DNA of 62,052 nucleotides, filler included, from Dugesia japonica (lineage: Eukaryota): assembly GCA_001938525.1 (NCBI GenBank). It is 6 parts of 6 records of this genome, joined end to end, with 100 filler letters (N's around TTAATTAATTAA, not from the genome) between each part and the next. Parts side by side here need not be neighbours in the genome. Positions count along the whole stretch, not along the records: positions 52,015 to 62,052 come from MQRL01508844.1; 5 more parts are not named here. The stretch is one strand, 5' to 3'. The translations under genes were made by a program, and so were the position numbers. This document shows positions 1 through 62,052 of the stretch, in pieces. Below the pieces are notes generated by a model. The model worked only from the letters and a program-made list of their open reading frames with translations. It had not been told where the DNA came from and searched no databases. Within the stretch, counting starts at the first letter, position 1; each line of letters starts with the position of its first letter.

Positions 1-20849: not shown

Positions 20850-23143
20850 TANAATCAATTTGCGAATGCAGAATTATCTCGAAATTCCAAGCGTTTTAAA
20901 TTGAAATTAAATAATATCGAATTAAATAAAGAAAACCCATGTGTATTTAATCTTTTCCAAAATTGGTATACTAACTATTCAAATATTTTCATATTACCTC
21001 CAAATATTACTAATAATCTAATCTAGCAAAATGATCCATGGCTCGTAGATAATATTTCACTTAAACATTCAAACAATATTGACTGTGTGTTGTCAGTAAT
21101 TCCCGATACTAATGCTTGGTGTTTTTAAAACTTTAAAAATCATTTTTATGTACTTGGCGATTTACCTCATGATACTCGTGGTTCAGGACTATTTAGCAAT
21201 ATCTTGATTTGCTCTTTTATTAAAAACTATGCAAGCGAACGTTCACTAATTAACATCAATCTCAAAGAAATTGGGGATATTATTAAAGAACTAGTTCCAA
21301 ATATAACGTATAGCTCTAATATCAATAGTAATAACGAACCTTCCAAGTCAAAAACCCTATTAAACTCTGAACATAAAGACAGAATTAATAATCTAATTAA
21401 TATTACTAAAAATCTTAATTCTGATGAAACANNNNNNNNNNNNNNNNNNNNNNNNNNNNNNNNNNNNNNNNTAAAAAATGCTAAACAACCGTATCTTGGT
21501 AATAAATCTTTAATTAAAACCCTTGATAAAAAGCAACTAAGAACTATATTCAACATAAATATGAAGCGTACAGTTGATTATATTCTTAATGGAAATACTA
21601 TCTGTGGCACACCGAAATATGACGACATCATTAATTATTTTACTCACCCTGATCCTACTTCAAATAATTGGGAAAATATTAGACCATTTTGTAAAACTTC
21701 GAACACTCCATTAAATCTTGAATTATTTTCTTCTGACGAAATCTTACATGAACTTAGACGTGCCACAAATACTAAACCAGGTATTGATGGTATTTATTAT
21801 AGAGATATTTCCAAATTAGATCATAAAGGTAAGCTTCTTACTCATTTGTTTAACAAAATTATCTTGACAAGTCAAATTCCATCACAGTGGAAATCGTTCA
21901 AAACTGTTCTTATCCGAAAACTTAATAAACAAGGTAATTATGATAAAATCTCATCTTGGAGATCGATTGCTTTGCTTTCTGTCATTTACAAATTATTCGC
22001 TTCAGTCTTGACACGTAGATTAACTGATTGGACAAAATATAATAATCTGCTACATATTTGTCAAAAAGGAGGTTCTTAATACAAAGGCTGCGTCAAACAC
22101 AACTCTATATTATCTTCTGCACTTGAACACTCAAGAAGTAAGACAAGTTATCCTGTAAATATTGCATGGCTAGTCATAAAAGATGCTTTTGGTAGTGTAT
22201 CACATGAATATATGTAGTTTATTCTTCCTGTTATTGGAGTGATTCATGATTTTGTTAATATTCTTAAAAACTGCTACTCCAATACAAATAGCTACTATAG
22301 TTGTGGTCCTATTCTCACAAGCAACATTACAATTAAAAAAAGTGTTAAACAAGGTTGTCCACTATCTATAATTCTCTTTTCCATTGCTATAAATCCTGTT
22401 CTTGACGCTACTAAAACATGTCAAATATCATCTTTTATGATAAATACTTCTTCTATTCAAATACTTGCGTATGCTGATGACATAGCTCTAATAGGAAAAA
22501 ATATTGATAATATTCAAAAATTAATAACTGATGCAAAAAAACTACAAAATGCAAAAAACTGGCAAATTGTGAACTGTTTGGTTGGCAAAAACTGAAAGCT
22601 TACAAGCTGATTTTCCATTCTCGTCTTACTTTTCCTTTTAGAATTCGTGAAATCAAAACGAGTGCATTACCTATTCGTTTCGGTAACAGNAAATGTAGTT
22701 ATAATTCTACTAGTAAACTTCGAATACAACTTCAAAAAATGATGAATCTACCTGATCATTCTGAAATTGCTTATTTTTACACAGCAACAGAAATGGGGGG
22801 AGCGGGGTGTATTGATTTTCTTGATGATTACCATTGTCAAAGTATTGTACAATTCGTTAGATTATTTACAACTGATTGTGACTATACTAAAACAATTAAT
22901 CTTGAGTCTCTTATAATTGCTGCTTCATCAAGATTAGGGATAAAGGTACCGACTATATATCAAAGCTTTGACTGGATTAATGGTAAAGTTAGTATCAAAA
23001 ATTGCAAAGTGACAAAAACACGGCAAATTGGTGTTCCAAAGAATTTAATAAATAAATGTTTAANAAAATGTGCAATCTCCAATATACAGAATTCTGCACG
23101 TATTTGGGAATTCCATATATCAGGAACATACCCGAATTTTTAA
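20850..23143 (+). pseudogene. Non-LTR retrotransposon RT of the R2/NeSL/Utopia (RLE) type, decayed
   Basis: PGIDGI.Y, WK...VLI.K, WRSIALL...YKLF, QKG...GC..HN, WL...DAFGSV, VKQGCPLS, AYADDIAL, Y....GGAG. Confidence 0.85.
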
Positions 23144-24165
23144 AATACTATCGTACATTTGTTTTTACATAATTTTAAAATTTGTCTTATTTTAATTTTA
23201 ATTTTCTAATTCACATTGAAAAAATAGAATAGAAAATAAAAAGTGTTCTTTTATTTCAAAATAAAAGAAATAAAGAATTTAATTTGTTTAAATTATTATT
23301 TTAATTCAAATGCATACAATGTGCGAAAAACATAATGTTGATTCTTGTCTGATTGATTATAATTATGAAGTTTATACAAATTTGATCAATCAGATTGGGA
23401 ATCTAATGAAGAAAATCAGTCCAGATATGATAAAATCTGGATTTCAAAAAAATATAGAAAGTAAGGATTTTAATTTTTTTAATTAGAAATTCAATTAAGG
23501 AAGTTTTAAATGAAACTAATGCTTGTGATGGACTGAGCAATATACTTCAATGATCATTCCAAAGCAGTTGTTTCAATGCCTGCAATTTCTGACGCAGATG
23601 TCGAAATCCACAAAGATATTCAGTCCAATATTGACGATATTTCAAAGCAAATCAAATCAGAAAAATCGACAATTCCAAGCAGAATTGAGCTCCCAAAATA
23701 AAACAAATAAACATAATAATATTTTTATTCGATATTTTTAAAAATAGCTCGATAAATATGAGGTTTCTTCACAACTGAATTTAGTTTAAATACAGGATAA
23801 TTTTGAAGTTGAAACTAACATTTTTGATCTTGTTGATTAATAATTAAATTTCTTATTTATTGGTGGAATTGCTTAATTTTTTTAAATCCAAATATTATGA
23901 CTAAATCTAATGAAAATTCCAAAAAGAACTTTTTTGTTCATATTATTTAATATTATGAGTCATACTATTTGGAGTTATCCGTTAATTATAATTATGAAAT
24001 TAGTTGTATTACCAAATGCATTTATTTAATTATTTATCTATGCTTTTTGTGAATAAAAATAGAAATGAATTTTTCTGATTTCGAAAAAAAAGATATTTGA
24101 AAAATTTACCTAATATTGTGGCAGCAGTAAATACTGATTCAATTACAGATAGATCATTACCAAAT

Positions 24166-24273
24166 ATTTCATTAAAATAAGATAAGGCTTCGATCAAAAC
24201 AAAACAAAATTTGTTTTGATCGAAGCCTTATCTTATTTTAATGAAATCTCAAATCCGATCAATGGTTAAGTCC
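24166..24273 (+). repeat. Hairpin-repeat family copy with a perfect 38-bp inverted repeat
   Basis: Arms 24166-24203 and 24210-24247 are exact reverse complements with a 6-nt loop. Confidence 0.92.
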
Positions 24274-24350
24274 NNNNNNNNNNNNNNNNNNNNNNNNNNN
24301 NNNNNNNNNNNNNNNNNNNNNNNNNNNNNNNNNNNNNNNNNNNNNNNNNN

Positions 24351-24810
24351 TGTTTTGAATTATCATTTTTTGAAGAAACGACAGGAAAGATTAGTTTCCA
24401 ATTTGTCAGATGACAATTTGTTGAAAGAATTCGCAAAGAAGTTGAAAATAGTTGAAGAAGAGTAAACGACCGAATATAGAAGAAATTGAAGAAATAGTGA
24501 CGTTAGTAGAATAAAGACGAGATCAAGTTGATGAGGTAGACGTTACGCCAGAGTTACAATTCTAAATGATCAGAAACCAAAAAATCATACAGTTAGCAGA
24601 TATATGGATTAAATGATGGAAAAACAAAATATTGAATGTTGACTTTCATAAAATTGGTCATATTAATGCAAGTTGTGCGACAAAAAAAGTGGTAGAGTGT
24701 TGGACTTGTCATAAAAAGTGAAAAGTAAGTCAAATTTGTCCAGTTAAAAATATCCAACAAAATGCTTTATTTGTGGAAAGGTGGGTCACATTAGAAGATT
24801 AGTTCATACT
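24351..24810 (+). pseudogene. Gypsy gag fragment with CCHC knuckles, related to the gag at 55200-56080
   Basis: ERLVS.L.DD.LL, IEEIEE..TLV...RD.VDEVR.YARVT and NIEC shared with the scaffold F gag. Confidence 0.75.
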
Positions 24811-24819
24811 ATTGGAGGT

Positions 24820-25896
24820 AGAAATACGGTCAATTTTAACTTTACATTTCTCAAAACACTTTAAATAATAATAAGTTTATTGTTTATTAAAGTTTATTTT
24901 ATTTTCAAAGTGAAATAGGATGCGATTGACCGAATCCTCCCTCCCTTTATCCCCCTTGGTAAATTTTCTTTAATTTTTTTCCTTTTTTTCGATTTCTTTT
25001 TTCTATTTTTTTCCTTTTTAAAAATTTTTTTTTCGATTTTTATTTAGGTCATCTGTTTTTTTCAAGGTCATCCATTTTTCCTTCAAGGTAATTGAATTTT
25101 TTTTTCAAGGTCATGAGTAGCACCATTGACTAGAGAATAAAAAATAACAAAGAAATGTGTAATGAACTTGTACCGTAAAATAATTCCTTACTAATTAAAA
25201 ACGCATTCAAAAAATTAATTATCTTGATTACGTTATCGATTACGTAATCAATTTCCAAAATAGTTACACCGTTTTTTTGTTCGTATTGTCTACAATTCTT
25301 ATCAGACAGTCTCATTTCTCATATCAGTAGACGCGCAATACGTGGCCGTTCAAGGTTCTGAATTTAAATTATTTGTCGGGCGGACCCTTCAAAAGTTATC
25401 AAATATTTAAATTTAAAACCACCACCATTTTGAAAGACGTTGACTCAAAATTTTTACAAATTTTCCAAAAATTAAAAACTACCCCTACATTACCTAAAGT
25501 ACTTGTATCGAAAAAAGCTTCAATTCGCCACAAAATGTATGTCAGCTTGACCGCACCCCCCGGGGATGGTGATTACCGATCGCGACGAAAATTTCAGCAT
25601 AAATATAGAAAAATAAAGAAATAGGAATGCCTCATAAACTCGTATCCTAAAATGTATTCTTCCCTGTTAAAATGATGTTTTTGAAATATAATTAATTCCT
25701 AGTGTATACTGTTCCATTGCTACACGTTGTCAACAATGCCTGGACTAGAACGGAGGCCATTTTGAGAATATGCGTTGAAAAAGCAATTAAACATTATCCG
25801 TAGCTTGTAATCCATTTAGAAAATAAAATAAGTTTTAATAAACAACAAAGTTATTATTATTTAAAGTGTATATGCATAGTTTTCAGACACCCTGTA
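24820..25896. mobile_element. Tc1/mariner (DD37D/maT-like) non-autonomous remnant
   Basis: About 51-bp inverted repeats 24856-24906 and 25819-25869; CACCCTG-TA end; RCQQCL..NGGHFEN transposase tail near 25725-25775. Confidence 0.6.
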
Positions 25897-26880
25897 TATT
25901 ATGCATTTCATTTAATGCAGAAGACAATTTTTATAATTAACTAGCTAATTTAAGTACATGCTAAACAAATTTTCTTATTTTTAAAGTGTGTATATATATT
26001 GTTAATTATAAAAAAATTAACAAAACTATTAGCAATAAAATATTTATTTTCAATTAAGATTTTCAATAATCAGATTTCGTGTTAAATATTGACTATATTT
26101 TTATTTTTAAAATATGCGCTAAATAATTAAAATTAACTGATTATATTATATTATTCAAATATTTTAAGAAATCAGCAAGATTTATGAAAAATTTGGAAAT
26201 GCAATTAATAATATCTACATCGCCATGAGCTTAAATCCAGACAATGGTAAAAGTTTTATTATATTATATAATTTTGAGTTTAATTGTTACTGTAATAAAC
26301 AATGGTTTGTTAAAGCAAATTAAATTTAATTAATTATAATAATTCAATTCTAGGAAATTACTAATAACTCAAATAATCTGCTTGTAAAGTATTTTAGAAT
26401 ATATTAAGGACTAATGACCTTTTGTATTCTGATTGACTAATAAATCAGGTGTGCCGAATATTTTCTAAAAGCCAAATACGAATTTCTGTATTCATTATAA
26501 TCAAAAATATCAGATATTTTTTTGCTTATTTTAATAATTTTATTTTATCGAAATTAAATAATGTAATATCTTAAATACTTTATTTTTGGAATTATATAAA
26601 TTGTTTTATTGCATTGTTATTCTTTCTTAATTTTATTGTTCTATTTCTGAAATTAGACAATTTATTTATTTTCTTGAATTTTCTTAATACTACCATGATC
26701 AAAAAATACCCGATCAACCCAATTTAAAATCCACACACAAATGCTATAGATGTAATTCTTATTTTTAATAGTTGCTACGTATTTGTTTTACTACATCACC
26801 AAATTTCAGCTAAACAGATCGTAATTTGAAAAAGCTATACTAATTTATGTAAATTAATTTTAATATTATCTATGTGTAGT

Positions 26881-27320
26881 ATGGATGATATAATTGAACA
26901 ATGAATTTATATAAATTCGGCGTCAAAAACGAAATTAAACGTCCCGATACCTTGGAAATGCTACAGAAGTGCTATAGCAACAATNNNNNNNNAAAATCAA
27001 CAACTAATGAATGGTATGCGCGATTTTTAGATGGTTGTAAGACTGTCACAGATGATCCTAGATCTGGAAGATCATCAATCTCGAAGAACGACGAAAATAT
27101 CAAAGAAATAAAGTCATTTTTAATGGAAAATAGGAAATTGACTATCAGAGAAATTGTTGAAGATACATGAATATTATTTAGAACAGTTCAAACTATTTTG
27201 CATGAGGATTTGAAATTGAAACGAGTTGCTGCAAGGCTTGTTCCATGTGAATTAAACATTTTTCAAAAATTTAGTCGTTTTGAAATTTCAAAGGACATGC
27301 TCTGTAACGTTGATTCTGAT
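26881..27320 (+). pseudogene. mariner transposase, N-terminal HTH region
   Basis: EWYARF.DG...DDPRSGR, NRKLTIREI, ILHEDL.L..VAARLVP. Confidence 0.88.
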
Positions 27321-29098
27321 GAAATTGGTTTTGATTTATACTTTAAATTCTTAGTCATGGAAATTTTTGCTGGTTAATTTATTATAATCATGCATTTTTC
27401 GGTCTCTTTTCTTCGAAGGATATCTGTTACATTTTCTTTGAAGATTTCACCACATTCTTCCAATTCTTGGTTTCCTATTATAGTTTAATGTTATTTTGAT
27501 GCGGTTCGTTTTACTTTTTCATGTCGCTACTCAATTTTATTTCTCGTTTTCTAAAACATTCTACTTATTCCTGATAACTTTATCTGTTAGTTTAATCGAT
27601 ATCCTCGTTGTATATTTTGGTTTCATATATTTTCTTATTTTAATTAGCTAAAAAAAAAATTAAAGTCAATTTTCAAGTTAATAAATTTTGTAAATTGTTT
27701 ATAAAATTTTTATCATAAGTTATTATGTTATAATTTAGATGAAAATGATAAAANNTTCGTGCATAGAATAGATAATATTTCAATTGTTTTCGGCAAAATT
27801 GGAACTTTATTTAAAGATCAAGTTAGTTAAATTGAAAATAATACAAATATCTAATTTTTATTGATTAAAAATAAATTTACAAAGTTTTTCATATATGTAG
27901 CAAACTAGACGCTTCTGTTTTTAAAACAATCCAGTCTATTTTTTAATAGTAAAATTACTAACCTTTGAGTACTGAAACATAAAAAATAGGATCGAGGACC
28001 GGGGTGGGCTACAAAATTACCCAAGTGAAATTTTCGTATGTAAAATGAATTATTTTTATTTAATTTACTTTTATTTTGTAATTAATATAATAAATAAAAT
28101 ATTCTTATTTCACAAATTATTTCACCTTTTTTATACATAATTTTCAATGAAATATCACTAAATAATATCAATTGGAACAAGAAAAATAAATGCCTGATTT
28201 AATTATATTACTTTCAGTTTAAGTGGTAATTTGTTCATAAAACAGTATAATTATTAATTCTTTTTCCAAGTTGACTTCGAGGTTCGATTTATCATCTGGT
28301 TTAAATAGTCAATATCTTTCATATTTTCCAGTGTTTTTTTAATGTATTACATTTATTGTGATATCTTTGTGATGGTAATAAATAATATCAGCCGAATATT
28401 ATTGATATAATTAACGAATNNNNNNNNNNNNNNNNNNNNNNNNNNNNNNNNNNNNNNNNNNNNNNNNNNNNNNNNNNNNNNNNNNNNNNNNNNNNNNNNN
28501 NNNNNNNNNNNNNNNNNNNNNNNNNNNNNNNNNNNNNNNNNNNNTATCAAAATATTTTTTTTCTTTTTAGATATTTACTTTATTTTTCTAGTTCTTGATA
28601 GTATTTAGAATTCTCTTCGTCAGTAATTGACTTTTTCGGATATTAAGTCAATTCCCGTCTAAAACATAGTCAAAATTCGAAATACTATAAAGACATAAAA
28701 ATCAAAAAAAAGGAACTCTTAAATTAAAAAATTCGAGTTACTGAAAATATTGAGATTTCGAATTAGATAAGATATCTACAAAGAATGAAACAACAAAAAA
28801 TATTGTATNTACACGAACATTGTAAAATTAAATATATTAGAAACGTATTCATTATCTTTTCTTTTATTTCATTCATCCAAAATGAGCCGCATTGATCTGT
28901 AAAATAACAGAATAAACAATTTTAGTTAAAATAAAACGGTTTTCAAAGAAAAAGATAAAAAATTATTGTTCTTTTTTTCAATATTTCGACTAAGCCTTTC
29001 TCGGGAACAATAGCTCAGTAAATTGTGATTAAAACCTTTGAAATAACAAATCAAATTAAATTAATTTTATTAAATTTCAAAAAGTTAAAGAATAATGG

Positions 29099-29198
29099 NN
29101 NNNNNNNNNNNNNNNNNNNNNNNNNNNNNNNNNNNNNNNNNNTTAATTAATTAANNNNNNNNNNNNNNNNNNNNNNNNNNNNNNNNNNNNNNNNNNNN
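29099..29198. other. Artificial scaffold linker
   Basis: 44 N + TTAATTAATTAA + 44 N. Confidence 0.97.
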
Positions 29199-30173
29199 AT
29201 ATTTATCAGTAAAGGAAATAAAAGATGCCAGACCAGAGGTCGATAAACTGGATGTAAAAATAGCTACATATTCCAATAATAAAATTGATTTTATCTATCA
29301 TGAAATTCTAAGACAAGTAGATAGAATATATCAAGAAAGAATGATGAAAAATTGCAAAATTAAGCGGGAGTTGTTAAGAGCAAAAATGGCAATGGTAGTC
29401 ACAAATCCGGATTTAGTAGCTCCACTTTTGTTCGAAGAAAGAGGAACATTTGGAAGAATAGTGGGAGAAACTTTAGTGAGTTTTAAATGTAAACCAGTAG
29501 CTGTTACNNNNNNNNNNNNNNNNNNNNNNNNNNNNNNNNNNNNNNNNNNNNNNNNNNNNNNNNNNNNNNNNNNNNNNNNNNNNNNNAGAATTTTAACAGA
29601 TAAACATTATCAACCAAAAGTAATTGAAAAATGTAGTAATATCCTTGATCCTATGTACAAGCTAAATTAGGAAGTATGGATAACAGTGTCAGACAGGAAG
29701 ACAGCACCAACCCCACTAATGATGGAAATGATAGAGGTCGGTAGAACAACAGAATTGGAAAGGATAGATAATATGGCATTTATACAATTAATGATATTGA
29801 GAAGGATCGGAAACATGTTTTTCCAATACAAAGAGAGAAAATAATATCAATTATGGTCGATAAAGTAGCAAGAGGAAGTAATGGAGACGACGTAAATTTT
29901 GAATCATTATTACATGCAGATCATTTTAAAAGGGCAATGCGCAATTTCGTAGATAGATTTTTGGGGGGAATGCAATGGTTTGGTAATATATTCTCATGTA
30001 TTTTGTTCGGGTGGTATGTCTTGACATTTTTAAAATTAGCAGGTCATCAAATACTTTCTCTGAGACAACTACATGCAGTTTTCGGTTACATATGGAAATT
30101 GGGAGCATGTTTCTGCCCATTTATTGCAAAACACATGATTGTGCAAAATCACAGTGAAAAAATAAAGAATTAA
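29199..30173 (+). pseudogene. Class III-type (chuvirus G / gB-like) envelope glycoprotein, C-terminal half
   Basis: NNKIDFIY...RIY....NC..KR.L....P......G......GE.L....C.PV.V...RIL......C....P.Y....W pattern followed by a TM (FGNIFSCILFGWYVLTFL). Confidence 0.75.
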
Positions 30174-30203
30174 GAAAAGCATCGAGGCGTATATACAATA
30201 AAT

Positions 30204-33200
30204 ATGGAGGATGAGCAAAAGTTAAAAAAATTAACTAATGATAAATCATCAGAGACAGAATATAAACTATTTAAACAAGAAAATATTGTATTAGAACAAA
30301 TAAAGATAGATGATTTAACACAATATAAATATCAAAAGAATTACTCAATGTCAGTCATAGATTCAGATAATAATATACACACAACCGATATTATAATAAA
30401 TGGAATTAGTATACCTTCGTTAATAGATACAGGAACAGTATACTCCATAATAAAGGAATCGTGGTTAAATAAAGCACAAAGACAAAAAATAAAAAATTAT
30501 AAACCAGAAGGTATAAAATCATTCACGGGGCATATAATAAAAACAAAAGGCATAATTGAATGTACTGTCTTAATTGAACAAGAAATTGTGACCCATCCAT
30601 TTAGAGTGATGGAAAATGGAACACAGAATTGTATTTTAGGTATGGACTTTCTGGCAAGATTAAAATGGTACGTCATTGATTTGCAAGATAGCACACTGAA
30701 AATGGTGACACCAATACCAGTGCAAGGGGAAAGTAATGTGATATGTGCAGCAGAGTTGATAACAGTAGAACGTTGTAGTGAATGTATAATGCCCATAAAT
30801 ACAGAAATACAAAATAACAAGTCATAAATTTTTTTACCAAATCAGAAATTGATAGAAAAACATAATTTATCAATACTGTCTGGATGTGTAAAGCCAAGAA
30901 AAGGAATAATACCGATGAGAATAGCGAATTACAATAATTACGATGTGACAATTCAAAAAAACACAAAGTTAGGGAAGTTATTTAAAAATGGGAAAAAATA
31001 TGAAATATATGAAATTGTAATTGAAGAACAACAGAAGAGAGTGAACTTACAAGGGCAGAGTAAAAAATCAGTAAAAGAAGAGTGTAATGAATTTCTCGAA
31101 TTTATAATGGAAAAACAAGAGAAAATGAATAAAACAAGTAATAAAGAATTAATAAAACAAAAACAAACAAAATATTATGAGAAAGCAAAAATAACAAATA
31201 AAGATCTCACAATAAATCAGCGACAACAACTACAGAAACTATTGGACAAATATGAAGATGCATTCGCTAAACATGAGTTTGATATGGGAGGAACAAACAT
31301 TATAAAACATATAATCGATACAGGTAATGCAAGACCAATAAAACAGCGACCATATGTAGCACCATATGCGTTAAGACCAGAAATCAAAAGACAAGTTGCG
31401 GAACAAAAAGCGAATGGAATCATACGAGATAGTTTCTCTCAATGGGCATCGCCAATAGTACCAGTTAAAAAGAAAGACGGAGAAATTAGAATGTGCATTG
31501 ATTATAGAAAACTTAATGAAGTCACAAAAAAAGATACACACCCCTTTCCAAAGATACACGAGCAATTCAATAAATTAATGAATGCAAAATACTTTGCAAG
31601 TTTGGATACTAACAAAGGATACAATGTAATCCCAGTACAAGAAGAAGATCGAGAGAAAACAGCATTTTGTACTGATGATGGATTATAGGAATTTGTCAGA
31701 TTACCGTTTGGGTTATGTAACGCACCAGCTACATTTCAAAGGTTAATGAACACAGTGTTAACAGGTGTCGAACATGTAGTAGTGTATATGGATGATATTC
31801 TCATAGCATCGGAAACATTTGAACAACATTTGATTAACATAGAAAATGTATTGTCAAGAATTAGAAAAGCGAATATTAAGTTAAAACCCACAAAATGGAA
31901 GTGGGCAGAGGAAAGTGTGTGACTTCACTAGTCACAAGATTTTCCAGTGCCAAAGAGTGTACAACAATTACAAGGATTTAATGGACTAGTGGGATATTAT
32001 CGTAGATTCATACAAGATTTTGCAAAGATATCAGCACCATTGGTAGAGCTAACCAAAGGCATGAAAACGAAAGGTGAAAGTAAAAGTGTAATGATTGAGG
32101 AAGAATTAGATGAAAAATCAAAGAAGCCTCAGAAAAAATGGGGCCCAAAACAACAAGAGGCTTTCGAGACATTAAAACTACGATTGCTAACATCTCCAAT
32201 ATTAAAATATCCTGATTTCACAAAACAATTCATTGTGATGACGATAGCAAGTGGGTATGCTATGGGAGCAATGCTCGGTCAAGAAGAGGAGAAAAATAAA
32301 GATTATGTAATTGCATATGCTAGCAGAATGTTGAAAGGAGCAGAGACAAGGTATTCAACAATCGAAAAAGAATGTTTAGCCATCATATTTGCGTTAAAAC
32401 AATTTAGACCGTTTATATATGGAACAGAAATAATCATCCGAACAGATCATAAACCTTTAGAGGGTCTATGAAAGAATAAAGATGCACCCAGTAGAATACT
32501 GAAGTGGGCAATGAAAATTCAAGATATGAGCATACGTATTATATATAAGCCAGGTAGAGCAAACAAAAACGCCGATGCATTATCAAGAATCCCAGAAGTG
32601 AATATAGTGGAAATGATGTCAATTGTGATGACAGGAACCAACCCAAAAACGTTCTTAGAGGAACAAAAAAAATATAAACAAATACAAGGGATTAAAAAAA
32701 TGATGCTTCAAGAAAAGAATACTAAATATAATATGTATAAGAATTTACTTATGTACAATAATTTAGGGGAAAATCTGATGGTTATACCAGACTCTCTAAA
32801 ACAATTATTATTGTTACAATATCATGATGGAGCACTCGGAGGACACCTATCTAGCAAAAAAACCACGTCAAAGTTGCTACAAAAATATTATTGGGATAAT
32901 ATTAAAGAGGATGTAAAGAAATGGTGTCAAGCATGTAGTACCTGTGCCACAAGAAAGAATACAGGAACAAAAACCAAAGTTCCTCTACAACCAATGCCAA
33001 TACCCAGTTCACCAATGGAAACATGCGCAATGGATTTTTTGTGCAAATTACCAACGACTATAAAAGGCAATAAACATATATTAGTATTTATTCACTATTT
33101 CACAAAGTGGGCAGATGCATTTCCTACAAAAGATGAAACAGCAGATACAGTAGCAAAGTTATTAGTTGAAAAAATAATATACAAATATGGAGCGCCAAGA

Positions 33201-33890
33201 AAGTTACTATCCGATAGGGGAAAGAGTTTCCTCAATGAAGTCATACAAAGAGTGACAAATATGTTTGATATTAAAAAAATAAATACGACGGCATATCACC
33301 CATAAACTGATGGGTTAGTTGAAATATTCAACAGTACACTATGTAATAGATTGGCAGTTTTCGTAAATAAACATCAAAATGATTGGGATTTGTTTATTAA
33401 GCCAACACTATTTATACATAATACAACTGAAAACGAGGCCACGGGATATTCACCATTTTATCTTATGTATCTCAGACAAAATCATATGCCAATAGATATA
33501 ACATTTNNNNNNNNNNNNNNNNNNNNNNNNNNNNNNNNNNNNNNNNNNNNNNNNNNNNNNNNNNNNNNNNNNNNNNNNNNNNNNNNNNNNNNNNNNNNNN
33601 NNNNNNNNNNNNNNNNNNNNNNNNNNNNNNNGATTATTATTAAAAGATCATAATTTTAAAGTAGGAGATAAGGTGAGGATAAAAACACCAATCACACAGA
33701 AAGGATTAACCAATAAATTAGCAAGACCTTATAAGGTCCATATGAAGTAGTAAAAACAACTCCTACAAATTTACACATAATAAAGAACAAAAGGGACGAT
33801 CCCATGATTGTGGCAGTTAACCGATGCAAAATAGCAGAAGCAGAAATTGAACCTAAAAAACAACACAAATATAACCTTCGATCAGGATCA
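30204..33890 (+). pseudogene. Gypsy pol: aspartic protease, dUTPase-fold-like spacer, RT, RNase H, integrase with GPY/F domain
   Basis: LIDTG, ILGMDFL, WASP, RMCIDYRKLN, YMDD (31785), YASR, TDHKPL, N..ADALSR, H..GH...C..C, SDRG, TTAYHP.TDGLVE, GPYEV; all ORF pieces share one frame. Confidence 0.97.
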
Positions 33891-34745
33891 CAAAGTGCAT
33901 TACCACTCTTTACACTAACTCTGTTGACATTATTAACAGTGGGAGCAGCTCAACTTGAAAAGGAAGAGAGTTTTGGCTATATAAAAGAGATAATCTATTC
34001 AGATAGAATCATACTCAGGGCACCTGACAACATAGCGATCGTTGCAGTGATAAAAGATAAACCAGTCACATATGATATATCAAGCAAATACATCAAGAGA
34101 AAAGAACGTATTCTTCTACCATGGAAAGTGTATAAAGGGATATGCCAGATAGAGATAGAAGGATTAGAGGCCAATAAAAAATATAGAATTTGGATAAGTT
34201 ATCAGATAAAAGGAATCAAATCAGTAAAACAATATGTAGTCACTACGTTACAAGAATAACGAATTATATCACAAAAATAGTTATTGAATATTACCGCAAT
34301 ATTACAAAGAAAGTTGAGTACAACCAGACCACCAAAGAAGACGGAATTTATAACTAGCCCTACGAGACAAAAGAAGTTAGGTACAATAAAACAAAACATA
34401 GAAACAATTAATCATTACAATACACTAATATATCATAATGTTGCAGTGAAAACGAACAAAAATCCTAAGAGAAACAGACAGACTTGGATTAATAGCATAA
34501 GTCCAGATCATCAACAATTGCGACATAAAATTCTACAAATGTGGATTACAACCACAAGAAAACCATTTGACATGAAAATATTATATCACCCTTTTTCAAT
34601 ATTGGGAACAATNGCATTACTCTTCCTCCTCGCTTTCATAATTACATTAATCCAAATACATAAGCGATATAGGTGGAAGAGGCAGCGTTATCGGCGTCGT
34701 AATGCCCCACAAATTCCAAATTATGTCCAATGGACATTGGTCTGA
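33891..34745 (+). pseudogene. Type I membrane protein fused in frame after integrase (signal peptide, FN3-like domain, Thr-rich stalk, TM, basic tail)
   Basis: ALPLFTLTLLTLLTVGAA; IEGLEANKKYRIWI; STTRPP...TSPT; ILGT.ALLFLLAFIITLIQI; KRYRWKR...WTLV; two internal stops. Confidence 0.65.
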
Positions 34746-35191
34746 ACACCCTACACAAAATATGTTAAAATTCTATATCATTATTTATATATATTTTTAT
34801 TTATATTATAAGCTACTAACACATGTGGCAGTATGTNNNNNNNNNNNNNNNNNNNNNNNNNNNNNNNNNNNNNNNNNNNNNNNNNNGCGTTATCGGCGTC
34901 GTAATGCCCCACAAATTCCAAATTATGTCCAATGGACATTGGTCTGAACACCCTACACAATATATGTTAAAATTCTATATCATTATTTATATATATTTTT
35001 ATTTATATTATAAGCTACTAACACATGTGGCAGTGTGTAGGACTAGCCAGTCCTTAAAATAAAAAGTTAATCATTACATCGTTTTAGAAACAACAACTCA
35101 AACAAAGATATCAGAAACAAGCCAGATCAATCAATACATTATAGTATATAACAGACAAATCACGAAATACCATTCATTTACATACTACATA

Positions 35192-37258
35192 ATGCAGTCA
35201 AAGCAGCACGCTACACACAATCAACAGTCGAACAATAATGTACAGAGAACACAACAATATGAACAAGCAAGTCATAGCATAAAAAGCAAAGAGAACAGGA
35301 GTAACGAATTAATACAGTCAATGCACAATAAATCTACACACCCGGCAAACATCCCTTCATCTTCATCCTTAATCACAAAAGGTGTCGCGCATTTTTATAA
35401 TCATATACCAAGTTTTGTGTTCAAAGATAAAGATAGTGAACCTAGAATAGAAGTATTTAACGGTGTAAATACAATCCCGAATGTCTTAAAAAACAACAAT
35501 TTTGATAAAGATATCATTATGATACGATTTCAAAAGGCTCAGAGAAACTCAATACAACAATTGATAGGATAAATAGAAATAGAGAAAGATCCACAAGAAG
35601 CACTGTTAAATGGCAAACGAATACTTAAAGAAATTAGATTACATGTTACAAAGACTCCTATTATATTCTCGTACAGAAAAAGAGATATCCATATCTTGGC
35701 AAACAAAACACTGATATTAGACGGAAAAAAGATCCAGGAGTGAACAACATAAAAATTGCGATACAGGACATTCCAGCCGTTCTTTGTGTAGAATTAATTT
35801 ATCATGAACGCATTCCTGTACCTTTTCCTACATATACTGCTATAAAAGGACATTGCCCAGTGGACTATATAGACCTAATTAACCATACATCGTCCTTAAA
35901 ATATGCAATTTTAACAGAACCTGATATTGAACAATTAATAGTATATGTAGATATGATAACAGTCAAAGATTCATATTTCAATTTGCAAGTGGTAGAATTA
36001 ACTATATTAAATAATAAAGGAGAAATTATATTGGATGAAACCCTATGTCCACGAGAAAGGATAATACATTTTGGCACGCCAAGTACAGGGTATACCCATG
36101 AAAAGATAAAGAAATATAAAGATGCATACCCTACAATTTTGAAGGCACGACAGCTGCTGTATGGAAAAATACTTGTCGGCTTTGAATTAGGAAATAAATT
36201 AACGAGTTTACATATTGACCACAGACATGTTATTGGTATCAAGGATCTTACGGAAGACAGATGGCGTAGGATGTATACTCCAAATATCAAAAAGTTAAAA
36301 TTGATCAACCTTATGGAGGTAGTATTCAAATCCATGAAGCAGGATAGAGTAATCGAGGATATGTTAGAAACAGCGAGAGAAAAAGCACAAGAATCGACAG
36401 CCAAACGGATAACATTTATAAAGATTACATATAAACAGTTAATTACTCAGCAACCGTGGAAAGATTCTATATACCCTGGTAGTAATCCGGGTATGAAAGG
36501 TATTGAAAATAATGAGCCAAAATTGCCAGAAGTCATGATAAGAGAAAAGGAGAAACCAGATAGTGTGGTATGGATATTGGACTCTGAACAAGATTCGGAT
36601 ATAAAAGATAATGAAGAAGAGACAGATGGAAGTACAGATAGTAGATACGATGAGAATAATGGCATAGATACAGAGTGGGACGAGGAAGACTTACCAGAAG
36701 AACTCAGACCGCATAACGACACTGGGGAACAGCGGAGACTGATAGAGGATATAATACGACGAAATCCTAGGATGGTACAGACAGATATGGACGCATCTGA
36801 AGGTGATGATGTTCCAGAACGGGCAATGTCACAAAAAGAACAAAGGGAGGCTGAAAGTGAAACTGAATACTGGTCAGGTGAAGAGGTAGAAGATCTTAGT
36901 TTAGATCAAGTACGATGAGATTGTGAAGGAATACCGCATCATATGGATAGCGACAGTGATGACCTCGGTCCTGAGCCACAAATTGATATATATGACCCTA
37001 GTACGGACACATTCAATTTGAATAAAGCCCTCAAAATAGATAAGTGGGATGGAAATATTAGCAGTGCAAAAAATAACTTTGAAAAGGATATCGGGTAAAG
37101 ATATGCAACTACAATTTGGAAAGAAACGCATTAGATTGACAACCATTAAAGAAGGCAGTAAGAAGACATAAACGTTTGTCGTTGAAAATGTTTTGCTAAA
37201 CACCATTGCGGTAACAGAAAAGGGTGCCACACTTACACTATCCATTAACAATGATTAA
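35192..37258 (+). pseudogene. Accessory ORF with a REX4/ISG20-like DEDDh exonuclease fold (catalytic residues altered) and an acidic region
   Basis: LTILNNKGEIILD...P...I..F.T..TG, LLYGKILVG..L.N.L..L, IKDLT; continuity across stops and shifts from 35192 is inferred. Confidence 0.75.
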
Positions 37259-37334
37259 AATATATATTATCTGTATTTAGTATTGCTATTATAGTTTTCT
37301 CTTTATACTTATTATTGACATTATATATTTTAGA

Positions 37335-38597
37335 ATAAATTGCAATTTTCAATCCCAAAAACTATTTTTATTAAACAAAGCACACATACCACTATATGAA
37401 AAACACAGAAATCTCACAAACCCTTACAACTACTGCTGGCAAGATATTGCATTAATTACCTTGTTCACCGAAGAAAATCCCGTATGTCCCCTATGTTATG
37501 ATCAACCTGTGGTACCCCGAATAGCACCTTGTGGACACTTCTTTTGCTTCGCTTGCATAAACCAGTATTTTCATGTTACCAACTCTGATAACGTACCTTG
37601 TCCTTCTTGTAGGACACAGAAAATATATGACACTAAACTCAAACGCGCCAGTTTTTGTTACATTAATAAGCCTCGTGTCGAACAGTTTATTTCATTTACT
37701 CTCCTGATTAAAATGCCTGATAATAATAGCACACGCTTTGCTCATCTTACTCCTGTAATTCAGCAGATAGATGTCCCTAGTTGTTGCAACCCCATTAGCA
37801 AGTTCCAAGAAATCTGCATCCAATCCGATTCTTTATCAATAAAACAGATTAACAATGATATTAGAACAATTAGTTATGGCCAGTTAGCTGCAGCGCAAAA
37901 AAAGAAATTGATAAAAATACTTAAAACAGAAAGAACACATTTCACATTTAATATTAAAATTCTTGATAAGTTGGAACACGAAAAGTCGTTTACGGATAGA
38001 ACCCGGAATACAGACAAGTTTAATCTTCTCGTCCATCACCCTACATTATCGAACGTAAGATTATTTTATCAAACAGCTATCTATTCACGAACTTTTCTCA
38101 ATAGTGTGCAGACGAAACGACTTTTGAAAAATCAATCGGAAGATATTCCTTTTCGCATGGGTGGTTTCATCACGGTCATAGAAGTAGCTATTGATCACCA
38201 TTTAGATATAGATAAAATATATCATTTCCTGCCTAATCAAACGAAAATAAGACTCGTGACGATCCGAATGGACACTTCCTCCACATCAAGACATTTTGGT
38301 CCTTTGAGTTATCTATACATTCATGCTAATATAACAAGGCTAGCTATGAAGAGGCGTAATAAAGAATTGCAAGACATCGCAAACGAGAGTAAAGCTAGGA
38401 AGGGTCGACCAGCCCGGATACTCACCCATCGTGCCAATACAAACAAAATAGATATTTTTTCTAGAAGTCCTTCTGTTTCCCCATCCTTCATAAATCTAGA
38501 AGATAATTTCCCAGCGTGTATTTTTAATGAACCTTGTTCCGATAACACCATTTCATCATTCCAAGATATTGCCTGTCCTTATTTCGCGTTTACCTAA
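37335..38597 (+). CDS. RNF10/Mag2-like C3HC4 RING E3 ligase
   Basis: NCNF...P....W.DI......CPLC...P..PRIAPCGH.FCFACI.QY......CP.C; the frame is open back to a TTTTAG acceptor at 37333. Confidence 0.75.
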   Translation: MNCNFQSQKLFLLNKAHIPLYEKHRNLTNPYNYCWQDIALITLFTEENPVCPLCYDQPVVPRIAPCGHFFCFACINQYFHVTNSDNVPCPSCRTQKIYDTKLKRASFCYINKPRVEQFISFTLLIKMPDNNSTRFAHLTPVIQQIDVPSCCNPISKFQEICIQSDSLSIKQINNDIRTISYGQLAAAQKKKLIKILKTERTHFTFNIKILDKLEHEKSFTDRTRNTDKFNLLVHHPTLSNVRLFYQTAIYSRTFLNSVQTKRLLKNQSEDIPFRMGGFITVIEVAIDHHLDIDKIYHFLPNQTKIRLVTIRMDTSSTSRHFGPLSYLYIHANITRLAMKRRNKELQDIANESKARKGRPARILTHRANTNKIDIFSRSPSVSPSFINLEDNFPACIFNEPCSDNTISSFQDIACPYFAFT

Positions 38598-38618
38598 AGA
38601 TGACGGAGCAACTTTTTC

Positions 38619-39496
38619 GGAGAAGGAACGTTTGTTGAGGTTTGAATAGTTTAAACAGACAAGCAACACACAATAAACATAGCAGAGCAAAATTTATACA
38701 ACACACAATAAACATAGCAGAGCAAATTTCCTAAATCAATTAGTTAACTCAAGTCCTCAAATCAATATCAATCCCTGAAAAATCAATCCAACTCAAATGT
38801 GTTGACATTATATTTGAAAAAATGTGCTGACATTATATTTTATTGTGACATCATATTTTATTTGGAATTTCAATTTTATTGTGACATTATATTGTATTGT
38901 GACATTATATTTTATTTGGAATTTCATGAAAATTTGGATTATTCGAAAATATATTGATTTTATTGTATAAACAATTTAGACTATTAGTTAATGTTAAGAA
39001 TTTTATTGTATAAACAATTATGGCATATAATTTATTTTACGACGAATTAATAATCATGGAAATTTTTTATGAAAAATTTTATTGGATATAATTTATTTTA
39101 TGTAAACTAATAATCATGTAAGTAATTTATATGGAAAATTTTATGTAAACACTAGGTCAATGCATGAAGGCCTAGTGTGAATTTTACCATAAATACTGAC
39201 GTATGTCAGTTTATTGTTCAGAAAAAATTTAATTTAGAGAACCTATCTCTTTCTCTACTTTAAAATTAAACTGAGCGATATAAGTGTAATTATCCTAATC
39301 AAAATGTCAATTATAGAAGTATGAGTTGTGTTTTTATTTTAAATGTGGAAATTTACATAAATCAGTTATTTATATTTTTGCTTAAACTATATTCTTATAT
39401 AATAGTTGTATTTACACACACACAAAGGAAAATTTTGAGTCTCCCAAAAAAATTCATTATTGAACATTATACCTTATTGTTTTTAAATTCTTACCA
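38619..39496 (+). repeat. Polypurine tract and putative 3' LTR
   Basis: GGAGAAGGAA then TGTTGAG at 38633; internal direct repeats; CATAAATA plus TCAGT initiator-like site near 39190; right end uncertain. Confidence 0.6.
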
Positions 39497-39506
39497 TAAA
39501 ATCTTT

Positions 39507-39997
39507 TGTTGAGTTAGATACCCAACAGTATTAATGCTGTTATCGTTTATAGTGCATTCTTATCTTAAACGCTCGGTGGCTCCGACCAAAAAGGTGCGGG
39601 AATCTAGCGAAGATCTCGAAATGAAATGGAATCTGTAAAAGCTGGCCAAACGCCGTTGGGAAACCGACACTTTTACGGCAGAAAGCAAAGTTAAACGTTA
39701 CAAGTCGAAACGTATAGCCTTTAGGAAGGAAAGAATGTGTAAAACACAAATAGAATCGTTCACGGAAATCATCTGGTCCCTCTATGACCGTGAGAATAAA
39801 CTTGTGCATGACATTCTTGAATTAAGGAGAATACCGCTTGAGCCACTTATGATAGATAAGGGTACTCAAACCTCGAGCCACTGAGCTCTACCTCTGTTGT
39901 TCATTTGTAAATAAAATACTCCTTGAATTTGTACTAATTTATTTTGTCTTGACTTGATGGCTTTATTGGCATAATTGAAATTATGATATATTCAATA
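39507..39997 (+). repeat. Possible second (solo) LTR, or the distal part of the same LTR
   Basis: TGTTGA...TCAATA ends; AATAAA near 39910; no clear TSD. Confidence 0.4.
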
Positions 39998-40594
39998 AAA
40001 TTTTTATCTTAACGGTTATTGTTTGTTTAGTGCCTCGTATCCAACTACCTACTATTCTGCGCAAATGTCATCGTTTAATACAGAAGTTACTTTTGGAAAG
40101 GCATAATAAACGCCAAAATAAATGCGCCCTCTTAAGAAACCTCACACAAAGAAATCGATTGATCAAAAAACTCGATGTGATATTTAAAAAACAAGGCGAT
40201 TTGGCCGAACAGGCAAAACAGATCCTGAATCATAAAATACAGTTTCTGCAGCAATATATAAATGTGGATTCGCTGGAATAGCGAGGATGATGATGCCACT
40301 TTTTTTTGATTCGAATGTATTCTAAAATTGTTTTTGATAAATTAAAAGAAAAGGAAATTGTTGAACCCGAAACAAAGATATACGTGGGTGCACCTCAAAT
40401 AAATGTTGGAGATCAACCGCTCTATACCGAACATCTAAATAGGGACTTTAGATTAAATTCTTGAAAGGGTCCCCTGAGGGCTGTTTTTCCCAGCCGTACT
40501 TTTTCTACCACAAACTTAGGTGGGATCCCAACACTTTTTTTATTTCTGAAAACTGGGTATTTCACACAAACATTATTATTAGAAAAATAATTAT

Positions 40595-40706
40595 TAATAT
40601 TATTGCTATTATAATCCAAATTATTGCGAGAATAATTGTTGGACTTAAAAATTGATCGCATTTGAGATTTCATCAAAATAAAGAAAAAGCTTCGATCAAA
40701 ATAAAA
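40595..40706 (-). repeat. Hairpin-repeat family copy
   Basis: Reverse complement of 9863-9959. Confidence 0.8.
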
Positions 40707-40749
40707 TGTATTTTTATGGGAATTTTCGACTGTTGTCTTCTTCGGGTAT

Positions 40750-40935
40750 ATGATCAGCCCAGACTTAGCTCCATCAGATAATCACTTATTTCGGTCAATG
40801 AGTCATTTTCTGATTGGCAAGAAATTTAATTCAGTAACACATATCAAAAGTGGAGTCATTGAGTTTTTGCAGTCCAAGCCACCAGAATGGTATCAGAAAG
40901 GAATCCAAAATTTAGCTGATAGATGGTTAAATACC
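40750..40935 (+). pseudogene. mariner transposase C-terminus
   Basis: SPDLAPSD.HLFRSM...Y..GI..L..RW. Confidence 0.9.
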
Positions 40936-41064
40936 NNNNNNNNNNNNNNNNNNNNNNNNNNNNNNNNNNNNNNNNNNNNNNNNNNNNNNNNNNNNNNNNN
41001 NNNNNNNNNNNNNNNNNNNNNNNNNNNNNNNNNNNNNNNNNNNNNNNNNNNNNNNNNNNNNNNN

Positions 41065-42400
41065 GATGAATTTAGTAGGTGATAAAGTGTATTTAGTGAG
41101 AATTACGAAAGTATATTATAGGGATTAAATGTGATAGAGTTCATTAGATTTAATAGGGATATTAGACTCGTTTGATTCATTGCATGTATTATGTGGTACT
41201 TGGTTTATGATATGTATTGGTTGAATTTGATGAATAAGATGTAATAAATAGATTGACTTTATTGAACAAACTAACCAATCAGATTAAATGATTTAAGTAA
41301 ACTAATAATCGATTGTATTAAATAAATGACATAGCTGAATAAATTTTATTGACCAATTAAGTGAGTGGATCATAATTACATGCATATTGAGTGTTTGTAT
41401 AATTATAGATTGAATGGTAATACTGATCGTATATTAGATTTTAGATTTAGATCTGTTTACATTTGTGTATATGTATTAGATTCATGAAATGTATTGAATT
41501 TATTAGATGATTCGGTTAAATATATGTATTAAGTTATTGAGTTCATTGATTTTATATAGTTTATTGAGTGTATTAATTTAAATGAATACATTGAGGGACT
41601 CTATTAATATGTTCATAGTAAATATAGTGTGATTAATAAATTAAATGATGAATTGATAAAGTTGAACTAAATATATATTAAGTAAGTTGAAGTCGAATTA
41701 ATTGGTTTGAAATGATAATTTATCAGGTTTAAGCAGATTGAGTGTAAAATTTATGAGTTAAAAGAGTAAATTGACGATTTTAATAGTGTAGTTTGAGAGA
41801 TTGAATTAAGTAAATGGAGTATGCGAATGAAATATTTTCTATACTTCTATTTAATTTCTGAAAAATATTATTCACTTCTATATGTTTGTTAAATCTGAAC
41901 TAATAAGTTATCAGAATGGAATTAACTGGGATTAAATTCTAATGCACCGGGTCACAATATTTCAACAAATTGTTTATTGAGTGTATTTATTTTAATCGGT
42001 ATAACAGGCTTACAAAATATAATTATTGAATAAATTAATTGTATAATGGTTAGTTGTATTTGAAATCTGGTTATATTTGTTTGAAATTACCGTAAACTTA
42101 TAATGTTGGTACCTATATTCTTGTAAAAATTTAGATTTATGTAGAATTGTATAAAATGAGTAAATATATATTGTATTGAAACTTAATATTTATTTTAATG
42201 AAATCTACATTAATCATTGATTGATTATTTTAGATAATAGAAAATCTTATTTTCTATGACGACTCGTATATATTCTGAAATAAAACCTGTATAATCTGTA
42301 TATTTTGAGATGAATCATGTATTTCCACGACGAAGTGTCTATTTCCTATGATGAAGTGACTATTCTTTATCTATGGATATTAAAATTCACACAATTGGCA
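41065..42400 (-). pseudogene. Possible heavily decayed leucine-rich-repeat gene
   Basis: Scattered LNLKSN, INLFNN and IL.PGAL-like words on the minus strand; strong strand bias; no long ORF. Confidence 0.25.
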
Positions 42401-42642
42401 ATGATTATTATACAGTTGACTCTTATTCTCGTATTGTACTTATATTGAACCTATATTGTACTTATATTACGCATGTATGAGTAAAAATTCATAGCTGAAT
42501 AGATTAAATCGGTTTGAATGACTAATTGTTGTTTCTGATGGATTAATTGATTATAATTTAGATGTTTTTCATAGAATCAATTAATACCTATATGAATAAC
42601 GCATATTTTGTACAAAGAAAATGTTACATTTTAGCAAACTTA

Positions 42643-42742
42643 NNNNNNNNNNNNNNNNNNNNNNNNNNNNNNNNNNNNNNNNNNNNTTAATTAATTAANN
42701 NNNNNNNNNNNNNNNNNNNNNNNNNNNNNNNNNNNNNNNNNN
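42643..42742. other. Artificial scaffold linker
   Basis: 44 N + TTAATTAATTAA + 44 N. Confidence 0.97.
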
Positions 42743-42780
<38 letters not shown>

Positions 42781-42857
42781 TTTATTAAAAAACATATTGA
42801 ACAAATTGGTTTGATCTAAATAACTTGAAAAAACGCAATTTTTAAAAACAATTTTTC

Positions 42858-42900
42858 GTAAGACATGTTTCGGGCAAATCTATGTCCATCATCCGTTACT
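42858..42900 (-). ncRNA. Minimal type I hammerhead ribozyme (Penelope-associated), one core substitution
   Basis: GTAA CGGATGA T GGACA-TAGATT-TGCCC GAA ACATGT C TTAC. Confidence 0.75.
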
Positions 42901-42918
42901 GCGGTAAAATAAGAAGAA

Positions 42919-43060
42919 AATTTCATTAAAATAACGAAAAAGCTTCGATTAAAAATAACTATATTTATTATTGATCTAAGCCTGTTTTATTTTAATGAAA
43001 TATCAAACGCGGTCAATGGTTAAGTCTAACAATTATTCTCAATATAATTATAATTATAAA
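42919..43060 (+). repeat. Hairpin-repeat family copy (diverged, both arms)
   Basis: Imperfect version of the 24166-24273 hairpin plus the CAATGGTTAAGTC tail. Confidence 0.8.
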
Positions 43061-43139
43061 AGAAGGAAATTGTTTAGATACTGGCCAATAAAACACGTTA
43101 CGTAATCAATCCAATAAAATAAGATTAAAATAAATTTTA

Positions 43140-44195
43140 AAATGAATGTGTGTCAATTTGAGTATTAAGAATCGGATTATGCAACCCAATTCTCAAAGCC
43201 TCACACGCAATTCTTTCAAAATAGTTGTTCAAAACTGTAAACTCATCAATGCTTATGCTTTCTTTTCTATTTTTGCAGCAATAGGCATGATCTAAAACCT
43301 AAAATTTCCTACTCAATTACATATCTTCGCTAAAACGTGTACAAAGATGACGCTTTGTCTCTCCAATGTACGTGGCATCACACCGGTTACAATTAAATTG
43401 ATAAACTAGGTTAACGAGCAAAGTCTTTAGTGTAGTAGATTAGTTACTTAAATAACTTGAAGTGTTTTTTGAAGTGAAAATGAATCTAAATTTATTATCA
43501 TCAAAGTATTTCACTAGGAAGCATTTTAATGATTTAGATCCTTCCGAGAATGGTAGTTTTATAGTTATTTTTTCTTGATTATGGTTAATGTTTTCTTCTT
43601 GGTTATTATTTGATGTTGAGCACAGTTTGTTTAGAGTACTTCTTATATTATTATGAATCAAATTTTGATTATATTCATTAGCTCGAAGACTACTATCTAA
43701 TTTGTTCAGACCATCATCAGCAATCTAAAAACTTGATGATATACACCACACTCGATGTACCAAATCATTTATTAATCCATTCTTATATCGATCATCACAA
43801 AAACCTTTAAGTGTAGAATAAAGTCTTATGTCTGTTGGTTTTTTATTAAGTGAGGTATTATAGTTGCAACTCTGTCTACAAACAAGAACATCTAAGAATT
43901 GTAGTTTACCTTCTTTTTCAACTTCTATACTGAATTTCATATTTTGATGAAGACTGTTTATATATTAAAGGAAAGATAGTATATCATCTTAGTCTTTAAA
44001 AATAAGGAAGATATCATCTACGTATCTTTTGTATTCTGTGGGTTGATTAATGGAAGAATTAGTAATTCGTGACTCTATTTTAGACAAAAATAAGGATTCT
44101 AATGTCGGTGTCAACGGAGAATTTATTGCAACACCATCTTTCTGAGTGAATCAATCATTATTAAATAAAAAATTAACATCTTTACAGCAAAAAGT
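43140..44195 (-). pseudogene. Penelope-like element RT-GIY-YIG, 5'-truncated
   Basis: QKDGVA..SPL, YKRYVDDIF, KFSIE.E....L.FLDV, VYQF.C..C...YIGET.RHL..R, EAL.I....P.LN.Q. Confidence 0.92.
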
Positions 44196-47149
44196 ATTAT
44201 TGTAAAGAACTTTTACTTAAACTGACTTTGTCTATTTGTAGCTTTAAACTAAATTTAGAAATTTTCTAAATTGAATTTGAAACGAAAATATTCTAATTAT
44301 TTATCGAAAATTTATACAAGGATTATTAAAATAATTGCTGTCTGTTAAAGTTTATATTTTATAATAAATGTCAAAATATAAATATTTGTTTGTCGTCAAA
44401 TAATTATATCAAGTTCTATTAAAAACGAATATCATTTATTATTATAATTGTATTTATGTTATAAAAAAATTATTCTTTTAATTTAAGATTTTATTCAAAG
44501 ATATTTTAATTTTCTTTACTCATCTTGAACTTTAATTTAAATACGAAAATTTTATATTTTTTTTCATTACTTTTCTCATTAAATAAAAACAATTTCTTTT
44601 TCAGTCTTTTAATTATTTGCAATTTCATTTATTAATTTCTATCTAAAAATATCCCTGTAATTTTATTCATTGAAATTCATCAATCTAATTCCATTAATCC
44701 CGTTCCATGAAATCAAATTAAATTTATTAACTTTTATTAACATTAGTTTTAATATTAAAATTTGAATTTTTCAAAATAATTAATTAATGCATTATATTTA
44801 TTACATTTATATTAATATCTTTACTTCATTTTGACTACGTTAAATTAAATAATATTTTCTAAAATATTTCAGATTCCTAAATAATGTGATATATTTAACT
44901 TACAGTAATATTTAAATATATCCAAATTCAAATTATTGAATATTTAAAATTAAATATTAAAAATATTTAAATAAGTTTAAGTTGTTTTAATATTGCTATT
45001 TTATTAAATATAGTTTTAACTTGTAAATTATGATAATAATTTATGGTGATAATTTATAATTGTTAAAAGAATATATAAAGTTACGAATATATAATTATAT
45101 AAATATTCAAACAATCATATTGAAAATTTTTTTTCGGCCTAATAAAACATAGGGCTTGTAAAATAACAAAATAAATTTTAGAAAAATTTGAAAATATTAT
45201 TTATGATTTGATTTAACTACAAAATAACAATTATCTGAAAAAAAATTAATGGCATTTGGTAATTTTTTTGAGATTTCAGAATTCATTTTTTAGAGAATTG
45301 TAATTTATGTAGATTTAGAAAAAAGATTTAATTTCAAATAAATGAGATGAAAATATAGGATTAAAAAAGTAAAGAATGAATAAATAATAAATTTAAATAT
45401 CAAAGAATATAATTAATCTAATTGATTTAAAAGTTAATCCGACAATAACACAAATTCTGAAATAAAACTTTTAAATTATTTTTAAAAATCAAAGTTAAAG
45501 TTGAGTCATAATTTGTTTAGCATGTTCTATTTCTTTTGTTCTTTTATTTTTCGTTAAATACTTTTTAGATACCGAATTAGATACTCTTATTAATTCAACG
45601 GCGAGCGTCTTAGAATCGCAAAACAGTGACAACATTTCATCAATTATCTTACTGATTTTTTTGAAGTTCCTCTCAGATTTCATGAGACAATAGATTGAAA
45701 TTTCATTTAGGTTCTATCTGATAATAACAACCACTGAAAAGAAGTTTATATCATATCGAAACCAAATGATTTTTAAATTGAGATTATTAAATAACAAATT
45801 CGTTCTTGGAAAAGTTTGATAACTTTACTTTTTTTTAGTATAAGAAACTATTTCTTCGGGTTGAAAATGATTTTTAATAAAAAAAATTGTATTTATTTTA
45901 TTTATTCTACTACTGCTTTTAGAATTATTGTTATATTAGATAATCTATTATTAGACATTACTTATTAGAAAAATAAAAAAAAATTTTAAATATCATAAAA
46001 AAATAATTTTATAGCAATTTTTCAATTTATTTAACAAATTTCTACCATTCTAGGGCTGTTTCAAGATATTTTTTCATATAATAAAATATATTAACAAATA
46101 TGAATTGAATATATTAACAAATTTAAATAAATTTCTTAAAATATATTAATAAAGACCTTCAAACGATAAACTACTTTAAAGATCAAACTTCTAACAACAA
46201 TGATCAGGCAATAATTTCCAGCAACAAAACCCGTAAACTTAGACAAACGATCACCATTCAATAGTAAAATAGAAAAAGTTTCGAAAAAACAATTCAACCA
46301 AATTAAATTGCATAAAATGAAAAGTTATCGATCCAGACCGTTCATGCAATTATAACTAAAATTTCTAAGGGAATAAGAGACAAAGAAACTGTGAAAAGAA
46401 AATTGGGAAGAAAACCACAAACTGAATCTTTTTCTCAAAGTTTTTTAAAAGATTCATCTTACTCATAAAAAATATGTTGAAGAGCTTTAGTCAAATTTCA
46501 TCTGACTTTTTTTATAATTAATAATTTTTTAAAAATAAATTAAATCTATTTTTTTTTCTAAAAATTAAAATTTTTTCATTGAGCAAATGTAATTTCTTTC
46601 TAATTTCACAAATACCAATTTTCAAAATGCTTTAATTGGATTATTTTTTTAAACAAATTTATTTTATCAATTTATTAATTAATTTCTATTTTTCCACAAA
46701 ACAACAAATCTATCTATCCATAGATTTACATTTTCATTTTCACACAAATCATTCAATTAGTTAATTGTTGTTTACAAATTTTTAATTGTTTTCATTTGAA
46801 TTTATATTACATTTCTTTTGATGTTAAATTTTTTTAAATATTTCTTTTAATTTTAAATTTCTAATTTCAAATATCTTTAAAAATAGAAAATTTATGATTC
46901 TTTAACCAATTTTTTTATTTATCTATTGGTTTGTTTGTTTTTTATTAAAATAATTTCAGTTTCAAACGAANNNNNNNNNNNNNNNNNNNNNNNNNNNNNN
47001 NNNNNNNNNNNNNNNNTAAACAATGATTAATTTAAATATTTATTTTTTTAAATGTGTTGATATTGAGATTTCAGATTTTATATTTGATATTTTCATTTAA
47101 AATGGTAAAAATGTTGCATTGAATGAATGAAAGACTTTGATGAAATATG

Positions 47150-47442
47150 TTGTTTCTCCAGCCTCCTTTCCATGTAAAACTTCCTAAAATCATCAAACAT
47201 CAATTTATCCAGTTTCCTGACTTTGTCAATCATCTTAAGATGTTTGAAGATTCCAAAATATGCATCTTTGTTGCTATTTTTTATAAATATTTTCTTGGGT
47301 CTTTCTGGACCTTCTCTGCATGGTACACAGATCTCAAGAACTATTTCCCCAAGTTTTGTTTACATTTTCAGTAGTTTCTGTTGCACTGTGACCGAGTTTA
47401 AATCTGTGAAGTATAATGGTACGAAAAACGATTCTGTTCATA
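47150..47442 (-). pseudogene. mariner transposase N-terminal remnant with internal deletion
   Basis: FKLGHSATET..N....WG; HLK.I.KV.KLDK. Confidence 0.75.
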
Positions 47443-47907
47443 ATTAACTAGAAAGTAATATCATTTTCATGAAATACATTTGCAATATTTAGAATATTAG
47501 AATGTTAATTATATTAACAAAACCAATTTATTGGAAATGGATATTCTATAGAGATTTTCTTGAAATTCCGAACTATTGAAAAATTCACAATTACTTTCCT
47601 AATACATATCAATGAATAATAATTTAAAAAAATAATACATAGTTTATTTATTATAATCTATAAATAGAATGATTTTTTTTAAATATTTGATCGAATACCA
47701 AAGGTATGTGTAAATTCAAAGTATTTCTTAATTAATTATATCAGTCAAAAATTAACCAAACAGATAAAACTAGAAGTTTTTACGATAATTATAGACATAT
47801 GTTGAAAACAATGCAGATGAATAGAGTTTTTTTTAAATATATTATGGGAAAAAACTTCTAAAATATTCAATTATTAAAGTTTAGATTGATTAAACTAGTA
47901 GCTAGAC

Positions 47908-48246
47908 TAAGGTAACCATACGTCACGCTTTTAGTAGGACAGTCCCGATTTTTAACAATTTATCCAGGGTCACTCGGTGTATTAAGAAAATATGCACGAC
48001 AAGCTAGGGAACGGCGTAGAACGTGATGGAATATACGTTTTTCTGTTTCCATGTAGCTATTCCACCGGGATATGAGTTTTATATTATTTTTGTAAGTTGT
48101 GCTTGTGTTGAAATAATAAAAATATATTAAAATACTATTTTTGATTCTAAATCTATCTTGCTCAATACAGATCATATTTTTAATCAAGAACACCTGCTCT
48201 GGTCAATGGTGTCCCGCTTTACGAATATTAAAATCTGGTCACCTTA
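47908..48246. mobile_element. hAT-family MITE
   Basis: TIRs TAAGGT(A/G)ACCA; perfect 8-bp TSD AGCTAGAC at 47900-47907 and 48247-48254. Confidence 0.92.
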
Positions 48247-48434
48247 AGCTAGACTATTGTTTAATTTTTGCTATAGATTAAGTATAATACCATTCATATG
48301 TTGTCATGTTAAAATTATAGGTATGCAAATTCAAAATATTCAAAAATAAAACTTTTAAAAACGTAAACTGCATATTTTTTAAAAATTTTAATTTATAATA
48401 ATCGATTTCATTAATAACTATACAATAACTGTAT

Positions 48435-49345
48435 ATTGATCTAATTATAATTTCCGTTTTTTATATTTAATTTTATTATTAATTAATTAGTATTAATTAT
48501 AATTAATTAACTATTTTCCATACTTTATAATAAAAAATTAATTTTATCTTTAATAATTCAATTATAATTTCTATTTTTTAAAATATTTTTATTTTCCATT
48601 TTTTAATTTATTATCGTTTTATATAAAAAAAAAGGAGATTAGAAATAAATAGATGAATAGAGTTTATCAACAACTTAGGGAAACAATTTCATAGACAGGA
48701 ATAAAATGGATACAAAACAAATATAAAGTGAAATCGAAAATAGAGAAGATATATATTAGAAATATTTAAAACAAAGTTTTAAAGAAGTAAAGAATCCGTG
48801 GAAAATAATAATCATTTAATAGTGCTAAAGGATGAAATGTAAAGAATCTTTTGTAGAAAAAAAATTCTGGGAAATATAAAGAAATATTTATTTAATAGTG
48901 GTGAAATAATTATTCTAAGCAACTCCAATAAATTATAAATTTAAATTATCAAACAAAACAACAATAATAATTATTTCACTCTTTTGGTTACAATATTAGT
49001 ATATCGGATTTGTTTTTGTTGATGAAGTCGTATTGATTTAACACTTCCTGAATTATTTCTAGGAATTATTGTCTTATTTTATAGTTGGACCATAAATAAC
49101 TCAATTCAAAGAACACATTTAAATATAGATAAACTACAAATTCGTCTAGAATAAACGAAAATAGAAATTATCTAGTATTTTTTTATTTGCACAAAACAAA
49201 GATTTCATTGATAACTATAGATTGATCTAATTATAATTTCCGTTTTTTATATTTAATTTTATTATTAATTAATTAATATTAATTATAATTAATTAACTAT
49301 TTTCAATACTTTATAATAAAAATTTAATTTTATCTTTAATAATAA
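48435..49345. repeat. Local direct duplication of about 125 bp (48435-48560 and 49221-49345)
   Basis: Near-identical ATTGATCTAATTATAATTTCCG... copies. Confidence 0.8.
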
Positions 49346-49977
49346 TAATAGAAATTATCTAGTATTTTTTTATTTGCACATCCATTGAAAAGAAATTATT
49401 TCTATCAAATATTTTCATATGAACAAACTATATAATTGGTGTAAATTGGAGGCGGGATTTCATATATAAATATTTCATGATGTATATGTTTGATAGATTT
49501 TATATATTATGCACAATGTTTTTTTATTATTTGTTTTACATGATCTCAACTATCCTGTGCAGAATATCAGTGTTGGAAATATTTGTTTTATCGTCTTTAT
49601 ATGCATGTATTCCTCTATTTTTGTTTCATCTTGTCCAATCCTTAAAAGATTTTTTAGGGTAAATATTCAAATTTACAAACTGTGAATAATAAAATAAGAA
49701 ATTTATTTATGCTCTCTAAATATACAGCTTTTAGATATACAACAAATATACAACATTCAATTATTAACAATGAAATGATTGATTTTCGTTAAATAAAACA
49801 ATAATTATTTTAAGTCTTCAACAAAAATCATTTTTCTTCTTTAAATATGCTTATAAATACGACAATTTTCATTTGAACAACATTTCACATGAATTATGTA
49901 ATATGTAATAAATTAAAAAATTTGATAGATAAAAATATTTAATAAAATTTATCATTGTATTATTGCGCAATTAAAAT

Positions 49978-51000
49978 ACAGAGTGTTCATTTGACAAACA
50001 TGTTCAACATCAAGAATTTATTTGGTAAAGAACAATCAAATAATAGAATATCAACAGATAAATACAAGAGGTGTTATAAATGACGGTTGTTTACTTGTAA
50101 ACATTTATGAGCACGCCAACTCATATTGTTGAAAATATTTTTCAATATTTCTAAATGAATAACACGAATAGTGTCTCTGATACAGTCTTACAGTTTGTCA
50201 ATGGTATAAGAATTTTAAACAATCTTGGGGTCCATTGGTTTCTTGTGATAACTCGATCAAATATATTGCGAAGATAAAGCATGGTATGTCGATTGGTGTG
50301 ACTAGTAACATAATCTTGTTGAAACCAATCTTATTCACACTTCTAGTTATCCACGTCTTTGGGAAATCGATCACTGATTCACAATAGTGATCAAATATTA
50401 TTGTCTCATCAAAAAGTATTTGACCAATAATATGGCTGCAACAAATATTCACCCATACACCAATTTTCACCGTGACTTAACCAACAATGAGGATTTAATG
50501 TTGACCACGGTCAAAAGTTTTTAGAGTCATCTTTTGAAATAATTTTACATGAAGTCTTGTGTCATTCATGTTATTTTAAAACCCCGCGCAGTAGTTGCAA
50601 CGTGTACCATAATCTAATGGCAGTAAGTCTTGTAAGAATAAAATATTTTAAGTGAAAAAATTTCACTGTTTTGCAAATCAACTTATAGAATTTCCCAACT
50701 GACAAACCACTTTCTGCACAATATTTGCGTATTGATTTACTGGGATTGTATTCCGTACGATCATGGATACAATTGATAATTTCCATTATTATTAATATCT
50801 TCATTATTTCAAAAGTATGAAATAATTAAACTTATATGGCCATTAAAATCGAATATTGGGTTGTAACATAATTTTCCGTGATTTTTTAATAATAATTTAA
50901 AACATCTATGTAGAACATTTTTTTTACAATAATAACAAGTAAATCAATGATATAATCTCCGTCATTTTTTATGATATGTTTCAAATTTTTTTAAGGTTGA
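49978..51000 (-). mobile_element. Tc1/mariner DD37D-like transposon remnant
   Basis: TA-CAGAGTG end; KIGVW......IIG...FD.T; WFQQD-like; PSKSIRK. Confidence 0.65.
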
Positions 51001-51845
51001 ATATGTCTTTTTGAAACTTGGTGAATGGTTTTTCAATACAAAGCGTAGTATTGGGATAGTATCAAATGTTTGGTCAAACGTTGGGAAGATGTATATTAAA
51101 AAGACAATACTTTTAGATATTTATATAAATAAATCTGAGTTTACTGAAATATAAACTTTAAATTTGATAAATTTAATATCTAATATTAAAAAATTAATAG
51201 AAACAAATAGAAAACATTTTTCAATTTATAAAATCACACAATAATTTAAATTTAAAACGTTGGCTTTGAAATAGTTCAATAAATAATTTTATATAATCTA
51301 TAAAAAAAAACGATTTTTTATAATAAACATTTTTTATAATAATGGAAAAATTTGGAATTTTTCTACAAAAAAATTATTCATTAAAAATAAATTGCCATTA
51401 ATAATTAATTTAATTAATTATAACTGTTCGACAAATTAATTTAATTTATTTCCAAAATTGCTTTTAGAAAGTTGAAATTGAAAACCGAAATTAGTATTTT
51501 CACGTAAAATATAATTTGGCATATAATTCAGTAAGAATAGGTTAATTAATATTTTGCAGTTTTCACATTTGGAAAAATTGAGTATTTTTAATTTCTAAAT
51601 GTGTCATTAAAAGTCGAATTTTGATATAATTATTAACACTTCAAAACGACAAATTGACATCAATTAGACATTAAGAACGTTTTTGAAAATAAATAATTAA
51701 AAGAAAAATAATTCAATTTTCCATTTTTCAAATATGCCACTTTAAAATGACAACTTTGTTGTTAAAAACAATAATTTCTAAAGAAATTGTCACAAAATCT
51801 TTTTACATTTAAAAATTAATCATCAACTATTATAATTGAATAGGA

Positions 51846-51857
51846 AATAATAATAAC

Positions 51858-51914
<57 letters not shown>
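51846..51914. repeat. (AAT)n microsatellite
   Basis: Perfect run at the scaffold end. Confidence 0.9.
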
Positions 51915-52014
51915 NNNNNNNNNNNNNNNNNNNNNNNNNNNNNNNNNNNNNNNNNNNNTTAATTAATTAANNNNNNNNNNNNNNNNNNNNNNNNNNNNNN
52001 NNNNNNNNNNNNNN
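51915..52014. other. Artificial scaffold linker
   Basis: 44 N + TTAATTAATTAA + 44 N. Confidence 0.97.
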
Positions 52015-52754
52015 TTTCAACAAATCAAAATCATTCATGATGAAATGGATCATCTCAGTAGATACATCCGTGCGCACAAAACCACCTCCCCCCGCTGGAA
52101 AAGTGCTATGATTTTTTGGTTTGATTTTTTGTATAATTTGTTGGTTTAAAATTTTTGAATATTGATTGGTCAAAAAGTTGTATTGAAAATATTTTCTTTT
52201 TGGAAATTTTATTTGTCGAAATTTTGGTCAGAAAAGTGGAATTTTGAATTTTTGGTTTTTAATTTTTTTTCAGTCAATTTTTATTGTATAGTTTCAAATT
52301 TAGTATCGCCAGTTAAGACATACGATTGTTCCATAATATATATCTATAAAATTGAATTTTGAAATTTTTGCATCCATGTGGCGAATTTTTCAAATTTTAT
52401 CAAGCAAATTGAATAAATCTGAAGTAATGTTATTCACATATCCTTGAAAATACAAATTTCTAAGCCCTAGTTTCACTAGTTTTCCTACCACGAACACATT
52501 TGCACATAAAGGGTCATATTTTACAAGTATTAGAGTAGGAAATAACTCTGGTTCGAACCAACAGTTGACTATTCTTGCTAATTTATACAAATTTATTAAA
52601 ACTCCCATATTTACGACAATTGTTAGTAACTGTAATTGTAAATTTTTTATAAAATAGGGGTTCACATTATGCGGTTCTAATGGTTTCTTACATCCCATTA
52701 TTCTTGATTTTATTGACCTAGAGTAAATAATTGAATATTTATCCCTTTTGACTT

Positions 52755-52945
52755 TGTTAGGTAAATCTTCAATTGTTAATTCATTTTGCAAATCAGAATT
52801 CATATTGTTAGACATTTTTTATTTTACTACTACAAACTATATTTCATAAGATAAATAATTATGAAATACAAGTATTTAAATATTAATATTTAGATGTCTC
52901 AATTCCTAATGGGTGAGATTATTAATTAATAATTATTTTCTCATA
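52755..52945 (-). repeat. 3' LTR
   Basis: Near-identical to 56024-56214; preceded by AAAAAAGGGGA on the minus strand. Confidence 0.93.
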
Positions 52946-52995
52946 TCCCCTTTTTTAAGAAACTTCCTAAGTTTTTCCCCATTTCTTTCTAAACG

Positions 52996-54820
52996 CTAGC
53001 CATTGTCTCCTTGTATTGCACACCACCTTTCGTGAATTTTTTCAATTATTCGATAAGGTCCTTCAAATCTGCCTTGACTTTTATTTCTTGTTTCTACATT
53101 GATGAGTACAAAATTGCCCACTTTAAATTCTCTTTTAGTAATCACGTCTGAAATGGTTTTTTTAGTTTTATCTGACACGTCTGACTTGTATAAGTTTATT
53201 TGGTAATTTTCCTTCTAAAAAACGAAGTAAATCTTCTTCCGTACAAGTAATGTTTGAAATGCAGACAGAAATAATAAACAGCCAATAAATCCTTTCGTGT
53301 AATGTAGTATCCTTTTTCATGACTCGTTATTGAGTGTGATCCATAGGCAACAAATCTTTCTCTTCCTTCTTTATCTCTCTGTGACAATACTGCTCAATTG
53401 TATCGAAACTTGCATCTGTATCTAATATAAATTCTTTGTTTATGTCCGGACAACACAATATTGGTACAGTCCTTAGAGTTGTTTTCAGTCCATTCTAATT
53501 TCTTGTTGCTTGGTCCGCTACACAATTGCTCTAATATCTTTAACTTTCTTGCGTAGTTTTCTATAACCTTATTGTAATAATTACAAATTCCCAAGAAACC
53601 TCGTAACTTCTTCACACAGTTAGATTTGCCAAATGTTCTTATTGCTTCTATTTCATACACCATCCTGGTAATTATGTGTCCAAGAAACTTGATTTCGTTT
53701 TGAAGAAACTCACACTTCTCTGGATTTAATCTTAGACCAGCCTACATTATTTCCATCAATACTTTAACAATGACTTCATAGTGTTGATCTTTATTGTTCG
53801 TAAATATCAGAATGTCATCAAGATAAACTATGGCTCCACTGATTCCGCCAACCACTTTTGTCATCATCTCCTGAAATGTCCCTGGTGCCGCTGCGATGCT
53901 AAATGGTATTCTATTAAAACAATATTGTCCGTATTTCGTTGAAAACGCTGTTTTTTCTTGAGATTCTTCTTTGAGGTATACCTGATAGTATGTATTTCTT
54001 AAATCTATTGAACTGAAATATTTGGAGACATCTTACTTTTGCAGCATTTCATCGACATTAGGCATCGGAAAGGCTTGTCCTTTTGTTACTGCATTCAACT
54101 GTCTGAAATCCAAACATATTCTTATGTCCTTCTTTTTTTCCAAACACAGATCAATGGAATATTCCATGGATAGTTGCATTTTCGGATAATATTATTCTCA
54201 AAAAGGTTTTGGATAGCTTTTTCAATTTTAGATTCTAAGTTCATTGATTGTCTGTACGGTTTTACATTGATTGGTTCAACACTTGTGATTATTTTGTGTC
54301 TTTTCACATTTGTACGTTTTACATCCAATTTAACTGCTATAGAAACATATTTTTTACTTTCAATTATTTTCAATAACTGTTGGTCCTCTGTAATCTACAA
54401 ACTATTTAAACCTCTTGTCAATCGCTCTCCATTTTTAATTTTTCTTCCGAATTTCGCTTCAATATTACAAATTTTCGACTTTTTCATCCGTTTTGCTATC
54501 GATCTTTCGTATAAGCTGATATCTAAAAATCTTCTGCATATCTATTCCTCCTATCTGATCTGGTGTCACTCTTTTAGGAACTAAAAAAGTAATCTCTTAG
54601 CAGGCTTCATCAATTATCACTCCAGTTCTAACTTTCCCAACAATTTCAAGTGTTCTAATGTTTCCACAACGCAATCTTTCATGACTCATTTCTAAATTTA
54701 CTTCTCGTAATTTAATAAAACAAATCAAACTCATCACGTTAATTTGAGCCCCTGTAGCTAATAGACATTCGACTTTATCTCCTTGAATTGAGACTGTAAC
54801 ACTAGGTTTGCCTTGCAATT
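52996..54820 (-). pseudogene. Gypsy pol remnant
   Basis: CLLATGAQ (catalytic D lost), PWN.P...V.K, CLDFRQLN, KTAFST, YLDD, LRGFLG..NYY, HF.HYLYG, FEGPY. Confidence 0.9.
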
Positions 54821-55179
54821 TATGGTACGAAATATTTATTTTCTTTTTTGCTTCAACTGTTTCAATCCATTCAACTTTTCTACCATCTGTAAAATTTCAC
54901 CTCTTTAAGAAACTGTATGCTTTTTCTGTAACTTTTCCTATATCATCCCACTTTTCGACCCCTTAAGGATATTTACTCACTTCATTTAACAATGGATGGC
55001 TCCAACCAACTCCTCTACTGGTGGAGTCTGCCTTTTGGGTACTGCCTTTTGGAATCACTTTCATATACTTTCTCATATTCATCGTCTGTACTGACATCTT
55101 CATCTTTAATCGCATGTATTCGGTTATATCGGTTTCTTGATCTTTCTGCATTCATAAATTTATCATTGGTTCTTTTCCT

Positions 55180-56084
55180 TTTAAAATTTGTGTAGCACTA
55201 TTCTGCTCTATTTCCACTATTACAACATCGTTTACACCTCACGTCTTGACATAACCGTCTTATTTGGGCAACGTTTCCACTACCAAAACATTTTGTTGGT
55301 TTTTTATTTTGACAATCTCGACTTATATGTCCTGTTTTATGACAACTCCAGCACTCTACCACTTTTTTTTCGGACAACTTGCTTTAGTATGACCGATCTT
55401 ATGATATGACCAACATTCGATATTTTGTTTTTCCTTTCTTTGCTCCACATGTCTATTCAGTGTACGATTTACAGGTTTCTGATAATTTCGGTTTGTAACT
55501 CTCGCGTAACTTCTAACTTCATCAACTCGATCTCTGTTTTTCTCTACTCGATCTACTAACGTCATTGTTTCTTCAATTTCTTCTATATNNNNNNNNNNNN
55601 NNNNNNNNNNNNNNNNNNNNNNNNNNNNNNNNNNNNNNTTATCTGAACAATATACTAGCATCTTTGTAACCATTTTTTCTTCAGTAAAATCTTTATTTGT
55701 AAATAATCTTTCCACTAAATATTTTACATTTCTAAAATGAAATTAAATCTTTTCATTTCCACGCCTGTAGTTAACCAAATTTTGAAAATCTTTCTCTTTC
55801 TCAAATGCCATACGCAAACGAGCCTGAAAATCTTCAACTTTTTTCAACTTCATTGCATATTCTTCCAACAAATCGTCATCTAGCAAACAAGAGACTAATC
55901 TCTCCTATTTCATGTTTCATCTGAAATATGTTTTTAACTTCAAAATACAATTCACACCTTTTGATAAATTTCTAAATATCATCTCCTCTGCAGTAATAGA
56001 ATCGGTATTTACCGCTCCCACAATGTTAGGTAAATCTTCAATTGTTAATTCATTTTGCAAATCAGAATTCATATTGTTGGAAAT
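55180..56084 (-). pseudogene. Gypsy gag with multiple CCHC knuckles, frame starting inside the 5' LTR
   Basis: ECW..HK.GH....C, ECW.CHK.GH....C and C..CG...H....C knuckles. Confidence 0.8.
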
Positions 56085-56214
56085 TTTTTATTTTAATACT
56101 ACAAACTATATTTCATAAGATAAATAATTATGAAATACAAGTATTTAAATATTAATATTTAGATTTGTCAATTCCTAATGGGTGAGATTATTAATTAATA
56201 ATTATTTCCTCAAA
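56024..56214 (-). repeat. 5' LTR
   Basis: Near-identical to 52755-52945; followed on + by TSD GACTT. Confidence 0.93.
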
Positions 56215-56413
56215 GACTTTAACTTGGCATGGTTTGCCTATAGGAAAGCTCATTTTCTTTGTTACTTTTTACGACACTTCACCTCTGTAATTGATATTGG
56301 TAATCATATTAATTGAAATTATGAGGAGCATTGGGGTTTTGATAGAGTTAATTTAATTGATTCGTTAAAACAAATATAAACAATGTAATAAATTATGAAT
56401 AAATTAAAACAAG

Positions 56414-57031
56414 ATGGAGAAATTAAGAAATGATGCAGTCTATCACATTGTTGGACCCAGTGGTAGTGGTAAAATTTTGTTTATATGTCAATTATTGAAA
56501 TCAAAGTTATTCAAGTCAAAATTTTAAAACATATACTGACATAGGGGTGCAGATGAGGAACATGGACTGACTAGAATTTTGTAATATTAAAATGAAAATT
56601 TTAAATGGTTTTGATTCTAATTGGAGCAAAAGATTAAGACCAGTTGATGTTATTGTTATTGATGATCTGTATCAGGAGGCAAATAAAGAAAAGGATTTCA
56701 ATAATTTATTCACAAAAATATCGAGACATTGTAATGTGACTGTTATATTTATTACTCAAAATCTATTTCATCAAGGAGGTAGTCATAGAACCCGAAATTT
56801 AAACGTACATAATTTGGTTCTATTCAAAAATCTTAGAGTTAAAACTGTTGTTGATTTTCTAGCAAGATAAGCATATCCAAATAACAGAAAATTGTTTATT
56901 GAATCATTTCAAGATGCACAAAAAAACCACATGGATTTCTTGACTTTACACAACAATGTCCAGATGATTATAGAGTGAGAACAGATTTATTCAACCTTAA
57001 TGGTATCGCAGTATATATACAAAACAGGTAA
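56414..57031 (+). pseudogene. Polinton packaging ATPase
   Basis: IVGPSGSGK, VIVIDDL, FTK.SRH.NVTVIFITQNLF, RT..LN....VLFKN.R. Confidence 0.92.
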
Positions 57032-57302
57032 CCTTTCATAATATAACAAAATGACAAAATTATAGAAATGTGTAGTTGATCAAGTAACTGATGGTCTTAT
57101 TAAACATTGAAAAACATCTGTTGAGAAGAAAAAGTAAAAAAAAGAAACATCACATAAATAAGAAGCAAACAAGAAAAAAAAGGAAACAAATGATTATGTT
57201 TAAAAAACCTGCAAAATGGAATGGAAAGAAGCTGAAAATGATGATTAGAAAATAGATTTATTATAAACAAAGTTATAGTATGTATTAGTTTAATAAATAA
57301 AG

Positions 57303-57625
57303 ATGAAATTGCAAGTAATCATACTGTTTTTTACAGCTTTAATTAAATCATCAAAACATTTAAGAATGAAAATTTTGCAATCATTCCCACGATATGTTAT
57401 AGATGATTTACTTGAAATTATTATAAATATTGTTCATTGCAATGTAGATTTGAGTGCAGCCAAAAAGAAGACATTGAGAAAACATATAATTGCTTTATTA
57501 ACGCTTGTAAACACAGAAAATAGAAAATCAATGAGACACGTAATGAACAATGAAGGTGGTGGCTTTATAGCAACATGCTACCCATTGCAATGGCTGCATT
57601 AGGGTTAACTCATTTCAAATAAACA
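57303..57625 (+). pseudogene. Polinton core/PW-like protein with a GG|F cleavage site
   Basis: L.EII.NI..C.V.L...K..L.KH...L; GGGFIA followed by a frameshifted hydrophobic tail. Confidence 0.7.
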
Positions 57626-57769
57626 ATGGTTGACTTTATAACAGTAATATTAATAATTAGCTCAAATGAACAATGAGTGGATTGCAATAATTACCTAACG
57701 TTGACTTAAACTTTGCATCTGATTGTTTTGGTGGAGCAAATAATGAAGATAATATGAATGGATCCAAAA

Positions 57770-58075
57770 AACCCAACAGGTTTTTGAGGCGTAAAAAATT
57801 GATGAAAGCAGCTCAAAACACGCAAAGAAAGACAAAAAAGTGGTTATCTGTACAAGGTTGAAAGGATTTCCAACAAGAGCATATAAAGCATATGGTATTC
57901 ATGATTAATTGTAAAATGTATCTAATGGGAATGATTATTCAAAGACTAATAAATTTTAAAAGTATATTTCTGTTATTTATCGTTGTATTCAATAGATTTG
58001 CAAGAGCTGTTCTATTTTAATCCAAGAAAACTAAAGAATAAACAATACTTTGTAAAATGATATTAATACGAAAAC
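57770..58075 (+). pseudogene. Highly decayed Polinton integrase remnant
   Basis: FPTR.Y...GI.D, then V...RFA.AV...SK. Confidence 0.5.
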
Positions 58076-58137
58076 TGATTTTAGTATTAACAACACAAAT
58101 AGACAAACAAGACGCAAATTATAATTAAATCTAATAA

Positions 58138-59229
58138 TTTCTATACACTTTTACCTAGTAATAGTAGTCCACTAGTTCGTCCAAATTATATTGCTAGTAA
58201 TTACATTGTTGAGCTTCAAAATCCAATTTATATGGGTGGTAGATAGGAAGTTGTCATGATGGATTTTACCTTTGTATATTCAGTCATGCCGATTTATAGT
58301 CAATCTAAGTTTGAATATGAATTACTTAAAGTAATTGAAAAGGAACTAATAATTGATGTTAACAATAAAGAAACAAAAGTTCTTTTAACTGTTAATTCTC
58401 AAGAAAATTATAAAAATAGCAAGAAAATAGTTATGCGATTATCAAAAGAAAACGTGTTATTATTCATTACTAGTGATATTACATTTTACAGTTTATTCTT
58501 TAATAGTCGGAAAACTTTAAAGAGATTTTCACATTTTAGCGGTGATATTGAAAGTATGGATATTAAATTAACTTTTGATACTACTAAGAATTTTGGAGAT
58601 AAAACATTTGCTCTTGGCTTTTGCAACTTTAAAAACGATGAGTACTTTCAAAATATTAGAAATAAATATTATTATTATCCGATTGTAACTAAACATTCTT
58701 TTCAATTTAAATCTGAATTTTATATAAAGGATTTAAATCAAATAAATGAATATTGTAAAAAACACCTTTCACAGTTATTTAACACGTTTAAATTAAATAA
58801 AGATGAACTATTTGAATTTATATTGGCAAACAGAACTAAAGTGATAAATTTGATAAAATCTTAACAAAATTATTAGGACTAATAGAAGCGCAATATACTC
58901 GATTACAAATTAATGATAAAAAACTACTATATAAAAGTAATAAGAAACCTAAAATATTAAAGTGTTATAATGAAATGTTCATCTATTGTAGTATTGTTGA
59001 ACCTGTAATTGTTGGTGATGTTAATGTTCCTTTATTGAAAGCAGTATGGATAAAAGAACATGAAAATGATGAAGTAGTTCAAATAATTGTTGATCATCAA
59101 ATGCATTTATCTATTTTTCATCATTTATAAACAATATAAAAATCAATATACGCCATAATAGTGGAAAACTAGTCAATTTTGCTGAAGATTCAAAAACCCA
59201 TTTAACTTTACATTTTAGAAAAATTAATA
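58138..59229 (+). pseudogene. Polinton minor capsid (penton/PZ)
   Basis: FY..LPSNSS...P......Y.V.L.NPI...G.(W)EV; MFIYC.IVEP..VGD...PLL; LTLHFR. Confidence 0.88.
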
Positions 59230-59620
59230 ATGAATCCTGATATTATATCCTTTTATAGTACTAATTAAGCAGGTGGAGAATTACCTTATTTTTTGGGAAA
59301 ACAGTATTGATCCGGTTGGTTACGAACAATAAGGAGATTTATTTTGCTTATCTTAGATGTATCGGTTCTTTTGGTATGAAAACAGCTCAAGATGTACTAG
59401 CTAATAACGGAACAATACTACCCACACTGAAATCATTCTTCATTACCCAGCAAAGTTACCAGTGTGATTCCAAAAGTAGCAGGTATATTACCGCAAAGTA
59501 TAACTAATAAAATACCATCTGAAATAACTAATATGCTATCAAATCAAGTCCAAACACCACAAAATATTAAAAAACGTAAGAAATCTCATGCATCACGTAT
59601 AAACCAACGAACGAGAGGAT
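59230..59620 (+). pseudogene. Polinton core (PX-like) protein
   Basis: Y...(Q)AGG.LPYF.G.QY(G)SGW.R...R. Confidence 0.65.
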
Positions 59621-59789
59621 TTATTTGCATGTATTTGTAGTATATAAAATAAATGCTTTATTGTCAGACAAATCTTTTGTTCTTTTTTAAATATTAAGAA
59701 AAAACTACTCAATTTATTAAACAATAAAAAATACATGTTATTTATTAAGTTTTATGAACATTTCATCCGTACCTATTATTTAAATACAT

Positions 59790-60620
59790 ACAATAGTACC
59801 ATGCATTTACGTTGTTACTATGCAAATTGTATCATCATTAACATGGTTACTATGCAAATAATACACTCAAAACCATAAATTACAAGGTTGCTATGAAAAT
59901 ATTACAAGGTAACTATGCAAAAATAAATACACTCATAAAACGTATATTACACGGTTGCTTATATTAATGAATGCAATAATGAATGCAATTTAATAATGAA
60001 TGCAATAAGGTTGCAATATGAATGCAAGACAGTAACAGATGCCTAGGAATTTTAATAAATGCAACTTAGATGCAACTCATATGTAACTTACATAAAAGGA
60101 AAATAACATGTTCTGGAATTTTAGATGCATTTTTAGAGATTTTTTAAATTGGCCACCAAAAAGAAATTTTTAAAACTCGACAATTTTTAAAAAATATGCA
60201 ATAGGTTACAGCTCAGATGCAACTCAAATTCAACACACATACATTAAAAATCACGTGCCAGGGAATTTTTTTTATAATAAATGTAATAAGTATGCAATAC
60301 ATATGCCACAAGAATGCAACATATATTCACTGAAATCACATGCCTAGGAATTTTAACTATACCATACCATGCAAAATATCAAGACTGTCCCATTTAAAGC
60401 AAAAATATGTTTTAAAAAATCAATAATGCCTCAATATCTTACAAAATTATCAAGACTGTCCAATCTGTTACAAAAATCTCAAGACTGACCCATACCATGC
60501 ATAAATATCAAGACTGCCCATATTATGCAATAATATCAAAACATTAAGACTGTCCGATATCTTACAAAATATCAAGACTGCCCGATATTTTGTTATAATA
60601 TCTTGCAAAATATCAAGAAA
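59790..60620. repeat. Degenerate short-repeat arrays (GGTTRCTATGCAAA, AATGCAA, AAAATATCAAGACTGYCC)
   Basis: About seven AAGACTG-centred copies in 60373-60618 with irregular spacing. Confidence 0.7.
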
Positions 60621-62052
60621 ATGATAAACCATTCAGATTTTTGTTGTTGGAATATATAAATAGAAAATCGTGGTTTAAACAATAAAAATCGAAAAATATA
60701 GACATTATTTATATAACAAGATTTAATTCAAAACAAATAAATTTTCTTTTGTTTGATCAATTTTGAGCGTATTTTCGAATTCGTTATTTTGATCTTCTAA
60801 AAATAAATGCAATAAACTAATGTAATAATAATCAAATAATTTACTTGAATTTGATGAAGCAGAGTGATATTTGGGCACTTCCACAAAGTTTGTGTAAATT
60901 TCCCCCTTCGATGTGCAAAAATTATAACATAAGTTTTTTATACTTTTCTAATGTAGATATGCGATGGCGCATATTTGTGTAAATTACATAATTTGATTAA
61001 TTTCATCGGCGAAATTATTACATGATGGATTAATTGGTTCGGAATTTAGGATATTCAGGTGTCGAGTAAATTTATGTGCATTACATAGCTTTTACTCGTA
61101 TTTTTAAAAGTTTACCAAATTATTTTTAAATTTAAGGCTATTTTTGTAGTAGTATTTTTCAGGCTTTTTAAACGGTAATATTTTTCCAGGCTTTTCTTTA
61201 GCCGGATTTTGATGTAATCTAACTACATTTATGTCCAATTTCACTCCGGTTTTGTCCTATTATACTCTAACTTTACTGCATTTCCCATTATTTATTCACA
61301 TTTATGAGTAATGTTTTGAATATTAATAATGACACATGGTTTATTTTATTGTCATTTACGTAAAATTACATACCATTATTAATATTTTATGATTTAATTT
61401 ATTAGATAAAGGATTTAGTCTATTATAATTGGTGTTTAATATAGGTTTTAACATAAAAAAGTTAAGTTTATGTTATGAAATAACTGTATTCCTTTTCAAT
61501 AAAATACTTCACTTTTGTTGTCTTTTCACTTTGTTTTCCTGTGTGCACCTTGGTAACCCTGTCTACACTATGGTTTTCATAGGCTTAGTTTTATTTTAAA
61601 TACCTAATTATCAGCCAATAAAATCAATATTTTGACTATAACGTGTACATAATTATATGGTTTGGTTATTGAGAATATGAGTTTCAACATTAGAAAATAA
61701 TGGCTCGTCGTTAAAAGTACTAGTTTTATCATAGAACATTTATGGACTTATTCAAAATTAAAGTTTAACATAGAAAATACTGTTTTCGTTAAAGAAAATA
61801 TTTAGTAGAGTAAATATACTCTATAATTATATTATAGGTTGTTTCGAAAAAACAGCGCTTTTTAACAAGCTCTAAAATATTCAAAATATCCAACAGAATA
61901 ATAAATATATTTATTTATATAAACAAAATGAGTTAGATATAATTTTAATGACGAATCTTAATTACTTCATAAAGGTGATTTTTAAGTGTTCAAATTCTGT
62001 AGACAGTGTCAATTTTGTCATTTTTATTTAGACAAATTTGCCAGATATTCTG

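Follow-up and report, generated by a model that had tools for sequence, protein, structure and literature searches.

Positions 29199..39496 of the window, our term for the whole 62,052-nucleotide stretch of Dugesia japonica DNA that was analysed, hold one copy, 5'-truncated and decayed, of a gypsy retroelement that is present in multiple copies (Table 1). A sequence-only reading had proposed a module order on a common strand, and this is borne out by Pfam, whose matches run Monjiviricetes_fusion, aspartyl protease, RVT_1, RT_RNaseH, Integrase_H2C2/rve and C3HC4 RING across the stretch. The full order is Env, protease (PR), reverse transcriptase (RT), RNase H (RH), integrase (IN), signal peptide, fibronectin type III domain (FN3), transmembrane helix (TM), exonuclease ORF, RING ORF and polypurine tract (PPT). 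The PR–RT–RH–IN series, with YxDD and DDE, is the hallmark of Ty3/gypsy elements (Metaviridae). No Gag was found upstream within the window, and a search of Rfam gave no matches.

Table 1. Features of the element, in coordinates of the window
Feature	Position	Strand	Basis
gB/chuvirus-type Env, middle piece	29200..29670	+	PF24664; 5' part lost at scaffold gap
Env C-terminal piece	29772..30170	+	PF24664 positions 477-608, E 2e-14
Aspartic protease, DTG present	30387..30659	+	PF13975 E 2e-9
Reverse transcriptase, YMDD present, stops inside	31464..31930	+	PF00078
RNase H	32139..32462	+	PF17919/PF17917 E 1e-35/5e-31
Integrase: H2C2 finger, DDE core, C-terminal GPY module	32784..33845	+	PF17921, PF00665
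Y-x-L-R motif, end of IN	33867..33884	+	motif counts
Predicted internal signal peptide	33894..33950	+	hydropathy; equivalent position in relatives
Predicted FN3 domain	33996..34256	+	AF2 model and VIA-align
Stalk, Thr/Pro-rich stretches, two stops in window copy	34260..34595	+	read-through with X
Second predicted TM helix, basic cytosolic tail, class I PDZ-type C-terminus, stop	34596..34745	+	hydropathy, motif count
152-bp duplicate flanking 50-N gap	34685..35038	.	likely assembly overlap
Broken accessory gene	35192..36918	+	N-terminal domain, pseudo-exonuclease, acidic tail
Clade-specific N-terminal domain	35390-35707	+	frame 2
DEDDh-fold pseudo-exonuclease	35674-36564	+	frame 1
RING ORF with unassigned ~300-aa C-terminal part	37281..38597	+	PF00097 E 2e-7
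PPT, inferred	38619..38628	+	purine run, depth, position
Probable 3' LTR, TG start inferred	38633..39500	+	sequence, TRF, multi-copy depth

A gB/Monjiviricetes-type env ahead of pol is detected by PF24664 both in the window and in the relatives L006, L008 and L010. The middle piece of the window Env contains an N gap at 29508-29586; its portion at 29200-29505 matches profile positions 300-388 of PF24664 (Monjiviricetes_fusion) with E 8e-14, and the piece aligns at 33% to the Env of L006/L010. Hydropathy predicts the Env TM helix near 29988-30044. In the available part of a published gB-env table (PMC13524379), the YQESD motif in the Env of L006/L010 is matched by Schmidtea rows only, and three variants of the motif give five matches, all five in Schmidtea rows. 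The window Env does not contain the YQESD stretch, and the window is linked to L006/L010 by the IN tree.

Within Pol, the window RT carries a 17-codon in-frame deletion relative to six of six relatives, and the integrase is interrupted by N's at 33507-33631 and, according to tblastn frames, shifts frame near 33735. No Pfam match to a dUTPase was found between PR and RT in the window or in the long relatives; the published call of a dUTPase-like domain at this place in Burro used HHpred. The motif at the end of the integrase is present as Y/H-x-L-R in 13/13 clade members, and Y-x-L-R occurs in the last 200 aa of 8/117 controls. It resembles a chromatin-binding peptide of foamy-virus Gag, as given in the accessible part of PMC12125541, and by this analogy could possibly serve as a nucleosome tether.

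All eight ORF starts picked out by the sequence-only reading (29853, 30204, 30849, 31947, 32511, 33351, 33804 and 34284) do lie in frame 3. Nine stops interrupt this frame outside the N-gap region (30171, 30825, 31686, 31920, 31929, 32469, 33303, 34257 and 34278), and three of the nine, as judged by eye, hit columns kept in unbroken relatives, in agreement with the statement that conserved codons had been struck. The frame change near 33735 had also been anticipated: the L010 match lies in frame 1 over 33643-33735 and continues in frame 3. The window's first env piece, in correction of an earlier note, reads in frame 1; the second shares frame 3 with PR.

Three N gaps lie inside the stretch, other-copy depth varies ~100-fold between modules, and among the contigs listed none spans the whole stretch, all of which would fit a scaffold chimera, or unrelated repeats joined at the gaps, a danger that had already been raised. 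We consider such an origin highly improbable because gap lengths are collinear with those of relatives, at both the IN gap (249 nt here versus 252-255 nt in 8/8 relatives) and the env gap (249 nt here versus 246 nt in 2/2 relatives), and because gap-free relatives share the module order. The third gap, 50 N at 34837-34886, is flanked by the two copies of the duplicate, which differ by two mismatches; the duplicated tail end, exonuclease, RING and PPT all lie on one gap-free piece, 34887-40935. Diverged contigs, moreover, tile the exonuclease-RING spacer and span RING-PPT-LTR.

The accessory gene downstream of the tail begins before 35638, a correction to the earlier delimitation: its N-terminal domain is encoded by the frame-2 ORF at 35063. 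Its exonuclease is an ISG20/ISG20L2/SDN1-like DEDDh protein by fold and sequence similarity (SDN1 E 3e-4; ISG20 E 0.012; Atlas RNase_T 0.94), and an intact paralogue in L002 gives E 1e-13. The catalytic D-E-D-H-D set is lost in 5/9 sequences (the window and four relatives) and kept in 4/9. The ORF is present downstream in 6/7 informative loci, intact in some and dead in the window copy, so that the pseudo-exonuclease travels with the lineage, as had been suggested. Literature searches on exonuclease ORFs turned up no account of such an arrangement.

The C3HC4 RING lies at 37485-37610, and, as a further correction, no in-frame ATG precedes it in the window copy. Diverged copies of the RING ORF are present in sequencing runs. 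The RING is absent from 15/15 fetched loci, and no homologue was found among 1,014 candidates, among 4 longer candidates or in the viral contigs; the ORF is confined to the window's subfamily. For a link to RNF10/Mag2-type ribosome quality-control RING ligases, searches gave no named orthologue beyond generic C3HC4 RING similarity. The label of RNA/ribosome quality-control genes finds no support here: the exonuclease is ISG20/ISG20L2/SDN1-like, and searches tied the RING to no named host family.

The proposed 3' end stands in part. The PPT is one of two purine runs of at least 10 nt with at least 4 G in 36900-40100, coincides with a depth spike from other copies at 38565-38695, and sits behind the final ORF, just as it does in L008 and L011. 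The probable 3' LTR contains 18- and 62-bp tandem repeats (TRF); its right end is not fixed, and no partner LTR occurs within the window. Another purine run lies downstream, at 39723-39735, and an ORF at 39639-39884 has no Pfam match and no same-strand match from the relatives' accessory ORFs. One RNA run gives thin, mostly partial env-pol coverage from diverged copies and none over 36647-38214, and a second gives no coverage over 36600-40398.

Unbroken relatives on metagenome contigs share 49-53% IN identity with the window; the 12 relative loci, all from just two metagenome assemblies, were retrieved through an IN motif specific to the clade. In all three loci that reach env (L006, L008 and L010), everything between Env and the second membrane anchor is encoded by a single ORF of 3,184-3,703 aa, which in L006 is open at its 5' end and in L008 and L010 also carries Gag zinc knuckles. 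The proposed single polyprotein, with two membrane proteins bracketing Pol, is thus what the env-reaching loci encode. In 7 of the 11 loci extending past IN, plus P0003, no break separates IN from the signal, ectodomain and TM; the remaining four, interrupted or cut short, keep the signal segment. In L010 the four hydrophobic segments come in the order signal, TM, signal, TM by hydropathy, which is the order required by a topology threaded twice through the ER. L006 has an extra signal-FN3-TM module between two proteases, which leaves the topology even; the Env signal of L006 and the Env TM of L008 fall below the hydropathy cut-off. All 11 tail-bearing integrases fall on one side of a branch with SH-aLRT 99, versus 80 others, in a tree built by a quick method from rows without a Burro reference. 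Ankyrin repeats occur only in L002/L007 and a weak UBX in L008, MATH, BIR and BCL2 have no Pfam matches in 3/3 long relatives at E 0.01, and the viral contigs match neither the IN motif nor alignment A2.

The FN3 fold ascribed to the second ectodomain is upheld by an all-beta AF2 model (pLDDT 73), which leans towards FN3 because its alignment rows were picked by an FN3-like motif; VIA-align places it on a tenascin FN3 with Z 10.8 and rmsd 3.0 over 86 aligned residues. Nearly all of the best 50 VIA-align rows are FN3 proteins, the closest being FN3 domains of adhesion proteins and cytokine receptors. A profile match to fibronectin reaches E 2e-5 with the motif-biased alignment, and the ectodomain does not reach the Pfam fn3 threshold. 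Against a profile of the relatives' repeats the window ectodomain is undetected (3.1 bits, a score equalled or exceeded in 38/499 shuffles), as are those of L003, L004, L005, L008, L011 and L012, so that the case for clade-wide homology is made by position, topology, fold and terminus. The PDZ-type terminus lies at 34734-34742 in the window; an S/T-x-V/L end closes 8/10 complete tails versus 1/117 controls, and 0/12 accessory ORF ends, with a background of 4.5%. No strongly hydrophobic segment was found in the last 200 aa of any of 117 other IN-bearing proteins. Separately, a search of representative sequences with the post-IN protein returned two matches, repeat-concatenated and by eye resembling a protocadherin membrane region, which we rejected as compositional.

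We think it probable that the polyprotein threads the ER twice, yielding a gB-type fusogen and an FN3 membrane protein likely used for attachment or junction targeting. By prediction, Gag would stay cytosolic, the first signal would direct Env into the lumen, the Env TM would bring PR-RT-RH-IN back to the cytosol, the signal after IN would send the FN3 ectodomain into the lumen, and the second TM would leave the PDZ-type tail cytosolic. Signal peptidase and the element protease may then release the pieces 1:1 at secretory membranes, where host PDZ scaffolds could hold the FN3 protein and so position budding or docking where cells touch, with membrane fusion left to Env. Host RNA-silencing or antiviral factors would be the likely targets of the DEDDh protein and the RING. 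To our knowledge env-bearing Metaviridae have been described with one envelope protein, and herpesviruses divide fusion and attachment.

Alternatively, the tail could serve chiefly to anchor Pol in the ER membrane while assembly proceeds, its FN3 domains and C-terminus being passive. With env between gag and pol, Pol must be gathered at the budding membrane, for which a C-terminal anchor would suffice; the Env TM already tethers Pol, however, and neither the lumenal FN3 array, with its one to several repeats, nor the conserved PDZ-type C-terminus would be required for anchoring alone, which makes this account improbable. Rather less remote, and still on the unlikely side, is a role at the surface of the producing cell, where the protein would modulate the host (as a decoy receptor, adhesion mimic or PDZ-scaffold hijacker) and play no part in the particle or in entry. 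The ectodomains are barely alignable while IN keeps 49-53%, as in an arms race, but receptor-binding proteins also typically evolve fast; the adhesion and cytokine-receptor fold matches would suit a modulator. On the other hand, translation in one frame with Gag, Env and Pol would make the protein as abundant as the particle components and put it on the membranes that they occupy. In favour of modulation, Burro elements are rich in host-regulatory domains, according to the sections of PMC6431247 consulted.

With considerable doubt, the twice-threaded polyprotein can be extended by analogy to a two-glycoprotein entry system: a flavivirus-like Gag-Env-Pol-adhesin polyprotein with a class III fusogen, an FN3 attachment protein whose PDZ tail steers it to junctions, and a companion DEDDh exonuclease that may guard or clear a very long RNA genome like nidovirus ExoN. 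A conserved PDZ-type end on an ectodomain diverged beyond alignment suggests a split between fusion and attachment or junction-targeted cell-to-cell spread, and the second membrane protein offers a concrete handle on Burro-like infectivity and tissue-specific patterns. The predicted topology would be that of an LTR element with a signal-peptidase-based polyprotein and Pol tethered at both ends.

The sequence-only reading had regarded the architecture as unrecognised, which does not hold, as in-frame gag-env-pol is already published in the parts of PMC6431247 and PMC13524379 consulted here. Its pointer to Burro was apt: there too Env lies in frame between gag and pol, and matches mononegavirus fusion glycoproteins (PMC6431247). 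GAG-ENV-POL with gB-type env is known from flatworms, nematodes and bryozoans (PMC13524379). The likeness to Burro/GYPSM1, the planarian giant gypsy, extends to one huge ORF, accessory domains and ORFs, ankyrin repeats (here in L002/L007) and tandem repeats (here in the probable LTR). The same portions of the Burro account mention neither a post-integrase signal-FN3-TM protein with a PDZ-type end nor a DEDDh exonuclease ORF or separate RING ORF. Burro ORFs are also longer (4.9-5.1 kaa versus 3.2-3.7 kaa in the relatives here) and contain MATH, BIR, BCL2, SUMO-like and ankyrin domains, from which the relatives differ; the window copy is without its 5' half. Element length above 25-30 kb and the RT clade of Burro1-4 are further Burro hallmarks.

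The gB-type errantiviruses, six Schmidtea elements included, have the same gene order and env type, and fibronectin, exonuclease, RING and Burro go unmentioned in the main text of PMC13524379 as far as it was accessible. No LTR is listed there for the six Schmidtea elements, for which the LTR search extended 3 kb past pol; this fits long 3' accessory regions such as the 3.9 kb in the window. Within the literature covered, in which Burro is represented by PMC6431247, no conserved second membrane protein is described for such elements, and judged from sequence this protein, fused after integrase, appears to be what is new relative to known gag-env-pol elements.

In bdelloid Juno/Vesta elements, too, pol is followed by accessory ORFs with an exonuclease or a TM segment (available sections of PMC5408684), but their exonucleases are RNase D-like DEDDy proteins in separate ORF3s, whereas here the enzyme is DEDDh and ISG20/ISG20L2/SDN1-like, has a clade-specific N-terminal domain and in many cases is inactivated or duplicated, and the TM protein shares the reading frame of Pol. 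The planarian secretory cell nidovirus offers an analogy only, with its single giant polyprotein, captured ankyrin and fibronectin modules and DEDDh exoribonuclease (PMC6211748, in the part consulted); it is an unrelated (+)RNA virus, its fibronectin modules are type II, and its ExoN is a proofreader within the replicase. The lineage described here is likely related to the planarian Burro/Schmidtea errantiviruses.

Pfam matches on the plus strand bear out the module order that the sequence-only reading had claimed. A Monjiviricetes (chuvirus/gB-type) fusion protein comes first, in two pieces, followed by protease, RT, RNase H and integrase, with a C3HC4 RING further downstream. All eight ORF starts quoted in that reading lie in frame 3, and the frame shift suspected near 33500-33735 is visible as a frame change. 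Frame 3 holds nine stops outside the gap region. The extent of decay had been understated: the first env piece lies in a different frame, 17 codons are missing from the RT relative to 6/6 relatives, the exonuclease gene is divided over two frames, and the RING lacks an in-frame ATG upstream. Gag and the 5' LTR are indeed absent, env lacks its 5' part, and the element's 5' limit is a scaffold gap. In this copy and in two relatives a purine tract comes after the last ORF, and conservation among other copies is highest there. This copy is itself dead. The window is eukaryotic, AT-rich, full of gaps and dense in mobile elements; its base composition and the element's clade suggest a planarian host.

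Coordinates of the element and of other features in the window
Feature	Position	Strand	Remarks
Gypsy element	29199-39496	+	decayed, 5'-truncated
Frame change	near 33735	+	
Exonuclease N-terminal domain	ORF at 35063	+	frame 2; 17.8 bits vs 5.5 for the best of 500 shuffles
Purine tract	38619-38628	+	
81-aa ORF	39639-39884	+	beside or within probable LTR
Very high-copy repeat	39744-39874		shared by part of the 81-aa ORF
Paired 44-N runs	29099-29198		scaffolding artefact, with five similar sites; element cut off at one; 12-nt AT palindrome between runs where inspected
Polinton/adintovirus-like fragments (likely)	117-1133; 13288-15072; further ORFs to ~20 kb		partly duplicated; an ORF with PLA2-like and rve integrase domains; DNA_pol_B_2 polymerase pieces; ORFs resembling packaging ATPase and protease, by eye
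LINE-like RT fragment	21.1-23.1 kb		by eye
Mariner-like fragments	~26.9 kb; 40.6-41.1 kb		by eye; depth very high at 40.57-40.93 kb
TBP-like ORF	52390-52818	-	PF00352, E 2e-5; TE-rich surroundings
Second decayed gypsy element	53208-55532	-	RT-RH, trace of gag; ~32% identical to the studied clade

The co-occurrence of modules across the N gaps, where a chimera had been feared, is borne out by spacing that is collinear with relatives, both at the integrase gap (249 nt in the window vs 252-255 nt in 8/8 relatives) and at the env gap (249 vs 246 nt in 2/2). Because a 152-bp duplicate with 2 mismatches flanks the third gap, the end of the tail, the exonuclease, the RING and the polypurine tract share a single gap-free piece. 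The spacer between exonuclease and RING is tiled by diverged contigs, and a diverged contig covers the RING, the polypurine tract and the LTR start; the run that gave the latter carries the label of a second organism but belongs to a study that also produced another of the runs, which makes cross-contamination possible. Read depth in DNA runs with the same organism label, which does not measure copy number, is far above ~15 (the depth of contigs identical to the locus) in all bins, highest over env-pol and lowest in the FN3 and RING bins. It is very improbable that the locus was joined from unrelated pieces.

We examined the best 120 of 133 integrase matches. The three best have a long hydrophobic tail C-terminal to the integrase, and the other 117 of these 120 show no strongly hydrophobic segment over their final 200 residues. 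A scan for the integrase zinc-finger motif, which is biased to clade members but distant from the tail, yielded 12 metagenome loci from two assemblies; a genome scan gave three loci, one an additional clade member. Of the resulting 13 clade loci, two stop inside the integrase, and all 11 that extend past it have both a Y/H-x-L-R motif and, C-terminal to this, a signal-like segment. The segment follows the motif directly, except in L002 and L007 (minus strand), where a second protease-like domain and ankyrin repeats intervene. Seven of the 11 are unbroken to the second TM helix; L003, L005, L012 and L013 are broken or cut. Relatives' integrases are 49-53% identical to the window's. An integrase tree of 91 rows, built by a quick method, puts the 11 tail-bearing rows together on one side of a branch (support 99); excluded were five partial matches, P0089-P0121, duplicates P0002 and P0004, and loci L001, L003, L005, L009 and L015. 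L013, a member of this clade of animal-type retroelements, sits in a bacterial MAG record labelled Turicibacter, likely by contamination.

The proposed single polyprotein, with two membrane proteins bracketing Pol, is found as one ORF in all three relatives that reach env: L006 (3,426 aa), L008 (3,184 aa) and L010 (3,703 aa), the last two with Gag knuckles inside it. As read from their sequences, these unbroken relatives settle the architecture. The L006 ORF (2-10279) has an extra signal-FN3-TM module at aa 1585-1770, between two protease domains, which would take its polyprotein through the membrane, in and out, three times.

Modelled with AlphaFold from a 9-row alignment, the window ectodomain is all-beta (pLDDT 73). 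Against 48,161 chains, FN3 domains fill the top (Z 10.8, rmsd 3.0, 86 aligned), and the alignment profile matches fibronectin (E 2e-5), both matches being biased by the choice of rows for an FN3-like motif; the ectodomain did not reach Pfam fn3. A profile of the relatives' repeats found further repeats in L010, L006, P0003 and L013 and detected neither the window domain (38/499 shuffles score equally high) nor six other ectodomains. The ectodomain is very fast-evolving. Its protein ends in S/T-x-V/L/I, the established form of a class I PDZ-binding motif and here a putative one, in 8/10 complete termini vs 1/117 controls among the matches listed (120 of 133); no accessory ORF has this ending (0/12), and its frequency among tail 3-mers is 4.5%. 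That the tail is a mere Pol anchor seems improbable. Since Y-x-L-R also occurs in 8/117 ordinary elements among the same 120 of 133 matches, it likely marks the ancestral integrase end, where the membrane module would have been added; the motif also resembles the nucleosome-binding peptide of foamy-virus Gag that is described in the available part of PMC12125541.

An exonuclease-like ORF lies downstream of the polyprotein in L002, L006, L007, L008, L010 and L011; in L004 the contig ends within its N-terminal part, and 2.3 kb of decayed L003 showed no such ORF. The family is DEDDh, nearest in the PDB to SDN1, ISG20L2 and ISG20. The catalytic set is kept in 4/9 sequences and lost in 5/9, the window among them, in agreement with the pseudo-exonuclease originally described; loss goes beyond mere decay because four open-frame relatives share it. 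L002 and L007 have two tandem paralogues, one dead and one intact, and the last ORF of L002 looks ubiquitin-like by eye. The 'ribosome quality control' label is unproven: the RING is a generic C3HC4 without a homologue in viral contigs or homologue searches. It is absent from 15/15 loci, two of which reach the polypurine tract, and is limited to the element's own subfamily.

Beyond what is shown, namely the module order, the relatives' single frame, the clade, the terminus and the fold model, hydropathy predicts a topology of signal, Env ectodomain, TM, cytosolic Pol, signal, FN3 ectodomain, TM and cytosolic tail. Signal peptidase and the element's protease would then free Gag, Env, the enzymes and the FN3 protein in equal molar amounts at secretory membranes. 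We moderately favor a division of labor in which Env would fuse membranes and the FN3 protein would attach particles or, through PDZ scaffolds, focus budding at cell contacts. That the FN3 protein is instead a host-modulating surface protein is a less probable alternative.

The feature is real, and what surprises is that a second membrane protein whose PDZ-type end is conserved occurs throughout the clade. The position of env is no surprise: the architecture had been called unrecognised, yet the available text of PMC6431247 already reports, for planarian Burro, an Env with mononegavirus-like fusion matches in frame between gag and pol. The post-integrase FN3 membrane protein was not found in the literature searched, and Grohme 2018, figures or Repbase records may already annotate it. 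We group the element with those of GAG-ENV-POL order and gB-type env that PMC13524379, in the part available, describes from flatworms, nematodes and bryozoans; in that part of its table, the Env motif carried by L006 and L010 is restricted to Schmidtea rows. We call it Burro-like, not Burro, because the large ORF with extra domains was not found in the relatives and the integrase tree was built without Burro references. Exonuclease ORF3s, of DEDDy type, are described for rotifer LTR elements in the available part of PMC5408684, and a planarian nidovirus, as far as the accessible text of PMC6211748 describes it, offers an analogy: it has a single giant ORF, captured modules and a DEDDh enzyme.

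Follow-up and report, generated by a model that had tools for sequence, protein, structure and literature searches.

An envelope gene lying in frame between gag and pol has been described in the Burro elements of planarians, which were called the first such case (Arkhipova & Yushenova 2019, PMC6431247). Burro and GYPSM1 are giant gypsy-like elements of more than 30 kb with long LTRs, whose ORF1 of about 4,900-5,100 aa includes Gag, CCHC knuckles and MATH, Ubl, BCL2, BIR and ankyrin modules (PMC6431247), and BURRO1 is expressed after piRNA loss (PMC8532177). GAG-ENV-POL "ancient errantiviruses" with an HSV/gB-type ENV have been reported from Nematoda, Bryozoa and Platyhelminthes, including six elements of Schmidtea mediterranea with 45, 215, 3, 8, 1 and 1 intact copies (Chary & Hayashi, PMC13524379). 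The same paper cites the non-canonical nematode endogenous retroviruses of Sacco et al. 2022 for a flipped ENV-POL order in a metavirus; the main text of PMC13524379 contains no mention of polyprotein, readthrough, frameshift, fibronectin or Burro. For Atlas virus, a polyprotein in the order Gag-Pol-Env has been presented, its Env being of class II (bioRxiv 10.64898/2026.03.22.711591). An env gene in frame before pol is already published (PMC6431247, PMC13524379), and the order as such is not new.

The element described here lies in the window, by which the whole analysed stretch of 62,052 nucleotides is meant, and is a decayed, broken copy of a highly repeated retrovirus-like (Ty3/gypsy) element, assigned here to the GAG-ENV-POL type and probably Burro-like. 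The reading that we regard as likely is that in this high-copy family Env stands in frame directly before PR-RT-RH-IN, that other copies lack the stop at 30171, and that the intact form is likely to be made as a single Gag-Env-Pol polyprotein threaded through the ER membrane. As in Burro/GYPSM1 (PMC6431247), an Env resembling mononegavirus fusion glycoproteins is placed in frame before PR and then RT-RH-IN, the family has a very high copy number, and probable accessory ORFs and tandem repeats adjoin the window element. The Bcl-2-like region directly before Env in Burro has a weak counterpart at the same place in one related protein (P0030, Pfam E 9.6e-4; P numbers denote relatives retrieved in this analysis), and another, P0102, has ankyrin repeats. 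However, this comparison was made by description and not by sequence, and Gag, the MATH/Ubl/BCL2/BIR modules, the length of >30 kb and the LTRs of Burro are not visible in the window copy, whereas the Burro account in section 7 of PMC6431247 includes neither a post-integrase membrane module nor a DEDDh-like ORF. The elements of PMC13524379 share with the window the Ty3/gypsy Pol, the gB-type Env and the position of env before pol. Judged by eye only, the Schmidtea mediterranea rows of Env domain I-II in that paper resemble relatives P0005 and P0014; the window copy lacks the Env domain I-II region given in the supplement, and no identity with a listed element is implied.

Features of the copy and of its surroundings are listed in Table 1.

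Table 1. Features of the retroelement copy and adjoining sequence (positions along the window).
Feature	Position	Strand	Evidence and remarks
Scaffold spacer, directly 5' of env	29099..29198	.	N44 + fixed 12-mer + N44; seen 5 times in the window
C-terminal half of gB/chuvirus-type (class III) Env	29199..30170	+	PF24664 E 5.3e-14 (29200-29508) and 2.1e-14 (29772-30170); collinear tblastn with intact relatives; broken by N gap, stop and frame change
Predicted Env transmembrane anchor	29982..30047	+	Kyte-Doolittle scan, peak 1.84; matching segment in 7/7 full-length relatives
TAA stop; most likely this copy's own nonsense mutation, alternatively an assembly error	30171..30173	+	Differing sequence in four DNA runs
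Env tail/linker (83 aa from stop to catalytic motif) and aspartic protease	30174..30827	+	PF13975 E 2.4e-9
PR-RT linker and reverse transcriptase	30828..31931	+	PF00078 E 3.2e-10, 6.7e-17; stops 31686, 31920, 31929
RT connection and RNase H	31932..32471	+	PF17919 E 1.5e-35, PF17917 E 4.7e-31; stop 32469
Integrase (zinc-binding domain, core, C-terminal part)	32472..33893	+	PF17921 E 4.8e-20, PF00665 E 7.3e-11; tblastn; stop 33303, N gap, frame change
Post-integrase module with signal-like hydrophobic segment (33894-33959), predicted beta-rich ectodomain, further hydrophobic segment (34578-34670) and short tail	33894..34745	+	Stops 34257, 34278; layout common to 7/7 full-length relatives
Probable accessory ORF, weakly like DEDDh exonucleases (SDN1, ISG20)	35638..36918	+	PDB phmmer E 2.9e-4 (SDN1), 0.012; element membership inferred
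Probable accessory ORF with C3HC4 RING finger	37281..38597	+	PF00097 E 1.7e-7; element membership inferred
Short tandem repeats, 18-nt and 61-nt units	38828..39145	.	3' end of GC-richer stretch

Because the scaffold gap adjoins env on the 5' side, gag, the N-terminal half of Env and the 5' LTR are not visible in the window, where Env is represented by roughly its C-terminal half. The earlier note had taken 29199-30827 as an Env in frame with the protease. This stands for the Env tail and PR, which share a frame, but not for the whole span, which is interrupted by a gap of 79 N (29508-29586), a stop at 29668 and a frame change near 29770-29820. Further downstream, 7 stops interrupt the 1,245 codons of the frame 29772-33506 (30171, 30825, 31686, 31920, 31929, 32469 and 33303), and the six located 3' of 30171 all fall in Pol, namely in the PR-RT linker, RT, RNase H and the integrase including its core; an N gap at 33507-33631 and a frame change near 33732 affect the integrase region as well. 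The window is repeat-dense, crowded with element fragments and assembly gaps, and AT-rich (13-36% GC), which fits a planarian (Dugesiidae) host without proving it. No clear host gene and no tRNA genes were found in it, nor was an LTR pair detected among its repeats, the 5' end being lost in the scaffold gap. One PPT-like purine run was noticed at 39723.

The identification of the envelope as chuvirus/gB-like with a C-terminal TM, proposed in the earlier note, was borne out. Two pieces of the window match PF24664 (Monjiviricetes_fusion) above the Pfam cut-off, at profile positions 300-388 and 477-608 of 653, respectively, and the second includes the predicted anchor. The fold was modelled not on the window fragment but on relative P0030, which is 39-40% identical to the window's Env tail, from an alignment of 17 rows (pLDDT 69, pTM 0.46). 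With this model as query, herpesvirus gB was matched in the PDB (best E 3.2e-14, TM-scores about 0.3), and in BFVD glycoproteins of chuvirus type were matched, among them that of Tacheng Tick Virus 4 (E 2e-42), in agreement with the claimed likeness to chuvirus G and gB-like Env; sequence searches against the PDB gave no fusogen match. The class III (gB/chuvirus-type) assignment holds for the family as modelled on P0030, the fragment itself being assigned by PF24664. A 7-residue motif recurs in similar form on either side of the Env anchor; with only 26 of 50 bases alike, it was not treated as a duplication.

Behind Env, the Pol order PR-RT-RH-IN with gypsy-type domains (Pfam) places the element in Ty3/gypsy (Metaviridae), and a search with Pol only returned Ty3/gypsy-type Pol proteins. 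In an RT-IN tree of 14 rows, from which P0074 and P0088 had been excluded for short or absent matches, the window copy is found on a long branch without a resolved position. The family is highly abundant: in each of three runs 11,318-14,037 contigs, most of them 90-99% alike, aligned to a stretch of 5.9 kb, a figure that does not amount to a copy count. Whereas the window family is very high-copy, the nematode elements of Sacco and co-workers, which reportedly have a continuous gag-env-pro-pol ORF, are said to be of low copy number.

An HMMER search of representative proteins with the Env tail and PR, X being set at the stop position, found 94 proteins; a word-based search with the Env tail gave 0 of 95 candidates. 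In the top matches (P0004, P0005, P0007, P0010, P0011 and P0014) a single HMMER stretch spans Env tail to PR, and 11 of the 15 proteins scanned have Env and then protease in one chain. Seven relatives are full-length single ORFs of 2,627-4,844 aa running from Env through integrase (P0005, P0014, P0099, P0102, P0104, P0105 and P0106), with the cluster of P0105 comprising 20 members, 15 of which are listed at 4,026-4,029 aa. An eighth Env-before-Pol protein, P0153, with Env ahead of PR, came from the Pol-only search. Residues 867-2072 of P0014 align to 29775-33506 as one HSP (tblastn). Among 105 proteins with a long RT-IN match, seven of the best eight carry Env in the same chain (43-47% identity), a ranking that is partly biased in that these seven rows had first been found by the Env searches. 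The env-before-pol order claimed for the window is hence seen both in the copy itself and in its relatives. Scans for related loci gave 0 of 89 stretches in metagenomes and 0 of 21 in prokaryote genomes.

As judged from their sequences, the relatives appear to have Gag first. In three of the seven full-length relatives (P0105, P0106 and P0014), the chain that holds Env and integrase also has a CCHC knuckle ahead of Env; P0004 has zf-CCHC ahead of Env, and P0012 a Retrotrans_gag match there that is weak and below the Pfam cut-off (22.2 vs 24.1 bits). These proteins speak against the possibility that Env and Pol form one ORF while Gag is translated separately, from its own ORF or by frameshift, so that the polyprotein would start at or shortly before the Env signal. 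Such an arrangement would suit the other four full-length relatives (P0005, P0099, P0102 and P0104), in which no CCHC knuckle precedes Env within the called protein, and it would suit the window, whose 5' end is missing behind the scaffold gap. However, the short N-termini of the relatives without CCHC may stem from damaged copies, and in Burro ORF1 one chain of 4,873 aa runs from Gag to integrase (PMC6431247). A separately translated Gag is regarded as unlikely.

The junction between Env and PR was examined in contigs of four public DNA runs (X1, X3, X4 and X9, from three studies) aligned at >=80% likeness. The TAA is present in the window with the flanks quoted in the earlier note, and the same frame continues into the protease; as was also claimed, no gap or gag intervenes, the junction being without N, LTR, gag or frame change. 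In nearly all sequence from other copies, however, the codon is different. Sequence differing from the window at 30171-30173 makes up 7992.9 of 7992.9 in depth in X1, 7622.4 of 7622.4 in X3, 7321.8 of 7348.8 in X4 and 187.3 of 191.3 in X9; these depths do not give copy numbers, and rare variants are lost from contigs. The difference is shown by 37, 36, 43 and 13 contigs, respectively, all with a non-stop codon, and in the best junction-bridging contig of each run the nearer end is 43, 53, 43 and 28 letters away. The Pol-internal stop at 30825 likewise differs in other copies (1717 of 1771.9 in depth in X1). This is the opposite of a conserved stop signal, and the TAA most likely reflects decay of this copy and not a regulatory switch.

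It had been suggested that readthrough of this stop could set the Env:Pol ratio. The TAA does sit between the Env anchor and PR, a sensible place for such a switch, and two relatives, P0006 and P0022, end 2 residues from its position. P0006 has the closest Env (44% identical); both proteins are from short contigs (1,680 and 1,806 nt) and may be broken copies. They belong to the 16 of 34 Env-tail relatives in which no protease motif follows the tail, a count that speaks against the single-chain reading favoured here: four of the 16 do not reach the stop position, these two extend 2 residues past it, eight extend 15-50 residues past it, and the tails of the other two are longer. On the other side, the four runs show other copies without a stop here, intact relatives run through the position as one ORF, and the TAA is one of the 7 stops of a frame in which six more lie inside Pol. 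The RNA 3' of the TAA, folded in a model that does not include pseudoknots, has -9.4 kcal/mol (z -0.61), a stability reached by 56 of 200 shuffles, and no structure above that of shuffled sequences. The base after the TAA is G, and a G after the stop codon generally favours termination. Since the junction is a plain open frame in other copies, there is no readthrough switch in the family, and programmed readthrough at 30171 seems highly improbable. The suggestion in the earlier note that Pol is joined to the cytosolic tail of Env gains from the same observations: other copies are open at the junction, and the single chains of relatives span Env tail to PR.

That Env and Pol are two different elements brought side by side by nesting or mis-assembly, as a window full of element fragments and assembly gaps might suggest, is scarcely credible and was rejected: neither N nor LTR nor frame change occurs at the junction, which many contigs from other copies span and over which single proteins can be aligned (one HMMER stretch; P0014 as a single HSP), and the closest Pol relatives carry Env.

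For the Gag-Env-Pol polyprotein favoured here, a membrane topology can be predicted. Hydrophobic segments are located before Env, at the Env C-terminus and at least twice after the integrase in 7/7 full-length relatives, and the window retains the last three of these four; the Env ectodomains of the relatives measure 543-557 aa with 14 Cys each (7/7). In flaviviruses and hepaciviruses, the capsid, an internal signal, a luminal envelope protein, a stop-transfer anchor and cytosolic enzymes are carried on one chain. The likeness is meant as an analogy only, with no homology claimed; here an LTR element that replicates by reverse transcription carries a class III fusogen. The ER-threaded topology, drawn solely from the hydropathy of the relatives' segments, would work as follows. 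Synthesis would begin with Gag in the cytosol; an internal signal would next direct the Env ectodomain of about 550 aa and 14 Cys to the ER lumen, and signal peptidase would release the Env N-terminus there. The Env anchor would act as a stop-transfer sequence returning the chain to the cytosol, with Pol tethered to the Env tail until released by the element's own protease, and a second signal after the integrase would export a further type I membrane protein with anchor and tail. Env and Pol would thus come 1:1 from one reading frame, without a readthrough step.

The post-integrase ectodomains of the relatives are 120-381 aa long, and no alignment between those of the window and the relatives was obtained beyond the integrase tail. 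A single-sequence model of the region has low confidence (pLDDT 43); its ectodomain gave the author an impression of likeness to fibronectin type III. No description of a post-integrase membrane module was found in the literature searched; Sacco 2022 and Grohme 2018, outside that coverage, may give a fuller account of the single ORF and of accessory ORFs. In this clade, gag-env-pol gypsy elements may combine flavivirus-like ER polyprotein processing with a second type I membrane protein after the integrase (signal, ectodomain of 120-380 aa, anchor and tail), a proposal to which we give somewhat less than an even chance.

The two downstream ORFs share the higher GC of the element. They too are repeats, but at much lower depth than pol (bins of 168-2,311 vs 4,646-33,548), and are probably cargo of a subfamily. 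The first of them has no Pfam match at E 0.1; LTR elements of rotifers are known to have ORFs for DEDDy exonucleases (PMC5408684). In three raw RNA runs 209, 18 and 25 reads were aligned, none of them >=99% alike to the window copy.

The locus itself is ordinary, a dead copy of a known architecture. What is added here is that the Env-PR junction was checked and is a plain open frame in the family, and that a conserved layout of four membrane segments predicts how the chain may be processed. This layout makes testable both an assembly at the ER with apparently 1:1 Env and Pol and the role of the post-integrase membrane module. If the latter is indeed a type I membrane protein additional to Env, it might act as a second envelope protein or mimic a host receptor, and these would be retrovirus-like elements with two surface proteins per chain.

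One full-length single-ORF relative of the window's Env-Pol element, P0014 (HBK71150.1), is an intact Gag-Env-Pol polyprotein of 2,627 aa deposited under the label of a Flavobacteriaceae MAG, into which a eukaryotic contig was likely mis-binned. Five further relatives (P0004, P0008, P0102, P0104 and P0105) carry 3-7 aspartic-protease-like motifs per chain, some of them 3' of the integrase, whereas the copy in the window shows one.

A 152-nt direct repeat (99% identity) flanks a 50-N gap. The repeat is likely an unmerged assembly overlap and not an LTR.

The window also holds a second, gag-pol gypsy element, unrelated to the main one and showing ~31-35% identity to the Env-Pol relatives. It is bounded by 189-nt direct repeats (97% identity), which are probably its LTRs. 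Other transposon remnants were spotted by eye, namely RT fragments of a non-LTR retrotransposon and two mariner-like transposase remnants recognised from their motifs; neither 21129-22076 within the former nor the second of the latter gave a Pfam match (at E 0.001 for the RT fragments).

Features of the window (Pfam domains in the last column)
Feature	Position	Strand	Evidence
27-nt-unit tandem repeat, coding-like	3868-4263 (in minus-strand ORF 3837-4487)	minus	
Polinton/Maverick-like fragments, decayed	117-2210, 4604-9668, 13288-17326, 56571-59130		
DNA polymerase B of these fragments	14189-14812	minus	PF03175
Non-LTR RT fragments	21129-23143		
Mariner-like remnants	26900-27330, 40705-40935		
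152-nt direct repeat	34685-35038		
TBP-like ORF	52390-52818	minus	PF00352, E 2e-5
Second gypsy element	52755-56212	minus	RT PF00078
Its 189-nt repeats	52755-52943, 56024-56212		

In the Polinton/Maverick-like fragments, the integrase (PF00665) occurs with a phospholipase-A2-like domain (PF08398), and repeat comparison within the window revealed two diverged copies spaced ~7.8 kb apart. ATPase- and protease-like ORFs were also noticed there by eye. The TBP-like ORF, which adjoins the second gypsy element, may represent either Polinton cargo or a host remnant.

Follow-up and report, generated by a model that had tools for sequence, protein, structure and literature searches.

Why should a planarian Ty3/gypsy retrotransposon be followed, on its own strand, by an open reading frame (ORF) resembling the RNF10/Mag2 ubiquitin ligases, and what might such a gene do there? 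The question arises from 62,052 nt of Dugesia japonica DNA (assembly GCA_001938525.1), hereafter the window, which is divided into pieces by 100-nt linkers (N44-TTAATTAATTAA-N44) at 9763, 19932, 29099, 42643 and 51915; the locus lies in the piece from 29,199 to 42,642 (MQRL01588633.1). The explanation that best accounts for the locus as a whole, held tentatively, is an element-captured RNF10 derivative that is spliced, active and still acting on the ribosome; we infer the capture, the splicing, the ligase activity and the ribosomal target. Elsewhere in the window lie a separate, decayed Ty3/gypsy element on the minus strand (52755-56212) with a 189-nt LTR pair 97% identical, a TBP-like fragment (52393-52818, minus; PF00352, E 2e-5) that adjoins or is interrupted by the LTR of that element, and Polinton/Maverick-like pieces at 117-2533 (+), 13799-14812 (-) and 56571-56867 (+), whose content includes an integrase with a PLA2-like domain, an A32 ATPase and a protein-primed DNA polymerase B.

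The retrotransposon upstream of the ORF begins, as far as it is visible, with what remains of a broken gB-type (class III) envelope gene, its 3' part (29200..30173, +; PF24664 Monjiviricetes_fusion, E 2.9e-14 and 2.1e-14 on two pieces), the env 5' part and gag being missing at the assembly break 29099-29198. Directly behind it comes a Ty3/gypsy pol (30174..33884, +; Pfam) with protease, RT, RNase H and integrase in the PR-RT-RH-IN order of the Metaviridae, and the same arrangement, with a gB-type env immediately ahead of the protease region, occurs in P0176 and P0181. The pol frame carries six in-frame stops in 30174-33506 (30825, 31686, 31920, 31929, 32469 and 33303), and its best full-coverage relatives are 43-48% identical. 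A stop-broken extension follows the integrase (33735..34745, +), with two hydrophobic segments that look signal-like and transmembrane-like in the sequence. Relatives with such an extension that were examined are P0157, P0158, P0160, P0161, P0162, P0164 and P0169; the C-terminal extensions of P0157, P0158 and P0160-P0162 look alike by eye, with BLAST similarity in only the first ~50 residues. Four close pol relatives have added aspartyl-protease domains in the extension, and two of them ankyrin repeats too, pointing to a cargo-rich lineage. The RNF10-type profile found no match in 120 pol-relative polyproteins, and PF00097 is not among their listed domains. Beyond pol, a first accessory ORF (35192..37098, +) is broken by stops at 35570 and 36916 and by a frame change near 35600-35640. 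Pfam gave no match on it; PDB comparison places within it a DEDD-exonuclease-like domain of ISG20/SDN1 type (~35938-36297, +; SDN1 E 2.9e-4, ISG20 E 0.012), followed by a long acidic tail. This domain does not conserve the positions of the first catalytic Asp, and its catalytic acidic residues look lost.

The ORF at issue (37335..38597, +) comprises 420 intronless codons within a stop-to-stop frame of 438 codons (37281-38597), a frame whose probability of arising by chance at its own base composition is ~2e-13. It has no ATG where its homologues start; as an earlier, sequence-only reading had stated, none lies 5' of the RING, the first in-frame ATG being at 37713, 3' of it. The RING itself (37485..37610, +; Pfam PF00097, E 1.7e-7) is of the C3HC4 type, and that reading was right that all its zinc ligands, eight of eight, are intact; an Arg comes next, at the linchpin position. 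An upstream segment, NC.F...P....W..I, had also been ascribed to RNF10. Its Trp holds, lying 16 residues N-terminal of Cys1, a spacing shared by 80 of 106 homologues among the matches listed, but INCNF, the candidate for NC.F, was rejected on spacing: it lies 49 residues from Cys1, where the family motif [AS]N[CYF].F has a median of 40 (53 homologues) and only two of the 53 reach so far. The column of that motif is occupied in the ORF by LLNKAH, 37 residues from Cys1. A second RNF10-family module (LFYQ ... HFLP; 38061..38270, +) is diverged, has lost its DG motif and is weak when taken alone (E 0.043). An AlphaFold2 model of the protein (mean pLDDT 61, pTM 0.51) is confident in the RING, where 10-residue blocks reach pLDDT 87-93, and in the linker helices. 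It is true, as had been remarked, that the ~420-codon frame is free of stops where pol is not, but this is weak evidence in a frame that has no start codon: at the lesion density of the remaining element, a run of 420 codons would escape a stop with a probability of 0.08-0.13, so that a stop-free ORF is compatible with decay elsewhere in the element, and intactness was rejected as a sign of selection.

Descent of the ORF from RNF10/Mag2 is supported, and the homology probably reaches into the second conserved module as well. A phmmer search of 1.84 billion representatives returned 720 matches at E <= 0.001; the homologue counts given here come from the best 150. The top three are short proteins of 319-445 aa, P0001 (E 1e-33), P0002 and P0003; the remaining matches listed are mostly longer members of one conserved, widespread eukaryotic family. 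Against a profile of 66 cellular-type matches, the post-RING part of the ORF scores 23.7 bits, compared with at most 3.9 for 200 shuffles; the profile was made from this query's own matches, which renders the RING-side score partly circular, and the second module alone scores 5.8 bits. HHalign of the four short forms (the ORF with P0001-P0003) against 35 cellular-type sequences aligns 291 columns at a probability of 99.95% (E 1e-38), and is weak for the C-terminal half of the ORF alone (1.2%, E 0.043). Among 154 sequences (the ORF and 153 others), 107 contain both modules and 28 just the N module, while 19 have neither in full. The extended N module is matched by 135 of the 154, and on this ground, together with the 107 that match both, an unrelated RING was rejected; the homology search that had been proposed places the best matches in an RNF10-type family.

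The name RNF10 itself comes from Atlas clusters. It was reached there indirectly, via the homologue P0002, the ORF protein itself being absent from the Atlas: the P0002 model (residues 1-325) aligns with clusters auto-named RNF10 at TM 0.61 and 0.59, and in this sense the original assignment to an RNF10/Mag2-like ligase stands. Other routes were uninformative. PDB sequence and Foldseek searches with the ORF protein yielded generic RINGs, with no RNF10/Mag2 chain among the matches, and a viral structure library yielded nothing for the model at E <= 0.001. A word-seeded homologue search gave no match among 1342 candidates with the ORF and only four among 2547 with a four-sequence profile, none of them named RNF10, and Rfam gave no match. 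The ORF resembles RNF10 of animals and Mag2 of yeast in the spacing of Trp-16, in its C3HC4 RING, in the strand and helix after the RING and, as aligned in the family profile, in a FYQ...HLP second module, all in the original order. It differs in length (420 aa against a median of ~667 aa), in being intronless, in an identity of only ~20%, in its linchpin Arg, in the absence of the N-terminal NHLL.F region, the DG motif and the basic tail, and, in this copy, in having no start codon. Because neither the NHLL.F region nor the basic tail is present in any of the four short forms, the ORF is, judged by its residues, a derivative and not the host RNF10 orthologue.

These short forms appear to constitute a natural group. 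P0001-P0003 (22-29% identical) each begin with Met within three residues of the codon-37335 column, and their Cys1 is residue 51, 54 and 49, respectively, compared with 51 in the ORF. In a tree of 109 rows, where the ORF row fills 156 of 311 columns, the four form one group with SH-aLRT support of 96, and this is 82 in a second tree of 57 selected rows under a mixture model, in which long branches meet. Neither tree resolves a donor lineage. Common derived features support the grouping. A basic residue, Arg or Lys, follows the last RING Cys in four of four short forms and in none of 103 cellular-type homologues among the matches listed (two of 105 were dropped as unparsed). Conversely, among the cellular-type matches listed, the Q..DG motif is found in 79 of 105, the NHLL.F region in 44 of 103 and the basic C-terminal tail in 51 of 105, and none of the four short forms has any of them. 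Each shared feature may represent one event, and a Fisher P for the linchpin contrast is for this reason not meaningful. All eight zinc ligands are kept in the four, and the loop-1 hydrophobic position is a Ser in P0003. The Atlas cluster nearest by features to P0001 and P0002 holds 186 RING proteins of ~399 aa, mostly from arthropods, which may be further short forms or fragments of RNF10.

What would such a protein do? RNF10 and Mag2 mono-ubiquitinate uS3 on stalled ribosomes (PMC11604940, PMC13075771); overexpression of RNF10 lowers 40S abundance (PMC12008924), and that of Mag2 in yeast reduces ribosome quality control (RQC) and raises full-length product (PMC12700985). Given these effects of excess enzyme, a constitutive ligase encoded by an element could keep RQC away from a very long polyprotein, or reduce translation in the host. 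A cationic linchpin positions the donor ubiquitin, and the addition of Arg to the Tyr-bearing XIAP raised its activity (PMC12326332). The basic linchpin and the loss of cellular motifs in the short forms suggest an active, deregulated ligase, not a decoy. The proposal is therefore of the following kind. A Ty3/gypsy (Metaviridae) element of gag-env-pol layout would have acquired the ORF as an accessory gene in the distant past, from an RNF10/Mag2 mRNA of its host, and only the folded core of RING, flanking strands, helical linker and second module would have been retained. Expression would be by splicing, from a subgenomic RNA with its acceptor one base ahead of the gene's own start. The copy in the window would be a decayed one without its start. 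Because the basic linchpin has been gained and the cellular N- and C-terminal regions lost, working copies would encode an E3 ligase that is active and probably deregulated. This ligase would most likely still dock on 40S subunits and ubiquitinate uS3/uS5, diverting stalled or slow ribosomes from RQC, to which the long polyprotein and mRNA of the element would otherwise fall victim; an alternative outcome would be a lowering of host translation. That the product is an active ligase is probable; that the ribosome is still its target is a decidedly more tentative proposition, given a divergence to ~20% identity and the loss of conserved cellular motifs. The broadest form of the proposal, in which an envelope-carrying Ty3/gypsy lineage has long carried a linchpin-tuned, RNF10-derived ligase and rewrites the host ribosome ubiquitin code for its own translation, is on balance doubtful. 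Against the explanation as a whole stand the lack of an LTR pair and of the element's 5' end in the window, an AT skew unlike that of pol, the weakness of the second module alone, the loss of Q..DG, the support of 82 under the mixture model, where long branches meet, the empty word-seeded search with the ORF, and the absence of an obvious stall signal, pol being A-rich (43.5%) with a longest A run of 8. A rationale based on poly(A) stalling is unsupported.

The main rival keeps the gene in the element and the ligase active, and alters the target: the RNF10 scaffold would ubiquitinate one of the host's restriction factors, such as a protein of small-RNA silencing, and so send it for degradation, in the manner of viral RING ligases. 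The absence of Q..DG from all four short forms means that substrate binding may have changed, and the long branches, the loss of this motif and of the terminal regions, and the acquisition of a linchpin favourable to chain building are all in keeping with retargeting. So is the neighbouring, inactive-looking DEDD domain, which is reminiscent of the piRNA factors of nuclease origin treated in PMC5408684. On the other hand, the whole RNF10 core has been kept, in order (291 columns) and in fold, which is more than a generic RING degrader needs, and no candidate target is in evidence. Such a defence-directed ligase is regarded as unlikely, ahead of the two other rivals, non-membership in the element and then a decoy.

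The element-borne RNF10 derivative preferred here would also need a route of expression. The sequence-only reading had pointed to a T-rich TTTTAG acceptor at 37333, right after which similarity begins, and the signal withstands scrutiny: among 636 AG sites in 29199-38640, AG 37332-37333 ranks first by T fraction of the preceding 50 nt (0.58), a rank it shares with a duplicated site that precedes the other accessory ORF. The T-rich tract (37284..37333, +) contains TTGAC (37315-37319), 13 nt upstream of the AG, and TTTTAG (37328-37333), and the first whole codon past it begins at 37335, one base after the acceptor. Comparable signals precede the first accessory ORF (35016..35087, +), namely TACTAAC (35016), a branch-point consensus, TTAAT (35067) and TTTTAG (35082-35087); of the three TTTTAG copies in the element, two head an accessory ORF. 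Expression of the ORF from a spliced RNA is thus likely, the acceptor being a signal of sequence. Less can be said for the comparison with an internal exon, in which the start codon would come from an upstream element exon, such as the gag start, and the present copy would still be translatable. In Drosophila gypsy, the env start is supplied by an upstream exon, and here a strong acceptor stands one base ahead of a frame that has neither an in-frame ATG nor a stop. However, three homologues have Met within three residues of that column, and the donor region would lie outside the window, which together make an internal exon, a question of expression only, distinctly unlikely. Because P0001-P0003 have that Met, the ORF is probably a complete gene with its own start just past the acceptor, and this start is broken in the window copy.

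Whether the ORF belongs to the element at all turns on boundaries that are incompletely preserved. No LTR pair was found in the window by repeat search or self-BLAST, and 38601-42640 is without a partner there. The sequence-only reading had made this the last gene, with the polypurine tract (PPT) 21 bp past its stop. A purine tract does lie there, 21 nt beyond the stop (GGAGAAGGAA, 38619..38628, +, with a T run ahead), but a second candidate (39723..39735, +) is directly followed by TGTGT; with two candidates, the second before TGTG, and no LTR pair in the window, neither the identity of the PPT nor the position of last gene is established. Both purine tracts lie downstream of the ORF, and only seven PPT-like tracts occur on the plus strand outside the element, which makes them modest evidence. 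Between them are tandem repeats (38664..39145, +; 35 nt x2, 18 nt x4.9 and 61 nt x2.1) that would be U3 enhancer-like or 3' untranslated repeats. ACACA / CAAACA at 40564..40572 (+), inverted partners of either candidate start, could mark the 3' end of an LTR, a post hoc and weak assignment. Coding-like fragments at 39639-39884 and 39979-40440 (+), past the first PPT candidate, have an element-like GC content and no Pfam or convincing PDB match. Further on, 40705-40936 (+) gives no Pfam match and is taken by us to resemble the C-terminus of a mariner transposase; it probably bounds the element on the right.

If the ORF were instead outside the element, it would be a paralogue or retrocopy of the host RNF10 that evolves fast, or the cargo of another mobile element, lying downstream by chance. 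The missing LTR pair would fit this, as would a composition unlike that of pol (AT skew 0.06 against 0.28), a stop-free frame among neighbours with many stops, the three small N gaps within the element upstream of the ORF, the coding-like fragments that follow at 39639-40440 and the mostly arthropod, 186-protein cluster of ~399 aa nearest by features. Nevertheless, the ORF is intronless, lies on the same strand and the same scaffold piece as env-pol, 236 nt past the previous accessory ORF, and has a GC content (0.36) that is element-like (0.32-0.36; flanks 0.22-0.25). Acceptor signals match at both accessory ORFs, a PPT-like tract and repeats come just downstream, and the start codon is missing. 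The last gap before the ORF, of 50 N, is surrounded by a 152-nt duplicate, 99% identical (34685-35038), which is probably an assembly overlap. Non-membership is judged improbable. We infer membership and the position of last gene, and membership is likely rather than firm because the element's 5' end was lost at the assembly break and P0001-P0003 are known here as proteins alone; that the ORF is an element-borne RNF10 derivative is nonetheless probable. A dominant-negative decoy, which would hold the RNF10 site on the ribosome or soak up E2 with no transfer of ubiquitin, would suit a form shorter than the cellular one (420 against a median of 667 aa) and the loop-1 Ser of P0003, but is very improbable when all eight ligands, at 22-29% identity, and the basic linchpin are kept in four of four short forms.

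Were the preferred reading of a captured, ribosome-directed ligase true, a mobile element would encode an RQC E3 ligase, and capture from the RNF10 family would tie the fitness of a retroelement to the ribosome ubiquitin code, which has only recently been described as a pathway of the host. Such elements, if the RNF10 copy is indeed element-borne, may tamper with host translation quality control. The short forms would also be natural truncations, a minimal RNF10 that maps the ribosome-binding core: the parts kept (the RING and second module) and those changed (the linchpin and DG) yield predictions on how RNF10 recognises the 40S subunit and on why the cellular enzyme has no basic linchpin and mainly mono-ubiquitinates.

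Among the literature matches listed, as judged by title and abstract opening, there is no report of RNF10 cargo in a retrotransposon; subscription papers, Repbase, figures and supplements might hold one. Nematode elements with Upf1-like cargo were reportedly described by Sacco et al. in 2022. A GAG-ENV-POL order is reported for errantiviruses of Nematoda, Bryozoa and Platyhelminthes (PMC13524379), and the window element is like these in having a gB-type env directly ahead of PR-RT-RH-IN; unlike them, it has two accessory ORFs past pol, and its gag is not visible. As words, RING, E3 ligase and exonuclease are absent from the main text of that paper, and RING from seven of its text supplements. 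The Burro giant gypsy elements of planarians have env between gag and pol; their cargo is tied to ubiquitination, apoptosis and ribosome maturation, and they contain tandem repeats and are known from decayed copies too (PMC6431247). Their cargo, largely within the polyprotein, comprises AIR1, Smc, MATH, BIR, ankyrin, BCL2, SUMO-like, midasin-like and dUTPase domains. The window element shares the env ahead of pol, the tandem repeats and the decay. It differs in that the Burro cargo listed there does not include RNF10 and no Burro cargo type appears in its own visible part, where BIR, BCL2, MATH, ankyrin and dUTPase domains were not found, the region upstream of env being missing. The Juno and Vesta LTR retrotransposons of bdelloid rotifers, whose paper does not contain the word RING, have an extra ORF3 past pol, including DEDD exonucleases, typically on spliced messages (PMC5408684). 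The window element is like them in its extra ORFs past pol, one of them DEDD-exonuclease-like; the Juno/Vesta exonuclease, in contrast, is DEDDy with intact catalytic residues and is not ISG20/SDN-like. Ubiquitin-related and exonuclease cargo and spliced ORF3s thus have precedent in LTR elements (PMC6431247, PMC5408684), and host-gene cargo in such elements is already known, whereas the RNF10 cargo and its remodelling look new.

What the first reader, a model, noticed from the sequence alone, without database searches (positions are those of the whole stretch)
52057..57031. Polinton carrying its own TBP-like gene
Removing the gypsy insertion (TSD GACTT) restores an intronless ~150-codon two-repeat TBP-fold gene with one internal stop (FEPELFP, VF..GK....G). 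It lies about 330 bp inside an AGTAG terminus and is divergently paired with the packaging ATPase about 105 bp away. Established: TBP homologs are common in large nucleocytoviruses and are not part of the standard Polinton core set. The first repeat is strongly diverged, so it may redirect host Pol II to viral promoters or act as a dominant negative.
Basis: partly seen in the sequence, partly recalled or inferred. Interest (0 to 1): 0.72.

Follow-up and report, generated by a model that had tools for sequence, protein, structure and literature searches.

The report
Polinton mini-TBP with matching promoter box
A decayed virus-like Polinton element here carries a broken copy of a slimmed-down TATA-binding-protein gene that its relatives keep intact, and most of their packaging, integrase and putative capsid genes sit behind a non-standard TATA box (YATAAACR), so the protein likely switches on the element's late genes using the host's polymerase.

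Summary
Confirmed. A minus-strand TBP-fold gene (56307-56215 and 52752-52390), split by a gypsy element, lies head-to-head with a Polinton ATPase. This copy is a pseudogene. Intact ~150-aa relatives form a large family under purifying selection, fold as TBP (pLDDT 97.6; Z 13.7 to human TBP), and lie beside Polinton core genes in 36 of 44 contigs of 2.5 kb or more.

The first repeat is not decayed. It is shortened and carries near-invariant substitutions on the DNA-binding face, while the acidic TFIIB stirrup is kept. An off-consensus TATA box, YATAAACR, precedes 87 of 104 packaging, integrase and putative virion genes and 0 of 64 TBP-like genes; the window copy has it before three genes. Another Polinton carries a distant TBP plus TFIIB and a different box (TATTTAA).

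Best reading (0.62, inferred): a one-protein early-to-late switch, working like herpesvirus ORF24/TATT. Dominant-negative is unlikely. Binding and expression are untested, and the TBP-less controls are few and incomplete. In ten paper searches I found only a figure-legend label 'TBP'. This scan found the same system before on other DNA.

The parts
52057..52110 (+). Candidate Polinton left end (AGTAG followed by a GC-rich C-run); unproven
   Evidence: Sequence; similar AGTAG/C-run at 12679; no partner inverted repeat found; low contig cover
52390..52752 (-). TBP-like gene, C-terminal piece (matches residues 31-150 of intact relatives)
   Evidence: Pfam PF00352 E 1.6e-5; tblastn 72.5% to P0001
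52750..52754 (+). GACTT, left copy of the target-site duplication
52755..52943 (-). Gypsy-type LTR (3' LTR of a minus-strand element; polypurine tract adjacent)
   Evidence: tract read from the sequence
52944..56023 (-). Decayed gag-pol interior (RT, RNase H; many stops; integrase region not detected; assembly gap near 55590)
   Evidence: Pfam RVT_1 E 1.3e-28, RT_RNaseH E 1.2e-13 with stops read as X
56024..56212 (-). Gypsy-type LTR (5' LTR)
   Evidence: 6 differences in 189 bases from the other LTR
56215..56219 (+). GACTT, right copy of the duplication, 2 nt outside the LTR
56215..56307 (-). TBP-like gene, N-terminal piece (31 codons, one in-frame stop at codon 13)
   Evidence: tblastn 87% to P0001 residues 1-31
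56375..56382 (+). YATAAACR box (TATAAACA), 39 nt before the ATPase ATG; no same-strand gene upstream
56414..57031 (+). A32-type packaging ATPase, broken by stops and frameshifts
   Evidence: tblastn E 3e-64 to ATPases of the related loci, which hit Pfam Pox_A32
57262..57269 (+). YATAAACR box, 41 nt before the pX-like ATG
57303..57623 (+). Small pX-like core-protein gene
   Evidence: tblastn E 3e-23; one family member has a weak Adeno_PX hit, E 0.005
57766..58125 (+). Integrase remnant (most of the gene missing)
   Evidence: single tblastn hit, E 8e-6
58109..59234 (+). Putative minor capsid gene, broken (label from position and recall; no Pfam hit)
   Evidence: tblastn E 2e-12 and 6e-21
59126..59133 (+). 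YATAAACR box about 104 nt before the PM-like ATG (98-107 nt in 5 of 6 relatives)
59230..59435 (+). PM / pVII-like gene, broken (label recalled)
   Evidence: tblastn E 3e-17
59598..59605 (+). TATAAACC near-box where relatives have the box before the major capsid gene; no capsid gene was found after it here

Best explanation
The window holds a dead copy of a Polinton-encoded, shortened TATA-binding protein, whose intact relatives likely act as a one-protein late-gene switch: likely made early from an ordinary promoter, they would bind the element's own YATAAACR box and would recruit host TFIIB and RNA polymerase II to the packaging, integrase and putative virion genes. Shown: the fold, the Polinton linkage, purifying selection, the conserved altered DNA face, the kept acidic stirrup, and the distribution of the box. 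Inferred: DNA binding, that the box is a promoter, TFIIB recruitment, and early/late timing. Structural rationale (orientation recalled, not computed): the N-terminal repeat of TBP contacts the 3' half of the TATA box, which is where this box breaks the TATAWAWR consensus (C at position 7) and where the protein is remodelled. The shortened convex side of repeat 1 would also weaken control by host TBP partners (recalled roles).
For: Fold: AF2 model of intact relative P0001 with a 126-row alignment, pLDDT 97.6; top Foldseek hits all TBP; Z 13.7, rmsd 2.5 A, 148 of 150 residues aligned to human TBP, best non-TBP Z 7.1. Family: 123 clusters at E<=1e-10. Linkage: a core Polinton gene in 46 of 80 loci, 36 of 44 at >=2.5 kb (Pfam names). 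Selection: dN/dS under 0.25 in 35 of 41 computable pairs. Residues in 126 rows: three of four intercalating Phe kept (F41 116/117, F101 123/124, F117 119/121); the first-stirrup Phe absent; positions matching yeast V122, T124, N159, V161, L205 hold R 117/118, M 126/126, S/T 126/126, T/S 124/126, N 121/122; stirrup E97 110/124, E99 122/124. These yeast positions are listed as TBP DNA contacts in PMC12529657 Table 1, where KSHV ORF24 also has polar residues at V122, T124, V161, L205. Box: ATAAAC in 149 of 285 upstream regions against 26.5 in shuffles; YATAAACR before 87 of 104 genes of eight late-type classes, 0 of 64 TBP-like genes, 0 of 104 on the antisense strand, 9 of 696 in-ORF tiles; in 40 of 45 loci. 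It lies in two reading frames and in spacers. It follows the next gene, not the previous one: 57 of 69 gene ends when a late-type gene follows, 3 of 22 when TBP follows. L081, found through its ATPase, has both the gene and the box (3 of 4). No family gene and no box: 0 of 10 genes of the other Polinton group in this window, 0 of 11 in L082-L084, 0 of 7 in G004:C86, which has a distant TBP plus TFIIB and TATTTAA before 4 of 7.
Against: No binding, transcript-start or timing data. The related loci share ancestry, so the counts and the Fisher p (7e-31) are not independent events. All 80 loci were fetched through the TBP gene. The TBP-less controls are a handful of partial or decayed elements; L082-L084 carry their own odd box (TATAAGA/TATAAAGA, 3 of 11) although no TBP passed the cut-off in their assemblies, so an odd box may not need an element-encoded TBP, or the gene lies off-contig. 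Host TBP can bind a C(-25) TATA variant (PDB 1QN3 title; Hoogsteen pairs, PMC4402545). The box was present at 3 of 4 convergent gene ends and 8 of 23 ends followed by other genes. Only 38 of 87 boxes lie 30-45 nt before the called ATG. Canonical TATAWAWR occurs before only 24 of 64 TBP-like genes and also before 20 of 104 late-type genes. Major and minor capsid labels have no Pfam or PDB support.
Confidence: 0.62

Rival explanations
1. The box is a real promoter but is read by host TBP or another host factor, as a weak TATA variant; the element's TBP is an accessory booster of all element genes, not a late-specific switch.
For: Host TBP binds a C(-25) variant in crystals. L082-L084 have a recurring odd box with no TBP detected. 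The box resembles a forkhead site (recalled).
Against: The box is missing before all 64 TBP-like genes and 7 of 8 genes of cluster C13, which has canonical TATA in 6 of 8. The family's DNA face is invariantly altered. A second TBP lineage goes with a second box.
Confidence: 0.2
2. The motif is a variant polyadenylation or termination signal of the preceding gene, not a promoter, and the TBP-like protein has an unrelated role.
For: TATAAA and CATAAA resemble poly(A) signals (recalled). In tandem arrays one gene's end is the next gene's start. The box was present at 3 of 4 convergent ends.
Against: Only 3 of 22 late-type gene ends have it when TBP follows. It precedes late-type genes whatever lies upstream (32/37, 61/75, 19/25). 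It lies inside upstream ORFs up to about 70-100 nt before their stops. The window ATPase has it with no same-strand gene upstream.
Confidence: 0.06
3. The protein is a dominant-negative decoy that sequesters host TFIIB or blocks host promoters (host shut-off or counter-defence).
For: The TFIIB stirrup is kept while one intercalating Phe and parts of helices H1 and H2 of repeat 1 are lost.
Against: A decoy would not need near-invariant new residues across the DNA-binding face. The element depends on host Pol II: no RNA polymerase gene was seen among the clustered ORFs of the 80 loci. It does not explain the box.
Confidence: 0.07
4. The element is transcribed in the factory of a helper giant virus; the box is the helper's late promoter and the TBP-like protein adapts the helper's polymerase, as in a virophage-like life cycle.
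For: Virophages share promoter elements with giant viruses (abstract of PMC11464507). TBP-like proteins are common in giant viruses.
Against: The canonical TATA boxes before some TBP-like and C13 genes, and the eukaryote-type YEPELFP stirrup, point to nuclear Pol II. Viral structural matches share only about 10-20% identity. No helper is known.
Confidence: 0.05

Closest known systems
Cellular TBP (eukaryotic and archaeal; Pfam PF00352)
   Same: Two-repeat saddle fold over 148 of 150 residues; three intercalating Phe, the Pro after the third Phe, and the acidic second stirrup kept.
   Different: About 20% identity; about 150 aa against about 180; helices H1 and H2 of repeat 1 shortened; first-stirrup Phe absent; polar or altered residues at the V71, V122, T124, N159, V161, L205 positions; intronless; sits apart from cellular TBPs in the tree (94/95).
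Beta/gamma-herpesvirus TBP mimics (KSHV ORF24, EBV BcRF1, HCMV UL87) with TATTWAA late promoters
   Same: A viral TBP fold with a more polar DNA face, paired with a variant TATA box before late genes, in a virus with no RNA polymerase of its own (PMC12529657, passages and section 15).
   Different: ORF24 is 752 aa, binds Pol II directly, works in a six-protein complex, keeps four Phe and lacks the acidic TFIIB residues. This family is a bare 150-aa domain that keeps them. The box is YATAAACR, not TATTWAA. Function is untested here.
TBP-like proteins of nucleocytoviruses and mirusviruses (e.g. ASFV B263R homologs)
   Same: Virus-encoded TBP fold; structural matches up to TM 0.80.
   Different: About 10-20% identity; most such viruses encode their own RNA polymerase and TFIIB (recalled). 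No TFIIB-like gene was found in the 80 loci.
Polintons / Mavericks / adintoviruses (Starrett et al. 2021, PMC8502044)
   Same: pPolB, rve-chromo integrase, A32 ATPase, C5 protease, PLA2-type and pX-like genes around the homologs. The Fig. [quoted passage not shown]
   Different: The passages read give no analysis, distribution or promoter. I could not see the figure, so I cannot tell whether its gene belongs to this family.
Animal TRF2 / TBPL1
   Same: A TBP paralog type that has lost intercalating Phe and uses non-TATA promoters (recalled).
   Different: TRF2 lacks three of the four Phe (recalled); this family lacks one. It was not included in my tree.

Membership tests
TBP superfamily | Pfam PF00352 above the curated cut-off | tested here: met
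   Window piece 25.1 bits against 22.9; four relatives 52.9-63.7 bits
TBP superfamily | Two-repeat saddle fold | tested here: met
   Model of relative P0001, pLDDT 97.6; Z 13.7 over 148 residues
Canonical eukaryotic TBP | Four intercalating phenylalanines | tested here: not met
   Three kept; no Phe at the first-stirrup position in either register, against 110 of 120 eukaryotic TBPs with it
Canonical eukaryotic TBP | Paired Asn and hydrophobic DNA face (N69, V71, V122, T124, N159, V161, L205) | tested here: not met
   N69 kept (96/103); the others replaced
Canonical eukaryotic TBP | Acidic second stirrup for TFIIB | tested here: met
   E97 110/124, E99 122/124; numbering anchored to yeast 183-219. 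Sequence only.
Canonical eukaryotic TBP | Binds TATA DNA and TFIIB | not testable with these tools
   No DNA-binding assay; no host TFIIB sequence was on hand
Herpesvirus vTBP (ORF24 / UL87) | Large multidomain protein with Pol II-binding N-terminal domain and C-terminal DNA-binding extension | tested here: not met
   Most family members are 140-200 aa, TBP fold only
Herpesvirus vTBP (works like) | Variant TATA box restricted to late-type genes | tested here: met
   87 of 104 against 0 of 64; 'late' is inferred from gene type
Herpesvirus vTBP (works like) | Protein required for transcription from that box | not testable with these tools
   Needs a reporter or binding assay
Polinton/Maverick (window element) | Packaging ATPase and integrase | tested here: met
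   ATPase E 3e-64; integrase remnant E 8e-6
Polinton/Maverick (window element) | pPolB, major capsid and protease in the same copy | tested here: not met
   No hit between 52,000 and 62,052. The copy is truncated; relatives with the same gene order (L007, L014) carry them.
Polinton/Maverick (window element) | Terminal inverted repeats and 6-bp target-site duplication | tested here: inconclusive
   One AGTAG end, no partner found
Polinton/Maverick (relatives) | Double jelly-roll major capsid protein | tested here: inconclusive
   A conserved 403-427-aa ORF in the expected place, with no Pfam or PDB sequence hit; not folded

The most novel reading that the evidence does not exclude
Animal Polintons run a private transcription code. 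A 150-residue TBP with a re-tooled DNA face reads an element-specific TATA variant and alone turns on the virion and integration programme through host TFIIB and Pol II. Different Polinton lineages pair different TBPs (one with its own TFIIB) with different boxes (YATAAACR, TATTTAA, perhaps TATAAGA). This would be the smallest viral late-transcription system known and a natural altered-specificity TBP-promoter pair.
Probability: 0.5. Interest if true: 0.85.

Novelty: new variant of a known kind. Interest (0 to 1): 0.7.

Why it matters
How Polintons time their genes, and whether they run a viral early/late programme, was not addressed in any paper my searches returned. A conserved element-encoded TBP with a matching promoter box makes this testable with one small protein and an 8-bp site. 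It would support a regulated virion phase for these elements, show convergence with herpesvirus late transcription, and give a natural example of TBP specificity change, and possibly an orthogonal promoter system. It also explains a class of small intronless 'TBP' annotations in metagenomes. The window copy itself is a fossil.

Tried and rejected
No whole genome is held for this window, so genome-wide linkage in the host could not be tested. Contigs of four DNA runs cover the TBP-like and ATPase stretches in many variants, but none of the joints shown bridges the insertion, and 1903 joints were not shown; summed depth is not copy number. Expression was not tested: no RNA holder was listed and no RNA reads were laid. 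IMG/VR held no relative of the TBP family, the putative capsid, the ATPase or the TFIIB-like protein, nor did the phage collection for the capsid. A first fold from a 4-row alignment failed (pLDDT 30). The complex-prediction tool and the protein atlas were not available. The tree cannot name a donor: grouping the family with eukaryotic TBP is not rejected (p-AU 0.11), the bootstrap had not settled, and TRF2 and named giant-virus TBPs were not included. My guess that cluster C13 is a single-stranded-DNA-binding protein found no support. The supplement of PMC8502044 (cut at 4 million characters; slides unreadable) gave no hit for TBP or family motifs; unseen parts and Fig. 5 may bear on novelty. 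Patikoglou 1999 was not held. Rejected: host TBP paralog or retrocopy (intronless, Polinton context, separate in the tree); chance match (E-values, 123 clusters); dominant negative (see rivals).
Full report
OBSERVATION. A minus-strand gene lies in two pieces, 56307-56215 and 52752-52390, on either side of an LTR element. The LTRs (52755-52943, 56024-56212) differ at 6 of 189 bases and enclose decayed RT and RNase H sequence. GACTT flanks both sides; the right copy is 2 nt outside the LTR (chance about 0.004). The C-terminal piece passes the Pfam TBP cut-off (E 1.6e-5). The pieces match residues 1-31 and 31-150 of an intact 150-aa database protein, P0001, at 87% and 72.5%. The N-terminal piece has a stop at codon 13, and the copy departs from the family at several near-invariant positions, so it is a pseudogene. 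The ATPase ATG is 106 bp from the TBP ATG, and AGTAG (52057) is 333 bp from the stop. AGTAG as a terminus is unproven: no partner repeat was found, and contig cover of that bin is several hundred-fold below the next bin.

THE ELEMENT. To the right lie ATPase, a pX-like gene, an integrase remnant, a putative minor capsid gene and a PM-like gene, all on +. No pPolB, major capsid or protease hit follows before the window ends. L007, L014 and L050 have the same order. So this is a truncated Polinton copy. Contigs of four DNA runs from three studies show many variants of both the TBP-like and ATPase stretches, which fits a repeated family; that depth is not a copy number, and the runs were chosen with this stretch.

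THE FAMILY. The window piece found 3 relatives among 4 candidates (61-73%). A profile search gave 537 clusters at E<=0.001 and 123 at E<=1e-10; the best 150 were listed, and a few of them are ordinary or other TBPs. I aligned 126 rows (A2): the four seed-side proteins' three intact members and 123 listed hits, leaving out short fragments and the ordinary TBPs. A second search gave 285 hits among 2646 candidates; none of the 120 listed came from NCBI, and the only names were automatic 'TBP' labels. With A2, P0001 folds at pLDDT 97.6. Foldseek's top PDB hits are all TBP, and VIA-align gives Z 13.7, rmsd 2.5 A over 148 residues, against 7.1 for the best non-TBP. In a 72-row tree, 55 family rows fall on one side of a branch (94/95), with a short-form subclade (98/98) that holds P0001-P0003. 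The donor is unresolved (p-AU 0.11). Among 44 pairs at 70-97% identity, 3 were saturated; dN/dS was under 0.25 in 35 of the other 41, 0.29-0.48 in five and 1.0 in one.

LINKAGE. A metagenome scan gave 148 relatives, of which the best 80 were kept. Neighbours hit Pfam Pox_A32, rve plus chromo, DNA_pol_B_2, Peptidase_C5 and the PLA2-like domain. At least one core gene occurs in 46 of 80 loci: 4 of 17 under 1.5 kb, 6 of 19 at 1.5-2.5 kb, 22 of 28 at 2.5-5 kb and 14 of 16 above 5 kb. By 70%-identity clusters with a contig of 2.5 kb or more, it is 25 of 30. One of the 46 rests only on the recalled minor-capsid label. The capsid and PM labels come from size, position and recall; they had no Pfam or PDB hit.

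PROTEIN SURFACE. C-terminal numbering is anchored to yeast TBP. The N-terminal mapping uses an alignment to a plant TBP core and recalled yeast numbers. The DNA-contact list is Table 1 of PMC12529657. Kept: N69 (96/103), F116 (116/117), F190 (123/124), P191 (103/124), F207 (119/121) and the stirrup glutamates at 186 and 188 (110/124, 122/124). The paper names E184 and E188 as critical for TFIIB; E186 is my recall. Changed, and fixed in the family: F99 absent, V71 mostly N (75/103), V122 R (117/118), T124 M (126/126), N159 S/T (126/126), V161 T/S (124/126), L205 N (121/122). Canonical patterns at these sites occur in 95-120 of 120 eukaryotic TBPs. The helices of repeat 1 are shortened, strongly so in the window's subtype. 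The first repeat is therefore remodelled and conserved, not decaying, which argues against a decoy.

THE BOX. An unbiased k-mer count on 285 de-duplicated 150-nt upstream regions put ATAAAC first (149 against 26.5 in shuffles). YATAAACR precedes ATPase 23/25, pX-like 16/18, integrase 12/16, putative minor capsid 9/13, PLA2 9/12, putative major capsid 9/10, PM 6/6 and protease 3/4; it was on the antisense strand in none of these 104, and in 9 of 696 in-ORF tiles. It precedes 0 of 64 TBP-like genes, 24 of which have a canonical TATAWAWR, mostly 31-47 nt before the ATG; 20 of the 104 late-type genes also have a canonical box. Thirty-eight of 87 boxes lie 30-45 nt before the called ATG. The window copy has TATAAACA 39 and 41 nt before the ATPase and pX-like ATGs and about 104 nt before PM, AATAAACA at two further places, and none before the TBP gene. 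Poly(A) test: the box is at 57 of 69 late-type gene ends when a late-type gene follows, 3 of 22 when TBP follows, 8 of 23 when another gene follows, 3 of 4 at convergent ends and 1 of 8 with nothing seen. C at position 7 breaks the TATAWAWR consensus (PMC1935006, passages). Host TBP can accommodate a C(-25) variant through Hoogsteen pairing (PDB 1QN3 title; PMC4402545 passages); that C(-25) is position 7, and that repeat 1 contacts the 3' half of the box, are recalled.

CONTROLS. A scan by ATPase returned five contigs from bacterial MAG records, presumably eukaryotic carry-over. L081 has a family TBP (E 8e-48) and the box before 3 of 4 genes. L082-L084 have neither (0 of 11), with TATAAGA/TATAAAGA before 3 of 11 and no TBP above cut-off in their two assemblies. 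They are partial (3.8-11.8 kb), and a scan note (e1-8577431, unchecked) ties a TAAGA box to another TBP, so this is not a clean negative. The other Polinton group in this window (1-19,900) has no family hit and 0 of 10 boxes. The 22.9-kb contig G004:C86 is a Polinton with a distant TBP (Pfam E 1.9e-11; 21% to the family; no acidic stirrup) followed directly by a TFIIB-like gene (Pfam E 4e-6; human TFIIB E 5.6e-4). Its late-type genes have YATAAACR in 0 of 7 and TATTTAA in 4 of 7 (0 of 1500 shuffles; motif picked after looking; one contig). No TFIIB-like gene was found in the 80 loci or the window.

MECHANISM. Most likely (0.62): the TBP-like gene is transcribed early by host machinery; its product binds YATAAACR through the altered face, recruits host TFIIB through the kept stirrup, and nucleates Pol II initiation at packaging, integrase and virion genes. 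Fold, linkage, selection, residue pattern and box distribution are shown. Binding, promoter function, TFIIB recruitment and timing are inferred. Rivals: host-read weak TATA with an accessory TBP (0.2), decoy (0.07), poly(A) signal (0.06), helper giant virus (0.05).

PRIOR KNOWLEDGE. It works like the beta/gamma-herpesvirus system (ORF24 and TATTWAA; PMC12529657, passages and section 15 read), but is not a member of that family. It is a TBP-superfamily member that fails the canonical eukaryotic TBP criteria. Ten full-text searches were run: Polinton with TATA-binding protein, TBP, TATA or TFIIB; adintovirus with TATA (40); Maverick with TBP (49); promoter and late-gene terms; and two on TBP itself. 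[quoted passage not shown] (PMC8502044, passages and section 3.4; bioRxiv 697771, passages; figure not seen). PMC12220804 and bioRxiv 2022.05.25.493380 (passages) had nothing on this. Other listed papers were seen as listings only, and most subscription papers are not searched. After my own motif analysis I found that this scan had reported the mini-TBP with TATAAAC box, and the TBP-TFIIB pair, on other DNA. Those are unchecked AI notes and not independent support.

VERDICT. A real Polinton-borne TBP family with a matching candidate late promoter; the window copy is a fossil. New variant of a known kind; interest 0.70.

Noticed in passing
L087:803-2070 (G004:C86, about 11,770-13,040, minus strand): A 22.9-kb Polinton contig carries a distant TBP directly followed by a TFIIB-like gene with a zinc ribbon; its ATPase, pX-like, PM and putative capsid genes are preceded by TATTTAA, like the herpesvirus TATTWAA late box.
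   Followed up: partly
L082-L084: Related Polinton fragments in MAG records use TATAAGAC/TATAAAGA before several genes, with no TBP detected in their assemblies.
   Followed up: partly
window 1-19,930: Two partly inverted, decayed copies of a different Polinton group (PLA2-integrase, A32 ATPase, protease, pPolB; inverted arms 1821-2203 and 18356-18738, 73%), with no TBP-family hit and no YATAAACR box; AGTAG plus C-run at 12679.
   Followed up: partly
window 29,155-33,650: A second LTR-type element whose pol region is preceded by a Monjiviricetes-type fusion glycoprotein gene (Pfam PF24664, E 2e-14): an env-bearing retroelement or a captured viral glycoprotein.
   Followed up: no
window 37,281-38,597: A 438-codon open frame with an N-terminal RING finger, possibly TRIM-like.
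   Followed up: no
window 56,213-56,214: Two extra bases lie between the right LTR and the target-site duplication, as if one end had been joined unprocessed.
   Followed up: no
L011, L028, L001, L053, L046 (clusters C13, C3, C16, C19): Small conserved ORFs, some with acidic tails, often flank the TBP-like gene; C13 has a canonical TATA in 6 of 8 cases. I guessed single-stranded-DNA-binding proteins, but Pfam and PDB sequence searches gave nothing.
   Followed up: partly
L007:9591-10052 and 23 other loci (cluster C1): A ~155-aa ORF with an N-terminal IDFE/IDYQ motif, possibly a DEDD-type nuclease (recalled), is the commonest neighbour, sometimes duplicated, and has the YATAAACR box in 17 of 23 cases.
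   Followed up: no
window 59,792-60,602: Degenerate 22-65-nt tandem repeats (AAGACTGNCC core) where the Polinton homology ends.
   Followed up: no
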